A stretch of 64,000 nt of DNA from the sequence record PZ452594.1. One strand, given 5' to 3'. The position numbers were made by a program, and so were the translations under genes. Below the pieces are notes generated by a model. The model was not told where the DNA came from and searched no databases. It saw only the letters and a list, made by a program, of their open reading frames with translations. Shown one piece after another: positions 1 through 64,000 of the stretch (the first letter of the stretch is position 1; every line of letters begins with the position of its first letter). Source of the DNA: a phage.

Positions 1-1825
1 TAGTTCCGCATACTTTATTCAGATATTCATTAATTTTACGAGCAATCCACTGAATACCGACTTGGCCGAAAATTGTGATAGCAGTAGCATTTCGCAGATC
101 ATAATAACGGAAATGAATATTACCAAGAGCACCATAAAGACTATTAATGAGAATTTTACGGTTCAGCTGATTTGTGTTAGCAAGTGTAGCTGCTTTTTCA
201 CATTCTTCAATCAAACTATTGAGAACAGATTCAGTATAATTCGATAGTTCATTTAAGAAATCATCACTGAACTTAACATATCGTTCAACTTCAGGTTTAG
301 TTGAACAAGACCCTGCGCCTTTCATAATAATCTTTTTAATAGCTTCGGCATTCATTTCTTCAGCGAACATTTTCTTTTTCCAATCTTTACGCTGGAAAAA
401 TACTTTAGCGATTTCCTTTGGAATGATACCTTCTTGATGCTTATCATACATCCATCCATTCGGAGAACAAGAATATTCATCACTCGGTTTAGGAGCTGTT
501 CCTGCGATATATTCATGAATTGGATGAACTTTAAACTGACCACGAATAGTTTCAGGACTAATGTTAACCTGACGAATAATGCTCGGATACAGAGACGTCA
601 AGTCAAAACTCATAATATATCGACGAGCAATTGGTTTAGGTTCAAATACAAATGCACCCGGAAAACTCTGTTTAACGTGCGAACCTTGTTGAGGAATAAC
701 CTTATGTTCACCTTTCAATGAGTTAAAAATAATAGCATCCCAAGTTTTAATAGGACTCATTACACCGGAAAAAGGCATTTTAGCGTAATAAGACATACTT
801 AAAACTAGATCGATAAACCCGCGAATTTTATCAATTGCTTGAACTGATTCTACGTCAATGATGTTATAACTAATGTATCGTTGATGATTAGTCTCACGAA
901 GTTTATTAATAGGACCGTCGTATGGTAATTTACCTTTTTTGGTTTCATGTTGAGCAACTGATTCCAAAGAGAATGACGGCAAATTAGTAAAAGCGAATTT
1001 CTTGTACAAATCTAAATAATCAAGAATAGATACGCCATCAATAGAATAAATTTCTTTGCTGCCGTACATATTTTGAATTAGTTTAGATTTTACTCGACCG
1101 ATTGGAGAGAAACGTTTCATACTGCGTTCGCCCAGAATCATTTTAACACGATTCATGATATACGGAACGTCAAACCCCTCAATATTCCAACCAGTAAAAA
1201 TAGCAGGTCGTTTCTGTTCCCAGAGATTAATATATTCCATGAGCATATCACGCTCATTATCAAATGGCATATAAATTACTCGGTCAAGAATTTCTTGAGG
1301 AACTTCATCACCACCTTCACAGTCAAGCTTAGCAGCTAACTTTGCATCCCATTTTGATACTGAACCGTACATTGAATTCAAAAGGTCGAAAACATAAAAA
1401 CGATCGTCAATTGAATCGTAATGAGTGATAGCATCAATTTCATATTCAGCTTTCATTGGGTCAGGAAATTTATCACCAGTAACCTCAATGTCGCAGTTAG
1501 CTACACGAACAAATTTTCGGTCATAAACAATTTCTGAACCATATGTATCACTGATATAAGCGAGTTTAAAATCGTTCATACCGAGAGCTTCGAGACCAAT
1601 GTCTTCCATTCGCTTCATCCAATCTCGAGCATCTTTCATTGATGGAAATTTTTGAGGAGCGCAGTTTTTACCATAGATGTCTTTGTATTTTGACTCTTCC
1701 TTACAATGCCTAAACATAGTTGGAAGATATTCTACTTCACGAGTACGTTCCTTTCCGTTTTCATCAATATAACGTTCAACAATGTTATTTCCGACTGTTT
1801 CAATAGAGATATAAAATTCTTTCAT
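1..1825 (-). CDS. 43: DNA polymerase gp43, N-terminal ~608 codons; 3' end beyond window start
   Basis: rc from 1825 reads ATG AAA GAA TTT TAT ATC TCT ATT GAA (MKEFYISIE), the T4 gp43 N-terminus; open at window edge so absent from ORF track. Confidence 0.9.
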   Translation of the reverse strand, partial: MKEFYISIETVGNNIVERYIDENGKERTREVEYLPTMFRHCKEESKYKDIYGKNCAPQKFPSMKDARDWMKRMEDIGLEALGMNDFKLAYISDTYGSEIVYDRKFVRVANCDIEVTGDKFPDPMKAEYEIDAITHYDSIDDRFYVFDLLNSMYGSVSKWDAKLAAKLDCEGGDEVPQEILDRVIYMPFDNERDMLMEYINLWEQKRPAIFTGWNIEGFDVPYIMNRVKMILGERSMKRFSPIGRVKSKLIQNMYGSKEIYSIDGVSILDYLDLYKKFAFTNLPSFSLESVAQHETKKGKLPYDGPINKLRETNHQRYISYNIIDVESVQAIDKIRGFIDLVLSMSYYAKMPFSGVMSPIKTWDAIIFNSLKGEHKVIPQQGSHVKQSFPGAFVFEPKPIARRYIMSFDLTSLYPSIIRQVNISPETIRGQFKVHPIHEYIAGTAPKPSDEYSCSPNGWMYDKHQEGIIPKEIAKVFFQRKDWKKKMFAEEMNAEAIKKIIMKGAGSCSTKPEVERYVKFSDDFLNELSNYTESVLNSLIEECEKAATLANTNQLNRKILINSLYGALGNIHFRYYDLRNATAITIFGQVGIQWIARKINEYLNKVCGT

Positions 1826-1862
1826 AGATATTCCTTAGTTTATAGCCCGAGTTATTAGGCTC
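1826..1862 (-). promoter_or_regulatory. gene 43 translational operator-like hairpin (5-bp stem, 8-nt loop) plus SD
   Basis: mRNA sense GAGCCUAAUAACUCGGGCUAUAAACUAAGGAAUAUCUAUG directly 5' of gene 43 start; stem AGCCU/GGGCU, loop AAUAACUC. Confidence 0.55.
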
Positions 1863-1885
1863 TTGATATATTATACTCCAAATAA

Positions 1886-1899
1886 GGGGCCGAAGCCCC
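1886..1899 (-). terminator. GGGGCUUCGGCCCC UUCG-tetraloop hairpin (terminator or RNA-stability element)
   Basis: plus ggggccgaagcccc; lies between upstream ORF stop and gene 43. Confidence 0.45.
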
Positions 1900-1905
1900 T
1901 TTGCT

Positions 1906-2142
1906 TTAAATTTCTATTGTACGACGCGATATAACGGACTTGCCATCTTTATTTGCGGTTTTGATAATCGCATGAAATGCGCGTTGGTGTGGGTAAACTA
2001 ATCGTTGGAATTCTTTTTGGAATTCTATTTGTTTATCTTCCGGGAGGTCAAAAACCAGTTGGGTAGAAGACAGACCATATGTTTGTTTTAGATTTTCAAA
2101 TATTAGAAAAGCTTCGGTAAACTGAATCTCTGATTGTGTCAT
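1906..2142 (-). CDS. hypothetical protein (78 aa) between regA and gene 43
   Basis: ORF track 1906..2193; internal ATG (MTQSEIQ) chosen to avoid overlap with regA. Confidence 0.4.
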   Translation of the reverse strand: MTQSEIQFTEAFLIFENLKQTYGLSSTQLVFDLPEDKQIEFQKEFQRLVYPHQRAFHAIIKTANKDGKSVISRRTIEI

Positions 2143-2152
2143 ATAATTTGCC

Positions 2153-2521
2153 TTAATTACCAATCGTATATTTAGGAACGAGTTTCCATTCATGTTTTTG
2201 TTTAAAAGAAATAACTCGGAAGTTATTAGTTAAATCTTTCATAAAAGTTCTTTGACCAGGAACGATTTCAATCAGTCCCCAATCTTCTAACAACCATGCA
2301 ATCGAATCACGACGAACTTCATCTTCTTCTGTCATTTCAACTTGACGACCATCCATACGAAGCATTTCTTTAAAATGAACGATATAGTATAGTCCTTTTT
2401 TCTGAAGAATATGACAGGACTGATACAGAACTTTATCTTTATTATTAGCAATTCCCATACGAGTCAAAGTTTCTTTTACTTTCAGAAAATCTTCAGGTTT
2501 TTTAAGAGTAATTTCAATCAT
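2153..2521 (-). CDS. regA: RegA translational repressor (122 aa)
   Basis: MIEITLKKPEDFLKVKETLTRMGIANNKDKVLYQ... matches T4 RegA. Confidence 0.9.
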   Translation of the reverse strand: MIEITLKKPEDFLKVKETLTRMGIANNKDKVLYQSCHILQKKGLYYIVHFKEMLRMDGRQVEMTEEDEVRRDSIAWLLEDWGLIEIVPGQRTFMKDLTNNFRVISFKQKHEWKLVPKYTIGN

Positions 2522-2522
2522 T

Positions 2523-3086
2523 TTACCATTCCAATGCTAGTTTTTTGAGTTGTTTCTGTTCTTTTACGTTCTTAGTCACTTCTTTCAAAAAATCATCCGT
2601 GACTAAACCTTTTAGTTCTTTTAATACTAAAGGAAGTTTTCCATTTTTAGTAAGAATTGATTTATAGTTAATTGCATCATTTGTATTAACTTGATACCGC
2701 TTAGCAAGTAACTTAATAATCAATACTTCGGTGGAATCTTCAACCAGTTTTGCCCATTTACCATATCTTTTACCACGAGGAACAGCAGCCATCAGATAAT
2801 TAAAATGGGCTTCATCGCTTAATCCTGATCCAATTAAATTCATAGCATATACAGCTGGCATGCACTCTGGAAATTGTGATAATGCATTCTCAACCATGAA
2901 TTTTGAATAATCTTTTTGAACAATAGAGCATTTAGTTTTATTATTAATAGCTCCAATTATTTCAAAAAACTCATTTTCAGCTTTTTCTTTAAAAGAATCA
3001 GCAGCGGATTGGACAGCTGTCCAATCTTTTGAATACCAAGCAACTTGATGCTCGTTTAATTGAATATCATCTTGAAATAAGCTCAT
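2523..3086 (-). CDS. 62: clamp loader small subunit gp62 (187 aa)
   Basis: [22 protein letters not shown]...; size and position match T4 gp62. Confidence 0.9.
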
Positions 3087-3087
3087 A

Positions 3088-4047
3088 TCACTTCCACTGC
3101 ATTTCGCACGCTAATTGAATGAAAAGATAAGCTAGATGCAATTCAGTATTAGCTGCAATACCATGATACTGATTATTTTCGCCGACAATTTCGTACATAC
3201 GAATAATACTCTGTGGAGTTACACGTGAATAAATTTCTTCGGCAAGTTTACCAACAAACCAAGAATAATCTGCTGCATATTTTGGTGCTAAAGCTCTGAG
3301 TTGTTTAACATCTTTATTTTTGAGAGACTCAAGAACATCATCAATAGCACCACGATCGTTAGTAACCAGTGATAAAATACCAGCATCCAAAACACCTTTA
3401 GATGAATAACTATCGAGCTCGCCAATAGTTTTACGAAAATCAGGAAAATTCTTTTTAACCAAAGCTGCTACAACTTTCATATCAGCTATAGCAATTCCTT
3501 CATGCTTGCAGATTTCAGTCAATCGACGAATCATCTGCTTCATCATTTCAATTTTATCTTCATCGGTCGGTTGACCGAATGTAATAACTCGGCAGCGTGA
3601 CTGAAGCGGTTTAATAATACCATCAATATTGTTAGCAGTAATAATAATACTACAGTTTGAACTATAAGCTTCCATAAAGGAACGAAGATGTCGCTGAGAC
3701 TCTGCTAGCCCTGAACGGTCAAATTCATCAATAACGATTACTTTTTGACGACCATCAAATGAAGCTGCACTGGCAAAATTAGTCAAAGGACCGCGAACGA
3801 AATCAATTTTACAATCTGATCCATTCACAAACATCATATCAGCATTTACATCATGACACAATGCTTTTGCTACAGTTGTTTTACCTGTTCCTGGAGAAGG
3901 AGAATGAAGAATAATATGTGGAATCTTACCTTTACTTGTAATAGATTTAAAGGTTTCTTTATCAAAGGCGGGAAGAATACATTCATCGATAGTAGATGGA
4001 CGATATTTCTGTTCAAGAATGTGTTCTTTTTCATTTACGGTAATCAT
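3088..4047 (-). CDS. 44: clamp loader ATPase gp44 (319 aa)
   Basis: Walker A GTGKTT; track start at 4062 is TTG; ATG at 4045-4047 preceded by GAGGAA gives MITVNEKEH. Confidence 0.9.
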
Positions 4048-4082
4048 AATTTCCTCATTCAAGTTTTAGTGTAAATTATAAA

Positions 4083-4094
4083 GGGCCGAAGCCC
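4083..4094 (-). terminator. GGGCUUCGGCCC hairpin between genes 45 and 44
   Basis: plus gggccgaagccc. Confidence 0.4.
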
Positions 4095-4098
4095 TCTA

Positions 4099-4785
4099 TT
4101 AAAAATCGTGGGTAGAATCAGCTTCAAGAGCTACTACATAATTCGCGTGTTCACCTTCAAATTTAGCAGCACCTTGTTTACCTTTTGCCCAGAGCAGAAG
4201 TTTATAATTTCCTGGTTGCATTTTCATATTTGCCATATTGATAATGAAATTAAATGTATTTTCACCATCATAATCACCAAGAGTCAAAGAATATTTAACA
4301 CGGGTCAAAGCAGAATCTTCCACTTTATTAAAACCGTTAATTACGATTTTACCTTCTTTTACTGTGATAGCAATTGTATCAATCTGCAGACCGCGAGATA
4401 CACGCAACAGCTGCTGAAGGTCTTCAGCTTTAATTTCAGTAACAACAGATGCTACCGGGAATGGAATTGGTTTATTAGGAGCAACTACTGTACTCGGATC
4501 GGCTGCTGGCCAAAAAATTGTTGAACGAGCATCAGCAATTTTAATATTTCCATCTTCTGACTGGGAAATTTCTGCATCATCATTAACTAGGGACAGAATA
4601 CCGAGAAAACCGTTCAAATCGTAAATCGCTACATCAAAATCAATAGTGTCAGAAATATTTGCTTCTGCATAAGTTGTACCATTAACTGCGCGAGTCATAA
4701 TAAATTGACCGGATTTAAGCATAATACCAGAGTTAATAGTAGCGAAATTTTTAAGCAGAGCAGTAGTATCTTTAGACAGTTTCAT
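4099..4785 (-). CDS. 45: sliding clamp gp45 (228 aa)
   Basis: MKLSKDTTALLKNFATINSGIMLKSGQFIMTRAVNG... matches T4 gp45. Confidence 0.9.
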   Translation of the reverse strand: MKLSKDTTALLKNFATINSGIMLKSGQFIMTRAVNGTTYAEANISDTIDFDVAIYDLNGFLGILSLVNDDAEISQSEDGNIKIADARSTIFWPAADPSTVVAPNKPIPFPVASVVTEIKAEDLQQLLRVSRGLQIDTIAITVKEGKIVINGFNKVEDSALTRVKYSLTLGDYDGENTFNFIINMANMKMQPGNYKLLLWAKGKQGAAKFEGEHANYVVALEADSTHDF

Positions 4786-4840
4786 GTAATTTCCTTCAAT
4801 TCAAATGAGATTTAATTTTATAACTAATTTAATAAAGCAA

Positions 4841-5230
4841 TTAACGATTAAAATCAGCCGCAATTGTTTCCGCAACAATTTGAGCAGCAACAATTAGACG
4901 TTCATCTGCATTACCGCAATAATCATCTTCAAGGCGTTCACCGCATGAAGTCATAATAAATTTAGCACCGGCGTTTAGAGATTCTGTAGTATGTTTGCGC
5001 ATTAGTTCAATCCATTTATTACTTACTTCACGATCGATAGCTTCATAATACGCATGACGAGCAGGTGCAGATTTAATTTTATTCTGAATAACTTCCATTG
5101 CGTTATCAGAAAGAGACAAAACCCATGCTCGACGAATTTTATTTTGGTTTTGTGGATTTGATTCAGAACGCACGTGTTTTGGCTGAATATCTTTTACGTC
5201 AACAGTATAATTCACAGTAATTTTAGTCAT
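4841..5230 (-). CDS. rpbA: RNA polymerase binding protein RpbA (129 aa)
   Basis: [31 protein letters not shown]...; size and position as T4 rpbA. Confidence 0.8.
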
Positions 5231-5239
5231 AATACACCT

Positions 5240-5428
5240 TTAGTCATAATAATCAGTAACAGTCCAAGCTTCATTTCTATTGGACATTATTTTTGTATAT
5301 TCTGCTTTAAATGCATTCCTAAGCATAGATTCAGTAACTATATGCTCTTCATTAGAAAAATTATTTCTCAGAATATATCGTTTTATTTCAGGAATAGTTA
5401 ATAGATGCTGTCCAGTTGAATATTCCAT
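5240..5428 (-). CDS. hypothetical protein (62 aa)
   Basis: ORF track; ATG at 5426-5428. Confidence 0.45.
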   Translation of the reverse strand: MEYSTGQHLLTIPEIKRYILRNNFSNEEHIVTESMLRNAFKAEYTKIMSNRNEAWTVTDYYD

Positions 5429-5441
5429 GTTTTTCCTCCAT

Positions 5442-5477
5442 AGAGATTATACTCTAATAAATTAAAGCATAATCTCT
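5442..5477 (-). repeat. inverted repeat agagattat/ataatctct (9-bp stem, 18-nt loop)
   Basis: seen directly between 5428 and gene 46 stop. Confidence 0.4.
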
Positions 5478-5483
5478 TATAAA

Positions 5484-7166
5484 TTAAACCATTACAGTAA
5501 ATCGACCAACTTTCTTCATTTGAAGATGCTGACCATATTCTTGCGGGTCATGGTCTTTATGTGAAATTATAAAAACATTAGTGTTTTTCATTGAATTTAT
5601 AATATTAGCTACACCTTTAATACCTTCGGCATCAAATGACCCATCAAACACTTCATCGAGTATTAATGTACTAATACTAACACCAGATACAATAGAAGCA
5701 ATATCACGCCAAGTAAATAAAAGAGCAATATCAATTCGTGCCTTTTCACCTTCACTAAATGAAGCATAACTAAAATCTTCACGACCACGGGATTTAATTG
5801 TCTCATTAAATTCTTCATCTAATGTAAACACATAATCCGCTTCCATTATTTTAAGATAATGGTTAATCTGCTTATTAAATAATGGAATGTACTTTTTAAT
5901 AATAGCACCTTTAATACCAGAATCTTTGAGCATATCAGTCAAAATTCCTCGGTGGTATTTTTCCATTACTAAATTAGTTTTTGTCTTAACAATTTTATCA
6001 AGTTCTTCTTGAAGCAGTGCTATTTCATCGGCATGGTCAATAAACTCAGATGATGCTTTTTCTATAGCCGCTTTAACCTTTTTAGCTTTATCTACCGTCG
6101 TGATTAGAGATTGCTTTTTATTGCGAATATCATTTGCCAACGACTGTTGGGTTTTAATATTATCTCGGTATTCATCAACAAGAACTTTTAAATTATCACG
6201 ATGTGTTGAAAGCTGTTCAAATGAATGTGTGCATTCAGAAACTTTATCTTTAATTTTAGAAACAACTTTATCACCGGAACTTAATTGTGACAAACAGGTT
6301 GGGCATAATCCACCTTCGTGATACATATTAATGACTTTATTATACGAGTCAATTTTTGATTTAATTAAAACTGCTTCTTGACCGATTTTATTAAATGCAT
6401 CAGTCGGATCTTCGTCTAAAACAATATTAACTAATCTTTCATTAGCTTCTTCTATTTCCGATTTTAGCGTTCTAGCTTCTTTTGCCAAATCATCATACAT
6501 ATTCTGCAAACGAGTAAGATTGTCACCCGTTAATTTTTTCTGGCGTTCAACGTTATCATTATATATTTTAATTTGTTGGATAATACTATCTTTTTTAACA
6601 TCAAGCACTTGGTTTTGTGAATTTAATTCACGTATTAGTGCTTTATTAAGCTTATCCATTTCAGCTAATGTTCCTACCTCGAGCAGGTCTTCCACAAGCT
6701 TTCTTCGCGCAGGGGTCGACAAACCCATGAAAGGGGTATACCCTGCTGTACCAAGGACAACAATCTGCTTGAAACTGGCATATGACATTCCGATAAGCTG
6801 TTCAAATTCTGCTTGGAAATCTTTACTGCTGGCAGATTCATTAAGACGTGTACCGTTAACGGTGATTTCGAAAACGTTTGGTTTTTGTCCTCTTTTGATA
6901 TAGTACTTTTTCTCATCATATTCCATCCACAGTTCAACTAAAAGTTCTTTCTTATTTGTGCTGTTTATTAATTGACCTTTCTTTACATCACGAAATGGCT
7001 TACCAAAAAGCCCAAATGTGATGGCTTCTAACATAGTAGACTTACCACCGCCATTTCGTCCAGTAATAAGAGTTTTTTGAACCTTATCTAATTGAATGTC
7101 AACTCCATTTTGACCAACTGACATTATATTTTTATATTTTACTCTATTAAGTTTAAATGATTTCAT
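5484..7166 (-). CDS. 46: recombination endonuclease subunit gp46 (SbcC/Rad50-like, 560 aa)
   Basis: N-terminal Walker A GRNGGGKST, long coiled coil, C-terminal signature region. Confidence 0.9.
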   Translation of the reverse strand: MKSFKLNRVKYKNIMSVGQNGVDIQLDKVQKTLITGRNGGGKSTMLEAITFGLFGKPFRDVKKGQLINSTNKKELLVELWMEYDEKKYYIKRGQKPNVFEITVNGTRLNESASSKDFQAEFEQLIGMSYASFKQIVVLGTAGYTPFMGLSTPARRKLVEDLLEVGTLAEMDKLNKALIRELNSQNQVLDVKKDSIIQQIKIYNDNVERQKKLTGDNLTRLQNMYDDLAKEARTLKSEIEEANERLVNIVLDEDPTDAFNKIGQEAVLIKSKIDSYNKVINMYHEGGLCPTCLSQLSSGDKVVSKIKDKVSECTHSFEQLSTHRDNLKVLVDEYRDNIKTQQSLANDIRNKKQSLITTVDKAKKVKAAIEKASSEFIDHADEIALLQEELDKIVKTKTNLVMEKYHRGILTDMLKDSGIKGAIIKKYIPLFNKQINHYLKIMEADYVFTLDEEFNETIKSRGREDFSYASFSEGEKARIDIALLFTWRDIASIVSGVSISTLILDEVFDGSFDAEGIKGVANIINSMKNTNVFIISHKDHDPQEYGQHLQMKKVGRFTVMV

Positions 7167-7181
7167 TTTGTATCCAATTGT

Positions 7182-8036
7182 TCACAATGAAGAAAATTCT
7201 TTAACTAAAGCCTGTAATGAAGCCTCTATTGGATATCCATTCTTAACTAACATTTTCCTAAACATTACATGTTTAGGACGATTATATGATATCCACAATT
7301 CATACAATTTATCTTTATTATCCCAATGATAGCCTTTTCGTCGAGATGCTATATGAGCTTTTCTAATCTCCGGATTTTTCCAACTAGCAGCTACTGAATT
7401 TGATATAGCTATTTTATATTCAGGTTTTGATAAAGCAGCACGAACAGCCTTTTGGTGTTTAATTTTATTTTCTTCGTTATTAAACCATTCCCTTGAAGCC
7501 ATTGAAATTTTTTGTTTTGTTTTAAAATTATTTAATCTTTCTTTATTATCTTTCCTATTTTTTGCTACTGAAAAATATTTTAATGCCCTTTCTCTAGCAG
7601 CATTTCTATTTTGCGGATTTGAATAATACTGTTGAAGCCTTTTTGATATTGTGTCACTTACATCTTGTTTTATAAAACTATATTCAGCAGCTATTAAATC
7701 AACTTCGGCTAAAGATAAATTTTTATATGTTTTTCCTGACATCATTCTATTTAAAGCATTTAACATTTTTCCATTTTTACCTTTTGCTAATAAGAAGTGT
7801 GCTTTAAAATGATTAAAATGACTTAAATTAACTAAATTCCATGTAGATTTTAAATATTCAGGAAATATTGATTTAGGAAGCACGTGGTGTGCTTCCGTTT
7901 TACCTGGAGTTTTAACAGTTGAATTCACAGAAATAAAATTAATGTAAGACTTGGCGTCTTCTTCACTCAACGCTAATTTTTCAACTAATTCCTTTATTAA
8001 AAATTCATCATTAATGTCAAGTTTAAAATTCTTCAC
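7182..8036 (-). CDS. HNH homing endonuclease-like protein (284 aa) with C-terminal DNA-binding repeats
   Basis: HNH motif EAHHVLPKS...NLVNLSHFNHFKAH; repeated SxxW.NPE.R.AH units; GTG start at 8034-8036. Confidence 0.6.
   Translation of the reverse strand: MKNFKLDINDEFLIKELVEKLALSEEDAKSYINFISVNSTVKTPGKTEAHHVLPKSIFPEYLKSTWNLVNLSHFNHFKAHFLLAKGKNGKMLNALNRMMSGKTYKNLSLAEVDLIAAEYSFIKQDVSDTISKRLQQYYSNPQNRNAARERALKYFSVAKNRKDNKERLNNFKTKQKISMASREWFNNEENKIKHQKAVRAALSKPEYKIAISNSVAASWKNPEIRKAHIASRRKGYHWDNKDKLYELWISYNRPKHVMFRKMLVKNGYPIEASLQALVKEFSSL
8003..8020. repeat. 18-nt direct repeat copy 1 (attcatcattaatgtcaa)
   Basis: identical copy at 8206-8223; both lie at the 5' ends of adjacent ORFs. Confidence 0.8.
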
Positions 8037-8248
8037 AAAAGATTCCTTTTAATGTATCTTTTAGACCATTCTATCATATCATCATAATCTAAAAAGTATT
8101 CATCAAATTCAGCCATGCAAACAACACCTTGTGCTGTTTTTGATGTAATATAAATTATTCCAACATATCTAGAATCTTCTTCGGTATAATCAATGTTTGC
8201 TATGAATTCATCATTAATGTCAAATGTCGAAAACTTCACAGTATGCAT
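8033..8248 (-). CDS. hypothetical protein (71 aa)
   Basis: ATG at 8246-8248 (MHTVKFSTFDINDEF); N-terminus resembles that of the HNH ORF. Confidence 0.4.
   Translation of the reverse strand: MHTVKFSTFDINDEFIANIDYTEEDSRYVGIIYITSKTAQGVVCMAEFDEYFLDYDDMIEWSKRYIKRNLL
8206..8223. repeat. 18-nt direct repeat copy 2
   Basis: identical to 8003-8020. Confidence 0.8.
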
Positions 8249-8483
8249 CCTTAATACAAGATACAGCCATATCTCGTAATGATTTAGGTGTGTCATTATC
8301 TAAAATGTTGAAGTTAAAAGATACAGCCCAGTCAGTGCAGACCGTGACCTTTTTAATACAATTATCTTCAACCTCTAACGGTTCAAACCAATATTCAATA
8401 ATTTCTTTATGCCCAATATCATCTTTTACTTCGCATTCAAAATGCTGACTCATCATAACATTTTTAAATTCATCAAAAGTCAT
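8220..8483 (-). CDS. hypothetical protein (87 aa)
   Basis: ORF track. Confidence 0.45.
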   Translation of the reverse strand: MTFDEFKNVMMSQHFECEVKDDIGHKEIIEYWFEPLEVEDNCIKKVTVCTDWAVSFNFNILDNDTPKSLRDMAVSCIKDAYCEVFDI

Positions 8484-9499
8484 TGTGTTGCCTCTACATA
8501 TAACTGATTTGCATATTGAATAAGTGCTTCACGGTCAGAATCAGTGATGTCTGGAATTGCATTAATGTATTCTTCCATCAACGTCTGAAGCGATTGAACT
8601 TCAACTTCTTCACTGTCATCTGACTCGACAGAGTTATCAATCTTTGACACAACTCGTAACGAATGCACAACTTTTTCTAGTTCAGATTCGAACTTCGTCA
8701 GATTTTTGTCTACTTCAGTTACTATAACACGTACTGATAGATTTGTAAAATCTTTATAGTCAATTTTTCCTTTAAATGGATAATGAATTCTACGGTGCCA
8801 GGTAGTGTTGTTTGGAATAAATTCCATTCGTTCTGTTTCTGTATCAAACATCCAGAACCCGCGAGGGTCATTCTCGTCACCTGCTGTTAGTGTCCATGGT
8901 GTCCCAATATATCTGACGTTTGCAGCCTCAGAAATAGTATGGAAGTGACCAGACCACACTTCTTTATAAGTCTTAAGGAAATCAGGTTCAAGACCGTGAG
9001 ATTTCATTCCTTTATAAAAATAAAATCCATTCAGTTCCCAGTGACCAACACAAAAAGAAGCAGATGAAGTTTTGATGTGTTCAAGAATTTCACCAGTATT
9101 TTCTTCGCACATCCAAGGAATTAAATCAATCAAACATCCGTCAAAATCTACTGTAGTAGGCTTATCATATACTTTAACATTGGGATATTTAGCCAAAAGC
9201 TCAGTAGAGGCATTTGGAGTTAAAGTATTTTTAAAGTGCATATCATGGTTTCCTACAACAGTATGTAGGGTAATACCAGCATCATCAAGCATTTGAACTA
9301 TTTCACGAGCAAACTCCATAGTTTTATGCGTGATTGCTTTTCGCACATCAAAAATATCGCCGTATTGAATCCAGGTAGTAATTCCATTTTTCTTAGAATA
9401 TTCTATTGCTTGTTTAATTCCATCCAACTGAATAGATTGAACCCACTCATCATCGGCTTTAACGCCTAAATGCCAATCACCTAAATTTAAAATTTTCAT
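8480..9499 (-). CDS. 47: recombination endonuclease subunit gp47 (Mre11-like phosphoesterase, 339 aa)
   Basis: MKILNLGDWHLG...GNHD... calcineurin-like motifs. Confidence 0.9.
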   Translation of the reverse strand: MKILNLGDWHLGVKADDEWVQSIQLDGIKQAIEYSKKNGITTWIQYGDIFDVRKAITHKTMEFAREIVQMLDDAGITLHTVVGNHDMHFKNTLTPNASTELLAKYPNVKVYDKPTTVDFDGCLIDLIPWMCEENTGEILEHIKTSSASFCVGHWELNGFYFYKGMKSHGLEPDFLKTYKEVWSGHFHTISEAANVRYIGTPWTLTAGDENDPRGFWMFDTETERMEFIPNNTTWHRRIHYPFKGKIDYKDFTNLSVRVIVTEVDKNLTKFESELEKVVHSLRVVSKIDNSVESDDSEEVEVQSLQTLMEEYINAIPDITDSDREALIQYANQLYVEATQ

Positions 9500-9636
9500 A
9501 TATCAAGAACCGTCATTGAAATGCAAAATAAAATTATTGAAATAAATCCATCTGGAGTGCTAAAGAACCCAATCCAACATGCTCTAGTGAATAGATAAAA
9601 TGCAAGAAAAAGTATCACATATCCAAGAAATATCAT
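9496..9636 (-). CDS. small hydrophobic peptide (46 aa), stop overlaps gene 47 start (ATATGA)
   Basis: ATG at 9634-9636 after GGAG; MIFLGYVILFLAFYLF...; below ORF-track size cutoff. Confidence 0.3.
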   Translation of the reverse strand: MIFLGYVILFLAFYLFTRACWIGFFSTPDGFISIILFCISMTVLDI

Positions 9637-9662
9637 TATATCAAACTCCGTATAAAGCTAAA

Positions 9663-9674
9663 GGGCCGAAGCCC
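9663..9674 (-). terminator. GGGCUUCGGCCC hairpin just 3' of a-gt
   Basis: plus gggccgaagccc abutting a-gt stop. Confidence 0.45.
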
Positions 9675-9675
9675 T

Positions 9676-10878
9676 TTATTTTGTAATAATGTCAAACTGT
9701 TCTTTAAAGCAGAAGCTTGAATCTTGATGCTGATACAAAAATTCATACGCTTTTTCTCGCTCACGGTCATAAAGAGCTCGGTCAGATGACAGTTCTTTAA
9801 TACGCTCGAATGTTGATTCCATATCATTTTCATCAAACCAAATGATACCGCTATCATGCGAGGTCAAAGGAGTATTATCAACACGGAATTTTAAATTTTC
9901 GCCAGTAGATTTCCAAAATACCGGAATTGTTCCACATGCACCAAGCTCGAGATGAGTATATTCTAAAGAACGTTGTAGATATTTTTTATCCAACTTACTC
10001 AACTGATAACCAAATCCGGATTTACTCATGCGTTCAAGCATTTCGCTATTTACATAACGGTCAAGAATTTGCGTTGGCAAATTAGGAGCAATTTTAATTT
10101 GGTCTACTTGATGAAGACGATAATATTCATATGGAATTCCCTTTTCTTTAATAGGAATGAACGCTGGAGAACGTTCCAGACCTTCCATAATAGTACTTAG
10201 TCCTGCAGGTTTAAGATGTTTTTCGTGAAAATCAAACATCTGATAAAAACCTTTCCATGTAGTCGTACGACCAATCCAACGGTTAACATTCATGTTAATT
10301 TCAGAAACATCTTTCCAGTATGTTGATCGAACCTTCGCAATATCCATAGGAGGCTGAAAGTTGTATACGGTCGGTGCTTCTTCAATATCATCAAACAGAG
10401 AAACTGTTTCTGGATACCATTCTTTCATCAGAACTTTATTAAAATCGCCATTATCAGAATGACTAAAAATAACATCAGCTCGACGAACAGTTTCTTCTAA
10501 TCCCAAATTTCGGCGCAAAGAAAGAGAAGAATGGTCATGTTGATAAACTACAACACGAACCGAAGGTTTAATGTTATCAATAATTTTTTTATAGTTATTA
10601 ATAGTGTCTTCTTCAACCGAAGTAGCAGGAACTGAATTGATAATTAGAATATCACAATCATTTACCAGCTTAAGTGTTTTATCGTATTCTTTTGCCAATA
10701 AAACCGGAATTGAAAATGATTTATAATCATGCGCGCAATTACGAGTAAATGATTTATCTTTAGCATAAACCAAAGTTACTTCATGACCATTTTTAATAAA
10801 CCAATCACGTTGCTCAAGAGAAAATTTAGTTACACCGCAACCTTCAAGACCTCGAGCCATAAAAATACATACTTTCAT
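9676..10878 (-). CDS. a-gt: DNA alpha-glucosyltransferase (400 aa)
   Basis: MKVCIFMARGLEGCGVTKFSLEQRDWFIKNGHEVTLVYAKDK... close to T4 AGT. Confidence 0.85.
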   Translation of the reverse strand: MKVCIFMARGLEGCGVTKFSLEQRDWFIKNGHEVTLVYAKDKSFTRNCAHDYKSFSIPVLLAKEYDKTLKLVNDCDILIINSVPATSVEEDTINNYKKIIDNIKPSVRVVVYQHDHSSLSLRRNLGLEETVRRADVIFSHSDNGDFNKVLMKEWYPETVSLFDDIEEAPTVYNFQPPMDIAKVRSTYWKDVSEINMNVNRWIGRTTTWKGFYQMFDFHEKHLKPAGLSTIMEGLERSPAFIPIKEKGIPYEYYRLHQVDQIKIAPNLPTQILDRYVNSEMLERMSKSGFGYQLSKLDKKYLQRSLEYTHLELGACGTIPVFWKSTGENLKFRVDNTPLTSHDSGIIWFDENDMESTFERIKELSSDRALYDREREKAYEFLYQHQDSSFCFKEQFDIITK

Positions 10879-10899
10879 TTAATATCCTCTTTGTTTTGG

Positions 10900-10930
10900 T
10901 TTATTTTACCAAAAATTTATAAAGCAATAT
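10900..10930 (-). promoter_or_regulatory. middle (MotA-dependent) promoter candidate for a-gt
   Basis: sense-strand ATTGCTTTA MotA box, 11 nt, then TAAAAT. Confidence 0.45.
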
Positions 10931-10931
10931 A

Positions 10932-10945
10932 GGAGCCGAAGCTCC
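10932..10945 (-). terminator. GGAGCUUCGGCUCC hairpin
   Basis: plus ggagccgaagctcc. Confidence 0.4.
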
Positions 10946-11034
10946 TATCCGCATAATACGCCATACAGAGGCTCATTAGAACTTTTAAATTTTATGCGCT
11001 TATATTTTATAGTTCCTTCTGCTTTAGCTTTATC

Positions 11035-11058
11035 ATGAGACTCTTTAAAGAGTCTCAT
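11035..11058. repeat. perfect 24-bp palindrome atgagactcttt|aaagagtctcat
   Basis: seen directly; intergenic. Confidence 0.85.
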
Positions 11059-11121
11059 CATTTCCTCTTTAGAGGAACGAATTTTATTATAATCTATTTC
11101 AGAAGTCTGGGTGTTCATCTT

Positions 11122-11328
11122 TCATAACTGCCACCATTTTTTGACTTGATAAGAATCAACCCACACTTTCATATTAGGGTCTGCTCTTACAATAGGAGGA
11201 TTAACTTCTTTAATTGAACTATCATGGTATTCTTTTTCAGAAATTTTCACACAAAGATGACCATTCAAAGATTCAGTAAATCCTGCATTAATTTTAAGAC
11301 GCTTGAATTTTACGTGTGTAAGCATCAA
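11122..11328 (-). CDS. hypothetical protein (68 aa)
   Basis: ORF track. Confidence 0.4.
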   Translation of the reverse strand: MMLTHVKFKRLKINAGFTESLNGHLCVKISEKEYHDSSIKEVNPPIVRADPNMKVWVDSYQVKKWWQL

Positions 11329-11611
11329 TCATATCCTCAATTTGCGATCTAGTAGTCTTCCAAAGAATACTAATGAGTTCATCGTTATATGGCTGTTTTA
11401 GAATATCCCGACTTTTCTTGATAGCATATTCGTATTGAGCAAAATTATTATTTTCAGCTGCAATCTGAGCGTGCTTATAAAGACGATTCAGTTCGCGTTT
11501 GTTTTTAGACAATAACTTATTTGCTTTTCTTTCTGCTTCAAGACGGTTCTTTTCTTCAATAGAAGAAATAAGCTTTTCCACTTCATCATTAATTTCGGGT
11601 TTATCAGTCAT
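11294..11611 (-). CDS. hypothetical coiled-coil protein (105 aa)
   Basis: ORF track. Confidence 0.45.
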   Translation of the reverse strand: MTDKPEINDEVEKLISSIEEKNRLEAERKANKLLSKNKRELNRLYKHAQIAAENNNFAQYEYAIKKSRDILKQPYNDELISILWKTTRSQIEDMIDAYTRKIQAS

Positions 11612-11612
11612 A

Positions 11613-11831
11613 TTATTTCTCTAATATAAAATAAAAATCATCATCTGTTAAATGATACCGATAGTTTAATTCTACACCATTAGATTTAAAAGCGGTATCA
11701 TACGGATTTTCTGGATCAATATCAATGTCAAGAGCTAAAACTTCCCTGAGATACATTTTAAGTAAATAGGGAATAGCTTCAACTTCAGGTATTTCTTCCA
11801 AGAATCCGGAGAGGTTAATCGTTAGCCTCAT
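11613..11831 (-). CDS. hypothetical protein (72 aa)
   Basis: ORF track. Confidence 0.4.
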
Positions 11832-12372
11832 ATAAAAAATCCAAACTAGGAGAATCGTCTACAACACTTTTCTTTTCAGCCCCCGGTGTTCTATAGGTTG
11901 ATTCTTCGTAATGCGTCATTTTATCATAGATGTCTTGAATAAAAGTTTCATCTACTAACGCAACCATATCGTCGTCACGACTGTCATAGACATTGTGAAC
12001 GAAGTAACTGTATTTCTTTGCAACTTCCTTACGTTCTTTTTTAATACGTTGGACGAATGCATTAAAACAAGCTTGAGTTATATATGCATGCGGGTTTTTA
12101 TATTTCGTTTCATCAAAATTATGAAGCCCCTTAATAGAAGCTTCTATACCATCTGCAATCATTTCTTGTTTCCAAGATTGGGTGTATCCTGAAAAGTTGA
12201 AACGTTTAGATAAGCCTTCTGCAATAAGCATAATGGCTAATCCGATAGTATCATTCTGACGAACTACTTTATTTGGGTCTTTATTATTTGCTAATTCTGT
12301 TTTCCAATCAATAATAGCTTGTAAAAGCTCTTTATTGTTTACGTAATTATATTTAGGCTTAGTTTCTGACAT
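11815..12372 (-). CDS. 55: late-transcription sigma factor gp55 (185 aa)
   Basis: track start 12378 is GTG; ATG at 12370-12372 after AAGAGGTG gives [23 protein letters not shown]. Confidence 0.9.
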
Positions 12373-12450
12373 TTTCACCTCTTAGCTCAATTCATAGATC
12401 TATTATATCATAATATTTGAAGATCTATCTTAAAGCATAGAGGATATCAG

Positions 12451-12720
12451 TTATCTAAGTAAACAGTATGCTTGGAACACTTTCTCCATCATCTTTTTAA
12501 ATTCATGAATATCTATATAATGACTAGTTAAATCAGCATGATATAAAAAGTCTAAAAACTTTTCATGTGTGCTAACATATTCACTTTCATTTAATTCAGA
12601 AACATGACTTTCCCAATATCCAACACCAGTCTTATTTGGGAAAAATGAAATTTTCATGTATTGGTCAACATAGAAAATGCCATAATTTTCAATAGTAATA
12701 GAAATATTAATAAATTTCAT
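12451..12720 (-). CDS. hypothetical protein (89 aa)
   Basis: ORF track. Confidence 0.4.
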   Translation of the reverse strand: MKFINISITIENYGIFYVDQYMKISFFPNKTGVGYWESHVSELNESEYVSTHEKFLDFLYHADLTSHYIDIHEFKKMMEKVFQAYCLLR

Positions 12721-12932
12721 ACATTCATCAACTTAGCCGCTTCAAGAGCTGCATCTAGTGAATCAAATTGATCAACATATTCAATCAATTCGCCGTAATT
12801 GGCATATAACCACCATTGGCTAAATTCATACTCAAGGATGAATCCGTTTCCTTCAATTTGAGTTAAACCAATGCCATTTGTATTTACTTCATATCCAGCA
12901 AGACGCAAATCGTTAATAAGAGCTTCGTTCAT
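12717..12932 (-). CDS. hypothetical protein (71 aa)
   Basis: ORF track; 4-nt overlap with neighbour. Confidence 0.4.
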   Translation of the reverse strand: MNEALINDLRLAGYEVNTNGIGLTQIEGNGFILEYEFSQWWLYANYGELIEYVDQFDSLDAALEAAKLMNV

Positions 12933-12934
12933 AA

Positions 12935-13261
12935 TTATACCTTAGTAATTTTCAGGTCTGCAAATTTTTTCTTGCGTTGATTTTTCATGCGACGAATAGT
13001 TTTATCGGAAATTTCATGCTTTTGATAAGCTTTAGATTCTACACCAAAAGCTTTAACATCAAATTCTGACAAGATATATTGAACCAACAATTCACGGACA
13101 GTATTGCGTCCAATCTTCTGATCATTCTGTTTCATCGTCTGATGAAGCTCTTTTTCCCATTTATCCAAACTTTGAGGAGTTACAATATCGCCTTTTTCTA
13201 GCAAAGAAACTACTTTATCATATGCGTAAGAATTAATGACGTTTTTAATTTGAATAGTCAT
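12935..13261 (-). CDS. hypothetical protein (108 aa)
   Basis: ORF track. Confidence 0.45.
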   Translation of the reverse strand: MTIQIKNVINSYAYDKVVSLLEKGDIVTPQSLDKWEKELHQTMKQNDQKIGRNTVRELLVQYILSEFDVKAFGVESKAYQKHEISDKTIRRMKNQRKKKFADLKITKV

Positions 13262-13301
13262 ACATTATCCTCAATTACGTTAAAATTTTATTATCCAAAA
13301 A

Positions 13302-13313
13302 GGGCCGAAGCCC
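13302..13313 (-). terminator. GGGCUUCGGCCC hairpin followed by UUUUUGG
   Basis: plus gggccgaagccc; U-run in transcript. Confidence 0.55.
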
Positions 13314-13514
13314 TTAGCTAAACTTTTTGGCACCCTTCCAGCCTTCATACATCATTGCGGCTGATATTAATATTGCTCCTGAGCAACTTGAATATTTGTG
13401 ATTCCAAAACCAGTTTAGAAAAACTTCATCATCAATACCTTGAGCTATCATATTTTCAAAGAACTGACGACGAGCTTCGGCAATTCGCTGCGATAATTTA
13501 GATTCAGGATTCAT
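13314..13514 (-). CDS. hypothetical protein (66 aa)
   Basis: ORF track. Confidence 0.4.
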   Translation of the reverse strand: MNPESKLSQRIAEARRQFFENMIAQGIDDEVFLNWFWNHKYSSCSGAILISAAMMYEGWKGAKKFS

Positions 13515-13730
13515 TTAAATTTCCCAATTACCATTTTCATCAATAAATTTAATCCAATCATTTACTGACCACTTGGTCGTATCGCCTTTTGGAGCAACAT
13601 TTAAAGTGTATAATCCTTGCTTAAAAAGCATGCGTTTGATATTCATATTTTCCTCAGCTGTAACGATAGCACTCATTTGATTTACGTTTAGCAACTCGTT
13701 GAGAAGTATTATAATCAAAATCATCGTCAA
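13515..13730 (-). CDS. hypothetical protein (71 aa)
   Basis: ORF track. Confidence 0.4.
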   Translation of the reverse strand: MTMILIIILLNELLNVNQMSAIVTAEENMNIKRMLFKQGLYTLNVAPKGDTTKWSVNDWIKFIDENGNWEI

Positions 13731-13947
13731 TATAAACTGATTTTTTCAACTTTCTTACTTCACCGCGTAATTGGCGATTTAGCTCATCTTTAACTTCTGA
13801 ATCAATGCCTTTCATTCTACGCCATTTATCAGAGCGAAAAATGTTTTCAACCATATCTTTATGACTTACACCATCAGGAGCTTTACGCTTTCCGAAATAG
13901 TCATAATCACGTACTTTTAAATCTTTACGACGATACGTTTTACCCAT
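13654..13947 (-). CDS. hypothetical highly basic protein (97 aa)
   Basis: ATG at 13945-13947 after AAGGAAA (MGKTYRRKDLKVRD...). Confidence 0.4.
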   Translation of the reverse strand: MGKTYRRKDLKVRDYDYFGKRKAPDGVSHKDMVENIFRSDKWRRMKGIDSEVKDELNRQLRGEVRKLKKSVYIDDDFDYNTSQRVAKRKSNECYRYS

Positions 13948-14122
13948 GGAGTTTAATTTCCTTAGCAACTGAACTAAATACAGCACGATCACAAATCATG
14001 CGTTTATGTAACTTGAGTATAATATAGCAAACTTCAAAACTATTTACATGAGTAACACGAACAGCATTACCATTCACGAGATAATACTGTCCCTTTTTAA
14101 TTTCTTTATCAACCACAACCAT
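13940..14122 (-). CDS. hypothetical protein (60 aa)
   Basis: ORF track; early promoter and GAGGAA immediately upstream. Confidence 0.45.
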   Translation of the reverse strand: MVVVDKEIKKGQYYLVNGNAVRVTHVNSFEVCYIILKLHKRMICDRAVFSSVAKEIKLHG

Positions 14123-14150
14123 ATCAATTCCTCAAAGGTAATTCATATGT

Positions 14151-14186
14151 TAATAATATCATGGTTTGAACTTGTTGTAAACAACT
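14151..14186 (-). promoter_or_regulatory. T4-type early promoter (GTTTAC, 18 nt, TATTAT)
   Basis: sense strand GTTTACAACAAGTTCAAACCATGATATTAT, A/T-rich upstream. Confidence 0.5.
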
Positions 14187-14263
14187 TTGTGAAAAATATT
14201 TTAGGGAATGTTAAGAAAGGAACGATAGCTTAGAATGGTAATATACAGAATGTGAGAAAGAAA

Positions 14264-14277
14264 GGCCCAGAGGGCCC
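14264..14277 (-). terminator. GGCCC/GGGCC hairpin 3' of nrdH, U-rich tail
   Basis: plus ggcccagagggccc. Confidence 0.45.
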
Positions 14278-14280
14278 GTC

Positions 14281-14589
14281 TTAATCTTCTATGATATCTC
14301 TATCATATCCAAGTGAAATGAGAGTTTCTTTGAAGTGTTTAATGTTCTTTTGTCTAGAATCATTAATGAAAATGACCGGATAACGAATGTTAAGAGATGT
14401 GAATCCAGCGCGTTTAGCAAGAGATACAATCAGTGGACGATCATACTCAATCTTACCGTTATTTGTAAGAACTTTATAGAAAGTAAAAGGAGCATTGAGC
14501 TCCTTTAGAAGTTTTGTAACTGATTGACATCCAGGACAACGACCTACTTCATCTGGAATTCCATAGACTTCAATCTTATTTTGTTTCAC
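14281..14589 (-). CDS. nrdH: glutaredoxin-like NrdH (102 aa)
   Basis: CPGC redox motif (GRCPGCQS); position upstream of nrdG. Confidence 0.7.
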   Translation of the reverse strand: MKQNKIEVYGIPDEVGRCPGCQSVTKLLKELNAPFTFYKVLTNNGKIEYDRPLIVSLAKRAGFTSLNIRYPVIFINDSRQKNIKHFKETLISLGYDRDIIED

Positions 14590-14591
14590 AA

Positions 14592-14828
14592 CTATTCCTT
14601 ACTAAGAGCAGCATTCAGCTTGTTAGTAATTTTATCTAGACGCTCATTGAATTCGCTAGAAGATAGTCCTTTTTCTGGAGAAATCAAACTAATCACGAAA
14701 AATATAGCAATAAAAGGAATAAGGAAAATAGCTCCAACTGCCATAAACAAAAAGAATGTTACGGTTGTAAGAAAATCAGCTAAACCTTTACGAAATTTAT
14801 ACATATTTACCCTTAATTGATTAACCAA
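14592..14828 (-). CDS. small membrane protein (78 aa)
   Basis: one strong TM segment FLFMAVGAIFLIPFIAIFFVISLI. Confidence 0.45.
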   Translation of the reverse strand: MVNQLRVNMYKFRKGLADFLTTVTFFLFMAVGAIFLIPFIAIFFVISLISPEKGLSSSEFNERLDKITNKLNAALSKE

Positions 14829-14918
14829 GCATTGATAAGCACTAAACTATACTGCGAATAAAATTCTGGACCAAAATGAAAAATCATATCATTTATAGTA
14901 TCCATAATATAATTCAAT

Positions 14919-15389
14919 TTAATCATGTTTCCACACCCCATCGGTATTTGACCAAAGTCGCTGATTATCTGATCCTCGCCACAGCTTTTTAGTCGGAAGA
15001 TTTTTCTCATACTTCCCATCAATAATAACATCAACATATTTAAGCATTTCTAGTTGTTTAATATCTTCAAATTTATATCCTGTCCACAACCAAATGCTTT
15101 TATTGGGATAAAGATTTTTTACTGTTTGAACCACAGAGTGAATCACGTCTCTGTTATCAGGATAAAGAGGGTCACCTCCGGTTATAGTTAATCCTTCTAT
15201 ATAATCATTATTCAAACATTCAATCAATTGTTCTAGTGTTTCACCAGTAAATGGAATACCATTTCTAGCATTCCATGTTGATTTATTATAACACCCTTCG
15301 CATTTATGCAAACAACCTGTAACGAAAAGAACGACCCTGCAACCAGGGCCATTAACAAAATCGCAAGGATAAAATCTATCATAATTCAT
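14919..15389 (-). CDS. nrdG: anaerobic ribonucleotide reductase activase NrdG (radical SAM, 156 aa)
   Basis: CxxxCxxC cluster motif GCLHKCEGCYN. Confidence 0.85.
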   Translation of the reverse strand: MNYDRFYPCDFVNGPGCRVVLFVTGCLHKCEGCYNKSTWNARNGIPFTGETLEQLIECLNNDYIEGLTITGGDPLYPDNRDVIHSVVQTVKNLYPNKSIWLWTGYKFEDIKQLEMLKYVDVIIDGKYEKNLPTKKLWRGSDNQRLWSNTDGVWKHD

Positions 15390-17203
15390 TGGTGTTTAAC
15401 CCTATGCATGATTTCTTTATTTTTACCGAGATTAAATCCGCGTTCGTTTGGATTTCCCAAATAACCACATGTTCTTCTTATGGTGTTCATCTTTTTAGGA
15501 TCAGTTTCTCCACAAATAGAACAAACAAATCCGTTTTCAGTAGGAGTCATTTCATGGGTACTTCCACATGTAAAACATTTATCTACTGGCATATTAACAC
15601 CAAAATAATCTAAATGTTGTGCAGCATAATCCCATACGGCCTCAAGACCTTTTAAGTTATTTTTCATATCAGGAAGTTCAACATAAGAAATGTGACCACC
15701 TGTCGCAATGAAATGATATGACGCTTCACGAGAAATCTTTTCAAACGGAGTAATATTTTCTTCTACTGAAACATGGAAACTGTTAGTGTACCAGCCTTTA
15801 TCGGTAACATCTTTTACACTTCCATATTTTTCTGTATCAAGTTTACAGAAGCGATAACAAAGGTTTTCAGCAGGAGTCGAATATAAACTAAAAGCAAATC
15901 CAGTTCTTTCAGTCCACTGTTTAAGATGAGCATTCATTTTAGTTAAAATTTCTCGTCCAATATCACGACCGACAAGAATATTCAATTCGTGAATACCAAT
16001 GTATCCTAAAGACACTGAACTTCTACCGTTTTTAAATAACTCAATTATGTCGTCATCAGGTTTAAGACGAACCCCGAATGCACCTTCTTGGTAAAGAATA
16101 GGAGCAACAGTAGCTTTAACTCCTTTTAAGGAACTAATTCTACACATCAATGCTTCAAAACATAAATCCATTCGTTCATTAAATAGCTCAACAAATTTTT
16201 GTTCATTGAATTGTGTTCCAATATAAGAATCTAACGCGATGCGAGGAAGATTCAGTGTTACAACACCAAGATTATTACGTCCATCAAGAATTTCATTACC
16301 AGTCGAATCTTTCCATACGCTCAAGAAACTACGGCAACCCATTGGAGAAACAGGAACAGATGAACCAGTGATAGCTTTATTGTTCTTAGCTGAAATAATA
16401 TCAGGATACATCCTTTTGCTTGCACACTCTAGAGCAAGCTGCTTAATATCATAGTTCGGATCGTCTTTGTAAAGATTAACGCCTTCTTCGACGAACATAA
16501 CAAGCTTAGGAAAAATAGGAGTTATCCCATCACGACCGAGACCTTTAATACGATTTTTCAGAATTGCTTTCTGAATCATTCGTTCAGTCCAGTCAGTTCC
16601 CGTACCAAATGTAATTGTTACAAAAGGTGTTTGCCCGTTTGAACTAAAGAGAGTATTTACTTCATATTCATAAGCTTGGAATGCATCGTATACGTCTTTT
16701 TCTGTTTTAGATTGAGCATAATTCAACGCATCAGCGATTTGCCATTTTTCTGCATCCTCAATATGTTTTGCATAGGTGCGTTTAACATAAGGAGAAAGTA
16801 CTTTATCTACATTAGCAAAAGTCGTTCCGCCATATTGATGGGAAGCAACTTGCGCAGTAATTTGTGCCATAATTGCAGTAGCAACGCCAATTGATTTAGG
16901 AGTTTCAATCTGTGCATTACCAAGCTTAAATCCGTTCTCAAGCATTCCTTTTAAATCTACTAAACAGCAATTAGTAAATGGAAGAGCAGGGGAATAATCA
17001 ATATCATGGAAATGGATAATTCCGCTTTCATGCGCTTTCATAATAAAAGACGGGACCATATTTTTGGCAATGTGTTTAGACACAATACCAGCCATAAGGT
17101 CCCGTTGAGTTGGAAAAACACGAGAATCTTTATTAGCATTCTCGTTTAAAAGGTCTTTATTAGTTTTATGAATCAATCCTTCAATTTCTTTTTCAATTGT
17201 CAT
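15386..17203 (-). CDS. nrdD: anaerobic ribonucleoside-triphosphate reductase NrdD (605 aa), uninterrupted
   Basis: C-terminal glycyl-radical motif RRTCGYLG and Cys cluster; single continuous ORF (no intron). Confidence 0.9.
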   Translation of the reverse strand: MTIEKEIEGLIHKTNKDLLNENANKDSRVFPTQRDLMAGIVSKHIAKNMVPSFIMKAHESGIIHFHDIDYSPALPFTNCCLVDLKGMLENGFKLGNAQIETPKSIGVATAIMAQITAQVASHQYGGTTFANVDKVLSPYVKRTYAKHIEDAEKWQIADALNYAQSKTEKDVYDAFQAYEYEVNTLFSSNGQTPFVTITFGTGTDWTERMIQKAILKNRIKGLGRDGITPIFPKLVMFVEEGVNLYKDDPNYDIKQLALECASKRMYPDIISAKNNKAITGSSVPVSPMGCRSFLSVWKDSTGNEILDGRNNLGVVTLNLPRIALDSYIGTQFNEQKFVELFNERMDLCFEALMCRISSLKGVKATVAPILYQEGAFGVRLKPDDDIIELFKNGRSSVSLGYIGIHELNILVGRDIGREILTKMNAHLKQWTERTGFAFSLYSTPAENLCYRFCKLDTEKYGSVKDVTDKGWYTNSFHVSVEENITPFEKISREASYHFIATGGHISYVELPDMKNNLKGLEAVWDYAAQHLDYFGVNMPVDKCFTCGSTHEMTPTENGFVCSICGETDPKKMNTIRRTCGYLGNPNERGFNLGKNKEIMHRVKHQ

Positions 17204-17673
17204 TTTAAACTCTTTCTAAGCTGCTTCTTAAATGAAGCTATTAACTGTGTTTTAGTGTCAGATTCATTATATTCAAATCCTCTTTGAAGCATCTCAGCCA
17301 TCATTTCCTCTTTTCCTAAACGAGAAAATTCCTTTGATTTATCTCCAACGAAGTTAGGGTGAATATTATTTTGGGTGTAATCGGATTTTAAATAAGTAAG
17401 TAAATTTTCTAACCATTCAAGATAATCAACACCTTGTCCCTTTAAGCCAGAACGATTAAATTTATGCTTCATTTGACCTTCTGCGGCATTGCAGAGATTA
17501 CAAAGCAATCCACGTACCTTTCCTGCTTTTGGTCCATTTAATTCATGGTCATGATCAAGATGATTAGCTTGAACATCAGGATTTAGTTCTCGTTGGCAAA
17601 TTAAGCATTTACCATTTTGTGCATCATAAAATTTCTGTTTTTCTTCTTTATATAATTTGCCAGTCAATAACAT
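17200..17673 (-). CDS. 49: endonuclease VII gp49 (157 aa)
   Basis: MLLTGKLYKEEKQKFYDAQNGKCLICQRELNPDVQANHLDHDHELNG... matches T4 EndoVII. Confidence 0.9.
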   Translation of the reverse strand: MLLTGKLYKEEKQKFYDAQNGKCLICQRELNPDVQANHLDHDHELNGPKAGKVRGLLCNLCNAAEGQMKHKFNRSGLKGQGVDYLEWLENLLTYLKSDYTQNNIHPNFVGDKSKEFSRLGKEEMMAEMLQRGFEYNESDTKTQLIASFKKQLRKSLK

Positions 17674-17714
17674 AATAAACCCTTACCTTAAATAGATAAG
17701 GGTATTTATTATTT

Positions 17715-18200
17715 TCAAGTATTGTAAAACATTTGATTCAATCGCTTATATTGCCGAATCTTTTGGTCAGAAAAAGAAATTTGGGTTTCAAGCCATTCAA
17801 TATATTCTGCCGCAGCTTGCATCAAATTTCCTTCATAGCCATCGTTATTTTCTTGTGCAGCTAATTTAGCTAATGCGTATGAAATGCGTTCACCTTGAAA
17901 AGCGGCTTTAGGTTTATGAACAACTTGATTAGTTCGCTCTACAACTTCTTCAATTTCGCCATTTTCAATGGATTCAGTATTCCACAAGCACCAATACGTA
18001 ATTGGCTTATCGTAGATGTTAATAATCTTTCCATCAGAAAGTTCAATTTCAATAATTCCAGTGTCAGGCTCTATATCATCTTCACATTCTTTTGCAAGTT
18101 CACGAACTTTAAAGACAGTACCTGCACTAAGTTCCGGCCAGTAATTACACAGCCCTGTATCAGCACGATTAATTCTAAACCACTTATCTACTGTAATCAT
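17715..18200 (-). CDS. pin: Pin protease inhibitor (161 aa)
   Basis: track start 18218 is TTG; first ATG at 18198-18200 (MITVDKWFRINRADTG). Confidence 0.65.
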   Translation of the reverse strand: MITVDKWFRINRADTGLCNYWPELSAGTVFKVRELAKECEDDIEPDTGIIEIELSDGKIINIYDKPITYWCLWNTESIENGEIEEVVERTNQVVHKPKAAFQGERISYALAKLAAQENNDGYEGNLMQAAAEYIEWLETQISFSDQKIRQYKRLNQMFYNT

Positions 18201-18323
18201 GTCCCATCTCCATATCAATTAAGTCATTTATCGTTGGTTCATTATATACTGTTTCTTCATCAGTGTAAACCGGTTCTTCCGGCTCTGGCTCTACAGTTTC
18301 CCATCTAGCCGCCCACCAAGGTT

Positions 18324-18644
18324 TTATAGCGTAATCCATTCTCGTACTATCTGAGTTACTACACGTTCACGGGGCTCGACTAGTTCAACAGTCGGAACTG
18401 CATAATACCAGTCAGAATGATAAGAACCTGACCGAGATTCATTTACAGCCACATGTACATTATGTTTTGGACTAAAGTAAACACACTGACGATATTGACA
18501 TTTACCATCTTGCACCCAGTCTTCTATTTCGACAGGTTTAAGATAATCGGAAAAATCGAAATCATAGTTTTCCGAAAATGCATCATGGTCTTCAATGATT
18601 TCGCTCAGAACTGCATCAACATCTAATTTATTTTCAATAGTCAT
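18324..18644 (-). CDS. hypothetical protein (106 aa)
   Basis: ORF track. Confidence 0.45.
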   Translation of the reverse strand: MTIENKLDVDAVLSEIIEDHDAFSENYDFDFSDYLKPVEIEDWVQDGKCQYRQCVYFSPKHNVHVAVNESRSGSYHSDWYYAVPTVELVEPRERVVTQIVREWITL

Positions 18645-18654
18645 TTTTCACCAA

Positions 18655-18864
18655 TTAATTTCGCAATTTATTAAGTTCTTCATCATCAATCCAGGATTCT
18701 AGTCCTGATGGCAAATCAGATTCAATTTCCCAAAGAAGTTCTTCAATTTTATGAAGACGATCTAGTTCTTCAGCAGGAATAGTAACCATTGACGGAGCTC
18801 TTGCTACATTAATATCGTAAATCATATTTACCCCAGTTTGACCATACAATCGCCGTATTTCCAC
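18655..18864 (-). CDS. hypothetical protein (69 aa)
   Basis: ORF track; start uncertain. Confidence 0.4.
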   Translation of the reverse strand: MEIRRLYGQTGVNMIYDINVARAPSMVTIPAEELDRLHKIEELLWEIESDLPSGLESWIDDEELNKLRN

Positions 18865-19043
18865 TTAGAAATAGACTTTTCACCATTAGAATAATAAACT
18901 TCAAGTTTAGCACGATTATTTTTAATTTGAATAACCTTGGCTGTCATCAAAGTTCCATACCCATAATAAACTGCAACTTCATCACCTACATATACCGCGC
19001 TTCCGCGGTAATCATGAATATAGTCAGTTCCTTCGAGCATCAT
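18828..19043 (-). CDS. hypothetical protein (71 aa)
   Basis: ORF track. Confidence 0.4.
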   Translation of the reverse strand: MMLEGTDYIHDYRGSAVYVGDEVAVYYGYGTLMTAKVIQIKNNRAKLEVYYSNGEKSISKWKYGDCMVKLG

Positions 19044-19303
19044 TTAAAATATTCTCGCAGTTGGTCAAATCCACCAATATGACTTCCATCAGGAGCAAAT
19101 ACCTGGGGCATTGTCAAGCCGATTTGAGTATCACGACCTAGTTTAGTCAGAAGCTCAGCGATTTTCTCATCATCAAAAACACCTTTTTCCGGCATAATGT
19201 TGATAAATTCAAACGGCTGTTTCTTCACGGTCAAAAGACGTTTTGCATTATCGCAATACACGCATTTATGAATGTTGCTATCATAACCATATACTTTAAA
19301 CAT
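19040..19303 (-). CDS. nrdC: phage thioredoxin/glutaredoxin NrdC (87 aa)
   Basis: MFKVYGYDSNIHKCVYCDNAKRLL... CVYC redox motif. Confidence 0.85.
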   Translation of the reverse strand: MFKVYGYDSNIHKCVYCDNAKRLLTVKKQPFEFINIMPEKGVFDDEKIAELLTKLGRDTQIGLTMPQVFAPDGSHIGGFDQLREYFK

Positions 19304-19304
19304 A

Positions 19305-19547
19305 TTATTCCTTAATTCCTAGTACTTGTTTAAAAGTCTCGTCGTAATCAAGACTTTGGCCCGTTTGTTCTTTATGTTTGTATATAATATCACTTACTTC
19401 TGATAGCATATTTTTATATGAACGAGTTAAAGCAGATTTAAGCACGCTGTATCTATCAGGAAATTTACCATGTTCATTATAATAAGCTATTGCTAATTCA
19501 CGGACTGCCTTTTCAGCAGCCTCCATATATTCTTTACGCTTGGTCAT
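19305..19547 (-). CDS. hypothetical protein (80 aa)
   Basis: ORF track. Confidence 0.45.
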
Positions 19548-19549
19548 TT

Positions 19550-19939
19550 TTAATCCAAAATATTATTAGGCATTGGTTGAACACTCACAAGTTCTTTAAA
19601 GAACTCAGTAGAGTCAGGCAATTTAACCATTTCCGGAGCATGCTTACTGAATTTATGTTTACATTGACGGCATTTATATTCAAGCTCTGGTTTACGCCAG
19701 TTAATCAACTGAACTTGTTCAGTACCGCATTCAGGGCAATTAGGAACGTTTTTAGAAGCTCTTTCACGTCGTTCAACCATAGCCATAATAGCATCCCATG
19801 CTGGAGGTTTAAAATCTAAATCGTCGCAGCCGTGAATCTTTCCACGCATTTCCATATCATCTTCCTCACCAGCCATAATAATTTTAATTAAACTGGAATT
19901 ACTTGAAGCTGCAATGTCTTCTAATAAACGCTTTTTCAT
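19550..19939 (-). CDS. hypothetical zinc-ribbon protein (129 aa)
   Basis: CPECG...CRQCKH four-Cys motif. Confidence 0.45.
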
Positions 19940-20865
19940 TTCAATACCTCAATAGCATTACGTAAACCATTTGCTTTTGCATTAAGAGCTTTTAACAATT
20001 TGGTGTGTTCTGCAATTTGGGCTTCAACTTCAATCAAACGGGCATTGAGATATTCACGTTCTTCACTCAGATTATCAACCTTTTCTACTTTAGGCTCTTT
20101 TACAACTGTCTTATATGTATTAGGGTTCTTCAGTTTAATTAGAATGCGTGAACTGTATAACATTGAACCATTATCTTCGGTTTCGTCATACATTTCCACT
20201 ACGTCCATAATTTTTAACATCATGCGGAGTTTATAAGACAACGAACGAATAGTTTTGTTGTGCTTATTAATTTCTTTAGCTGTCATGGTGCCAAGATTAC
20301 GTGAGTAATAATAAGGAACCTGGATATTAATTAATACTGATGAACCACCTGGCTTGTGTGTTACTTCATCAGCAATAACCCAGTCCTTAACATGAACTGT
20401 ATTTGTACGGTCATCGCCCGCGGTAAATAGTTTGCGAGCATGCTTAAAAAGCATATTCACTTGGTCATTGAATTGACAAGCAAATTTATCAGCAAATTTA
20501 GTTTCAGGAATGGTAGAAAACCAATCAGCCAAATGAGTCTTTTTAACATCATTAACAATAGTAAATTCAACCAAATCGGTTATAGATGTCTCAGATTTAA
20601 TGAAGCTCGGCTTCATAAAGTTTTTAATGTTCTCATGAGCTACAGTAGAAGATAACATACGAGAACGTTTAAACCATTCAAGCAAATTGCCTAACGAATG
20701 AGAATAAGCGTTTTGAGTATCTTTACAGATATGATTTTCCTGACCAACATATTGAAGGAAATCACGAAGAATATTATTGATTACTGCTCTGTGTCCTATC
20801 TGATAATTACGATGTTTAGTAATAAGACTGTCAAAATAATCAATATAATGTTTACGAGTTTTCAT
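19936..20865 (-). CDS. hypothetical protein (309 aa), C-terminal coiled coil; paralogue family member 1
   Basis: ORF track; C-terminal heptad region ...[31 protein letters not shown]. Confidence 0.5.
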   Translation of the reverse strand: MKTRKHYIDYFDSLITKHRNYQIGHRAVINNILRDFLQYVGQENHICKDTQNAYSHSLGNLLEWFKRSRMLSSTVAHENIKNFMKPSFIKSETSITDLVEFTIVNDVKKTHLADWFSTIPETKFADKFACQFNDQVNMLFKHARKLFTAGDDRTNTVHVKDWVIADEVTHKPGGSSVLINIQVPYYYSRNLGTMTAKEINKHNKTIRSLSYKLRMMLKIMDVVEMYDETEDNGSMLYSSRILIKLKNPNTYKTVVKEPKVEKVDNLSEEREYLNARLIEVEAQIAEHTKLLKALNAKANGLRNAIEVLK

Positions 20866-20917
20866 GTTCTTCTCACTTGGTTAATGGTTTATACTCCGAG
20901 CCATCCTTGGCTTTAAA

Positions 20918-21946
20918 TTACTTAATTAACTGTAAAGCTTGTTCAAGACGATCAAGACGATTAACGGATTCTTCCCAAATCTTTTTAGCCTGCTCATATT
21001 CTTTCTGCGCTTTATTAGAAATTTCTAGAACTTCTTTATAAGCTTTTTCTAATGCAATAACTTCTGGACGAATTTCTACCGGTTCAGGTGAATCATCAAG
21101 ACATTCCATTAGTTCCTCAAGGGTAGTTTCTTCTTTAGGAGTATTCACAATTTCATCACATTTTTGTTGGTAAATTTCTTTACTAGTAGGTGAATAAGTA
21201 CATTTCACTTCACGAAGACTAACTACAATTTTATATCCTTCCCAACCGCATATATTCTTAAAAGGATATGTATGAATATTTTCTACTGTTTCCATACAGC
21301 CCAAAACCGCCTCTAATTGATAAGTTATAGTGCTAGCAATTGAGAAAAATTTATTAATATTCTTTTGGTTAGCGTTTGGTGTAAAAAATCCATAATTCAC
21401 AAAAATAGCTACTTTATTTTCATCAAGCTCATATTCTTTTACGATAATCATATCAGAAGCCAAAGGATGAATTTGACGATAATCGCCATAACATAATTTA
21501 GAAGCTGATTTTAGAATTTGTCCTTTGAAAAGTCTGAAATTACTAATCCAACGACGAGTAAAAATATTCTCAGGGTCTTCTTTATTAAGATGATAAGAAT
21601 TAACATCACCGAACCAATTATATCCTACTACATCTTTAGTTCGTTTAATTTCTTTCCCAAATTTACTAAGAATATCTCTGTTGACTAAGTATGAAAGAAG
21701 ACGAGACCCTTTAAAGGTTTTCTTAATGTCATCTTTATCTGTACGACTAGAAATTTCACGAACTTCATGAATAAATTTGCCGGAAGAAACAATACTTGCA
21801 TCAGTATTATTGAGCCATTGATTGATAATAGAAATCACACTATTCTGACTAGACATAGGTTTAACTTTATCATCAATAACGCTGTTGAACGATTTAATAT
21901 ATTCGTTGCGAGTCATATTAATCTCCTCAGTAGAAAGTAAGAACAT
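20918..21946 (-). CDS. hypothetical protein (342 aa), C-terminal coiled coil; family member 2
   Basis: ORF track; C-terminus ...AQKEYEQAKKIWEESVNRLDRLEQALQLIK. Confidence 0.5.
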   Translation of the reverse strand: MFLLSTEEINMTRNEYIKSFNSVIDDKVKPMSSQNSVISIINQWLNNTDASIVSSGKFIHEVREISSRTDKDDIKKTFKGSRLLSYLVNRDILSKFGKEIKRTKDVVGYNWFGDVNSYHLNKEDPENIFTRRWISNFRLFKGQILKSASKLCYGDYRQIHPLASDMIIVKEYELDENKVAIFVNYGFFTPNANQKNINKFFSIASTITYQLEAVLGCMETVENIHTYPFKNICGWEGYKIVVSLREVKCTYSPTSKEIYQQKCDEIVNTPKEETTLEELMECLDDSPEPVEIRPEVIALEKAYKEVLEISNKAQKEYEQAKKIWEESVNRLDRLEQALQLIK

Positions 21947-21973
21947 TATACCACATCCTTGTGGCGAAGTAAA

Positions 21974-22978
21974 CTAGTTTAGTGCATTTAGTGCGTTGTT
22001 CAATTTAGAACGTTGCTTCGTGAGATTTTTTACTTTTTCTTGGGCTTTTTCTAGCATCTTTTCAGCTTCTAACACTTCATTAGTTGCTTTAACGAGTTCA
22101 TCATCTACTGCCTTGATAGACTTCTCAATCGCATCCGCGTGCCATTTTTCAACAGGTTTAAGACTCGGATTTTCAACAGGAAGAAAATTCACTTTATTGA
22201 ATTTCCATGCATCATTATTACCTGAACTATACATCCAAAATTTAGGATCGTTTGATGAGTAATTAGTTTGGGGTTCAGGTTTTTTCTCTTGTGTAACTTC
22301 GTCCTTTCTCAAAAAATCATATTTAAATGAAACGATCATATCAAGTTCATATGTTGTCGTATCTAATTTAAATCGTTCGAAATGCTGCGAAATCTTAGAT
22401 TGAACAGCAGCAACAACATCCATATACTTAAATGCTTCTGTCAGCTGTGATTTAAGACATTCACAAATTGAAAGAGAATTTTTTGTATTAGGTTTAAAGC
22501 TAATTCGTGCAGTTCTATTATTTTCTTTAGATGGTCTTACTTCCATCTGAAGAGTATAACCATCAAATTTCAGATTCTTTAAGTTAATATCAGAACCTTT
22601 TAATCGACTAGCCGTCGACAAAATTTGCTTTAATTGTTTACGGAATAGAGCAATAAATCTCCATTCAATACGATAATGATTTGGATTGAAAAATCCAGAT
22701 GATAAATCGACCTTACTCTGACCAACACCTTGAACAAATAGAGGATTTTTATAATCAATAGTTTTACAGAAATCGGTGAGCTGCTCACGAGCAGTCATTT
22801 GTGTAATATACCCCGCTTTACTAAAATGACGTAACCATTCACTGCTATTCATATATTTAAAGTGAATATCACGATTAACTTTATCAGGGTCTAAATTATT
22901 TTGGCACAAAAATGTCATAACATCGCGAGTATAGCTGGCATTACGAACCATATCTTCAATTTGAGAACGAGTTTTCAT
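21974..22978 (-). CDS. hypothetical protein (334 aa), C-terminal coiled coil; family member 3
   Basis: ORF track; C-terminus ...EAEKMLEKAQEKVKNLTKQRSKLNNALNALN. Confidence 0.5.
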   Translation of the reverse strand: MKTRSQIEDMVRNASYTRDVMTFLCQNNLDPDKVNRDIHFKYMNSSEWLRHFSKAGYITQMTAREQLTDFCKTIDYKNPLFVQGVGQSKVDLSSGFFNPNHYRIEWRFIALFRKQLKQILSTASRLKGSDINLKNLKFDGYTLQMEVRPSKENNRTARISFKPNTKNSLSICECLKSQLTEAFKYMDVVAAVQSKISQHFERFKLDTTTYELDMIVSFKYDFLRKDEVTQEKKPEPQTNYSSNDPKFWMYSSGNNDAWKFNKVNFLPVENPSLKPVEKWHADAIEKSIKAVDDELVKATNEVLEAEKMLEKAQEKVKNLTKQRSKLNNALNALN

Positions 22979-22986
22979 GGTGTTCC

Positions 22987-23895
22987 TTAAGATTTAAGTA
23001 AATCAACAATTTTAATTAATTTTTCACGTTCAGATTTAGCTTTACTACTCAGTCCAGATAGTCTGAAAATTTCATCGTCATATTGTTGAATAGAAATATT
23101 CAGCTCTTCAATTTGCTTATTAAAATAATCAATTTGTTCAGAATGTTTTTCGTTACTACGAACTGGTACAGGTTTTGTAGGAAATTTAGTTAAACTGGAT
23201 TCATCCGGGCGATAAATTAAAATGCAATTTGAACCAATCGGGCATTTAGCACCAGATGAATATTCTAACGTTCCAGCTTCTTTTAAAACTTCAAAAGCTA
23301 AACAGAGATGATGCCCCATATTAACATAATCTGTAGAGCGAGCTCTGATATAATAATCATCGCCGCGAATACTAAATTTAAAGCATTTAAGGTCTTCTGT
23401 ATTATTGGTCTTAAAAATCATTTGTTTATCTAGACCTTTAGCTAATCGAGCGCCTAATGCTAATAATCGTCGTTGATTTTCCCACAAATCCGCAATCATT
23501 TGATCGAATGACAATTTCGGCATTAGTCTACCATAAAGGTCATATCCTTTATTATAATTGCGAAGAATTTCACTCGCGTTAATACGAGACAACGCTCCAA
23601 TTTTATTAAGGGCTTTCATGATGCGATTAGATAAACCCATTCCAGACCCGTTTGTTCGCTGTAAATGTTTTTCTAATCCAAATCCAATATCAACTTTAAA
23701 CTTATCTAAAATTTCTGCATGAACATCTCTGTCAATAACATTCAAATCCAAAGTTGGGTTAAATCTATGAAAAAATTTATCTGGCTCTCCACGACGAAGT
23801 ACAGTCCATTCATTCAATTTTTTATTAACTAAAGATTTAATTACTGCATTGACATTATTAATTACTACTGACATATTTTCCTCACTCAATTTCAA
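22987..23895 (-). CDS. hypothetical protein (302 aa), C-terminal coiled coil; family member 4
   Basis: ORF track; C-terminus ...SKAKSEREKLIKIVDLLKS. Confidence 0.5.
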   Translation of the reverse strand: MKLSEENMSVVINNVNAVIKSLVNKKLNEWTVLRRGEPDKFFHRFNPTLDLNVIDRDVHAEILDKFKVDIGFGLEKHLQRTNGSGMGLSNRIMKALNKIGALSRINASEILRNYNKGYDLYGRLMPKLSFDQMIADLWENQRRLLALGARLAKGLDKQMIFKTNNTEDLKCFKFSIRGDDYYIRARSTDYVNMGHHLCLAFEVLKEAGTLEYSSGAKCPIGSNCILIYRPDESSLTKFPTKPVPVRSNEKHSEQIDYFNKQIEELNISIQQYDDEIFRLSGLSSKAKSEREKLIKIVDLLKS

Positions 23896-24289
23896 TTTTA
23901 CTAAATACGCAGAATATGATGGAAAAGACTATATAAGCACCGCATACAGATTGAACTAATACCATTCCAAAGAACCAAACAATATTATCAAACAATGTCT
24001 GTTTTACGTCGAAAGGACGTAAACTTACAGTAATATTATCGCCTTTTTCTATTGATGAATACATCTCTGGGGAAATATATTCGCTAAATCTATAACCGTC
24101 TTTGAGTTCATATACGGCAATAAACGATAAACTAGACCCCTTTCCTTGAGTTCCTGTAAGGGTATTAACTACAGTAACATCATAATCTTTATAATGCATA
24201 TAATCATTAATTGCGTAATAACCATATGCAATTACTATACATAAACAACATATCAATAAATTCAATCTTTTAATTATCAACTGTTTCAT
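23882..24289 (-). CDS. membrane protein (135 aa), N- and C-terminal TM helices
   Basis: hydrophobic segments LLICCLCIVIAYGYY and FFGMVLVQSVCGAYIVFSIIFCVF. Confidence 0.45.
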   Translation of the reverse strand: MKQLIIKRLNLLICCLCIVIAYGYYAINDYMHYKDYDVTVVNTLTGTQGKGSSLSFIAVYELKDGYRFSEYISPEMYSSIEKGDNITVSLRPFDVKQTLFDNIVWFFGMVLVQSVCGAYIVFSIIFCVFSKIEIE

Positions 24290-24344
24290 AATAATCTCAA
24301 TTAAAAGGGCTTAGAACCATTATACCATCCTTGGTATAAAGCGG

Positions 24345-24872
24345 TTATGCGAGTACCGTCTTTAACCGTTCTTCAAACTTCCGAAGAGTATTCTGGCGTT
24401 CAGCTCTTTGCTTTTTGTAAGTTTCAATACGCTCTGAAATGAGAGTGTATCGTTCATTTACTGATTCTTTCATAAAATCAGGAATTTCACGAGAAGCTTT
24501 AATCTCGTCAAATTTATCAATAACAGCTTGCTCTTCAGCAATTAAGTTATCATACATCAAAATATCTTTCTTGATGAACTCAATATCTTCTTGAGTTACA
24601 CGAGATAATTTAGATGCTTTATCCTTTTTGTACTGTTCGTTAGTATCACGAGACCAGTGTAATGTACGATTTTTATTCGTATTCTTATAAATTTCTACAA
24701 TACCAATCTCATCAATAATAACGATCCAATTCCAACGGGATTTGTAAATTTGTCCTCCATCAACAGTGATTTCACCTCCGATTGAGATGTCATTAAAGAA
24801 CTTGCTTTGTGCTTCAGATTTAAATTTACCATCATTGTAGTTTACCAAGTTGAAAATATCTTTAGCATTCAT
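24345..24872 (-). CDS. hypothetical protein (175 aa)
   Basis: ATG at 24870-24872 (MNAKDIFNLV) just downstream of early promoter; the longer track ORF would run through the promoter. Confidence 0.45.
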   Translation of the reverse strand: MNAKDIFNLVNYNDGKFKSEAQSKFFNDISIGGEITVDGGQIYKSRWNWIVIIDEIGIVEIYKNTNKNRTLHWSRDTNEQYKKDKASKLSRVTQEDIEFIKKDILMYDNLIAEEQAVIDKFDEIKASREIPDFMKESVNERYTLISERIETYKKQRAERQNTLRKFEERLKTVLA

Positions 24873-24897
24873 TTTTGTTCCTCCGTAGTTGATAGTT

Positions 24898-24932
24898 GTA
24901 TAGTACCACAGAGGAACAGTCTTGTAAACCAC
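24898..24932 (-). promoter_or_regulatory. early promoter (GTTTAC, 18 nt, TACTAT) carrying conserved 20-mer ttgatagttgtatagtacca
   Basis: sense GTTTACAAGACTGTTCCTCTGTGGTACTAT; the 20-mer at 24889-24908 is identical at 26590-26609 and 42101-42120. Confidence 0.5.
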
Positions 24933-25246
24933 TAAAAGAAACTTCTTTCACAATTTTTTCCACTGAACCAAGCGCTCACTGCTTTCTTAGTCTCAGGAGC
25001 AGTGTTATCCATAAACCATTCAAAGGCAGCCTTTTTATGATTCTGGAGGGCTTCTCGGGCTTTAATCTGCTCACGGTCTATTAACACTAACATATGAGCC
25101 TTTCTTGTCACCAAGGGCTTCTTATGATTCTTGGAGTATTCCCAGTCATTTGTCCAACGCATTGTCGTTGCGAACTGATGAACCGCGTCTTTAATTTTAG
25201 TTTCGTAAATTTCACGAGCCTTTGAGTATAACATCACTACCTCCAT
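24932..25246 (-). CDS. hypothetical protein (104 aa)
   Basis: ORF track. Confidence 0.45.
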   Translation of the reverse strand: MEVVMLYSKAREIYETKIKDAVHQFATTMRWTNDWEYSKNHKKPLVTRKAHMLVLIDREQIKAREALQNHKKAAFEWFMDNTAPETKKAVSAWFSGKNCERSFF

Positions 25247-25335
25247 TTACCAGTTTAATTCTAATCATCTTTTTGATGGCAGTCCATATAATCTATTTCT
25301 GAACTGCCTTTTTGTCATAGAAGTCCTCTTATGAA

Positions 25336-26304
25336 TTATTTCAGAAGAGTAACCTCAGCGATTTCTTCCCAACCGTTTTTGTCGGTCATAATAAAGTCAG
25401 CAAGATAAAGAGCAGTACGCAGTGAAACATTACGTAAACGATTAACATTGACTTTCATCCATGATAATGCTTTATAAGTTTCTTCATCAGAAAGACCGCG
25501 CTTTTGCATCATGTCAGTTGAAAGAATAACATCTTCAACCCTGACCATAATTTCTTCATTAGTGTGAACACCCAAATCCAAATAAACTGAGCGGGACACT
25601 AATGCTTGTAAATGTGGAGCAAGTTTAGTACCACGGTCTAATTCGCGGTCAATGTCAACGTTTGTGATAAAAACAATCGTTCCTTTAAATTCAAACTCAC
25701 GCTCAATGCCTTTTTCTTCTAAGTAAGAAGATGCGGTGCTCCAGCAGACTTTACGGGTCTCTCCAGTGTCCAGAGCAGCTTTCAGAAGATTAAGAATGTC
25801 CATATCAGAGAAAACATCCACATCATCAATCAAAAGGACAGAATTCTCTTCACGATTATTCCAAAGCTGCTCATAAAGACCAATACCAGAGATTTTACCA
25901 TTAATGCTTTTATATTCAATGTATCCAATATCATTTGCTTTATTTAAAGCTTTATCTAAAGAATACGTTTTACCAATACCTGCTGCACCAGAGATAATTA
26001 ATGAACGAATGTTTCCGTTAATAATACCATTCGTCATCATTCCCATAACATTAAATCTTTTATTAATGCGGGTTTTCATATCTTCATACGATTCTTTAAC
26101 TTCTTCAACTTTTACACCATCATATGAAATGTCTGATTTGTAAACCCAAACACCGCGACGTTTACCGTCAATTTCAACAAAAACTTTACCATCTCCTTGT
26201 GCATCTACCGGAGCATTATCTGGGAACCATTCGCCTAAGAGCTCAAAAGTTCCAGAAATTTCTTTACCGAAGTAGATACCCTTATTGATAGTTACAGTTT
26301 TCAT
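25336..26304 (-). CDS. P-loop ATPase (AAA-type, 322 aa)
   Basis: Walker A GAAGIGKT, Walker B VLLIDDVD. Confidence 0.55.
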   Translation of the reverse strand: MKTVTINKGIYFGKEISGTFELLGEWFPDNAPVDAQGDGKVFVEIDGKRRGVWVYKSDISYDGVKVEEVKESYEDMKTRINKRFNVMGMMTNGIINGNIRSLIISGAAGIGKTYSLDKALNKANDIGYIEYKSINGKISGIGLYEQLWNNREENSVLLIDDVDVFSDMDILNLLKAALDTGETRKVCWSTASSYLEEKGIEREFEFKGTIVFITNVDIDRELDRGTKLAPHLQALVSRSVYLDLGVHTNEEIMVRVEDVILSTDMMQKRGLSDEETYKALSWMKVNVNRLRNVSLRTALYLADFIMTDKNGWEEIAEVTLLK

Positions 26305-26361
26305 TTTATTCTCCTTTGATTTGATAGGACTACTATAACATAGTCCTATCAGTTTGTATAC

Positions 26362-26562
26362 TTATTTTGACATTTCTTCGATGTCACGACGATACCCGTC
26401 ACGAACTTCACGAAGAGCTTCAAGGCCACACATAGGCTCGATACCAGTAATGTGAACTTGATTAATCTGATACTCTACATCTTCTAACTGAGCGAAAACA
26501 TAACGACGTTCAGCTGCACAACCAGATTTAGCTTTACCGAAACGTTTATTCAAAGTAGTCAT
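26362..26562 (-). CDS. hypothetical protein (66 aa)
   Basis: ORF track; early promoter directly upstream. Confidence 0.45.
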   Translation of the reverse strand: MTTLNKRFGKAKSGCAAERRYVFAQLEDVEYQINQVHITGIEPMCGLEALREVRDGYRRDIEEMSK

Positions 26563-26597
26563 TTTGTATCTCCAATTTACTCATTTGTTTTGATAGT

Positions 26598-26635
26598 TGT
26601 ATAGTACCATAAAGCTTTATGCTTGTAAACAGTTT
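26598..26635 (-). promoter_or_regulatory. early promoter (GTTTAC, 18 nt, TACTAT) with conserved 20-mer
   Basis: sense GTTTACAAGCATAAAGCTTTATGGTACTAT with A/T-rich UP region. Confidence 0.5.
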
Positions 26636-26661
26636 TGTGAAAAAATTTTTGAAATAAAAAA

Positions 26662-26679
26662 GGGAGCCCGAAGGCTCCC
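26662..26679 (-). terminator. intrinsic terminator GGGAGCCUUCGGGCUCCC + U6
   Basis: plus gggagcccgaaggctccc preceded by a/t run; directly 3' of the 337-aa ORF. Confidence 0.6.
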
Positions 26680-26681
26680 TA

Positions 26682-27695
26682 TCATTTATAATAACTTCGG
26701 TGGTTTTCAAGATAGACCTTCTCAAGGAAGTCATCCCAGAAACTCATGTCTACTTTTTGCTGCATACCGTTCTTAGAAGCTTCAGTAGATGCTGCTTCTA
26801 CTTGATCAACCACATCTTCCAAAAACTCTTGAACTGTTTTAAATGGATGTTTACCCAACTTCACGTCGAGAATAAATGGAGCATCTTGGAGTGGATAAAT
26901 CAAGTCGCCAGTTTTGTAAATTTCCAATAGTTGAAGTCCACCACGACAAGCATGACTTAGTGCTTTCCAATCAATACCTTCATTAGCTTCGGCTTTACGA
27001 GCACGTTCACCATATTCAGCATCTAATTTGTTCAGTGACTGCTTAAGCTCAATAAGAGAAAGTGTTGTCTGATATTTACGACCCAACACAGTGTAGAACG
27101 TTTGCGGGCCTGTTTTCTCGTGATTATGGAACACCCATTCACAGAATTCGTTTTCTGGAAGACGATGCTTAATATCTTCAACTTTAGTGCGACGCTGCTT
27201 AATAGAACCATCTTCTTGGTAATCAATCCACTGCTCAGGAATTTGATTAACTACTTTCAATACATCACGTAATGCAGCCAAACGAGAACCCTTGACACCG
27301 TATTTAGAAGCTTGCTTGCGAACATATCCTAAATAGGATTTCATGTTAGTCGTATAAAAACGAGAACGGTTGTCTTGAATAAACTTCCACACGTCAGGCA
27401 AATCAGATTTAACCACTAGTTCAGGTGGAGTGTGAAGCATATCCAATGCTACAGTTTCACCATCTGCTGCTAATTTAAAGAAATATTTAAGACTGTATAG
27501 TTCATGGTCAATATCATCTTTAGTGTTTTTAGATGATGTGTTGTTGGTATTTTTACTCATATGCTCTTTAACATTTCCGATAAGAATATCGCGAGCAGGA
27601 GGAACAAAGATTTCTTTAAAATCTACATCAGATTCTGGGGTAGAAGTTCCATAAAGATGACTACCAAAATAGCTTTTCATTACTGTTTTCATCAT
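26682..27695 (-). CDS. Pol-beta-superfamily nucleotidyltransferase-like protein (337 aa)
   Basis: N-terminal signature FGSHLYGTSTPESDVDF (GS, ~10 residues, DxD). Confidence 0.55.
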   Translation of the reverse strand: MMKTVMKSYFGSHLYGTSTPESDVDFKEIFVPPARDILIGNVKEHMSKNTNNTSSKNTKDDIDHELYSLKYFFKLAADGETVALDMLHTPPELVVKSDLPDVWKFIQDNRSRFYTTNMKSYLGYVRKQASKYGVKGSRLAALRDVLKVVNQIPEQWIDYQEDGSIKQRRTKVEDIKHRLPENEFCEWVFHNHEKTGPQTFYTVLGRKYQTTLSLIELKQSLNKLDAEYGERARKAEANEGIDWKALSHACRGGLQLLEIYKTGDLIYPLQDAPFILDVKLGKHPFKTVQEFLEDVVDQVEAASTEASKNGMQQKVDMSFWDDFLEKVYLENHRSYYK

Positions 27696-28153
27696 TCAGC
27701 CTTATATTCAATAACAGGACATACTTTAGCTTTACGCGCTTTTAAAAATTCAACGATAACCGATTTCTTGGGTTGAATAGGAGGTAAACCTTTATACGCC
27801 CTATCAATATTTTCTACGTGTAAAGCATAATCCTTTTTCCATTTATAATCTTTATATTTTTCACGCAAATGTGCAGGAATAACAAATGAACCGATAATAA
27901 GTAAAACAACCAAAATCGCAAGTATAAATGCTGATGGAAGCAAAGTCCATAAACTACCAAAAATAATCCAACGCTGTAGGCTTTCTGCACAAATAATTGT
28001 TAGCCCTACGAGTATAGCACATCCAAAAATAGAAACGAAAAATGTAGGAATGGCAATAGACCAAAAATATGCGCATAGTGTCTTAGGTCGTTGCCATTCA
28101 TCGTTAAACAATTTGAATAATTTATAGTGCCAAGAGTTTTCATTAATAATCAT
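27692..28153 (-). CDS. polytopic membrane protein (153 aa)
   Basis: several hydrophobic helices (AYFWSIAIPTFFVSIFGCAILVGLTII; LLPSAFILAILVVLLIIGSFVI). Confidence 0.45.
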   Translation of the reverse strand: MIINENSWHYKLFKLFNDEWQRPKTLCAYFWSIAIPTFFVSIFGCAILVGLTIICAESLQRWIIFGSLWTLLPSAFILAILVVLLIIGSFVIPAHLREKYKDYKWKKDYALHVENIDRAYKGLPPIQPKKSVIVEFLKARKAKVCPVIEYKAE

Positions 28154-28155
28154 AA

Positions 28156-28677
28156 TTATACTTTCATTGAAGGTGTAACAGTTGTTAAATACTTAATCAT
28201 AGCTTCAGCTTCTGATTTTGATAATGAAATTTCTCCACTGTTTTGACGAATAGAAATAAAATCCGGATGACGGTCACCACCAGCTTTTAAAACACACATA
28301 TAAGTATCAACTTCGCCTTCAATATTTGAAATGATTGAAGCAGTTCCACATGAATGCGGTTTTTGATAAATCAACACAGCTTTTCTTCCGCCATTTGACT
28401 GTTCATAGGCTTTTAATACATCAAACAAATCAGTTCTTTTATCAATAGCTAAAATGTTATTTTCATCTTCAATGTTAAATCCTTCGGATACTTCATAAAG
28501 TGTTACCCATAAATCACCAATGTCAATAACAGCATTTACTTTTCCACGGCTTTCAAGAGTATGACAAATTTTCTTGATTTCGTCATAACTCATTTTAATA
28601 ATATCATCTCCTTGACTAAGAAAGATGTCATTTTTAAATTCAACACGAATTAAACCGCTTTCACTTGAAATAAACAT
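28156..28677 (-). CDS. hypothetical acidic protein (173 aa); tandem paralogue A
   Basis: C-terminus KSEAEAMIKYLTTVTPSMKV resembles neighbour. Confidence 0.45.
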   Translation of the reverse strand: MFISSESGLIRVEFKNDIFLSQGDDIIKMSYDEIKKICHTLESRGKVNAVIDIGDLWVTLYEVSEGFNIEDENNILAIDKRTDLFDVLKAYEQSNGGRKAVLIYQKPHSCGTASIISNIEGEVDTYMCVLKAGGDRHPDFISIRQNSGEISLSKSEAEAMIKYLTTVTPSMKV

Positions 28678-28683
28678 ATTTCC

Positions 28684-29238
28684 TCACTTTGAAATCATAG
28701 TTGGAATAACAGAATCAAGATAAGTCTTTAGTGCAATAGCTTCGTCTTTGGTAAATGTGACAATATGTGCTCGAGAATCATCAATTTGGCGAACAAGTAC
28801 GACATCGCCATCTTCATAAGAAGTCTTGACATCCAAAGTCGTAGTATAATTTGCAGCTACTGGATTAATAATGCTAGCACCGCGATCTTTAGCCCATTGA
28901 AGTTTAGCCTTTTCGGGTGTTTCGACTGTTTCAGATTCCAAGAATTCTTTCACCTTGGCAACGAATGTTGCCCAATTGTTGATAGAAAGACACATAAATT
29001 CAGTTTCAATATTACCGCCGTAAAGGCCACGATAAAAACGAACTTGGAGGTCGCCTGTAATATTAGTTACACCGGTAACTCCTGAGGGAGCATAAGATAA
29101 AATCGCAGCCAGTTCCATAGGAAGAATAGTAATACTATCGTCTTCCTGCGTCAGAACGTATACATTATCACGTTTTTCGATAACCAGGTCACCGAACAAA
29201 TCAGTTGTTTCAATTACAGCTTTCATATTATTTACCAA
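28684..29238 (-). CDS. hypothetical acidic protein (184 aa); tandem paralogue B
   Basis: C-terminus KDEAIALKTYLDSVIPTMISK. Confidence 0.45.
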   Translation of the reverse strand: MVNNMKAVIETTDLFGDLVIEKRDNVYVLTQEDDSITILPMELAAILSYAPSGVTGVTNITGDLQVRFYRGLYGGNIETEFMCLSINNWATFVAKVKEFLESETVETPEKAKLQWAKDRGASIINPVAANYTTTLDVKTSYEDGDVVLVRQIDDSRAHIVTFTKDEAIALKTYLDSVIPTMISK

Positions 29239-29413
29239 TTAAAGTTTCAATATAAGAATCAAGATTTACTTTAGCTTCTTCCATAAGAGTTTTGTATTTA
29301 ATCTTGTTAGCATGTCCGGAGAAAGCTGATTCATCAATAATTGTTGATGTATGAACAGCTCTACTATACGTCTCAATTAATTCTCTTAATTTAAAAGCCT
29401 GCTCACTCGTCAT
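29228..29413 (-). CDS. small helical protein (61 aa); small-paralogue family
   Basis: MTSEQAFKLRELIETYSRAV... shared N-terminal pattern M-x-x-(R/E)EQ-x-x-K-(I/L). Confidence 0.4.
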   Translation of the reverse strand: MTSEQAFKLRELIETYSRAVHTSTIIDESAFSGHANKIKYKTLMEEAKVNLDSYIETLIGK

Positions 29414-29543
29414 TACATACTCCTTTGAATAATATCAATAATGTTATTCACCAAATTATAAGTAAACATTGGGTAATTATATTGAATCATCACATACACA
29501 ACAAACAAAACTTTCATTCTCTTCTCCTTGGCAGTTGACAAGA

Positions 29544-29579
29544 TTACTATACCATAACCTTGCCAACTTGTAAACCATT
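29544..29579 (-). promoter_or_regulatory. early promoter (GTTTAC, 18 nt, TATAGT)
   Basis: sense GTTTACAAGTTGGCAAGGTTATGGTATAGT. Confidence 0.5.
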
Positions 29580-29751
29580 AAATGACGTTTTCAATAAAAT
29601 TCTGAAGCTTTGTGTGAGCATCAACCATGATTTTCAATTCTTCTTTGGCGAAAGCTATACCTCTTTCCCGAGAAGAACACTCATAGTCAGAAACTGCATT
29701 AGCATATTCTTCAATTAGCTTCATTAAAAACATCTGCTTTTCAGTTTTCAT
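29578..29751 (-). CDS. small helical protein (56 aa); small-paralogue family
   Basis: hand-translated: MKTEKQMFLMKLIEEYANAVSDYECSSRERGIAFAKEELKIMVDAHTKLQNFIENVI; below track size cutoff. Confidence 0.35.
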   Translation of the reverse strand: MKTEKQMFLMKLIEEYANAVSDYECSSRERGIAFAKEELKIMVDAHTKLQNFIENVI

Positions 29752-29935
29752 TATTCCACCTAATCATTTCAAGATATTGAACTAACTTAGCTTTGGATTT
29801 ATCCAAATCCTTTTTAGCTGCTTCTATACCGTCGTATGAATATCCTTCACAATGCTCAACTGCTAATTGGTATGAATCTATTTCAATATCACGTGCTAAT
29901 TTAATGATTTTTTCAAACTGTTCACGTGTTAGCAT
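29741..29935 (-). CDS. small helical protein (64 aa); small-paralogue family
   Basis: MLTREQFEKIIKLARDIEID... Confidence 0.4.
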   Translation of the reverse strand: MLTREQFEKIIKLARDIEIDSYQLAVEHCEGYSYDGIEAAKKDLDKSKAKLVQYLEMIRWNNEN

Positions 29936-29937
29936 AC

Positions 29938-30177
29938 TTAAACTCTCGTATTATGATCGATAATTTCATCAAGAAACATATCTAACGCTTCTAAAGCATT
30001 ATCAACTTTAGCTTCAAGTTCATCAATGCCTTTATTTGCAATGCCTGACGAAAACCAAGCAAAGTCACTAAGTTCCTCGTCTGCTTTACGAATTAAAGCT
30101 ACCAATTCTTTAATCTTATCCGCTTGTTCGATACTAATCATTATTCCACCACATATGAAAGAGAGAATATTGCACAC
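29938..30177 (-). CDS. small helical protein (79 aa); small-paralogue family
   Basis: ...[24 protein letters not shown]... Confidence 0.4.
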
Positions 30178-30329
30178 GCCATGTGAGTTGCAACTTCATC
30201 ACACATATTATAACGTTTCTTAAGAAGTTCTACAAGTTCTTCACTAGTAACTTCATCCATGTCGACGAAAAAATCACCATTAATGATGACGTAGATATTT
30301 CCTTCTTGATTGAGTGCTTCAATTTTCAT
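30141..30329 (-). CDS. hypothetical protein (62 aa)
   Basis: ATG at 30327-30329 after AAAGAGGAGAA ([21 protein letters not shown]); the longer track ORF would overlap the promoter. Confidence 0.45.
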
Positions 30330-30355
30330 GATGTTCTCCTCTTTATCCGATAGTT

Positions 30356-30392
30356 GTATAGTATCACAGCTCAAACGGAAAGTAAACCGGTA
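30356..30392 (-). promoter_or_regulatory. early promoter (GTTTAC, 18 nt, TACTAT)
   Basis: sense GTTTACTTTCCGTTTGAGCTGTGATACTATACAACTATC. Confidence 0.5.
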
Positions 30393-30402
30393 AAATGAAA
30401 AA

Positions 30403-30420
30403 AGTCTCCCGAAGGAGACT
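30403..30420 (-). terminator. intrinsic terminator AGUCUCC-UUCG-GGAGACU + U6
   Basis: plus agtctcccgaaggagact preceded by a-run; directly 3' of the ORF ending at 30425. Confidence 0.6.
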
Positions 30421-30424
30421 AATG

Positions 30425-30811
30425 TTATTCGAGGGAAAGAAGATACTTACTCTGGTAAAACATTCCAGTAATATCATCTATCGTGCTTTGGATGGCTGGA
30501 GGCATTTCTTTATAAATGCTGTTAGATTGGTCTAGTATGCGATCAATCATTTTAATTGTGTCGGTAGGAAGTTTACTGGCATCTGGAATTGAAGGTGTGT
30601 ATTTTCTACCAGAATACCCCAAATATTGCTCACCAAATTTATCAATCAAATCTGGCAACTCGGAGAAAATAAAATCGTATGCTTTATGTCTAGCATAACT
30701 TTTAGTTTCAAAATGTGCAGAATGAAAATAAGCTTGTGCAGCCATTAATAAACCTAAGTATTCATCTGCCTTTGAAGGTTTTCCACTTTGTGAAAAGTCG
30801 CTGAATTTCAT
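30425..30811 (-). CDS. hypothetical protein (128 aa) immediately downstream of rI
   Basis: ORF track. Confidence 0.5.
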
Positions 30812-31101
30812 TCAGTCTCCAATTTAATGTTCATAATTCTAGCGTATGATTGTGCCATCTCCGCGCCTCGTTCTATACATTCAAAATCAGAAGAGCACGG
30901 GTCATTTTTATAGGTCGTTCTCATAAAACTATAGAATTGTTCAGACGATTCTACGCTTTTATTTTCAAAAAGCATATAAACGTGCCTAATACCAGATTCC
31001 ATAAATTTATCAAAATGAGAATCGACATTCGCTTCAATTGATGGAGATAAAACAAATGACAATCCTAGCATGGCAAAAAGTGCCGTTGCTTTTAAGGCCA
31101 T
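30808..31101 (-). CDS. rI: lysis-inhibition regulator RI (97 aa, signal-anchor N-terminus)
   Basis: MALKATALFAMLGLSFVLSPSIEANVDSHFDKF... matches T4 RI. Confidence 0.85.
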   Translation of the reverse strand: MALKATALFAMLGLSFVLSPSIEANVDSHFDKFMESGIRHVYMLFENKSVESSEQFYSFMRTTYKNDPCSSDFECIERGAEMAQSYARIMNIKLETE

Positions 31102-31113
31102 AAAGGCCTCCTA

Positions 31114-31326
31114 TCATTTTTGTCCTGTATTTACTTTATGCCGGTGCACGGCCTTAACTTTATCAAAGTATTTTTCAAAATTTCGCAATCTAGTATAGTC
31201 TGCCGGAGATTGGTTGAGCGATACTTCTCGACGCAAAGCTGAAATGATATTTCCAACTTCCCTACGAATTTCATCTAATTGAAGAACAGTAAGATTGCGA
31301 AGTTGCTTTTCAGTTAATTGTAGCAT
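31114..31326 (-). CDS. hypothetical protein (70 aa)
   Basis: ORF track. Confidence 0.45.
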
Positions 31327-31368
31327 ATATACCCCTTTAGTTAGATAAACCTATTTATAACTTTTGCA

Positions 31369-31950
31369 CTAACCAAGCTTTTTAGTTAATTCATTCCAAT
31401 GTTTTCTACACAAAGAAACATAAATTTCATCACCAATACAGATTTGATTACCTTCTTTAACTGGTGTTCCATCTTCCATTAATCGAGCTGTCATAATCGC
31501 TTTTTTACCGCAATGACAAACTGCTTTTAGTTCAATAAGTTTATCTGCAATCGCTAAAAGTTCTTTAGAACCTTCAAACAATTTTCCAGCGAAATCAGTC
31601 CTTAATCCATAAGCCATAACAGGAACATTATATGTATCAACAATTCGGCTCAATTGATGCACTTGTTCAGTTTTTAAAAACTGGGCTTCATCTACAAATA
31701 CGCAATGAATATCTTTTTGTGCTTCAGCCCATTTATAGAACTCGAAAATATCCATATCATCTGTGATAATATTCGCTTCCTGTTTAATTCCAATGCGAGA
31801 AACGACTTCACAGACAGAGTCGCGAGTATCAATAGCAGGCTTAAGAACTAATACACTCATTCCACGTTCTTTATAATTATGTGCAGCAGTCAAAAGAGAA
31901 GCAGATTTTCCAGCATTCATTGCTGCATAAGTAAAAATTAAACTCGCCAT
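31369..31950 (-). CDS. tk: thymidine kinase (193 aa)
   Basis: P-loop NAGKSASLL; Cys pairs CHCGKK...CRKH typical of TK1-type zinc site. Confidence 0.9.
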   Translation of the reverse strand: MASLIFTYAAMNAGKSASLLTAAHNYKERGMSVLVLKPAIDTRDSVCEVVSRIGIKQEANIITDDMDIFEFYKWAEAQKDIHCVFVDEAQFLKTEQVHQLSRIVDTYNVPVMAYGLRTDFAGKLFEGSKELLAIADKLIELKAVCHCGKKAIMTARLMEDGTPVKEGNQICIGDEIYVSLCRKHWNELTKKLG

Positions 31951-31951
31951 T

Positions 31952-32140
31952 TTAGTCCTTAGTTAAATTTTCTAAATATGTTTCTAAATCATTTTCAGCT
32001 TTATCGATAGATTTTACTAATTCGTAATATGTTTCGGCATCTCCATAATCAGAAGATAATTCAAAAGACAAATCCTTTTCTAAACTAATAATTTCACCAA
32101 CTAAAAATAATATTTCGTTCTTTTGTTCGCGAGTAATCAT
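31952..32140 (-). CDS. small helical protein (62 aa); small-paralogue family
   Basis: MITREQKNEILFLVGEIISLEKDL... Confidence 0.4.
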   Translation of the reverse strand: MITREQKNEILFLVGEIISLEKDLSFELSSDYGDAETYYELVKSIDKAENDLETYLENLTKD

Positions 32141-32322
32141 AAAGAATTTATATAATCAATGAGTTCTTGTTCTTTATTATCGAATTCTTTAGAAAGTTCT
32201 TCGTATTCATTTGCATTAAAAGGACCGCATTCATCACAAACTTTTTCCAATTCACTGTTTTTATCCATAACTTCGTGGATAAGAGAAAAGAGTTTGTCTT
32301 TTTGTTCTTTGCTTAAACTCAT
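32137..32322 (-). CDS. small helical protein (61 aa); small-paralogue family
   Basis: MSLSKEQKDKLFSLIHEVMDKNSELEKVCDECG... Confidence 0.4.
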   Translation of the reverse strand: MSLSKEQKDKLFSLIHEVMDKNSELEKVCDECGPFNANEYEELSKEFDNKEQELIDYINSL

Positions 32323-32492
32323 ATATTAATTTCCAAAAGTTTTAAAATAATTCGCTTTTGCTTAAATATTTCCACAGTTAAATGATCAGTATCTTTTTGA
32401 CCAATTCCAATGGCAAAACCTTTATTAACAGCGAGTTCAATTAAATTATCAAGTTCACGTAACACTTCATATTGTAACTCAGAACTATTCAT
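32319..32492 (-). CDS. small protein (57 aa), ATGA-coupled to both neighbours
   Basis: hand-translated MNSSELQYEVLRELDNLIELAVNKGFAIGIGQKDTDHLTVEIFKQKRIILKLLEINI. Confidence 0.35.
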   Translation of the reverse strand: MNSSELQYEVLRELDNLIELAVNKGFAIGIGQKDTDHLTVEIFKQKRIILKLLEINI

Positions 32493-32701
32493 TTCGGTTT
32501 ACCTTCTTTAACGAAATCTGGATAAGGATAAAATCCCGAATAAAATCCTTCACCTTTATGATTGATGCATCCTTTATTAGAACAATAGCACCAATAATCG
32601 AAATCACAAGCCATTTCATCGTTGCATAAAGCAAAAACAACCGGCCATTTACACTTTTCACAGTGGGCATTTTTAAGAATACTAGTTTGGCTCATAACCA
32701 T
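32489..32701 (-). CDS. Cys-rich small protein (70 aa), probable metal-binding
   Basis: HCEKCKW...CNDEMACDFDYWCYCSNKGCINHKGEG; preferred over the overlapping alternative frame 32485..32670. Confidence 0.4.
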   Translation of the reverse strand: MVMSQTSILKNAHCEKCKWPVVFALCNDEMACDFDYWCYCSNKGCINHKGEGFYSGFYPYPDFVKEGKPK

Positions 32702-32919
32702 GTCACCTTTAAGCAGTATTCTTCTACATGCTGTTTACGACCTTTCTTATCAATAAAGGTATATTCAACGAATGTTCCAATGTAGTCTTTATCTACATCA
32801 TGTGGACTATTAATTGGACATTTAGTACGGCAAATGCGTTCCCATTGACGAATAATTACTGCCTTATTCTTTGGGTCATACGGATGTGGATAATGTATAT
32901 TCATAATAACGGTTCCCAA
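32692..32919 (-). CDS. hypothetical protein (75 aa)
   Basis: ORF track. Confidence 0.4.
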   Translation of the reverse strand: MGTVIMNIHYPHPYDPKNKAVIIRQWERICRTKCPINSPHDVDKDYIGTFVEYTFIDKKGRKQHVEEYCLKVTWL

Positions 32920-33368
32920 TCAACAATCACAATTTCTAATTTAGAGGAATATGTATCTAAAATCCCCTCAATAATATCCCAGTTCCCTTTACCTATGCCT
33001 GCACCAATCCTAGGCATATAGATTGTAGGTTTAATCAGTTTATTTTCACCAAACTCATTTAATTCTAACATACAATTCATTAAAGCGGAATACTCAAAAT
33101 TTGGCCCTGGTTGAAATTGAGTATAAAGGTTGAAGCAATACGCTTTATGAGTCCTAAAGTATTTTTCATAGACTGAGTAAGAACCGAGTTTAGTTACATC
33201 ACCCCATTCAGTCTGTAATTTATCAGCTTCCAAAATTTTAGGGAAAGCTTTGGTTAATTGACCTGCGACTCCAGCTTTCATCGCGTGAAAACAATTACAT
33301 CCATGCGCAATATTTTTACCTTCAGCGAAAAGGGCGACAATATCGCCCTTGATATATTTTACAATCAT
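32901..33368 (-). CDS. macro-domain-like protein (155 aa)
   Basis: N-terminal GDIV...NIAHGCNCFHAMKAGVAGQL and C-terminal MPRIGAGIGKG resemble macro-domain Gly-rich motifs; ATG after GAGGA. Confidence 0.45.
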   Translation of the reverse strand: MIVKYIKGDIVALFAEGKNIAHGCNCFHAMKAGVAGQLTKAFPKILEADKLQTEWGDVTKLGSYSVYEKYFRTHKAYCFNLYTQFQPGPNFEYSALMNCMLELNEFGENKLIKPTIYMPRIGAGIGKGNWDIIEGILDTYSSKLEIVIVDWEPLL

Positions 33369-33712
33369 CTAGTACTCAATCCTCGATTATAAGAATCTAC
33401 CAAACGGTCAACCATTGAATGACAAGCGGCTTTATCTTTCTCCTCCGCAACTGAACATTCTAAGGTATTCCACTTTTTAGCATATCGTTTTAATAATGTA
33501 TCGTTTTTGTATCTACTTGATTTATCTCTTTCTCCGTCTTTATATGCATATATTAATTTCTGTGCAAATTCAGCTTGACATGCTTTATTTTTCCCACAAT
33601 AATCTGCCGCAGTGCGGTTTACATATTCTCTAATTTCAGTATATGATGTATCTGCTGATGCAGAAGCAGAAAATGAAATTAATCCTATACATAAAACCAA
33701 AATTTTAGTCAT
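33365..33712 (-). CDS. secreted/periplasmic small protein (115 aa), 4 Cys
   Basis: signal peptide MTKILVLCIGLISFSASASA then polar mature region. Confidence 0.5.
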   Translation of the reverse strand: MTKILVLCIGLISFSASASADTSYTEIREYVNRTAADYCGKNKACQAEFAQKLIYAYKDGERDKSSRYKNDTLLKRYAKKWNTLECSVAEEKDKAACHSMVDRLVDSYNRGLSTR

Positions 33713-34250
33713 TTACTATTTCCAAAAGTTTATTATTTTTAAGGTAATTAGCCTTTTCTAGGACTTCAGAAGCATATTTAGAACCAGCTTTAACATTCCA
33801 TCCCGAATTATAAGAGGATATTGCTTTTCTTATATCGCCCTTATGTATATTTAACCAATAAGAAAGTTCAATGTACGCCCAGGAAGCTGAATTGGATCGT
33901 TTATTCAACATTCTTTTTATTTCAGCATCGGTCATATTATAACCAAGTTCCTTAACTCTTGCTCGCATAGTAGGCAAATAATTTTGGAACATTCCGTAGG
34001 CGTGATGCTTTGGTTTAGATTTTAAATTAACTCCGCCAGAGCTTTCTTGCCATAAAATAGCAGCCATTATATGACCTAATCCGCTCTTGTGGATATTTTT
34101 GTGTGTTTTATATTTTCCATCCTTAGAAAATTGTTCCCCGAATTGATACGCGTAACGCATGTTATCGAGTTGGACATTACTGAAAGTATGCTCGGAGCTA
34201 TGTGCCATCATTGAAATGGCCAATAGACCAGCGAGTAGTGCTTTTCTCAT
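33705..34250 (-). CDS. secreted lytic-transglycosylase-like protein (181 aa)
   Basis: signal peptide MRKALLAGLLAISMMAHS; SLT-type motif AAILWQESSGG...AYGMFQ. Confidence 0.5.
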   Translation of the reverse strand: MRKALLAGLLAISMMAHSSEHTFSNVQLDNMRYAYQFGEQFSKDGKYKTHKNIHKSGLGHIMAAILWQESSGGVNLKSKPKHHAYGMFQNYLPTMRARVKELGYNMTDAEIKRMLNKRSNSASWAYIELSYWLNIHKGDIRKAISSYNSGWNVKAGSKYASEVLEKANYLKNNKLLEIVND

Positions 34251-34257
34251 GCTTACC

Positions 34258-34719
34258 TCATTGAGTTTTAATTACTGCTTTAGAAGCCTTTCCTGGTAAA
34301 CGACGACTGTTGATAATTGCCATCCTACATTGAAGTGACGGGTTTTTGAACTTCTCATTAGGTTTACAAACCGTAAATCCAAGCCAAAGATTTCCATCTG
34401 TAATTTCCAAACGCCCAGGACGATATTCAACCCCATCAATAAAATCCTCGTCAATGTCAGGACGCGGAGGCATACTCAGGAATTCATTAACTTCTAAAAC
34501 ATGGTCTTTTATTTTATGGAATAATTCAAAAACGTATGTCTCATCAATCTCCCGTTGAATTGCGCGATCAAGAAGATGCTGAGAATATTTTAGATGAAAC
34601 GATGAGACTCCTGCTGCTTTTGATGCCTCACGAATCTCATTGTTAATTTGACGAAACTCCGACTCAAAGTGACGACGAAGCTTATTTCGACGGATAAAAA
34701 CTTCTGTATTGATAGTCAT
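34258..34719 (-). CDS. regB: RegB sequence-specific endoribonuclease (153 aa)
   Basis: MTINTEVFIRRNKLRRHFESEFRQINNEIREASKAAG...; size matches T4 RegB. Confidence 0.8.
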   Translation of the reverse strand: MTINTEVFIRRNKLRRHFESEFRQINNEIREASKAAGVSSFHLKYSQHLLDRAIQREIDETYVFELFHKIKDHVLEVNEFLSMPPRPDIDEDFIDGVEYRPGRLEITDGNLWLGFTVCKPNEKFKNPSLQCRMAIINSRRLPGKASKAVIKTQ

Positions 34720-34744
34720 GTTATTCTCCTCTTAACTGATAGAA

Positions 34745-34780
34745 AAATTATACCACAGTCAAGAGGAAAAGTAAACAATT
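34745..34780 (-). promoter_or_regulatory. early promoter for regB (GTTTAC, 18 nt, TATAAT)
   Basis: sense GTTTACTTTTCCTCTTGACTGTGGTATAAT. Confidence 0.55.
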
Positions 34781-35057
34781 ATTCTTTAAATCTGATTAAT
34801 TTATTCATAGACTTTGAAACTTCTGCACGAACCTCATGTAAGTTTTTAAGCTGTTCAAGACGCTGTTCATAGTAAGCAATTTCATCTTCTTCGAGACAGT
34901 CCTGTGAATCTTCTTTAAGATAACGTGCATAGTCCTGGAAAGCTTTACGGACTACTTCCTGGAAGTCATCAAGACTTTGAATTTTCTTAGGAGCGGCAGA
35001 TACACGACGAGGGGCAGTATAATACTCATAACCAAACCCTGCACTTAATTGAGCCAT
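34779..35057 (-). CDS. hypothetical protein (92 aa)
   Basis: ATG at 35055-35057 ([13 protein letters not shown]...). Confidence 0.4.
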
Positions 35058-35359
35058 TAGTATTTTTCCTCTGGTTGGAACACAGCACGGCAAGCCCACA
35101 TACTTGCTTCTTTGAGTTTCGTTTTAGCAATAGTTAACTGATCGAGGCTTTCGGCGTAATTCTTCGCGAGTTCATCATCTTCACAGCTATCAAATGCTTC
35201 CCAAAATTCATCGTATAAAGCATCAAAGATAAGTCCTAAACGAACTTCAGCGTCTTTGATAGCATTCACTTTACCGATTTTCTCTTCAGTATGCGGCTTA
35301 TAACCTTTAATGTCTTCAATCATATTTGACTTCCTCACCAGTACATAAATCATATTCAA
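35057..35359 (-). CDS. hypothetical acidic protein (100 aa)
   Basis: ORF track; start uncertain. Confidence 0.4.
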
Positions 35360-35537
35360 CTAAACGAATAGGTTCATGAATGCCATATCCCTGAACAGAA
35401 ATTTCTGTCGTAGGATAAATTCCATCAATATCACCCATATTCCACGCTTCGTTAAATTGCTGTTCGCCTGAATTACTAAACCACTCGGCGAAAGCATTTA
35501 GCACATCTTTAGAACCTTCAATAATTATCTTTGCCAT
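35316..35537 (-). CDS. hypothetical protein (73 aa)
   Basis: ORF track. Confidence 0.4.
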   Translation of the reverse strand: MAKIIIEGSKDVLNAFAEWFSNSGEQQFNEAWNMGDIDGIYPTTEISVQGYGIHEPIRLVEYDLCTGEEVKYD

Positions 35538-35899
35538 TATAAGCTCTCAGTAAAGGTACGAGCAATAACGTCGCGCTGCTGTTCCGGAGTCAGAGAGTTA
35601 AAGCGAACTGCATAACCGGATACACGGATGGTCAGCTGTGGATATTTTTCCGGATGCTTAACTGCATCTTCCAGAGTTTCACGACGCAGAACGTTAACGT
35701 TCAGGTGTTGACCACCTTCAATTTTAACTGTAGGCTGTGGCTCAATTTCAATTTCACGAGCATGCAAACCGTAGAAAATTTCTGGGTCTACAAAAGAGTC
35801 CTCTTTAAAGGTTTTAGAGACAATAATTCGTGCTTGAATACCATCTTCAAAATAAATAGTACCTTTATGTGTGCCTTCAAGAATTTGATATGCTTTCAT
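35537..35899 (-). CDS. autonomous glycyl-radical cofactor (GrcA/YfiD-like, 120 aa)
   Basis: C-terminal glycyl-radical motif [13 protein letters not shown]; the 3' third of the gene is visibly more GC-rich than the rest. Confidence 0.75.
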
Positions 35900-35906
35900 A
35901 TAAACC

Positions 35907-36287
35907 TCAATTAGAAAATAAATTTATCCAAGATTGTTCTTTAATTAAAAATGGCTCAGAATCATATGCCATTAAACTTTGGGTGATTAGTCCTTTAAAA
36001 GGTCCATCAATAAATTCCATGGTAAAATATGGAATTTTATTCATTAACTGTGCGTTAGGAGCAGTGCACAAAACTCTGCATCCTTTGAATACGCCTTTTT
36101 GTAATTTGTATTGCTTGGGATAAAATTCGCTTAAAATGTTGTTATTTGCCAAAATTTCAAAATGATTCACCAATTTATTTTTAATAGTTTTTGGCGAAAA
36201 ATAAAGATATTCGAAAAGCTGTGTGTCTGTCATCATTGCATTCCGATTACGAAAAACTGCGGACGAGTAATACCACCAATGCAACAT
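35907..36287 (-). CDS. hypothetical protein (up to 126 aa)
   Basis: ORF track; start uncertain. Confidence 0.4.
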
Positions 36288-36829
36288 TTACTATTACAGC
36301 AGTAGTGTACAGTGTCAATATGGACGCTATAAATCTTATCCATATCAGGAGATTTGACAGGCTCATCAATTATATACAAAATTCGCGAAAGCGATAAACC
36401 TCTGAACTTACTTCCTTTATTACCAATAAAACTGCGCACAGAATCAGTAAATAAACGAAAACGTATATCATCATTAGAATAACGCAAAAATTCCTTTTTA
36501 ATGTTATTTGCAGAAATTTTAGCGTAAGCTGAAGTATTAGAAAGAACAATAACTGTTCCGCCATCATACAGCCAATTAGCAGCAAAGTTAGTCACAGCAA
36601 TTGATTTACCGGATTGACGTCCACCATCTATACGAAGTGTGCAGTACTGTTTAAGTAATTCTTCAAATGGCGGGATATATTCGTTTTTACAAATTTCTTC
36701 TACTCTAGCATCAGAATGGTGTGTAAAAGCATTCATCAGGGATAGATACGGGCCAGTTAAAAATGTTCTCATATTTTCTCTCTTAATTTTTGGGCCATTC
36801 CATGGCACATGAGTTGTCCATTCCTGCAT
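36233..36829 (-). CDS. P-loop NTPase-like protein (up to 198 aa)
   Basis: Walker A GGRQSGKS, Walker B-like ILYIIDEP; start uncertain. Confidence 0.45.
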   Translation of the reverse strand: MQEWTTHVPWNGPKIKRENMRTFLTGPYLSLMNAFTHHSDARVEEICKNEYIPPFEELLKQYCTLRIDGGRQSGKSIAVTNFAANWLYDGGTVIVLSNTSAYAKISANNIKKEFLRYSNDDIRFRLFTDSVRSFIGNKGSKFRGLSLSRILYIIDEPVKSPDMDKIYSVHIDTVHYCCNSKCCIGGITRPQFFVIGMQ

Positions 36830-36913
36830 TACCCATTACCGCGCTTTGGCTCGACCTTATTACAGGTTGGCGGGAATCCCTCACAGAATCATGAGGTCCA
36901 GGTTGTTCCCATA

Positions 36914-37387
36914 TTATTTGAACGATTTAACGTACTGAATAGAACCTTTACTATTTACGAAAGCGATTTTACCATTTTTATTATACATGGTAGCAGTACG
37001 CTGATAGCCATAAGTTTGTTTACCAGATTGATAACCAACTAATGCGAAATTATCTTCGCCCATTTTATTCTGTTTAGCGCGAATGCGTTCATGACCATGT
37101 GCCATAAGAACCTTAGCATCACCAGTTGCAATGGATCTACGAGTTTTTTCATCTTCAACTGTATTAACAAAGTCGTCAAATGAATCAAATTTAGCATGAG
37201 ATTTATTATACAGTTTTCCATCTACTGCATAATTATATCCCTGTACATCCATCTCAACTTCTGTACCATCATCCAATACAGCAGTGATTTTTTGACCTTT
37301 TTTAAATTTCAAAAGATCAGTAAAAGATTCAGCAATAATTTGAGAATTAATAGCTGCTTCAGTGATAAATTCTTGATATGTTTTCAT
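36914..37387 (-). CDS. internal-protein-like protein with N-terminal capsid-targeting sequence (157 aa)
   Basis: begins MKTYQEFITEA (T4 IP-type CTS ending in the prohead-protease E|A motif); ATG at 37385-37387 after AAAGGAAAC. Confidence 0.6.
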   Translation of the reverse strand: MKTYQEFITEAAINSQIIAESFTDLLKFKKGQKITAVLDDGTEVEMDVQGYNYAVDGKLYNKSHAKFDSFDDFVNTVEDEKTRRSIATGDAKVLMAHGHERIRAKQNKMGEDNFALVGYQSGKQTYGYQRTATMYNKNGKIAFVNSKGSIQYVKSFK

Positions 37388-37396
37388 ATGTTTCCT

Positions 37397-37813
37397 TTAA
37401 ATGTAAATATTTTTACCGTAATACTTATACCAATGTGGTTTCATTAAAATTTTTTCATCAAGTCGTTGTTGACTCAATTTAATAGCTGATTTGCATGGAT
37501 TATAATCATTTTTCCATTCTACTGGAATATCGCTGATGTCAGGAACTTCAGTATCTTTTATACTGAACCCGCGTTTTAAGCATTCCGTTATAATGTCCGA
37601 TTGACGCTTTCGCAAAAATTCTAACTTATCGTAAAAGAAAGTAACATGACCAGAACCTAAAATAAATTTAGAAGATATTTTAAAATCTTTAACGCGCTTA
37701 CCGTTTGCCACATGCTTACGAACTATACCAAAAACACGCGGCAATTCACGGTATTCTGCGATTAAATGTTGATCAGCAAGTTCAGATACTAAAGTCAAAT
37801 TAATACGAGTCAT
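37397..37813 (-). CDS. denV: endonuclease V, pyrimidine-dimer DNA glycosylase (138 aa)
   Basis: [38 protein letters not shown]... matches T4 DenV with divergence. Confidence 0.85.
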
Positions 37814-37836
37814 TTTATCCCTCCAAGTAACTGTGA

Positions 37837-37872
37837 ATATACTATCACAATTCTAGGAAAAAGTAAACAACT
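37837..37872 (-). promoter_or_regulatory. early promoter for denV (GTTTAC, 18 nt, TAGTAT)
   Basis: sense GTTTACTTTTTCCTAGAATTGTGATAGTAT. Confidence 0.5.
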
Positions 37873-38841
<969 letters not shown>

Positions 38842-38860
<19 letters not shown>

Positions 38861-39330
38861 TCAGTGATAAAGTTATTTAAATTTTGAGCGTATTTCTTTT
38901 CATCAAAAATCTTTTGCTGTCTGCGTAAACGCCATGGCATTTCAATGAATATGCACCATATTCCTGATAATATTGCTGCTGTAAAAATATTAACAAGTAT
39001 GGTTAAAAGAATCCAATCTCCTATTCTGTCCATTGGATTTTTTATAAAAAAGTAAAATACGAATGATGTCACAGGAAGACTAATAATATACCACAGAATC
39101 ATAATTTTATCTGTGAACCAATCAGCGTTCGTTAACTTAGCACGACCATTATGAATACACACGAATTTATCATCTGTTATAATAGATGGCTTAGCTGCTT
39201 GATATCCCATTCTAAACTCCCTAATCAACAAATTTTTCATATCTTCGGAACAACCATTCCAGTCAACTCTATCAACTGAAATGCCATCATCCCCATCATC
39301 TAAATCATACCAGCGAGTTTTTAAAATCAT
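38842..39330 (-). CDS. membrane protein (162 aa); junction-motif family member
   Basis: 2 TM helices; C-terminus NNFITECRKLK. Confidence 0.45.
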
Positions 39331-39689
39331 TTAATTTTCCTACAATCACTCACAAACTCTTCCATTGATTCTTTTTCAATATAAGACATGTAGCTATTAT
39401 ATTCCTTTAATTGTATTTTGTAATCCTTTTTTCTTTGCCAATTTATTTTAAAATTATCATAATGAAAATATAACACTGTACCAAAGAATGAAAATAATGA
39501 AATAATTTTAGTATAGTGAAGTTCACTCCAAACTTCTATTATATTTACTGTGCCGTCAATGTTTAAAATAAGACAGTCAATTAACAATCCAAAAAGACTA
39601 CCCGCAAGAGCTGCAGCCAACGCTACAGCAAAAATTAAAAATGACTCAGGAAGAGAATATTTGACTTTATTTAGTTTTGGCTTTTGCAT
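39327..39689 (-). CDS. membrane protein (120 aa); junction-motif family member
   Basis: TM helices; C-terminus EEFVSDCRKIK. Confidence 0.45.
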   Translation of the reverse strand: MQKPKLNKVKYSLPESFLIFAVALAAALAGSLFGLLIDCLILNIDGTVNIIEVWSELHYTKIISLFSFFGTVLYFHYDNFKINWQRKKDYKIQLKEYNSYMSYIEKESMEEFVSDCRKIK

Positions 39690-40063
39690 CGTGATTCCTT
39701 AACAAATTTCATAATTTCATCAAATTCATGCGCAGCAAGTTTAAGCTGATGTTCCTTTTTAATCTTTTTACACTGAGCTTTCCAATCACGTACACGTTTA
39801 CGATAGTGTCTTCCTTGATACCAATATCCTATCCAATTTATAGGTACTAATAAAAGCGGAACTACCAATGGAAGAATTAGTGTTGCTCCAAATATTGCAC
39901 CAGATTCAATATCAGTCATAACGTCTATAACTATTCCAGCAATCAACAGAATCACAAATGATACGGCTACCACAGGACCTATTAACACATCAGTAGAAAT
40001 TATCTGACGCTTTAATTCATACTTTAAGGGTTTACTTGGAAGATACATTGATGGCTTTGACAT
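39671..40063 (-). CDS. membrane protein (130 aa); junction-motif family member
   Basis: TM helices; C-terminus MKFVKESRCKSQN. Confidence 0.45.
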   Translation of the reverse strand: MSKPSMYLPSKPLKYELKRQIISTDVLIGPVVAVSFVILLIAGIVIDVMTDIESGAIFGATLILPLVVPLLLVPINWIGYWYQGRHYRKRVRDWKAQCKKIKKEHQLKLAAHEFDEIMKFVKESRCKSQN

Positions 40064-40637
40064 ATTCTCTGCATTCCTTCACAAATTTTTCTAATAATAA
40101 ATCGCTTTCAAAATTGGGATTTTCTACGAATTTATCAAAAAGATCATCGACAATAGTTAAGATATTCTTTTTACTAAGAATACGTTTATTTTCATGCTTC
40201 GTTTCAGAATCAACTATAAGAGTAAAGAAATATTTCTTGCCCTGAAATTTTACAGTAGTATCAATATAGAATAAATTTGACTTTTGTAAATTACGTTTAA
40301 ACCATGCATCACTTAAACTATAAACGCCAAGATAATCATAATCGTCGTTTAAATAACAGACCGTCCATTCAGGAGAAACAAAATCAGTAAATTCAACATC
40401 AAAATCACATGTTAATGAATGAATTGATTCAATACTGTTAATAAGTATTCCAGGACGTATTAAAGACTTTTTACCTTTATAAAATCCAGAAAGACTTTCA
40501 TCAGTTTCATATGAAGAACCCCAATAATAATTACGTCCTTCTGCCATACGTTTAAGAGCATTTAATAATTGGTCTGGAACATCAACCTGTCTTTGGAACT
40601 CTTCAAACATTGAATTGAAATCACTTTGCATTTTCAT
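40032..40637 (-). CDS. hypothetical protein (201 aa); junction-motif family member
   Basis: C-terminus EKFVKECREYVKAIN overlaps next gene start. Confidence 0.45.
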   Translation of the reverse strand: MKMQSDFNSMFEEFQRQVDVPDQLLNALKRMAEGRNYYWGSSYETDESLSGFYKGKKSLIRPGILINSIESIHSLTCDFDVEFTDFVSPEWTVCYLNDDYDYLGVYSLSDAWFKRNLQKSNLFYIDTTVKFQGKKYFFTLIVDSETKHENKRILSKKNILTIVDDLFDKFVENPNFESDLLLEKFVKECREYVKAINVSSK

Positions 40638-40658
40638 TCCTACTTACTCCAAGTAATA

Positions 40659-40672
40659 GGGGCCGAAGCCCC
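40659..40672 (-). terminator. GGGGCUUCGGCCCC hairpin
   Basis: plus ggggccgaagcccc between ORFs. Confidence 0.45.
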
Positions 40673-40678
40673 TTATCA

Positions 40679-41272
40679 TTATTTCAGAGAATTAATGTAT
40701 TCCTGAACATCGGCAGAGGTAGTTTCAACCCCAGAAATATTGCCATTAAAGGTTTCAACTCGAGCAAGAGTATCTTCAATATCAACCTTAGTCAGTGCTG
40801 CAATTTCAACTACATCATCAGCAGTACTAATTCCGAGGGCATTCGCGGCGCGAGTTTCACGGATATATTCCAATTTAACTGCAAGTTCTTGGCGAGCATC
40901 ATCTAACTCAACTACTTTCTTGGCGATTTCAATTCGCATTTCAGCATAACCATCAGCTTTAGTAGTCAACTGCTCAGCTGTTCGACGATATAGTAAACCG
41001 AGTTTAGCATGCATTGTTACATCTTGACCTTCAGAAAGAAGCTTGCGAATTTCACGCTCTTTTGATTCGGCCTGCTTATTCTTTTCGACAATAAGTTCAC
41101 GAATACGCTTTTCTTCATTAATAGATTTAACAGAAGCAGTTTTTAGATCTTTAATCTTATCAAGTAGTTTTGCTGCTGCAGCAGTATACTGCTCTTCAAC
41201 AGATAGATTTTTAGCCATAGCAGAACCAAGTTTAGTGCGAATAAACTCAACAATTTTCTTCAGCATGTTCAT
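40679..41272 (-). CDS. coiled-coil protein (197 aa)
   Basis: ORF track; long heptad-rich helical sequence. Confidence 0.45.
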
Positions 41273-41349
41273 AGCATTTCCTTTAGTTAATTAAGGGTTT
41301 TATAATCCGTGGGAGTATTATACTCTACTCCCGAGAGTTTGTAAACATG

Positions 41350-41748
41350 TTATTTCATTTTTGCGAGGCAGATTTCATTGGCTTCCCATTGAGCTTGCTT
41401 AATAATAGCTTTGGATACAGGAACCTTTTGACCATAAGTTTTTGACGTTGAGAGAACAATATATTTGTTTGCCTCATTATGCCAACCCCATGATTCTTCG
41501 CCATGAGTACCTTTAACTACAGCTGACACCTCAACAGAACATCCATCATCACCAATCTTGGTGTCTACAATCCATTCATTTCTCTCGACAGCTTCATTTT
41601 CCGATCTCATTTTTTCTTCATACACGGCGACCCAATCAGTTTTTGTCAAGCTTAAACTAAGAGCTTTCTCTAATTCTTTAACAGATTTTTGTTGTTCGGG
41701 TGTTAATGAATTATATAACTCTCGCATTTCTTTATCTTCAATATTCAT
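41350..41748 (-). CDS. hypothetical protein (132 aa)
   Basis: ORF track. Confidence 0.45.
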   Translation of the reverse strand: MNIEDKEMRELYNSLTPEQQKSVKELEKALSLSLTKTDWVAVYEEKMRSENEAVERNEWIVDTKIGDDGCSVEVSAVVKGTHGEESWGWHNEANKYIVLSTSKTYGQKVPVSKAIIKQAQWEANEICLAKMK

Positions 41749-41804
41749 TATGTTCTCCTCAAAGTTATAGGCTCATAATATCTCAATCATGAGCCTGTGT
41801 AAAC

Positions 41805-42068
41805 TTATTTCATATTATTGAAATATTCTTCAGCAATTTCATCATTATCATGATAAACTTTAGAAGACAGTTTAACATAACTTTCAGCAGTGAACATGTT
41901 AATCACAACCTTTACAGTATACCACTGACCGTCTTCATTACCCATTACTGCATAAGTTTCAAACATCGGATGGTCAGGACCGATAACTTTAATATCATTC
42001 ACTGTACGACCGAAATCTTCTGAAACGCATTTCATAAAGAAGTTAAACAGTTCGCCGTAATTATCCAT
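41805..42068 (-). CDS. hypothetical acidic protein (87 aa)
   Basis: track start 42080 is TTG; ATG at 42066-42068 after GGAGAA. Confidence 0.45.
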   Translation of the reverse strand: MDNYGELFNFFMKCVSEDFGRTVNDIKVIGPDHPMFETYAVMGNEDGQWYTVKVVINMFTAESYVKLSSKVYHDNDEIAEEYFNNMK

Positions 42069-42109
42069 TTCGTTCTCCAAGTTGTTTTCTGTATCAGTAG
42101 TTGATAGTT

Positions 42110-42146
42110 GTATAGTACCATGGAAGAACAGGGATGTAAACAGTTT
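42110..42146 (-). promoter_or_regulatory. early promoter (GTTTAC, 18 nt, TACTAT) with conserved 20-mer
   Basis: sense GTTTACATCCCTGTTCTTCCATGGTACTAT. Confidence 0.5.
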
Positions 42147-42270
42147 TGTGAAAAATTTTTAAAAAGTTTTAGGGAATTCTAGGGCCAGGAGGGGCAATTA
42201 AAAGGTAGGATAATATATTATAAAGGGTATAAACTAAATGATGCCTAGAGAGGCCCGGAAAGGCCTAGAT

Positions 42271-42300
42271 ACCAAAAAGCTCCAACCGAAAGGTTGGAGC
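42271..42300 (-). terminator. intrinsic terminator GCUCCAACC-UUUC-GGUUGGAGC + U5
   Basis: plus accaaaaa-gctccaaccgaaaggttggagc, directly 3' of the ORF ending at 42309. Confidence 0.65.
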
Positions 42301-42308
42301 TAAGAATG

Positions 42309-42770
42309 TTATTTGATTTGTTTAGCAGACCAAATGCGGTCTTTGATGATTTTTTGGAGGTCTTCAACATACTCTAGGTCATGAGCATGTGGATTATCTT
42401 TGAAACTATGAGCTCGCGCAAGTTTCTGGCCTTCGGTCTTAATTATCAAAAGTTCTTTAAGAATTGCTTCATACCTAGAGATAATTCCTTTAGCAATATT
42501 TTTTTCTTGTGCTGCTTTAGGGTCAGCCTTAGGAGCAGGTTTACCAGAAGGTTTTTCGAAAGCCGCACCAGTAGCAACCAGGCTTTTCCAGGCGGTGGTA
42601 ACATAGTTACCCACAAAGCCTTCAGCTCTCATATCGTCATAGAACTTGTACCGAGATTCGTCAGAAGCATCTTTATAAGAATATTTACCAGCTTTAATAG
42701 CAGCAGTTGCTACAGCGCGAACATCTGAAGCGGATGCTTCGGTCATTAAAAATTGAGCATAAGTTTTCAT
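42309..42770 (-). CDS. protein with CTS-like N-terminus (153 aa)
   Basis: begins MKTYAQFLMTEA; ATG at 42768-42770 after AGGAAA; has its own terminator. Confidence 0.5.
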   Translation of the reverse strand: MKTYAQFLMTEASASDVRAVATAAIKAGKYSYKDASDESRYKFYDDMRAEGFVGNYVTTAWKSLVATGAAFEKPSGKPAPKADPKAAQEKNIAKGIISRYEAILKELLIIKTEGQKLARAHSFKDNPHAHDLEYVEDLQKIIKDRIWSAKQIK

Positions 42771-42805
42771 TGTTATTTCCTGTGTTAATTAACTCATCTA
42801 TTTAT

Positions 42806-42837
42806 ACCAAAAAAGCCCCAACCTTTCGGTCGGGGCT
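42806..42837 (-). terminator. intrinsic terminator at the distal end of the tRNA/stable-RNA cluster
   Basis: plus agccccaacctttcggtcggggct preceded by a-run. Confidence 0.6.
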
Positions 42838-42840
42838 AAG

Positions 42841-43153
42841 CCTTGCGGCAACCTTGTCGGGGTTCCACCTGCTAAGGCAAGTGTTTGTACGAAACGCCGG
42901 GATTCGAACCCGGTTATTAAGCAGTTGACGCTACTCAATATTTTTAAAAGGCCATATCTCGACCATATCCGAACGTTCCGTCAAAAACGCTACTCGGCTT
43001 ACGGCAAAGATATTTCCTCGAATCGATAATTCGGTGCGCCGTTTCTGCTGTGATATAAGAGGGCATTAACAAAACATAAAGATTTATTAATGCCAGTCCT
43101 TAAACAGGGAACATCAGTCCGACGACTTACCGGTAGCGACCCGGTTTCTTGTT
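42841..43153 (-). ncRNA. stable small RNA(s) of the tRNA cluster (T4 rnaC/rnaD-like), tRNA-like T-arm
   Basis: no ORF; sense contains CCGGGTTCGAATCCCGG; lies between tRNA-Arg and the cluster terminator. Confidence 0.35.
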
Positions 43154-43228
43154 TGGTATCCCGCCCTGGGATCGAACCAGGACCGCAAACTTAGAAGGAT
43201 CGTATGCTATCCATTACACCAGCGGGAC
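43154..43228 (-). tRNA. tRNA-Arg (anticodon UCU), CCA encoded
   Basis: hand-folded GTCCCGC...CTTCTAA...GGTTCGATCC...GCGGGATACCA. Confidence 0.75.
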
Positions 43229-43233
43229 ATAAT

Positions 43234-43899
43234 TTAAAATTTCATTTTTCGACCTTTAAACCATCCTTCTGGAATTGGGTCAGTTTTCTTAATACGTTTA
43301 GAAACTTTTTCATCTAATGAATGAATCCACATCATACCAAATTGGGAATTCTTTTCACCTTTCTGGTGATTATTTTTAGCGTGAATTTCTTTCATTTTAT
43401 TAATAGTTTCAAGAGTATGATGCTTATTTAAAAATCTGCTATTATTTAAAAATTTTTCCTTGTATTCAGGAGTTGACCATAAACGTTTAAATACATTTGA
43501 ACCATTTTGACGATATTTTTCTTGAAGTAAAATATCATTTTTAAAACGTGACTTAAACGATTTAGCTCCTTTTAAACTAGCGTCTTTCTTCTGATTTAGC
43601 ATCTCAGGAATATTTATATGATCCCATCCGCCTTCACCGCCAAGTTTTAAATTATACACATCTGGTCTATTTAAAAACTCTTCTGTGACAATATTTTTCT
43701 CGGCTTCAAGCATAGATTCTTTATCATCAAAATATTCTAATATTTCTTTAGAAAAATTTTCTATACCATACCTGTCTTGGGCTCTTTTTAATAATTTACC
43801 AGAACCCATATATCCATCATCTAAATTTTCGGTAGAATGCACACCAATATAAATTTTATTATTAATTTTATTTGTTATTTTATAAAGATAAAAATGCAT
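43234..43899 (-). CDS. segB: GIY-YIG homing endonuclease (SegB-like, 221 aa) inside the tRNA cluster
   Basis: GIY-YIG motif FYLYKITNKINNKIYIGVHS; ATG at 43897-43899; the longer track ORF would overlap tRNA-Tyr. Confidence 0.65.
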   Translation of the reverse strand: MHFYLYKITNKINNKIYIGVHSTENLDDGYMGSGKLLKRAQDRYGIENFSKEILEYFDDKESMLEAEKNIVTEEFLNRPDVYNLKLGGEGGWDHINIPEMLNQKKDASLKGAKSFKSRFKNDILLQEKYRQNGSNVFKRLWSTPEYKEKFLNNSRFLNKHHTLETINKMKEIHAKNNHQKGEKNSQFGMMWIHSLDEKVSKRIKKTDPIPEGWFKGRKMKF

Positions 43900-43945
43900 A
43901 TCAGTCCTTAATAAAGAACTGAGCGTCTCACGACGAGTCATAAAT

Positions 43946-44032
43946 TGGTGGGGAGTGATGGAGTCGAACCACCCGAGTCGCAATGACAATGAATTTACAG
44001 TCCACACCGCTACCTCTACGGGATAACTCCCC
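43946..44032 (-). tRNA. tRNA-Tyr (anticodon GUA), long variable arm, CCA encoded
   Basis: hand-folded: acceptor GGGGAGT/ACTCCCC, anticodon loop CTGTAAA, T-loop TTCGACT. Confidence 0.6.
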
Positions 44033-44041
44033 TAATTAATT

Positions 44042-44118
44042 TGGTGACCCAGACCAGATTTGAACTGGTAACCTTTCCCTTATGAGGGGACTGCTGCTAA
44101 CCATTGAGCTACAGGGCC
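44042..44118 (-). tRNA. tRNA with CAU anticodon (Ile by T4 analogy, or Met), CCA encoded
   Basis: anticodon loop CTCATAA; T-arm ACCAG-TTCAAAT-CTGGT. Confidence 0.6.
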
Positions 44119-44119
44119 T

Positions 44120-44195
44120 TGGTGCTGATTGACGGAATCGAACCGCCGACCTTCTCATTACAAGTGAGTTGCTCTACCTACTGAGCTAAATCAGC
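44120..44195 (-). tRNA. tRNA-Thr (UGU), CCA encoded
   Basis: anticodon loop CTTGTAA; acceptor GCTGATT/AATCAGC. Confidence 0.75.
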
Positions 44196-44197
44196 AA

Positions 44198-44284
44198 CGG
44201 AGGCGATAGGATTCGAACCTATGAATCGCCGGAGCGACTGCCGGTTTTCAAGACCGGTGCATTAAACCACTCTGCCACGCCTCC
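44198..44284 (-). tRNA. tRNA-Ser (UGA), long variable arm, CCA not encoded
   Basis: anticodon arm CCGGT-CTTGAAA-ACCGG; acceptor GGAGGCG/CGCCTCC. Confidence 0.75.
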
Positions 44285-44286
44285 AG

Positions 44287-44360
44287 TCTCCATACAAGGA
44301 TTTGAACCTTGGACCTCCTGATCCCAAATCAGGCGCTCTACCAAACTGAGCTACACGGAG
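44287..44360 (-). tRNA. tRNA-Pro (UGG), CCA not encoded
   Basis: anticodon arm CCTGA-TTTGGGA-TCAGG; T-arm CAAGG-TTCAAAT-CCTTG. Confidence 0.7.
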
Positions 44361-44370
44361 TAAATTAAAT

Positions 44371-44444
<74 letters not shown>

Positions 44445-44449
44445 AAATT

Positions 44450-44536
44450 TGGTGCGAGAAGTGGGACTCGAACCCACAAGGAAATCATTCCGCAGCATTT
44501 TAAGTGCTGTGCCTTTACCAATTTGACCATTCTCGC
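44450..44536 (-). tRNA. tRNA-Leu (UAA), long variable arm, CCA encoded
   Basis: anticodon arm CAGCA-CTTAAAA-TGCTG; acceptor GCGAGAA/TTCTCGC. Confidence 0.75.
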
Positions 44537-44537
44537 G

Positions 44538-44610
44538 CTGGGAATAAAGGACTCGAACCTTTGCATCCTGGAATCAAAATCCAGTGCCTTACCAACTTGG
44601 CTAATTCCCA
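44538..44610 (-). tRNA. tRNA-Gln (UUG), CCA not encoded
   Basis: anticodon arm CTGGA-TTTTGAT-TCCAG; T-arm AAAGG-TTCGAGT-CCTTT. Confidence 0.75.
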
Positions 44611-44707
44611 ATTATTAACAAAGGCTCTCAAACAAGAACCCTTGATGATAGAGGGTATTAATCAGTGCGGTATGAGTTAATAATAACAAATAATTCTTAA
44701 AGCATAT

Positions 44708-45001
44708 TTACCATTTATGATGATACATACTTACGATGCATTCAAGACCCAAAGAATTCTTGAAAATATCATATTCAAGAGGACCTTTTTCTGTTTCGAT
44801 AAAGAAATCAAAATTTACTGTATTAAATTTACGGTCTTCCTTTACTAATTTAACTTGAGAAGATGAACGGTCAATGTAAACCTTTTCAACTTCAAAACAT
44901 GTTAAAATGCCATAATCATCGATCAAGGCTTTAGCTGCTTCTTGATCATATTTATATCCATTTTCAATGGATGATACTTTTGCATAAAGAATCATTATCA
45001 C
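44708..45001 (-). CDS. hypothetical protein (97 aa)
   Basis: ORF track. Confidence 0.45.
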   Translation of the reverse strand: MIMILYAKVSSIENGYKYDQEAAKALIDDYGILTCFEVEKVYIDRSSSQVKLVKEDRKFNTVNFDFFIETEKGPLEYDIFKNSLGLECIVSMYHHKW

Positions 45002-45378
45002 ACTCCGTAGTCTATCTTGACCAATCTACCTTTGTAGTAGCCAAAGTTCTTTGGAAAGGCATCATACTCAAAGAAATCACGGTCAAGCGTTCTACATTCA
45101 TCACCATCAACATCATTATAGAGCTTTTGCAAATCAGATTTAAAAAGCTCCTTATCCTCAACTGGCTCTGCTTTGTGCATCACAACCATGAGACCAAATC
45201 TGTTTGAGTATGCTATTGGGCATAGGTGCTTGTTATCATACCCCTTCCACTGACCTTCTGTAAGATTGCTGAGCATACCCTGCACGAAGTGTTTCCATGT
45301 CTTGGGGATAGGGAACTTAATAGCATACTTACGTGTTAGTAGTACCCATCTGGTTCCACCCGATTTAATTAATTTCAT
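44998..45378 (-). CDS. hypothetical protein (126 aa)
   Basis: ORF track. Confidence 0.45.
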   Translation of the reverse strand: MKLIKSGGTRWVLLTRKYAIKFPIPKTWKHFVQGMLSNLTEGQWKGYDNKHLCPIAYSNRFGLMVVMHKAEPVEDKELFKSDLQKLYNDVDGDECRTLDRDFFEYDAFPKNFGYYKGRLVKIDYGV

Positions 45379-45452
45379 AGTCTCAGCTACCTCAATATTA
45401 ATTTAAGCAATATCATTCCTATAAGGTAATACTTTAGCATAAAGAATCATTG

Positions 45453-45863
45453 TCAGCCTCTATCAACGATAGCATGAGTATGGGCATTTACGATTTGCCA
45501 CCAGTCGAAACGATTGGAACCATAATCTGGTTTATTTTCATTTTCTTTAATGATATCACGCAACTTATCTTCTGTTTCAGCATACGCAATTAAATCATCA
45601 TATCCACCGCAAGGATAATAATTATCACCTGCGAATAAAAGAAAATTTACCTTAGATGGATTTACGTAATAATGGTCTTTAGGATATTTAGTTCCTCTCC
45701 AATCAGTTACTTCAACATAACGGTAAGAAAATCCATTTTTACTTTCAATCCAACTCCACGCTTCAAAAGGAGTATTAAAAACTTTATCAGGTATTAAATT
45801 ACCTTCAAAATGAGAAGGATTTGCATAATCCCCGGCATAAACATAATATTCGTTAATACTCAT
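45453..45863 (-). CDS. hypothetical protein (136 aa)
   Basis: ORF track. Confidence 0.45.
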   Translation of the reverse strand: MSINEYYVYAGDYANPSHFEGNLIPDKVFNTPFEAWSWIESKNGFSYRYVEVTDWRGTKYPKDHYYVNPSKVNFLLFAGDNYYPCGGYDDLIAYAETEDKLRDIIKENENKPDYGSNRFDWWQIVNAHTHAIVDRG

Positions 45864-46049
45864 TTATTCACCTTTAGAAATTTTATCCATAACGATAGCG
45901 ATTAAACCAATTAAAAATGCTACTACAAGCGAAAACACATTTTCTGCTGTAGTTAATAATCCGCATATAAATCCAACAAACATTGAAAAACTAAAAGCGG
46001 AAGCAGAAATTGCAATAGCAACATTTCGAATTAATTCACAACGTTTCAT
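45864..46049 (-). CDS. small membrane protein (61 aa)
   Basis: hydrophobic throughout; early promoter upstream. Confidence 0.45.
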   Translation of the reverse strand: MKRCELIRNVAIAISASAFSFSMFVGFICGLLTTAENVFSLVVAFLIGLIAIVMDKISKGE

Positions 46050-46066
46050 TTTATTCTCCTCGGTAG

Positions 46067-46090
46067 TTGATAGGGTAATAGTATCACTAC
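46067..46090. repeat. 24-nt promoter-core repeat, copy 1
   Basis: identical to 46367-46390, exactly 300 nt away. Confidence 0.85.
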
Positions 46091-46112
46091 CCTATCTAAA
46101 AGTAAACTTATT
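46076..46112 (-). promoter_or_regulatory. early promoter (GTTTAC, 18 nt, TACTAT) with 24-mer ttgatagggtaatagtatcactac
   Basis: sense GTTTACTTTTAGATAGGGTAGTGATACTAT; 24-mer at 46067-46090. Confidence 0.5.
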
Positions 46113-46341
46113 TTTTACGAAAAATTGATTTATATTTATCAGCCCATTTCTCAATGACTTTTGCCGGGCCATAGATAACAAAGTAATCGCCAAACTCTTC
46201 ACCACCGAGTTGACCGAAATCATCTAATGCATCACGAAGAACTCCATGAGGCATTTCACCCATTTTATCTTTCTTGCCAGTGTAAATAAACTCAACTTTT
46301 ACATCAGCAGTTTCAGCAATAAATTCTTGATACGTTTTCAT
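46108..46341 (-). CDS. internal-protein-like protein with N-terminal CTS (77 aa); ipI-locus variant
   Basis: ATG at 46339-46341 after GGAGAA gives MKTYQEFIAETADVKVEF...; track start 46359 is GTG. Confidence 0.6.
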   Translation of the reverse strand: MKTYQEFIAETADVKVEFIYTGKKDKMGEMPHGVLRDALDDFGQLGGEEFGDYFVIYGPAKVIEKWADKYKSIFRKK

Positions 46342-46366
46342 TTTGTTCTCCAATTTCACATTTGTT

Positions 46367-46390
46367 TTGATAGGGTAATAGTATCACTAC
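46367..46390. repeat. 24-nt promoter-core repeat, copy 2
   Basis: identical to 46067-46090. Confidence 0.85.
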
Positions 46391-46411
46391 TAAAACCCCA
46401 TGTAAACAACT
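46376..46411 (-). promoter_or_regulatory. early promoter (GTTTAC, 18 nt, TACTAT) for the ipI-like gene
   Basis: sense GTTTACATGGGGTTTTAGTAGTGATACTAT. Confidence 0.5.
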
Positions 46412-46419
46412 TTGTGAAA

Positions 46420-47116
<697 letters not shown>

Positions 47117-47117
<1 letters not shown>

Positions 47118-47842
47118 TATAGTACCTTTAGTGTATTTTTAATTTTAGAAAAAAGTTCTTCAAGAGAACCATCGTTTGTAATTACTAAATCGCCATCACG
47201 AATTGGCAATCCAGCTTCTGTAATATGTGTATCATTGGATTTTTGACCAGGACGAACTACATGAATTACTGTAGCACCCATCGCCCTAGCCGCATCCATT
47301 TCATGATCTTGACGAGTATCAGGAACGATATAATAATCATAACCTGAGTTAAATTTATCAAGATAATCTAAAGCAAATAATTTTACCCAGTACATGCGGT
47401 CGAAGTTATTAACAATCAAATCCGTACCTAGGGCTTGCATCAGACGACGGACTGACCATTGATCTTCAATATTATTTATAACGTCAATAATCTTGTTAAA
47501 TGCTACGGAATTAACTGATTCTTGTCCTTCGTCATCAAAAACAAACACACCCTTAATTGGGCTTTTACCGTTAAGATAGCAAAATGCTTGTTCCATAATC
47601 GTGATTACTTCTGATTTAGTCAGATTTAAATTAGTCTCACGATCATAGTCAATTCCTTCAAACTCTTTACGAGTTAAGCAAGGATAGTCAGTGTTTTCTG
47701 CAAATACGCCCCATGCATAAGCCAATGCATCCTTAATAGGACCAGCAAGTTGGTATTTAACTGCAGAATAATTGCTCATGATAAAATCAGCAGTAGTATC
47801 TTTTCCACTACGCTTTACACCGCTTAAAAAGATTAGTTTCAT
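47117..47842 (-). CDS. 1: deoxynucleoside monophosphate kinase gp1 (241 aa)
   Basis: ATG at 47840-47842 after GAGGAG gives MKLIFLSGVKRSGKDT (P-loop). Confidence 0.9.
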
Positions 47843-47891
47843 GTGTTTCTCCTCAAATTTAATTAAGATTATAACACACAAAACTGAAGCA

Positions 47892-48422
47892 TTAAACTTC
47901 TGCTATAATTTTTCCATCTTTTTCTACTTGAAAATATGTGTAAGGAATCGTTGCAGTACATACTAAAGCCGGGTCTGAATCTTCTGTGTAGCTAAATTCT
48001 ACTTCAGATAGGTCAGAAACCCAAGGCTTATAAAAATTTATTGACATCACGATTTCAGTTTTGCTATTATCTAAGATGTAAAGCGTAATGTACTCAGGAC
48101 CTGTTTTTTGGGCAGTATTTTCACCTGTAAGATAGTTGCTAGTTCCTAGCATCCATTCATACATTCCTATCCACGACTTAAGTTCTTCATCAACTATAAA
48201 TCTCACAATGAGTGGATCATACTCAAATGTAACACCTGGACGTTGTGCTCGGCCCAGTCCAAACGGCCCAGTCACGGTATCAGTAACAGGTATTCTAATT
48301 CCTGGAATAGGAACTGACTGAGCATTTAAAGTAAAAGCAGATGTAGTATTACTATGTGGTATTGATACTACAAAGTTAGTTGTATTTGCTTGGTTAAAAA
48401 TTTGTTGCAGAGCTTGCGACAT
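47892..48422 (-). CDS. 3: tail completion / sheath stabiliser gp3 (176 aa)
   Basis: ATG at 48420-48422 after GAGGAA gives MSQALQQIFNQANTTNF. Confidence 0.8.
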   Translation of the reverse strand: MSQALQQIFNQANTTNFVVSIPHSNTTSAFTLNAQSVPIPGIRIPVTDTVTGPFGLGRAQRPGVTFEYDPLIVRFIVDEELKSWIGMYEWMLGTSNYLTGENTAQKTGPEYITLYILDNSKTEIVMSINFYKPWVSDLSEVEFSYTEDSDPALVCTATIPYTYFQVEKDGKIIAEV

Positions 48423-48528
48423 ATATTCCTCATAATGCTTTATAGTTGTTGGTGGTATAATGGGTCTAAGTCCCTTCCATTCAATTCCAATTAGAACAAA
48501 CAACAGAAAAGAATGGAAGATAATAGAA

Positions 48529-49353
48529 TTAGATATTTGACCAGACTTTGTTTGCAGAGAAACGTTTTCCTTTTGAAACGAACTGCTGAAGTGGCATCAA
48601 CACAACGTTCGCCCAGTCTTTCGGGGCGATTTCAACAAGGCTACCCATAATATTACCGGGTATATATGCCTTGATCATTTGGTCTGCACCCCTAAATCCT
48701 TTCACTTGACTCCAATCAATTTTTAATTTCGTTTTATTAGTAATAGTAGGTGTATTTGAATATTGCTTTAAAAGCTCTTCTAGAAATTGCTGACGAGCTT
48801 TAGGTGGAATATAGTGCAAGTTTAATCCGTACATTAAATTATGCTTACCTAAACCAAGGTAAATTATCAAAGGAAATTTATCCCAGTAAGGAAGAGTTTC
48901 CTTGTGTTTAGCATCATAAGCAAAAGCATATATTCGTCCCGGCTGCGGGCGAACAACTTTATGTCCTTTTACTTGCTTAATAGTTTCAGCAAACCATTTT
49001 CTGGTTTTATTATTAATTGCTGCACCTTCATTACGAATTTTATCACGCAATGTTTGTCTGAATGAATTTATCATAAGCAGTTGTCTTTCTTGCTTATTGA
49101 GTTTATTCATTGGTTTTGATTCAAGCTTTTGAATCTTTTCAGCCGTTTTAATTCCCGAAGCATATTTTGACATTGCCGAAGTAAACGTAGAGTATTTGAT
49201 TCCTCTTTCTTCAGCAAATTGTTTTCCTGTCATTCCTTTTGCTTTGGCCTTTTTATATTCAAGACCTATTTGAATCCATTTCTTTTCGTTTAATGATTGC
49301 TTAACCTTTGGAACTTGGGGAGTGCTTTCATTAATTATTTGAAAAATAGCCAT
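48529..49353 (-). CDS. 2: DNA end-protector gp2 (274 aa)
   Basis: size and position match T4 gp2. Confidence 0.8.
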
Positions 49354-49805
49354 TATGCCCCCTTAAAGCCAAGAGCTCGTAATCCATCTTCTGTTAGAAT
49401 TCTAAATTTTATTCCACGCTTTTCAGCTAAAGCTTGCGCTGCTTTCCATTTGTCGGTATTAACGGAATATGTATAAATTTCATTCATAAATCTTTTCTTC
49501 GCTGCAGTTGTTAGATGTGCTGGTTTAACTGGTGGTTGTGTTTCTTTTTTAGGTTTTATTTCAATAAAAAATTCTTGTCCAGAAGAATCTTTCATCCAAA
49601 TATCCATGAAGTATCTACGTTTTTTCCCTTCTGCATTACAAAAATAAGGAATTACTGCTGTTTCACTACCCCATGCAATAATTTCTGGATTTTTATCTAA
49701 CCATTCAAAAAAGAATTTTTCCCAATTTGATCTATACGTAATTTTTTTAGGGTCACCTCTATACTTTGATATATTTTTAGGAACCCATTTTCCAGAATAT
49801 GCCAT
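49353..49805 (-). CDS. 4: head completion protein gp4 (150 aa)
   Basis: size and position match T4 gp4; 1-nt overlap with gene 2. Confidence 0.8.
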
Positions 49806-49816
49806 TGGATTCTCCT

Positions 49817-49824
49817 TATAAATA
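49817..49824 (+). promoter_or_regulatory. late promoter TATAAATA for gene 53
   Basis: exact TATAAATA about 29 nt upstream of ATG 49853. Confidence 0.6.
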
Positions 49825-49831
49825 GATAATA

Positions 49832-49839
49832 TATTTATA
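49832..49839 (-). promoter_or_regulatory. late promoter TATAAATA (minus) for genes 4-2-3
   Basis: plus tatttata, divergent from the gene 53 promoter. Confidence 0.55.
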
Positions 49840-49852
49840 AACAGGAGGGCCC

Positions 49853-50443
49853 ATGCTCTTTACATTTTTTGATCCGATTGAATATGCGGCCAAAACGGTG
49901 AATAAAAACGCGCCGACTATTCCTATGACAGATATTTTTAGAAACTATAAAGACTATTTTAAACGCGCTCTTGCGGGATACCGCTTACGTACTTATTATA
50001 TTAAAGGTTCACCACGCCCGGAAGAATTAGCAAATACTATATATGGAAATCCACAGTTGTATTGGGTTTTATTGATGTGTAATGATAATTATGACCCGTA
50101 TTATGGATGGATTACTTCGCAAGAAGCTGCTTATCAAGCATCTATACAAAAATACAAAAACGTAGGTGGAGACCAAATAGTATATCATGTAAATGAGAAC
50201 GGTGAAAAATTTTATAATTTAATATCATACGATGATAATCCATATGTTTGGTATGACAAAGGTGATAAAGCTAGAAAATATCCTCAATATGAAGGAGCAC
50301 TTGCTGCGGTCGATACGTATGAAGCTGCTGTTCTTGAAAATGAAAAACTTCGTCAAATAAAAATAATAGCAAAATCAGACATTAATTCATTTATGAACGA
50401 CCTTATACGTATAATGGAGAAATCTTATGGAAATGATAAGTAA
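49853..50443 (+). CDS. 53: baseplate wedge protein gp53 (196 aa)
   Basis: size and position match T4 gp53. Confidence 0.85.
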   Translation: MLFTFFDPIEYAAKTVNKNAPTIPMTDIFRNYKDYFKRALAGYRLRTYYIKGSPRPEELANTIYGNPQLYWVLLMCNDNYDPYYGWITSQEAAYQASIQKYKNVGGDQIVYHVNENGEKFYNLISYDDNPYVWYDKGDKARKYPQYEGALAAVDTYEAAVLENEKLRQIKIIAKSDINSFMNDLIRIMEKSYGNDK

Positions 50444-52154
50444 TAACCTTAATTGGTTTGTTGGTGTTGTTGAAGATAGAATGGACCCATTAAAATTAGG
50501 TCGTGTTCGTGTTCGTGTTGTTGGTCTGCATCCACCTCAAAGAGCACAAGGTGATGTAATGGGTATTCCAACTGAAAAATTACCATGGATGTCAGTTATT
50601 CAACCTATAACTTCTGCAGCAATGTCAGGAATTGGAGGTTCTGTTACTGGACCAGTAGAAGGAACTAGAGTTTATGGTCATTTTTTAGACAAATGGAAAA
50701 CTAACGGAATTGTCCTTGGCACGTATGGTGGAATAGTTCGCGAAAAACCGAATAGACTTGAAGGATTTTCTGATCCAACTGGACAATATCCTAGACGTTT
50801 AGGAAATGATACTAACGTACTAAACCAAGGCGGTGATGTAGGATATGATTCCTCTTCTAATGTTATTCAAGATAGTAACTTAGACACTGCAATAAATCCT
50901 GATGATAGACCACTATCAGAGATTCCAACTGATGATAATCCAAACATGTCAATGGCTGAAATGCTTCGCCGTGATGAAGGATTAAGACTAAAAGTTTATT
51001 GGGATACCGAAGGATATCCGACAATTGGTATTGGTCATCTTATCATGAAGCAGCCAGTTCGTGATATGGCTCAAATTAATAAAGTTTTATCAAAACAAGT
51101 TGGTCGTGAAATTACAGGAAATCCAGGTTCTATTACAATGGAAGAAGCGACGACTTTATTTGAGCGTGATTTGGCTGATATGCAACGTGATATTAAATCA
51201 CATTCTAAAGTAGGACCAGTCTGGCAAGCTGTCAACCGTTCTCGCCAAATGGCATTAGAAAATATGGCATTTCAGATGGGTGTTGGCGGTGTAGCTAAAT
51301 TTAACACAATGTTAACTGCTATGTTAGCAGGAGATTGGGAAAAAGCATATAAAGCCGGTCGTGATTCATTGTGGTATCAACAAACAAAAGGCCGTGCATC
51401 CCGTGTTACCATGATTATTCTTACGGGGAATTTGGAATCATATGGTGTTGAAGTGAAAACTCCAGCTAGGTCTTTATCGGCAATGGCTGCGACTGTAGCT
51501 AAATCTTCTGACCCTGCTGACCCTCCTATTCCGAATGATTCAAGAATTTTATTTAAAGAACCTGTTTCTTCATATAAAGGCGAATATCCTTATGTGCATA
51601 CAATGGAAACTGAAAGTGGACATATTCAGGAATTTGATGATACCCCTGGGCAAGAACGATATAGATTAGTTCATCCAACTGGAACTTATGAAGAAGTATC
51701 ACCGTCAGGGAGAAGAACAAGAAAAACTGTTGATAATTTGTATGATATAACCAACGCTGATGGTAATTTTTTGGTAGCCGGTGATAAAAAGACTAACGTC
51801 GGTGGATCAGAAATTTATTACAACATGGATAATCGTCTTCACCAAATAGATGGAAGCAATACAATATTTGTACGTGGCGATGAAACTAAGACGGTTGAAG
51901 GTAATGGAACTATCCTAGTCAAAGGTAATGTTACTATTGTAGTTGAAGGCAATGCTGACATTACAGTTAAAGGAGATGCTACCACTTTAGTTGAAGGTAA
52001 TCAAACTAATACAGTAAATGGAAATCTTTCTTGGAAAGTTGCTGGGACAGTTGATTGGGACGTTGGTGGTGATTGGACAGAAAAAATGGCATCTATGAGT
52101 TCTATTTCATCTGGTCAATACACAATTGACGGATCGAGGATTGACATTGGCTAA
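50427..52154 (+). CDS. 5: baseplate hub / cell-puncturing protein gp5 with lysozyme domain and C-terminal beta-helix (575 aa)
   Basis: internal lysozyme domain MLRRDEGLRLKVYWDTEGYPTIGIGHLI (paralogue of e); C-terminal VxGxxxxx octapeptide repeats. Confidence 0.9.
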   Translation: MEMISNNLNWFVGVVEDRMDPLKLGRVRVRVVGLHPPQRAQGDVMGIPTEKLPWMSVIQPITSAAMSGIGGSVTGPVEGTRVYGHFLDKWKTNGIVLGTYGGIVREKPNRLEGFSDPTGQYPRRLGNDTNVLNQGGDVGYDSSSNVIQDSNLDTAINPDDRPLSEIPTDDNPNMSMAEMLRRDEGLRLKVYWDTEGYPTIGIGHLIMKQPVRDMAQINKVLSKQVGREITGNPGSITMEEATTLFERDLADMQRDIKSHSKVGPVWQAVNRSRQMALENMAFQMGVGGVAKFNTMLTAMLAGDWEKAYKAGRDSLWYQQTKGRASRVTMIILTGNLESYGVEVKTPARSLSAMAATVAKSSDPADPPIPNDSRILFKEPVSSYKGEYPYVHTMETESGHIQEFDDTPGQERYRLVHPTGTYEEVSPSGRRTRKTVDNLYDITNADGNFLVAGDKKTNVGGSEIYYNMDNRLHQIDGSNTIFVRGDETKTVEGNGTILVKGNVTIVVEGNADITVKGDATTLVEGNQTNTVNGNLSWKVAGTVDWDVGGDWTEKMASMSSISSGQYTIDGSRIDIG

Positions 52155-52683
52155 TATACTTCCAATGAGCGCTGATTTAGGAGAATCCATGGAAGGTTCT
52201 TCTATCGACGTCACCTTTACCGCTCAATTAGAAACAGGTGAAACGTTAGTATCTATAAATATAACTAGTTACGAAGAAACTCCTGGGGTTTTAGTAGAAG
52301 AAAATCGCTTATATGGAACATATGAATCTGTGTTTGGATTTGGAAATGACGCGTTGAAATATCGTTTAGGTGATGAATTTAAAACTGCTGCTTCATGGGA
52401 AGAACTTCCTACTGATTCTGACACTCAGTTGTATTTGTGGAAAGCTCCTCAGAATCTCCAGAAGACATTCACTTACGAAGTAACATTAATATATGACTAC
52501 CAAGAACAAAGTGAATCTGGAGGTTCTGGCAGTAATTCTAGGTCATCTTCTGATACTACCGAACCAACGGATCCTCCTGCTCCAATAAGAAAAACTCTCG
52601 TTAAAAATTATACTAAAACTATAGTTGGAAATTGGAGTCGTTGGGCTAATAAACTGAGAAGCTACGTGTATGAGAGGCCATAA
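52126..52683 (+). CDS. hypothetical protein downstream of gene 5 (185 aa)
   Basis: ORF track; co-oriented with late genes. Confidence 0.5.
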
Positions 52684-52977
52684 ATGTCAGGATTAAGTTA
52701 TGATAAGTGTGTTACTGCTGGCCATGAAGCGTGGCCTCCAACAGTTGTGAATGCTACACAAAGTAAAGTATTCACTGGAGGAATTGCTGTTCTCGTAGCA
52801 GGCGATCCAATTACAGAACATACAGAAATTAAAAAGCCATATGAAACACATGGCGGAGTGACACAACCCAGAACTTCTAAGGTATATGTCACTGGAAAGA
52901 AAGCTGTTCAAATGGCTGATCCAATATCATGCGGTGATACTGTGGCTCAGGCATCATCTAAAGTATTCATTAAATAG
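52684..52977 (+). CDS. 5.4: PAAR-repeat spike-tip protein gp5.4 (97 aa)
   Basis: [22 protein letters not shown]...; size matches T4 gp5.4. Confidence 0.8.
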
Positions 52978-52985
52978 GATTTAAA

Positions 52986-54968
52986 ATGGCAAATACCCCT
53001 GTAAATTATCAATTAACAAGAACAGCAAATGCTATTCCCGAGATATTCGTCGGGGGTACGTTTGCTGAAATAAAACAAAACCTCATTGAATGGCTTAATG
53101 GCCAAAATGAATTTTTGGATTATGATTTTGAAGGCTCAAGATTAAACGTTCTGTGTGACCTTTTGGCTTATAATACATTATACATTCAGCAGTTTGGTAA
53201 TGCTGCTGTGTATGAAAGCTTTATGCGTACTGCTAACTTACGAAGTTCAGTTGTTCAAGCTGCACAAGATAACGGATATTTACCTACTTCAAAATCCGCT
53301 GCACAGACCGAAATTATGTTAACATGCACCGACGCATTGAATAGGAATTACATTACTATTCCTCGCGGAACTCGCTTTTTAGCATATGCAAAAGATACTT
53401 CTGTTAATCCATATAACTTCGTTTCTACCGAAGACGTTATTGCTATTCGTGATAAAAATAACCAATATTTTCCACGTTTAAAATTGGCCCAGGGACGTAT
53501 AGTAAGAACTGAAATCATTTATGATAAATTAACACCTATTATCATTTATGATAAAAATATTGATAGAAACCAGGTTAAATTATATGTTGATGGAGCGGAA
53601 TGGATTAACTGGACGAGAAAGTCAATGGTTCATGCTGGTTCAACATCAACGATTTACTATATGCGTGAAACTATTGATGGAAACACTGAATTCTATTTTG
53701 GCGAAGGTGAAATTTCTGTTAATGCTTCTGAAGGAGCTTTGACCGCTAATTATATCGGAGGTCTTAAACCTACCCAGAACTCTACGATTGTTATTGAGTA
53801 CATCAGTACTAACGGTGCAGATGCGAATGGTGCAGTCGGATTTTCATATGCAGATACATTAACAAATATAACTGTCATCAATATTAATGAAAATCCAAAC
53901 GACGACCCAGATTTTGTCGGAGCAGATGGCGGCGGTGATCCAGAAGATATTGAGCGTATTCGCGAATTGGGTACTATTAAACGCGAAACCCAGCAGCGCT
54001 GCGTAACTGCGACTGATTATGATACATTCGTTTCAGAGAGATTTGGTTCTATTATTCAAGCTGTTCAGACTTTCACTGATTCTACTAAACCTGGTTATGC
54101 ATTTATTGCTGCTAAACCTAAATCAGGATTGTATTTAACTACTGTGCAGCGTGAAGATATTAAAAATTATCTCAAAGATTATAATTTAGCACCTATTACA
54201 CCATCAATTATTTCTCCTAATTATCTTTTCATTAAGACTAATTTAAAAGTCACATATGCTTTAAATAAGCTGCAAGAATCTGAACAGTGGCTTGAAGGTC
54301 AAATAATTGATAAAATTGACCGCTATTATACTGAAGATGTAGAAATTTTTAACTCATCTTTCGCTAAGTCTAAGATGTTAACTTATGTAGATGATGCAGA
54401 TCATTCTATCATTGGTTCATCAGCGACTATTCAAATGGTTCGTGAAGTACAAAACTTCTATAAAACGCCTGAAGCTGGTATTAAATACAATAATCAAATA
54501 AAAGACCGTTCTATGGAATCTAATACGTTTTCATTTAATTCTGGACGAAAAGTTGTAAATCCTGATACTGGTTTAGAAGAAGATGTATTATACGATGTTC
54601 GTATAGTATCAACAGACCGAGATTCTAAAGGAATTGGTAAAGTTATTATCGGTCCATTTGCTTCTGGCGATGTTACAGAAAATGAAAATATTCAGCCATA
54701 CGCAGGAAATGATTTTAACAAATTAGCAAACTCCGCAGGACGTGACAAATACTATGTTATCGGTGAAATAAACTATCCAGCTGACACAATTTACTGGAAT
54801 ATCGCTAAAATTAATTTAACATCTGAAAAATTTGAAGTTCAGACTATTGAATTATATTCTGACCCAACAGATGATGTTATCTTTACTCGCGATGGTTCAC
54901 TGATTGTATTTGAAAATGACTTACGTCCACAATACTTAACTATCGATTTGGAGCCTATATCACAATGA
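52986..54968 (+). CDS. 6: baseplate wedge protein gp6 (660 aa)
   Basis: size and order match T4. Confidence 0.9.
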   Translation: MANTPVNYQLTRTANAIPEIFVGGTFAEIKQNLIEWLNGQNEFLDYDFEGSRLNVLCDLLAYNTLYIQQFGNAAVYESFMRTANLRSSVVQAAQDNGYLPTSKSAAQTEIMLTCTDALNRNYITIPRGTRFLAYAKDTSVNPYNFVSTEDVIAIRDKNNQYFPRLKLAQGRIVRTEIIYDKLTPIIIYDKNIDRNQVKLYVDGAEWINWTRKSMVHAGSTSTIYYMRETIDGNTEFYFGEGEISVNASEGALTANYIGGLKPTQNSTIVIEYISTNGADANGAVGFSYADTLTNITVININENPNDDPDFVGADGGGDPEDIERIRELGTIKRETQQRCVTATDYDTFVSERFGSIIQAVQTFTDSTKPGYAFIAAKPKSGLYLTTVQREDIKNYLKDYNLAPITPSIISPNYLFIKTNLKVTYALNKLQESEQWLEGQIIDKIDRYYTEDVEIFNSSFAKSKMLTYVDDADHSIIGSSATIQMVREVQNFYKTPEAGIKYNNQIKDRSMESNTFSFNSGRKVVNPDTGLEEDVLYDVRIVSTDRDSKGIGKVIIGPFASGDVTENENIQPYAGNDFNKLANSAGRDKYYVIGEINYPADTIYWNIAKINLTSEKFEVQTIELYSDPTDDVIFTRDGSLIVFENDLRPQYLTIDLEPISQ

Positions 54969-57900
54969 CAGTAAAAGCACCTTCAGTCACTAGTCTCAGA
55001 ATTTCCAAGTTATCCGCAAATCAGGTGCAAGTACGCTGGGATGACGTTGGTGCTAATTTCTACTATTTTGTAGAAATCGCTGAGACAAAAACAGACTCGG
55101 GGGAAAATCTCCCGAGTGATCAATATCGTTGGATTAATTTAGGGTATACAGCAAATAATAGTTTCTTTTTTGATGATGCTGATCCACTGACATCATATGT
55201 TATTAGAGTAGCTACGGCGGCTCAAGATTTTGAGCAGTCTGACTGGATTTATACCGAAGAGTTTGAAACTTTTGCTACGAATGCTTACACATTTCAAAAT
55301 ATGATTGAAATGCAATTAGCTAATAAATTCATTCAGGAAAAGTTCACTCTTAATAATTCTGATTATGTTAATTTTAATAATGACACCATAATGGCTGCAT
55401 TGATGAATGAATCATTTCAATTCAGCCCATCGTATGTTGATGTTTCATCAATAAGTAATTTTATTATTGGTGAAAATGAGTATCATGAAATACAAGGTTC
55501 TATTCAACAAGTATGCAAGGATATTAACCGAGTTTATTTGATGGAATCAGAAGGGATTCTATATCTTTTTGAGCGTTATCAACCTGTAGTTAAAGTATCC
55601 AATGATAAAGGACAAACTTGGAAAGCTGTAAAGCTCTTCAATGACCGCGTAGGATATCCTTTATCTAAGACTGTATATTACCAATCTGCAAACACAACAT
55701 ACGTTCTAGGATACGACAAGATTTTCTATGGCCGTAAATCGACTGACGTTAGATGGTCAGCAGATGATGTCAGATTCAGTTCACAGGATATAACATTTGC
55801 TAAATTAGGAGACCAACTTCATTTAGGATTCGATGTTGAAATCTTCGCTACTTATGCTACTTTACCAGCGAATGTATACCGTATAGCTGAGGCTATTACT
55901 TGCACGGATGATTATATCTATGTTGTTGCCAGAGATAAAGTTAGATACATAAAAACGAGTAATGCACCTATAGATTCTGATCCATTATCTCCAACATATT
56001 CGGAAAGACTTTTTGAACCTGACACAATGACTATAACCGGAAATCCTAAAGCAGTATGCTATAAAATGGATTCTGTTGGTGATAAAGTTTTTGCTCTTAT
56101 TATTGGTGAAGTTGAAACATTAAATGCTAATCCTAGAACATCAAAAATAATTGATTCCGCTGATAAAGGAATATATGTTTTAAATCATGACGAAAAAACA
56201 TGGAAAAGAGTTTTCGGTAATACCGAAGAAGAAAGAAGACGTATTCAACCCGGATATGCGAATATGTCAACTGATGGTAAATTAGTTTCTCTGTCTTCGA
56301 GTAATTTTAAATTTTTAAGTGATAACGTTGTTAATGACCCTGAAACTGCAGCAAAATATCAGTTAATTGGTGCTGTCAAATATGAATTTCCTCGTGAATG
56401 GTTAGCTGATAAGCATTATCATATGATGGCATTTATAGCGGATGAAAAATCTGATTGGGAGACTTTTACTCCTCAACCAATGAAATACTACGCAGAACCA
56501 TTCTTTAACTGGTCTAAAAAATCTAACACGCGTTGTTGGATAAACAACTCCGATAGAGCTGTAGTAGTTTATGCTGATTTAAAATACACTAAAGTTATAG
56601 AAAATATTCCGGAAACATCACCAGATAGATTAGTTCATGAATACTGGGATGATGGCGATTGTACTATAGTAATGCCAAATGTTAAATTCACTGGATTTAA
56701 AAAATATGCATCTGGGATGCTTTTCTACAAAGCCTCTGGCGAAATAATTTCTTATTATGATTTTAACTATCGTGTGAGAGATACAGTAGAAATTATTTGG
56801 AAGCCAACTGAAGTATTTTTAAAAGCATTTTTACAAAACCAAGAGCATGAGACTCCTTGGTCACCAGAAGAAGAGCGTGGATTAGCTGACCCTGATTTAA
56901 GACCATTGATTGGTACAATGATGCCTGATTCTTATTTGTTACAGGATTCGAATTTTGAAGCATTTTGCGAAGCATATATTCAGTATCTTTCCGATGGATA
57001 TGGAACTCAATACAATAATTTACGGAATCTTATTCGTAATCAGTATCCACGAGAAGAGCATGCATGGGAATATTTGTGGTCAGAGATATATAAAAGAAAC
57101 ATCTATTTAAATGCTGACAAACGTGATGCTGTTGCGAGATTCTTTGAATCACGTAGCTATGATTTTTATTCTACTAAAGGAATTGAAGCATCATACAAAT
57201 TTCTTTTTAAAGTTCTTTATAATGAAGAAGTTGAAATTGAAATTGAATCTGGGGCTGGTACTGAATATGATATAATCGTTCAATCTGATTCTTTGACTGA
57301 AGACTTAGTAGGACAAACGATTTATACGGCAACAGGAAGATGTAATGTTACTTATATAGAAAGAAGCTATTCTAATGGTAAATTGCAATGGACCGTAACT
57401 ATTCATAATCTTTTAGGACGATTAATTGCTGGTCAAGAAGTTAAAGCAGAAAGACTCCCTAGTTTTGAAGGAGAAATTATTCGTGGGGTTAAAGGAAAGG
57501 ATTTGCTTCAAAATAATATAGACTATATTAATAGAAGTCGATCATATTATGTAATGAAAATTAAATCCAATTTACCTTCTTCTCGTTGGAAATCTGACGT
57601 TATTCGTTTTGTTCACCCAGTAGGATTTGGATTTATAGCAATTACCCTTTTAACAATGTTTATTAATGTTGGTTTAACTCTTAAACACACAGAGACTATA
57701 ATTAATAAATACAAAAACTATAAATGGGATTCTGGATTGCCTACTGAATATGCTGATAGAGTAGCTAAATTGACTCCAACTGGTGAAATTGAGCATGATT
57801 CAGTAACAGGCGAAGCAATTTATGAGCCTGGCCCAATGGCTGGCGTAAAATATCCTCTTCCTGATGACTATAATGCTGAAAATAATAATTCAATATTTCA

Positions 57901-58063
57901 AGGTCAATTGCCGTCTGAACGACGTAAATTAATGAGTCCTTTATTTGATGCATCTGGAACAACATTTGCACAATTTAGAGATTTAGTTAATAAACGTCTA
58001 AAAGACAATATAGGAAATCCAAGAGACCCTGAAAATCCAACACAGGTTAAAATAGATGAATGA
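54965..58063 (+). CDS. 7: baseplate wedge protein gp7 (1032 aa)
   Basis: size and order match T4. Confidence 0.9.
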   Translation: MTVKAPSVTSLRISKLSANQVQVRWDDVGANFYYFVEIAETKTDSGENLPSDQYRWINLGYTANNSFFFDDADPLTSYVIRVATAAQDFEQSDWIYTEEFETFATNAYTFQNMIEMQLANKFIQEKFTLNNSDYVNFNNDTIMAALMNESFQFSPSYVDVSSISNFIIGENEYHEIQGSIQQVCKDINRVYLMESEGILYLFERYQPVVKVSNDKGQTWKAVKLFNDRVGYPLSKTVYYQSANTTYVLGYDKIFYGRKSTDVRWSADDVRFSSQDITFAKLGDQLHLGFDVEIFATYATLPANVYRIAEAITCTDDYIYVVARDKVRYIKTSNAPIDSDPLSPTYSERLFEPDTMTITGNPKAVCYKMDSVGDKVFALIIGEVETLNANPRTSKIIDSADKGIYVLNHDEKTWKRVFGNTEEERRRIQPGYANMSTDGKLVSLSSSNFKFLSDNVVNDPETAAKYQLIGAVKYEFPREWLADKHYHMMAFIADEKSDWETFTPQPMKYYAEPFFNWSKKSNTRCWINNSDRAVVVYADLKYTKVIENIPETSPDRLVHEYWDDGDCTIVMPNVKFTGFKKYASGMLFYKASGEIISYYDFNYRVRDTVEIIWKPTEVFLKAFLQNQEHETPWSPEEERGLADPDLRPLIGTMMPDSYLLQDSNFEAFCEAYIQYLSDGYGTQYNNLRNLIRNQYPREEHAWEYLWSEIYKRNIYLNADKRDAVARFFESRSYDFYSTKGIEASYKFLFKVLYNEEVEIEIESGAGTEYDIIVQSDSLTEDLVGQTIYTATGRCNVTYIERSYSNGKLQWTVTIHNLLGRLIAGQEVKAERLPSFEGEIIRGVKGKDLLQNNIDYINRSRSYYVMKIKSNLPSSRWKSDVIRFVHPVGFGFIAITLLTMFINVGLTLKHTETIINKYKNYKWDSGLPTEYADRVAKLTPTGEIEHDSVTGEAIYEPGPMAGVKYPLPDDYNAENNNSIFQGQLPSERRKLMSPLFDASGTTFAQFRDLVNKRLKDNIGNPRDPENPTQVKIDE

Positions 58064-59060
58064 TTCAAGTGTTATCTATCGTGCGATAGTTACTTCAAAA
58101 TTTAGAACAGAAAAAATGTTGAATTTTTATAATTCAATTGGAAGTGGTCCGGATAAAAACACTATCTTTATCACATTTGGAAGATCAGAACCGTGGTCAT
58201 CAAATGAAAATGAGGTGGGCTTTGCCCCACCTTATCCAACCGATTCTGTATTAGGCGTAACTGACATGTGGACGCATATGATGGGAACAGTAAAAGTTCT
58301 TCCATCAATGCTTGATGCTGTTATTCCTCGCAGAGATTGGGGAGATACTAGATATCCGGATCCATACACATTTAGAATTAATGATATTGTAGTGTGTAAC
58401 TCAGCTCCTTACAACGCTACTGAATCAGGCGCAGGCTGGTTAGTATATCGTTGTTTAGATGTTCCTGATACCGGAATGTGTTCAATCGCATCTTTAACTG
58501 ATAAGGATGAATGCCTTAAGTTAGGTGGAAAATGGACTCCTTCTGCTAGGTCAATGACTCCTCCTGAAGGTCGAGGAGATGCTGAAGGAACAATTGAACC
58601 TGGGGACGGATATGTTTGGGAATATCTATTTGAGATTCCGCCTGATGTATCTATAAATAGATGCACGAATGAATATATCGTGGTTCCTTGGCCTGAGGAA
58701 TTAAAAGAAAATCCGACTAGATGGGGATATGAAGATAATCTCACTTGGCAACAAGATGATTTTGGATTAATTTACCGTGTTAAGGCAAATACTATCCGTT
58801 TTAAAGCATATTTAGATTCAGTTTATTTTCCTGAAGCTGCATTGCCGGGAAATAAAGGATTTAGACAAATATCAATAATCACGAATCCTCTTGAAGCTAA
58901 AGCTCATCCAAATGACCCAAACGTTAAAGCTGAAAAGGATTATTATGATCCGGAAGATTTAATGAGGCATTCGGGCGAAATGATTTATATGGAAAATAGG
59001 CCACCTATTATTATGGCAATGGATCAGACAGAAGAAATCAATATTCTGTTTACATTTTAA
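58056..59060 (+). CDS. 8: baseplate wedge protein gp8 (334 aa)
   Basis: size and order match T4. Confidence 0.9.
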   Translation: MNDSSVIYRAIVTSKFRTEKMLNFYNSIGSGPDKNTIFITFGRSEPWSSNENEVGFAPPYPTDSVLGVTDMWTHMMGTVKVLPSMLDAVIPRRDWGDTRYPDPYTFRINDIVVCNSAPYNATESGAGWLVYRCLDVPDTGMCSIASLTDKDECLKLGGKWTPSARSMTPPEGRGDAEGTIEPGDGYVWEYLFEIPPDVSINRCTNEYIVVPWPEELKENPTRWGYEDNLTWQQDDFGLIYRVKANTIRFKAYLDSVYFPEAALPGNKGFRQISIITNPLEAKAHPNDPNVKAEKDYYDPEDLMRHSGEMIYMENRPPIIMAMDQTEEINILFTF

Positions 59061-59065
59061 ATTAA

Positions 59066-59088
59066 GGGAGCCCATGGGCTCCCTTTTT
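59066..59088 (+). terminator. intrinsic terminator after gene 8 (GGGAGCCCAUGGGCUCCC + U5)
   Basis: perfect 7-bp-plus stem and T-run on plus strand. Confidence 0.65.
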
Positions 59089-59091
59089 CTT

Positions 59092-59099
59092 TATAAATA
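59092..59099 (+). promoter_or_regulatory. late promoter TATAAATA for gene 9
   Basis: exact TATAAATA about 25 nt upstream of ATG 59124. Confidence 0.6.
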
Positions 59100-59123
59100 C
59101 TATAAACTCATAAGGAAACCGCT

Positions 59124-59990
59124 ATGTTCATTCAAGAACCAAAGAAATTGATTGATACCGGCGAAATTGGTAACGCTTCTACTGGTGATATCTTATTCGA
59201 CGGTGGTAATAAAATTAATAGTGATTTTAACGCAATTTATAATGCGTTTGGCGATCAGCGTAAAATGGCAGTAGCAAATGGCACTGGAGCAGATGGTCAA
59301 ATTATCCATGCTACTGGATATTATCAAAAACACTCTATTACAGAGTACGCAACTCCTGTAAAAGTTGGTACTAGGCATGATATTGATACCTCTACTGTAG
59401 GTGTTAAAGTTATCATTGAAAGAGGCGAACTCGGCGACTGCGTTGAATTTATTAACTCAAATGGATCAATATCAGTTACTAATCCTTTAACAATTCAAGC
59501 TATTGATTCAATTAAAGGTGTTTCAGGTAATTTAGTAGTAACTAGCCCATATAGTAAAGTAACTTTACGCTGTATTTCATCTGATAATTCTACATCGGTT
59601 TGGAATTATTCTATTGAAAGTATGTTTGGGCAAAAGGAATCACCAGCTGAAGGTACATGGAATATTTCTACGTCCGGATCAGTTGACATTCCATTATTTC
59701 ATCGCACTGAATACAATATGGCTAAATTGCTAGTTACGTGCCAATCGGTAGATGGAAGAAAAATTAAAACAGCAGAAATAAATATTCTTGTGGATACTGT
59801 TAATTCAGAGGTCATTTCTTCTGAATATGCTGTCATGCGAGTTGGGAATGAAACCGAAGAAGACGAAATCGCTAATATTGCATTTAGTATTAAAGAAAAC
59901 TATGTAACGGCGACTATAAGTTCTTCAACTGTCGGTATGAGAGCAGCAGTTAAAGTTATCGCTACGCAGAAAATCGGGGTGGCTCAATAA
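59124..59990 (+). CDS. 9: baseplate protein gp9, long-tail-fibre socket (288 aa)
   Basis: size and order match T4. Confidence 0.9.
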   Translation: MFIQEPKKLIDTGEIGNASTGDILFDGGNKINSDFNAIYNAFGDQRKMAVANGTGADGQIIHATGYYQKHSITEYATPVKVGTRHDIDTSTVGVKVIIERGELGDCVEFINSNGSISVTNPLTIQAIDSIKGVSGNLVVTSPYSKVTLRCISSDNSTSVWNYSIESMFGQKESPAEGTWNISTSGSVDIPLFHRTEYNMAKLLVTCQSVDGRKIKTAEINILVDTVNSEVISSEYAVMRVGNETEEDEIANIAFSIKENYVTATISSSTVGMRAAVKVIATQKIGVAQ

Positions 59991-61798
59991 TGAAACAAAA
60001 TATTAATATCGGTAATGTTGTAGATGATGGTACCGGTGACTACCTGCGTAAAGGTGGTATAAAAATAAATGAAAACTTTGATGAGCTTTATTATGAACTC
60101 GGTGATGGAGACGTTCCATATTCAGCCGGTGCCTGGAAAACTTATGATGCTTCATCTGGGCAAACACTAAAAGCTGAATGGGGAAAATCATACGCTATTA
60201 ATACCTCTTCTGGAAGAGTGACTATAAATCTTCCAAAAGGAACAGTTAATGATTACAACAAGGTAATTAGAGCTAGAGACGTATTTGCTACATGGAACGT
60301 CAACCCAGTTACTTTAGTAGCTGCTTCCGGCGATACGATTAAAGGGTCTGCAGTACCAGTTGAAATTAATGTTCAATTCAGCGATTTAGAACTAGTGTAT
60401 TGTGCCCCAGGACGTTGGGAATATGTCAAAAATAAACAAATTGACAAAATTACCAGTTCAGACATTAGTAATGTAGCTCGTAAAGAATTTTTAGTCGAAG
60501 TCCAAGGACAAACAGACTTTTTAGATGTTTTCCGTGGAACCAGTTATAATGTAAATAACATCAGAGTAAAACATCGTGGTAACGAATTGTATTATGGCGA
60601 TGTGTTTAGCGAAAACAGTGATTTTGGCTCTCCGGGCGAAAATGAAGGAGAACTAGTTCCTCTTGATGGATTTAATATTCGATTAAGACAGCCTTGTAAT
60701 ATTGGTGACACTGTTCAAATTGAAACATTTATGGATGGTGTATCGCAGTGGAGAAGTTCATATACAAGACGTCAAATTAGATTGTTAGATTCAAAATTAA
60801 CGTCAAAAACTTCTTTAGAAGGAAGCATTTACGTTACTGATTTATCAACAATGAAATCAATTCCATTTTCTGCTTTTGGATTAATTCCAGGAGAACCTAT
60901 TAATCCTAACTCTCTTGAGGTTCGTTTTAATGGAATTTTGCAGGAATTAGCTGGCACAGTTGGAATGCCATTATTTCATTGTGTTGGTGCCGATTCAGAC
61001 GATGAAGTAGAATGCTCTGTTTTAGGTGGAACTTGGGAACAATCTCATACCGATTATTCAGTTGAAACTGATGAAAACGGCATACCGGAAATTTTACATT
61101 TCGATAGAGTATTTGAGCATGGTGACATTATCAATATCACCTGGTTTAATAATGATTTGGGTACATTATTAACGAAAGATGAGATTATTGATGAAACTGA
61201 TAATCTCTATGTATCGCAAGGACCAGGGGTAGATATTTCCGGTGATGTAAATTTAACAGACTTCGATAAAATTGGTTGGCCAAATGTAGAAGCAGTTCAA
61301 TCTTATCAACGCGAATTTAATGCTGTTTCAAATATCTTTGATACGATTTATCCTATTGGAACTATATATGAAAACGCTGTTAATCCAAACAACCCTGTTA
61401 CATATATGGGATTTGGCTCATGGAAATTATTTGGGCAAGGAAAAGTTTTAGTTGGATGGAATGAAGATATTTCGGATCCGAATTTTGCTCTAAATAACAA
61501 CGATTTAGATTCTGGCGGAAATCCTTCGCATACTGCAGGTGGAACAGGTGGTTCTACTTCTGTTACATTGGAAAATGCTAATCTTCCTGCAACTGAAACA
61601 GATGAAGAAGTTCTAATAGTTGATGAAAATGGATCAGTCATTGTTGGTGGGTGTCAATACGATCCAGATGAATCCGGTCCAATTTACACTAAATACCGTG
61701 AAGCTAAAGCATCTACTAACTCTACTCACACTCCGCCAACATCAATAACTAACATTCAACCGTATATTACAGTTTATCGTTGGATAAGGATTGCATAA
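59990..61798 (+). CDS. 10: baseplate wedge protein gp10 (602 aa)
   Basis: size and order match T4. Confidence 0.9.
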
Positions 61799-62457
61799 TG
61801 AGTTTACTTAATAATAAAGCGGGAGTTATTTCCCGCTTAGCCGATTTTCTTGGTTTTAGACCTAAAGCTGGTAATATAGATGTAATGAATCGTCAATCAG
61901 TTGGGTCAGTGACAATTTCTCAATTAGCGAAAGGTTTTTATGAACCAAACGTAGAATCAGCTATTAATGATGTTCATAATTTTTCTATAAAAGACATTGG
62001 TACAATTATTACTAATAAAACTGGTGTTTCTCCTGAGGGTGTTTCTCAAACTGATTATTGGGCATTTTCTGGAACTGTAACAGACGATTCTCTTCCTCCG
62101 GGTTCTCCTGTTACGGTATTAGTATTTGGTCTTCCAGTTTCAGCAACTACTGGAATGACGGCAATTGAGTTTGTTGCAAAAGTTCGTGTTGCCCTTCAAG
62201 AAGCTATTGCGTCATTTACTGCTATCAACTCATATAAAGACCATCCGACAGATGGTAGTAAATTAGAAGTTACTTATTTAGATAATCAAAAACATGTATT
62301 AAGCACATATTCTACATATGGAATAACTATTTCACAGGAAATTATTTCTGAGTCTAAACCTGGCTACGGTACATGGAATTTATTAGGCGCACAAACTGTA
62401 ACTTTAGATAATCAGCAGACTCCTACAGTACTTTATCATTTTGAGAGAACAGCATGA
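61798..62457 (+). CDS. 11: baseplate protein gp11 (219 aa)
   Basis: ATG at 61798 ([20 protein letters not shown]) overlaps gene 10 stop by 1 nt. Confidence 0.85.
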
Positions 62458-64000
62458 GTAATAATACATATCAACACGTTTCTAATGAATCTCGTTATGT
62501 AAAATTTGATCCAACTGGTACAAATTTTCCGGAAGAGATTACTGATGTTCAGGCTGCTATAGCAGCCATTTCTCCTGCTGGCGTAAATGGAGTTCCTGAT
62601 GCATCGTCAACAACAAAGGGAATTTTATTTCTTGCCACTGAACAGGAAGTTATAGATGGAACTAATAATACCAAAGCAGTTACACCGGCAACGTTGGCAA
62701 CAAGATTATCATATCCAAATGCTACCGAAGAAGTTTATGGACTTACACGTTATTCAACAGACGATGAAGCTGTAGCTGGTGTTAATAATGAATCATCTAT
62801 AACTCCGGCTAAATTTACTACAGCAATTAATCACATTTTTGATACACGAATTTCTTCTGAAAGTTCACTTGGCGTTATTAAGTTATCATCTCTACCGCAA
62901 GCATTAGCTGGTGCAGATGATACTACTGCAATGACTCCATTAAAAACGCAGCAGTTAGCTATTAAATTAATTGCGCAAATTGCTCCTTCTGAAACCACAG
63001 CTACCGAATCGGACCAAGGTGTTGTTCAATTAGCAACAGTAGCGCAGGTTCGTCAGGGAACTTTAAGAGAAGGCTATGCAATTTCTCCTTATACGTTTAT
63101 GAATTCATCTGCTACTGAAGAATATAAAGGCGTAATTAAATTAGGAACACAGTCAGAAGTTAACTCGAATAATGCTTCTGTTGCTGTTACTGGTGCAACT
63201 CTTAATGGTCGTGGTTCTACAACGTCAATGAGAGGCGTAGTTAAATTAACTACAACTGCCGGCTCACAGAGTGGAGGTGATGCTTCATCAGCACTAGCTT
63301 GGAATGCTGACGTTATCCATCAAAGAGGCGGTCAAACTATTAATGGAACACTCCGCATTAATAACACGCTTACAATAGCTTCAGGTGGAGCAAATATTAC
63401 CGGAACAGTTAACATGACCGGTGGTTATATTCAAGGTAAGCGTGTCGTAACACAAAATGAAATTGATAGAACTATTCCTGTCGGAGCTATTATGATGTGG
63501 GCCGCTGATAGTCTTCCTAGTGATGCTTGGCGTTTTTGCCACGGTGGAACTGTTTCAGCATCAGATTGTCCATTATATGCTTCTAGAATTGGAACAAGAT
63601 ACGGCGGAAGTTCATCAAATCCTGGATTACCTGATATGCGTGGTCTTTTTGTTCGCGGCTCTGGTCGTGGCTCTCACTTAACAAATCCAAATGTTAATGG
63701 TAATGACCAGTTTGGTAAGCCTAGATTAGGTGTAGGTTGTACTGGTGGATATGTTGGTGAAGTACAGAAACAACAGATGTCTTATCATAAACATGCTGGC
63801 GGATTTGGTGAGCATGATGATTCTGGAGCATTCGGTAATACCCGTAGATCAAATTTTGTTGGTACACGTAAAGGACTTGACTGGGATAACCGTTCATACT
63901 TCACCAATGACGGATATGAAATTGACCCGGCATCACAACGAAATTCCAAATATACATTAAATCGTCCTGAATTAATTGGAAATGAAACACGTCCATGGAA
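62454..64000 (+). CDS. 12: short tail fibre gp12, N-terminal ~515 codons; 3' end beyond window
   Basis: ATG at 62454 gives [21 protein letters not shown]; open to window end so absent from ORF track. Confidence 0.9.

Follow-up and report, generated by a model that had tools for sequence, protein, structure and literature searches.

The window, as we call the whole 64,000-nucleotide (64-kb) stretch of DNA analysed here, derives from a T4-like phage (Tequatrovirus) and contains the IP1 locus, which lies between gene 57B and trna.4 and in this case holds one internal-protein (IP) gene, ip6. The genes of the region run on the minus strand throughout, in the following order:

47117-47881, minus strand: gene 1 (a listed ORF)
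46875-47117, minus strand: 57A
46420-46875, minus strand: 57B, encoding the Acb1 anti-CBASS phosphodiesterase (Pfam PF23474, E=2.6e-60); conserved left anchor of the IP locus
46108-46341, minus strand: ip6 (IpVI), the 77-aa ORF, encoding an internal virion protein precursor; its capsid-targeting sequence (CTS) MKTYQEFIAE is encoded at 46312-46341 and its Shine-Dalgarno sequence GGAG lies at 46348-46351
45864-46049, minus strand: trna.4, encoding a predicted 61-aa membrane protein (phrog_1692); conserved right anchor of the IP locus
45453-45863, minus strand: trna.3
43154-44610, minus strand: tRNA cluster

Both anchors are annotated in other T-even phages, gp57B in PST, T4, and RB18 and trna.4 in T4, PST, and RB18. 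The original prediction placed the 77-aa ORF at the position of T4 ipI, upstream of 57B; the position between 57B and trna.4 agrees with this, but in the direction of transcription the ORF lies downstream of 57B (57B > ip6 > trna.4). The 57B product is labelled an RNA ligase in RefSeq records and PHROGs, whereas Pfam assigns it to Acb1, an anti-CBASS 2H phosphodiesterase. Since the upstream neighbour of ip6 is an anti-CBASS enzyme, the gene sits in an anti-defence neighbourhood. The single-gene state of the locus, with ip6 only, is also found in RB18, JK1, KIT03, and slur07. The 371-nt cassette occurs at 100% identity in at least 16 GenBank records (RefSeq/GenBank duplicates counted) and at least 80% of it is covered in 231, so that Ip6, with more than 230 such records, is widespread.

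Judged by its sequence, the ORF is the already named internal protein Ip6 of T6, PST, RB18, and JK1. It matches phrog_8111 ("internal virion protein") over 77 of 77 positions (E=3.9e-51), it is annotated as Ip6 or IpVI in JK1, PST, RB18, and VR25, and in RB18, where the locus DNA is 100% identical to that of the window, the ORF is described as "similar to T6 Ip6". Protein clusters homologous to Ip6 show 71-94% identity. As had been predicted, the ORF lies between two repeats and opens with the CTS MKTYQEFIAE, which is identical to that of T4 IPII/IPIII. The first ten residues of IPIII are an experimentally defined capsid-targeting sequence, and Tyr4 and Phe7 (targeting) as well as Ile8 and Glu10 (processing) of Ip6 match the positions mapped in IPIII (PMC9026906). 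Ip6 thus has both the N-terminal CTS of about ten residues and the location in one of two polymorphic IP loci by which T-even IPs are recognised. T-even IPs are also described as small basic proteins; the predicted mature Ip6 is small (67 aa) but near-neutral (pI 6.5, with 12 K+R and 12 D+E, against pI 9.0 for IPI*), basicity being a description of the T4 IPs rather than a strict criterion.

The expectation that the mature part would be unlike T4 IPI is borne out, as BLASTP against IPI aligns residues 1-16 only. On this alignment, and with no IPI* fold among the structural matches listed, Ip6 does not qualify as a homologue of IPI, the inhibitor of GmrSD-CT596. An AlphaFold (AF2) model of Ip6 (pLDDT 84) forms a small alpha/beta domain, for which Foldseek against the PDB gave a best E of 0.08 to generic ferredoxin-like alpha/beta sandwiches; no match reached E<=0.001, and the 50 matches listed include no IPI* entry. 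A sequence search of PDB chains with Ip6 returned chance matches only (Dyp peroxidases, E>=0.07), a BFVD structure search with the model returned only Ip6 relatives of 68-78 aa, Pfam has no family for Ip6, and a literature search retrieved no paper naming Ip6 alongside "internal protein" and "T-even". T4 Ip1, Ip2, and Ip3 are injected, and each inhibits one specific GmrSD type IV restriction enzyme (PMC12373910). An anti-restriction role for Ip6 would be purely analogous to theirs, the predicted fold giving no functional clue.

The repeats that bracket the gene are, as originally claimed, two perfect copies of TTGATAGGGTAATAGTATCACTAC (plus strand) exactly 300 nt apart. There are exactly two copies in the 64-kb window, and a search of the whole window at up to three mismatches found no others. 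By chance none would be expected (0 in 100 dinucleotide shuffles). The 24 nt constitute the maximal perfect repeat, with different bases at both edges. The elements on either side of ip6 are:

46400-46431, minus strand: "-35 block" GATTTAAAATAATTTCACAAAGTTGTTTACAT, comprising the last 57B codons, an AT-rich upstream region, and the -35
46378-46406, minus strand: putative early promoter of ip6, with -35 TTTACA (46406-46401), 17-nt spacer, and TG-extended -10 TACTAT (46383-46378)
46367-46390, minus strand: upstream 24-nt copy (coding strand GTAGTGATACTATTACCCTATCAA), extended -10 and start region
46362-46409, minus strand: longer, nested hairpin of the ip6 promoter, with outer stem TTGTTT/AAACAA and inner stems GGGGT/ACCC(T) and TAGTA/TACTA
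46078-46106, minus strand: putative early promoter of trna.4, with -35 TTTACT (46106-46101), 17-nt spacer, and TG-extended -10 TACTAT (46083-46078)
46069-46096, minus strand: hairpin of the trna.4 promoter, GATAGGGTA-N10-TACCCTATC, a 9-bp stem that encloses the -10
46067-46090, minus strand: downstream 24-nt copy

Read on the coding strand, either copy is GTAG-TGaTACTAT-TACCCTATCAA, an extended -10 followed by a start region. The claim that each repeat holds the -10 and start of an early promoter is well matched, with TTTACA or TTTACT found 17 nt before the -10 and the T4 homologues annotated as PE2 and PE1. Both promoters fit the PST/T4 early-promoter consensus TTTACW-N17-TAYWAT (Comeau 2014, PMC4122927). 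The ip6 promoter, with a transcription start predicted near 46371, reaches 9/12 with TG in a consensus scan and shares its upstream half, spacer, and core with T4 PE1 (-35 TTTACAT, -10 TACTATT; X03016). The trna.4 promoter, whose -35 directly follows the ip6 stop codon and whose start is predicted near 46071, scores 8/12 against the sigma-70 consensus, which is under the listing threshold of the scan, and sits at the position of T4 PE1 in X03016. No Rfam family matches within 45700-46600. Two 98-aa Ip6 variants (P0006 and P0007) have lost the stop codon and gained 21 extra codons, and their tails, ISLLLDRVVILLPYLLLRRIK and INLLLDGVVILLPYQLLRRIK, apparently read across the downstream trna.4 promoter.

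Two strong T4 early promoters might resemble each other simply because both are constrained in the extended -10, the start-site motif CTATCAA, and the hairpin, with no part played by the repeats in gene shuffling. When 18 other promoter-like sites of the window are aligned on their -10, they match the 24-mer at up to 16 of 24 positions, including TG-TAnnAT and CTATCAA. It follows that about two thirds of the 24-mer identity is general promoter consensus (TG-TAnnAT ... CTATCAA); the remainder is specific to this pair. The promoter pairs of T6 and PST share only 14-15 nt exactly, which likewise favours constraint and indicates that perfect identity over 24 nt is a lineage-specific state. Constraint as the whole explanation is nevertheless unlikely in our judgement, given the comparative evidence below. 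An exact search of IMG/VR for the 24-mer found it in two contigs only, so that exact-pattern scanning is a poor way of surveying the element. Repetition at this locus also extends beyond the 24-mer: 31-32 nt of the -35 block recur after ipV in T6, PST, and QOTSP and 21-22 nt recur after ipI, and the last codons of 57B contained in this block are also the last codons of ipV.

Each 24-nt copy constitutes the loop and right arm of an inverted repeat around the -10. The ip6-promoter hairpin folds as DNA at -9.2 kcal/mol (z=-3.2), with z=-4.3 for the RNA fold of its core, and the trna.4-promoter hairpin gives z=-2.4 as DNA and z=-4.2 as RNA. The latter is placed at the 3' end of the ip6 cistron, and its T4 counterpart is labelled "pot. 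stem-loop structure pot. IpI terminator" (X03016). Neither hairpin is followed by a T-run, and an intrinsic terminator scan found no site here. Among IP-locus promoters, -10-enclosing hairpins reach z<-2 in 33 of 45 distinct sequences (median z -3.6; significance was taken as per-sequence z-scores, the stem registers differing between promoter types), and they are strongly non-random. Although the arms vary by promoter type they stay complementary, as in GATAGGGTA/TACCCTATC versus TGATGAGGTA/TACCTCATCA; between trna.4-type and ipI-type hairpins two base pairs are swapped, one from A-T to G-C and one from G-C to A-T. Such compensated changes suggest selection for the hairpin structure, and the same design is present in the second IP locus of T4. 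Early-type promoters outside the IP locus, at about 41780, 41322, and 29551 (minus strand), also have strong -10-enclosing hairpins (z=-5.5, -2.6, and -5.9), so that IP genes are not alone in having this design. Candidate roles for the hairpins are stabilisation of the 3' end or attenuation of the upstream transcript, or the formation of a recombination-prone DNA structure.

The last of these roles can be taken further, to hairpins that are themselves structure-specific recombination sites, acted on by a dedicated or structure-selective enzyme, such as T4 endonuclease VII on extruded cruciforms or an integron-like system, with the cassettes moving as excised mini-circles. Their non-random occurrence (33/45 at z<-2) and the maintained complementarity of differing arms speak for such a role, and mini-circles of promoter/stem-loop elements (PeSLs) were shown experimentally in RB49/phi1 (PMC2839356). 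Against it, crossovers are not tied to a single point but fall in at least three blocks (-35 block, core, and leader/CTS), no recombinase gene lies within or adjoining the locus, chimeric promoters with mismatched arms persist (L028, PST), and similar hairpins occur at some non-IP promoters of the window. We regard this possibility as very unlikely. With crossovers spread over several blocks and no recombinase gene in the vicinity, the simpler mechanism is general homologous recombination.

To compare the locus across phages, the 57B-trna.4 interval was gathered from 36 IMG/VR contigs and eight GenBank phages. Of 41 loci, 38 could be parsed, and in these the interval holds between zero and five CTS-bearing genes, belonging to at least 15 unrelated sequence families. 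The spacers of Tequatrovirus are modular: the left half is either TTTCACAAAGTTGTTTACAT with a spacer that exists in two variants, or GTTTACTTTTAGATAGGGTAG; next comes the common core, GTGATACTATTAYC; and three right halves or leaders exist, of ipI/ipV, ip6, and trna.4 type. These halves and the core are found in many combinations.

The clearest case of gene loss or gain involves T4. R5505, teqdroes, and KMB40 have the order ipI-ip6-trna.4, while T4 has ipI-trna.4, and the T4 spacer between ipI and trna.4 combines two spacers of these phages, beginning as the left part of ipI>ip6 and continuing as the right part of ip6>trna.4. In the alignment, the only possible switch point lies inside GTGATACTATTACCCTATCAA, which comprises 21 of the repeat's 24 bases. 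Deleting in silico the 300 nt between the window's repeats yields ATTTCACAAAGTTGTTTACATGGGGTTTTAGTAGTGATACTATTACCCTATCAACTACCGAGG, a junction that matches that of T4 at 78 of 83 positions. PE1 of T4 is thus a hybrid of the window's two promoters, as expected from excision of ip6. Further products of exchange are seen elsewhere. In KMB40 a trna.4 leader precedes ip6, extending the flanking repeat to 44 nt, and in teqdroes an ip6 leader precedes trna.4, extending it to 55 nt. The promoter of L028 is a mismatched chimera of an ip6-type left half and an ipI-type right half. In L021 (IMGVR_UViG_2706796299) the spacer between a 90-aa and a 102-aa IP gene contains a tandem duplication of GATACTATTACCTCATCAA in the promoter core, which looks like the product of a slipped or unequal crossover. 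An exact direct repeat of 14-55 nt, located in the promoter, flanks each of the 14 ip6 cassettes examined. The alignment with other T-even genomes that the original prediction called for comes out in its favour, with a hybrid T4 spacer whose crossover is in the core, together with promoter chimeras and a core duplication in other phages.

Comparison with a second genus extends this picture. In Gaprivervirus (VR7/VR20/VR25) the flanking repeat is GTATAATTATCCCATCAACTA, which differs from that of Tequatrovirus but is common to both promoters of each genome. A repeat that differs between genera and matches within a genome is the pattern expected from exchange between copies. Promoter constraint alone does not account for copies that are more alike within a genome than orthologous copies are between genera, nor for a T4 spacer that switches parentage exactly in the core, nor for promoter halves in many combinations and a tandemly duplicated core. 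The ip6 gene of the window is 85% identical in nucleotides to that of Gaprivervirus, compared with 75% for the flanks 57B and trna.4, and 85-87% identical to that of T6/PST, compared with 97-98% for the flanks. The history of ip6 differs from that of its flanks, and the identities provide evidence for movement of ip6 between Tequatrovirus and Gaprivervirus.

These identities also bear on whether the repeats are left over from a promoter-plus-IP unit that was duplicated in tandem long ago, and are alike through common descent and not through ongoing exchange. Serial duplication would give units that share the layout of promoter, Shine-Dalgarno, ATG-CTS, and ORF, and all units do share it. The mature parts of neighbouring IPs, however, have no detectable similarity, while their promoters are nearly identical, so that homogenisation or exchange is required in any case, and ip6 is closer between the genera than its flanks are. 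We give a duplication origin hardly any credence.

Several observations limit how far the 24-mer can be regarded as the boundary of a cassette. First, the breakpoints of ipI and ipV indels relative to the window are located not in the 24-mer but in the 32-nt block GATTTAAAATAATTTCACAAAGTTGTTTACAT beside it. Second, flanking identity is limited to 9-13 nt in some cassettes (C102/C103 and I77), and in many genera IP genes follow one another from stop to start without a promoter between them, the sole repeated element being the Shine-Dalgarno-ATG-CTS coding block. Three conserved blocks of the locus thus appear to serve as crossover sites, the 24-mer being one of them. Finally, all divergence between ip6 of the window and the T6/PST allele falls in 46125-46224 (minus strand), in the C-terminal half of the ORF (GGEEFGDYFVIYGPAK.. 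versus AAEDYGDKIVVTGPAA..); the inner edge of the divergent block is mid-ORF, and its other end, about 15 nt ahead of the stop codon, does not reach the repeat. In QOTSP, ip6 is a chimera of the window and T6-type alleles. The mid-ORF edge and the QOTSP chimera indicate that plain intragenic recombination also operates. Of the promoter-bounded cassette that had been proposed, the whole-gene gain and loss of ip6 at the repeats is retained; the ipI and ipV indels, with their breaks in the -35 block, and the intragenic ip6 allele boundary do not follow it. The evidence for exchange is all comparative, and whether each event was a deletion or an insertion cannot be read from it.

We consider it highly probable that ip6 is a promoter-plus-IP unit that is gained and lost by homologous recombination between repeated blocks. 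The locus would consist of such blocks (the -35 block, the -10/start core, and the Shine-Dalgarno-ATG-CTS coding block), and ordinary homologous recombination between block copies, within one genome or between co-infecting phages, would add, remove, or swap whole units, rebuilding a working promoter each time. Recombination between the two 24-mers would lead specifically to loss or gain of ip6, and the -35 block would be where the ipI and ipV indels cross over. Homology of less than 50 bp is reportedly enough for recombination in T4 (cited in PMC2839356). In the resulting arrangement ip6 and trna.4 would each be under their own T4-type early promoter with an identical, hairpin-embedded 24-nt core. 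By analogy with T4 Ip1, Ip2, and Ip3, Ip6 would be made as a 77-aa precursor and directed by MKTYQEFIAE into the prohead core, the prohead protease would remove the leader after Glu10, and the 67-aa mature protein would be injected with the DNA, where it would most probably block a host nuclease. A bolder conjecture takes the hairpins as recombination sites (by cruciform or single-strand fold) and the IP locus as an integrase-free, integron-like array, from which ip6 would travel between phage genera as a circle of about 300 bp that carries its promoter, and separately proposes that Ip6 could inhibit a defence system that is not GmrSD; we think it improbable that this holds.

Other cassette-like and CTS-bearing genes occur in the window. 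A 126-aa ORF (44998-45378, minus strand; phrog_4301, unknown function) lies between trna.3 and trna.2 and is missing from T4, T6, PST, and JK1. A direct repeat made of about 21 nt from the trna.2 start, ATGATTCTTTATGC[T/A]AAAGTA, brackets the ORF (44975-45450), which looks like another cassette-type insertion, in which the duplicated junction is a coding 5' end, not a promoter. A 157-aa ORF (36914-37387, minus strand) with the CTS MKTYQEFITEA lies in the second IP locus, adjoining gene e, and by position and length is probably the "internal virion protein, RB32ORF122c" of RB18, whose second IP locus has RB32ORF122c as a single gene where T4 has denV-ipII-ipIII. A 153-aa ORF (42309-42770, minus strand) with the CTS-like start MKTYAQFLMTEA belongs to neither of the two classical IP loci, being located between the e.x genes and tRNA-Arg. 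Ahead of it are a GC-rich terminator hairpin and the late-promoter-like TATAAATA, and another terminator hairpin follows it. By position it is probably "RB32ORF132c" of RB18, and its product may be expressed late and packaged.

The host range of T4-like phages, therapeutic ones included, is set by internal proteins, which are injected as anti-defence weapons, and the organisation of these proteins in promoter-bounded, exchangeable units would explain how rapidly these phages re-arm. The 24-nt repeats offer natural handles for deleting or swapping ip6.

The gene, its promoters, and the mechanism are all already described, and the window is a clean example of a mechanism first proposed in 1994. 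The abstract of Repoila, Tetart, Bouet, and Krisch from that year reportedly describes a leader and flanking blocks with transcription and translation signals, all of them conserved, and the same paper reportedly named Ip6 itself. The T-even IP loci of Repoila 1994 (EMBO J 13:4181) resemble the window in extending from 57B to trna.4 and in holding a small ORF with a conserved N-terminal leader and flanking signal blocks, and there is no essential difference between the two. Later papers credit Repoila 1994 with finding PeSL-like sequences at the two IP loci, both highly variable, and with the hypothesis of a specific mechanism of shuffling (PMC2839356; PMC4122927), and at least ten Ips are attributed to that work in PMC12373910. 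Arbiol 2010 (PMC2839356) and Comeau 2014 (PMC4122927) proposed promoter/stem-loop-mediated IP shuffling and credited Repoila 1994; Comeau et al. listed the IP differences between PST (ipV+ipVI) and T4.

The T4 record X03016 of 1985 already shows putative early promoters PE2 and PE1 flanking ipI, each overlapping a "potential stem-loop"; the promoter annotation is present only in this older record and absent from the complete T4 records NC_000866 and AF158101. T4 ipI is thus like ip6 of the window in lying at the same position between two early promoters with potential stem-loops, and PE1 shares the core GTGATACTATTACCCTATCAA with the window's repeats. The two loci differ in the gene between the promoters, ipI and not ip6, the mature proteins being unrelated. 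Similarly, T4 IPI*, Ip2, and Ip3 are small CTS-bearing proteins of IP loci, as is Ip6, for which the same delivery (packaged, cleaved, and injected) would be expected by analogy, whereas the mature part of Ip6 has no sequence or fold similarity to theirs and is near-neutral, not basic.

The PeSLs of RB49/phi1, PST/T4, and nt-1/KVP40 combine an early promoter, a stem-loop, a Shine-Dalgarno sequence, and a start codon beside small accessory ORFs, and in the hyperplastic regions the ends of indels or replacements fall in the motif. The window has the corresponding promoter, TTTACA/TTTACT-N17-TGaTACTAT followed by GGAG and ATG, and indel boundaries fall within the motif in the hybrid spacer of T4, in the chimeras, and in the duplicated core. 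The stem-loop differs: in PeSLs it precedes the promoter and is of terminator type, whereas that of the window encloses the -10, is AT-rich, and is without a GGGG...CCCC stem or U-tract. Arbiol et al. accordingly described the T-even IP elements as analogues, not homologues, of PeSLs (PMC2839356). To these earlier descriptions the present comparison adds T4 PE1 as the hybrid to be expected from ip6 excision, the leader swaps, the core duplication, and the evidence for movement of ip6 between Tequatrovirus and Gaprivervirus.
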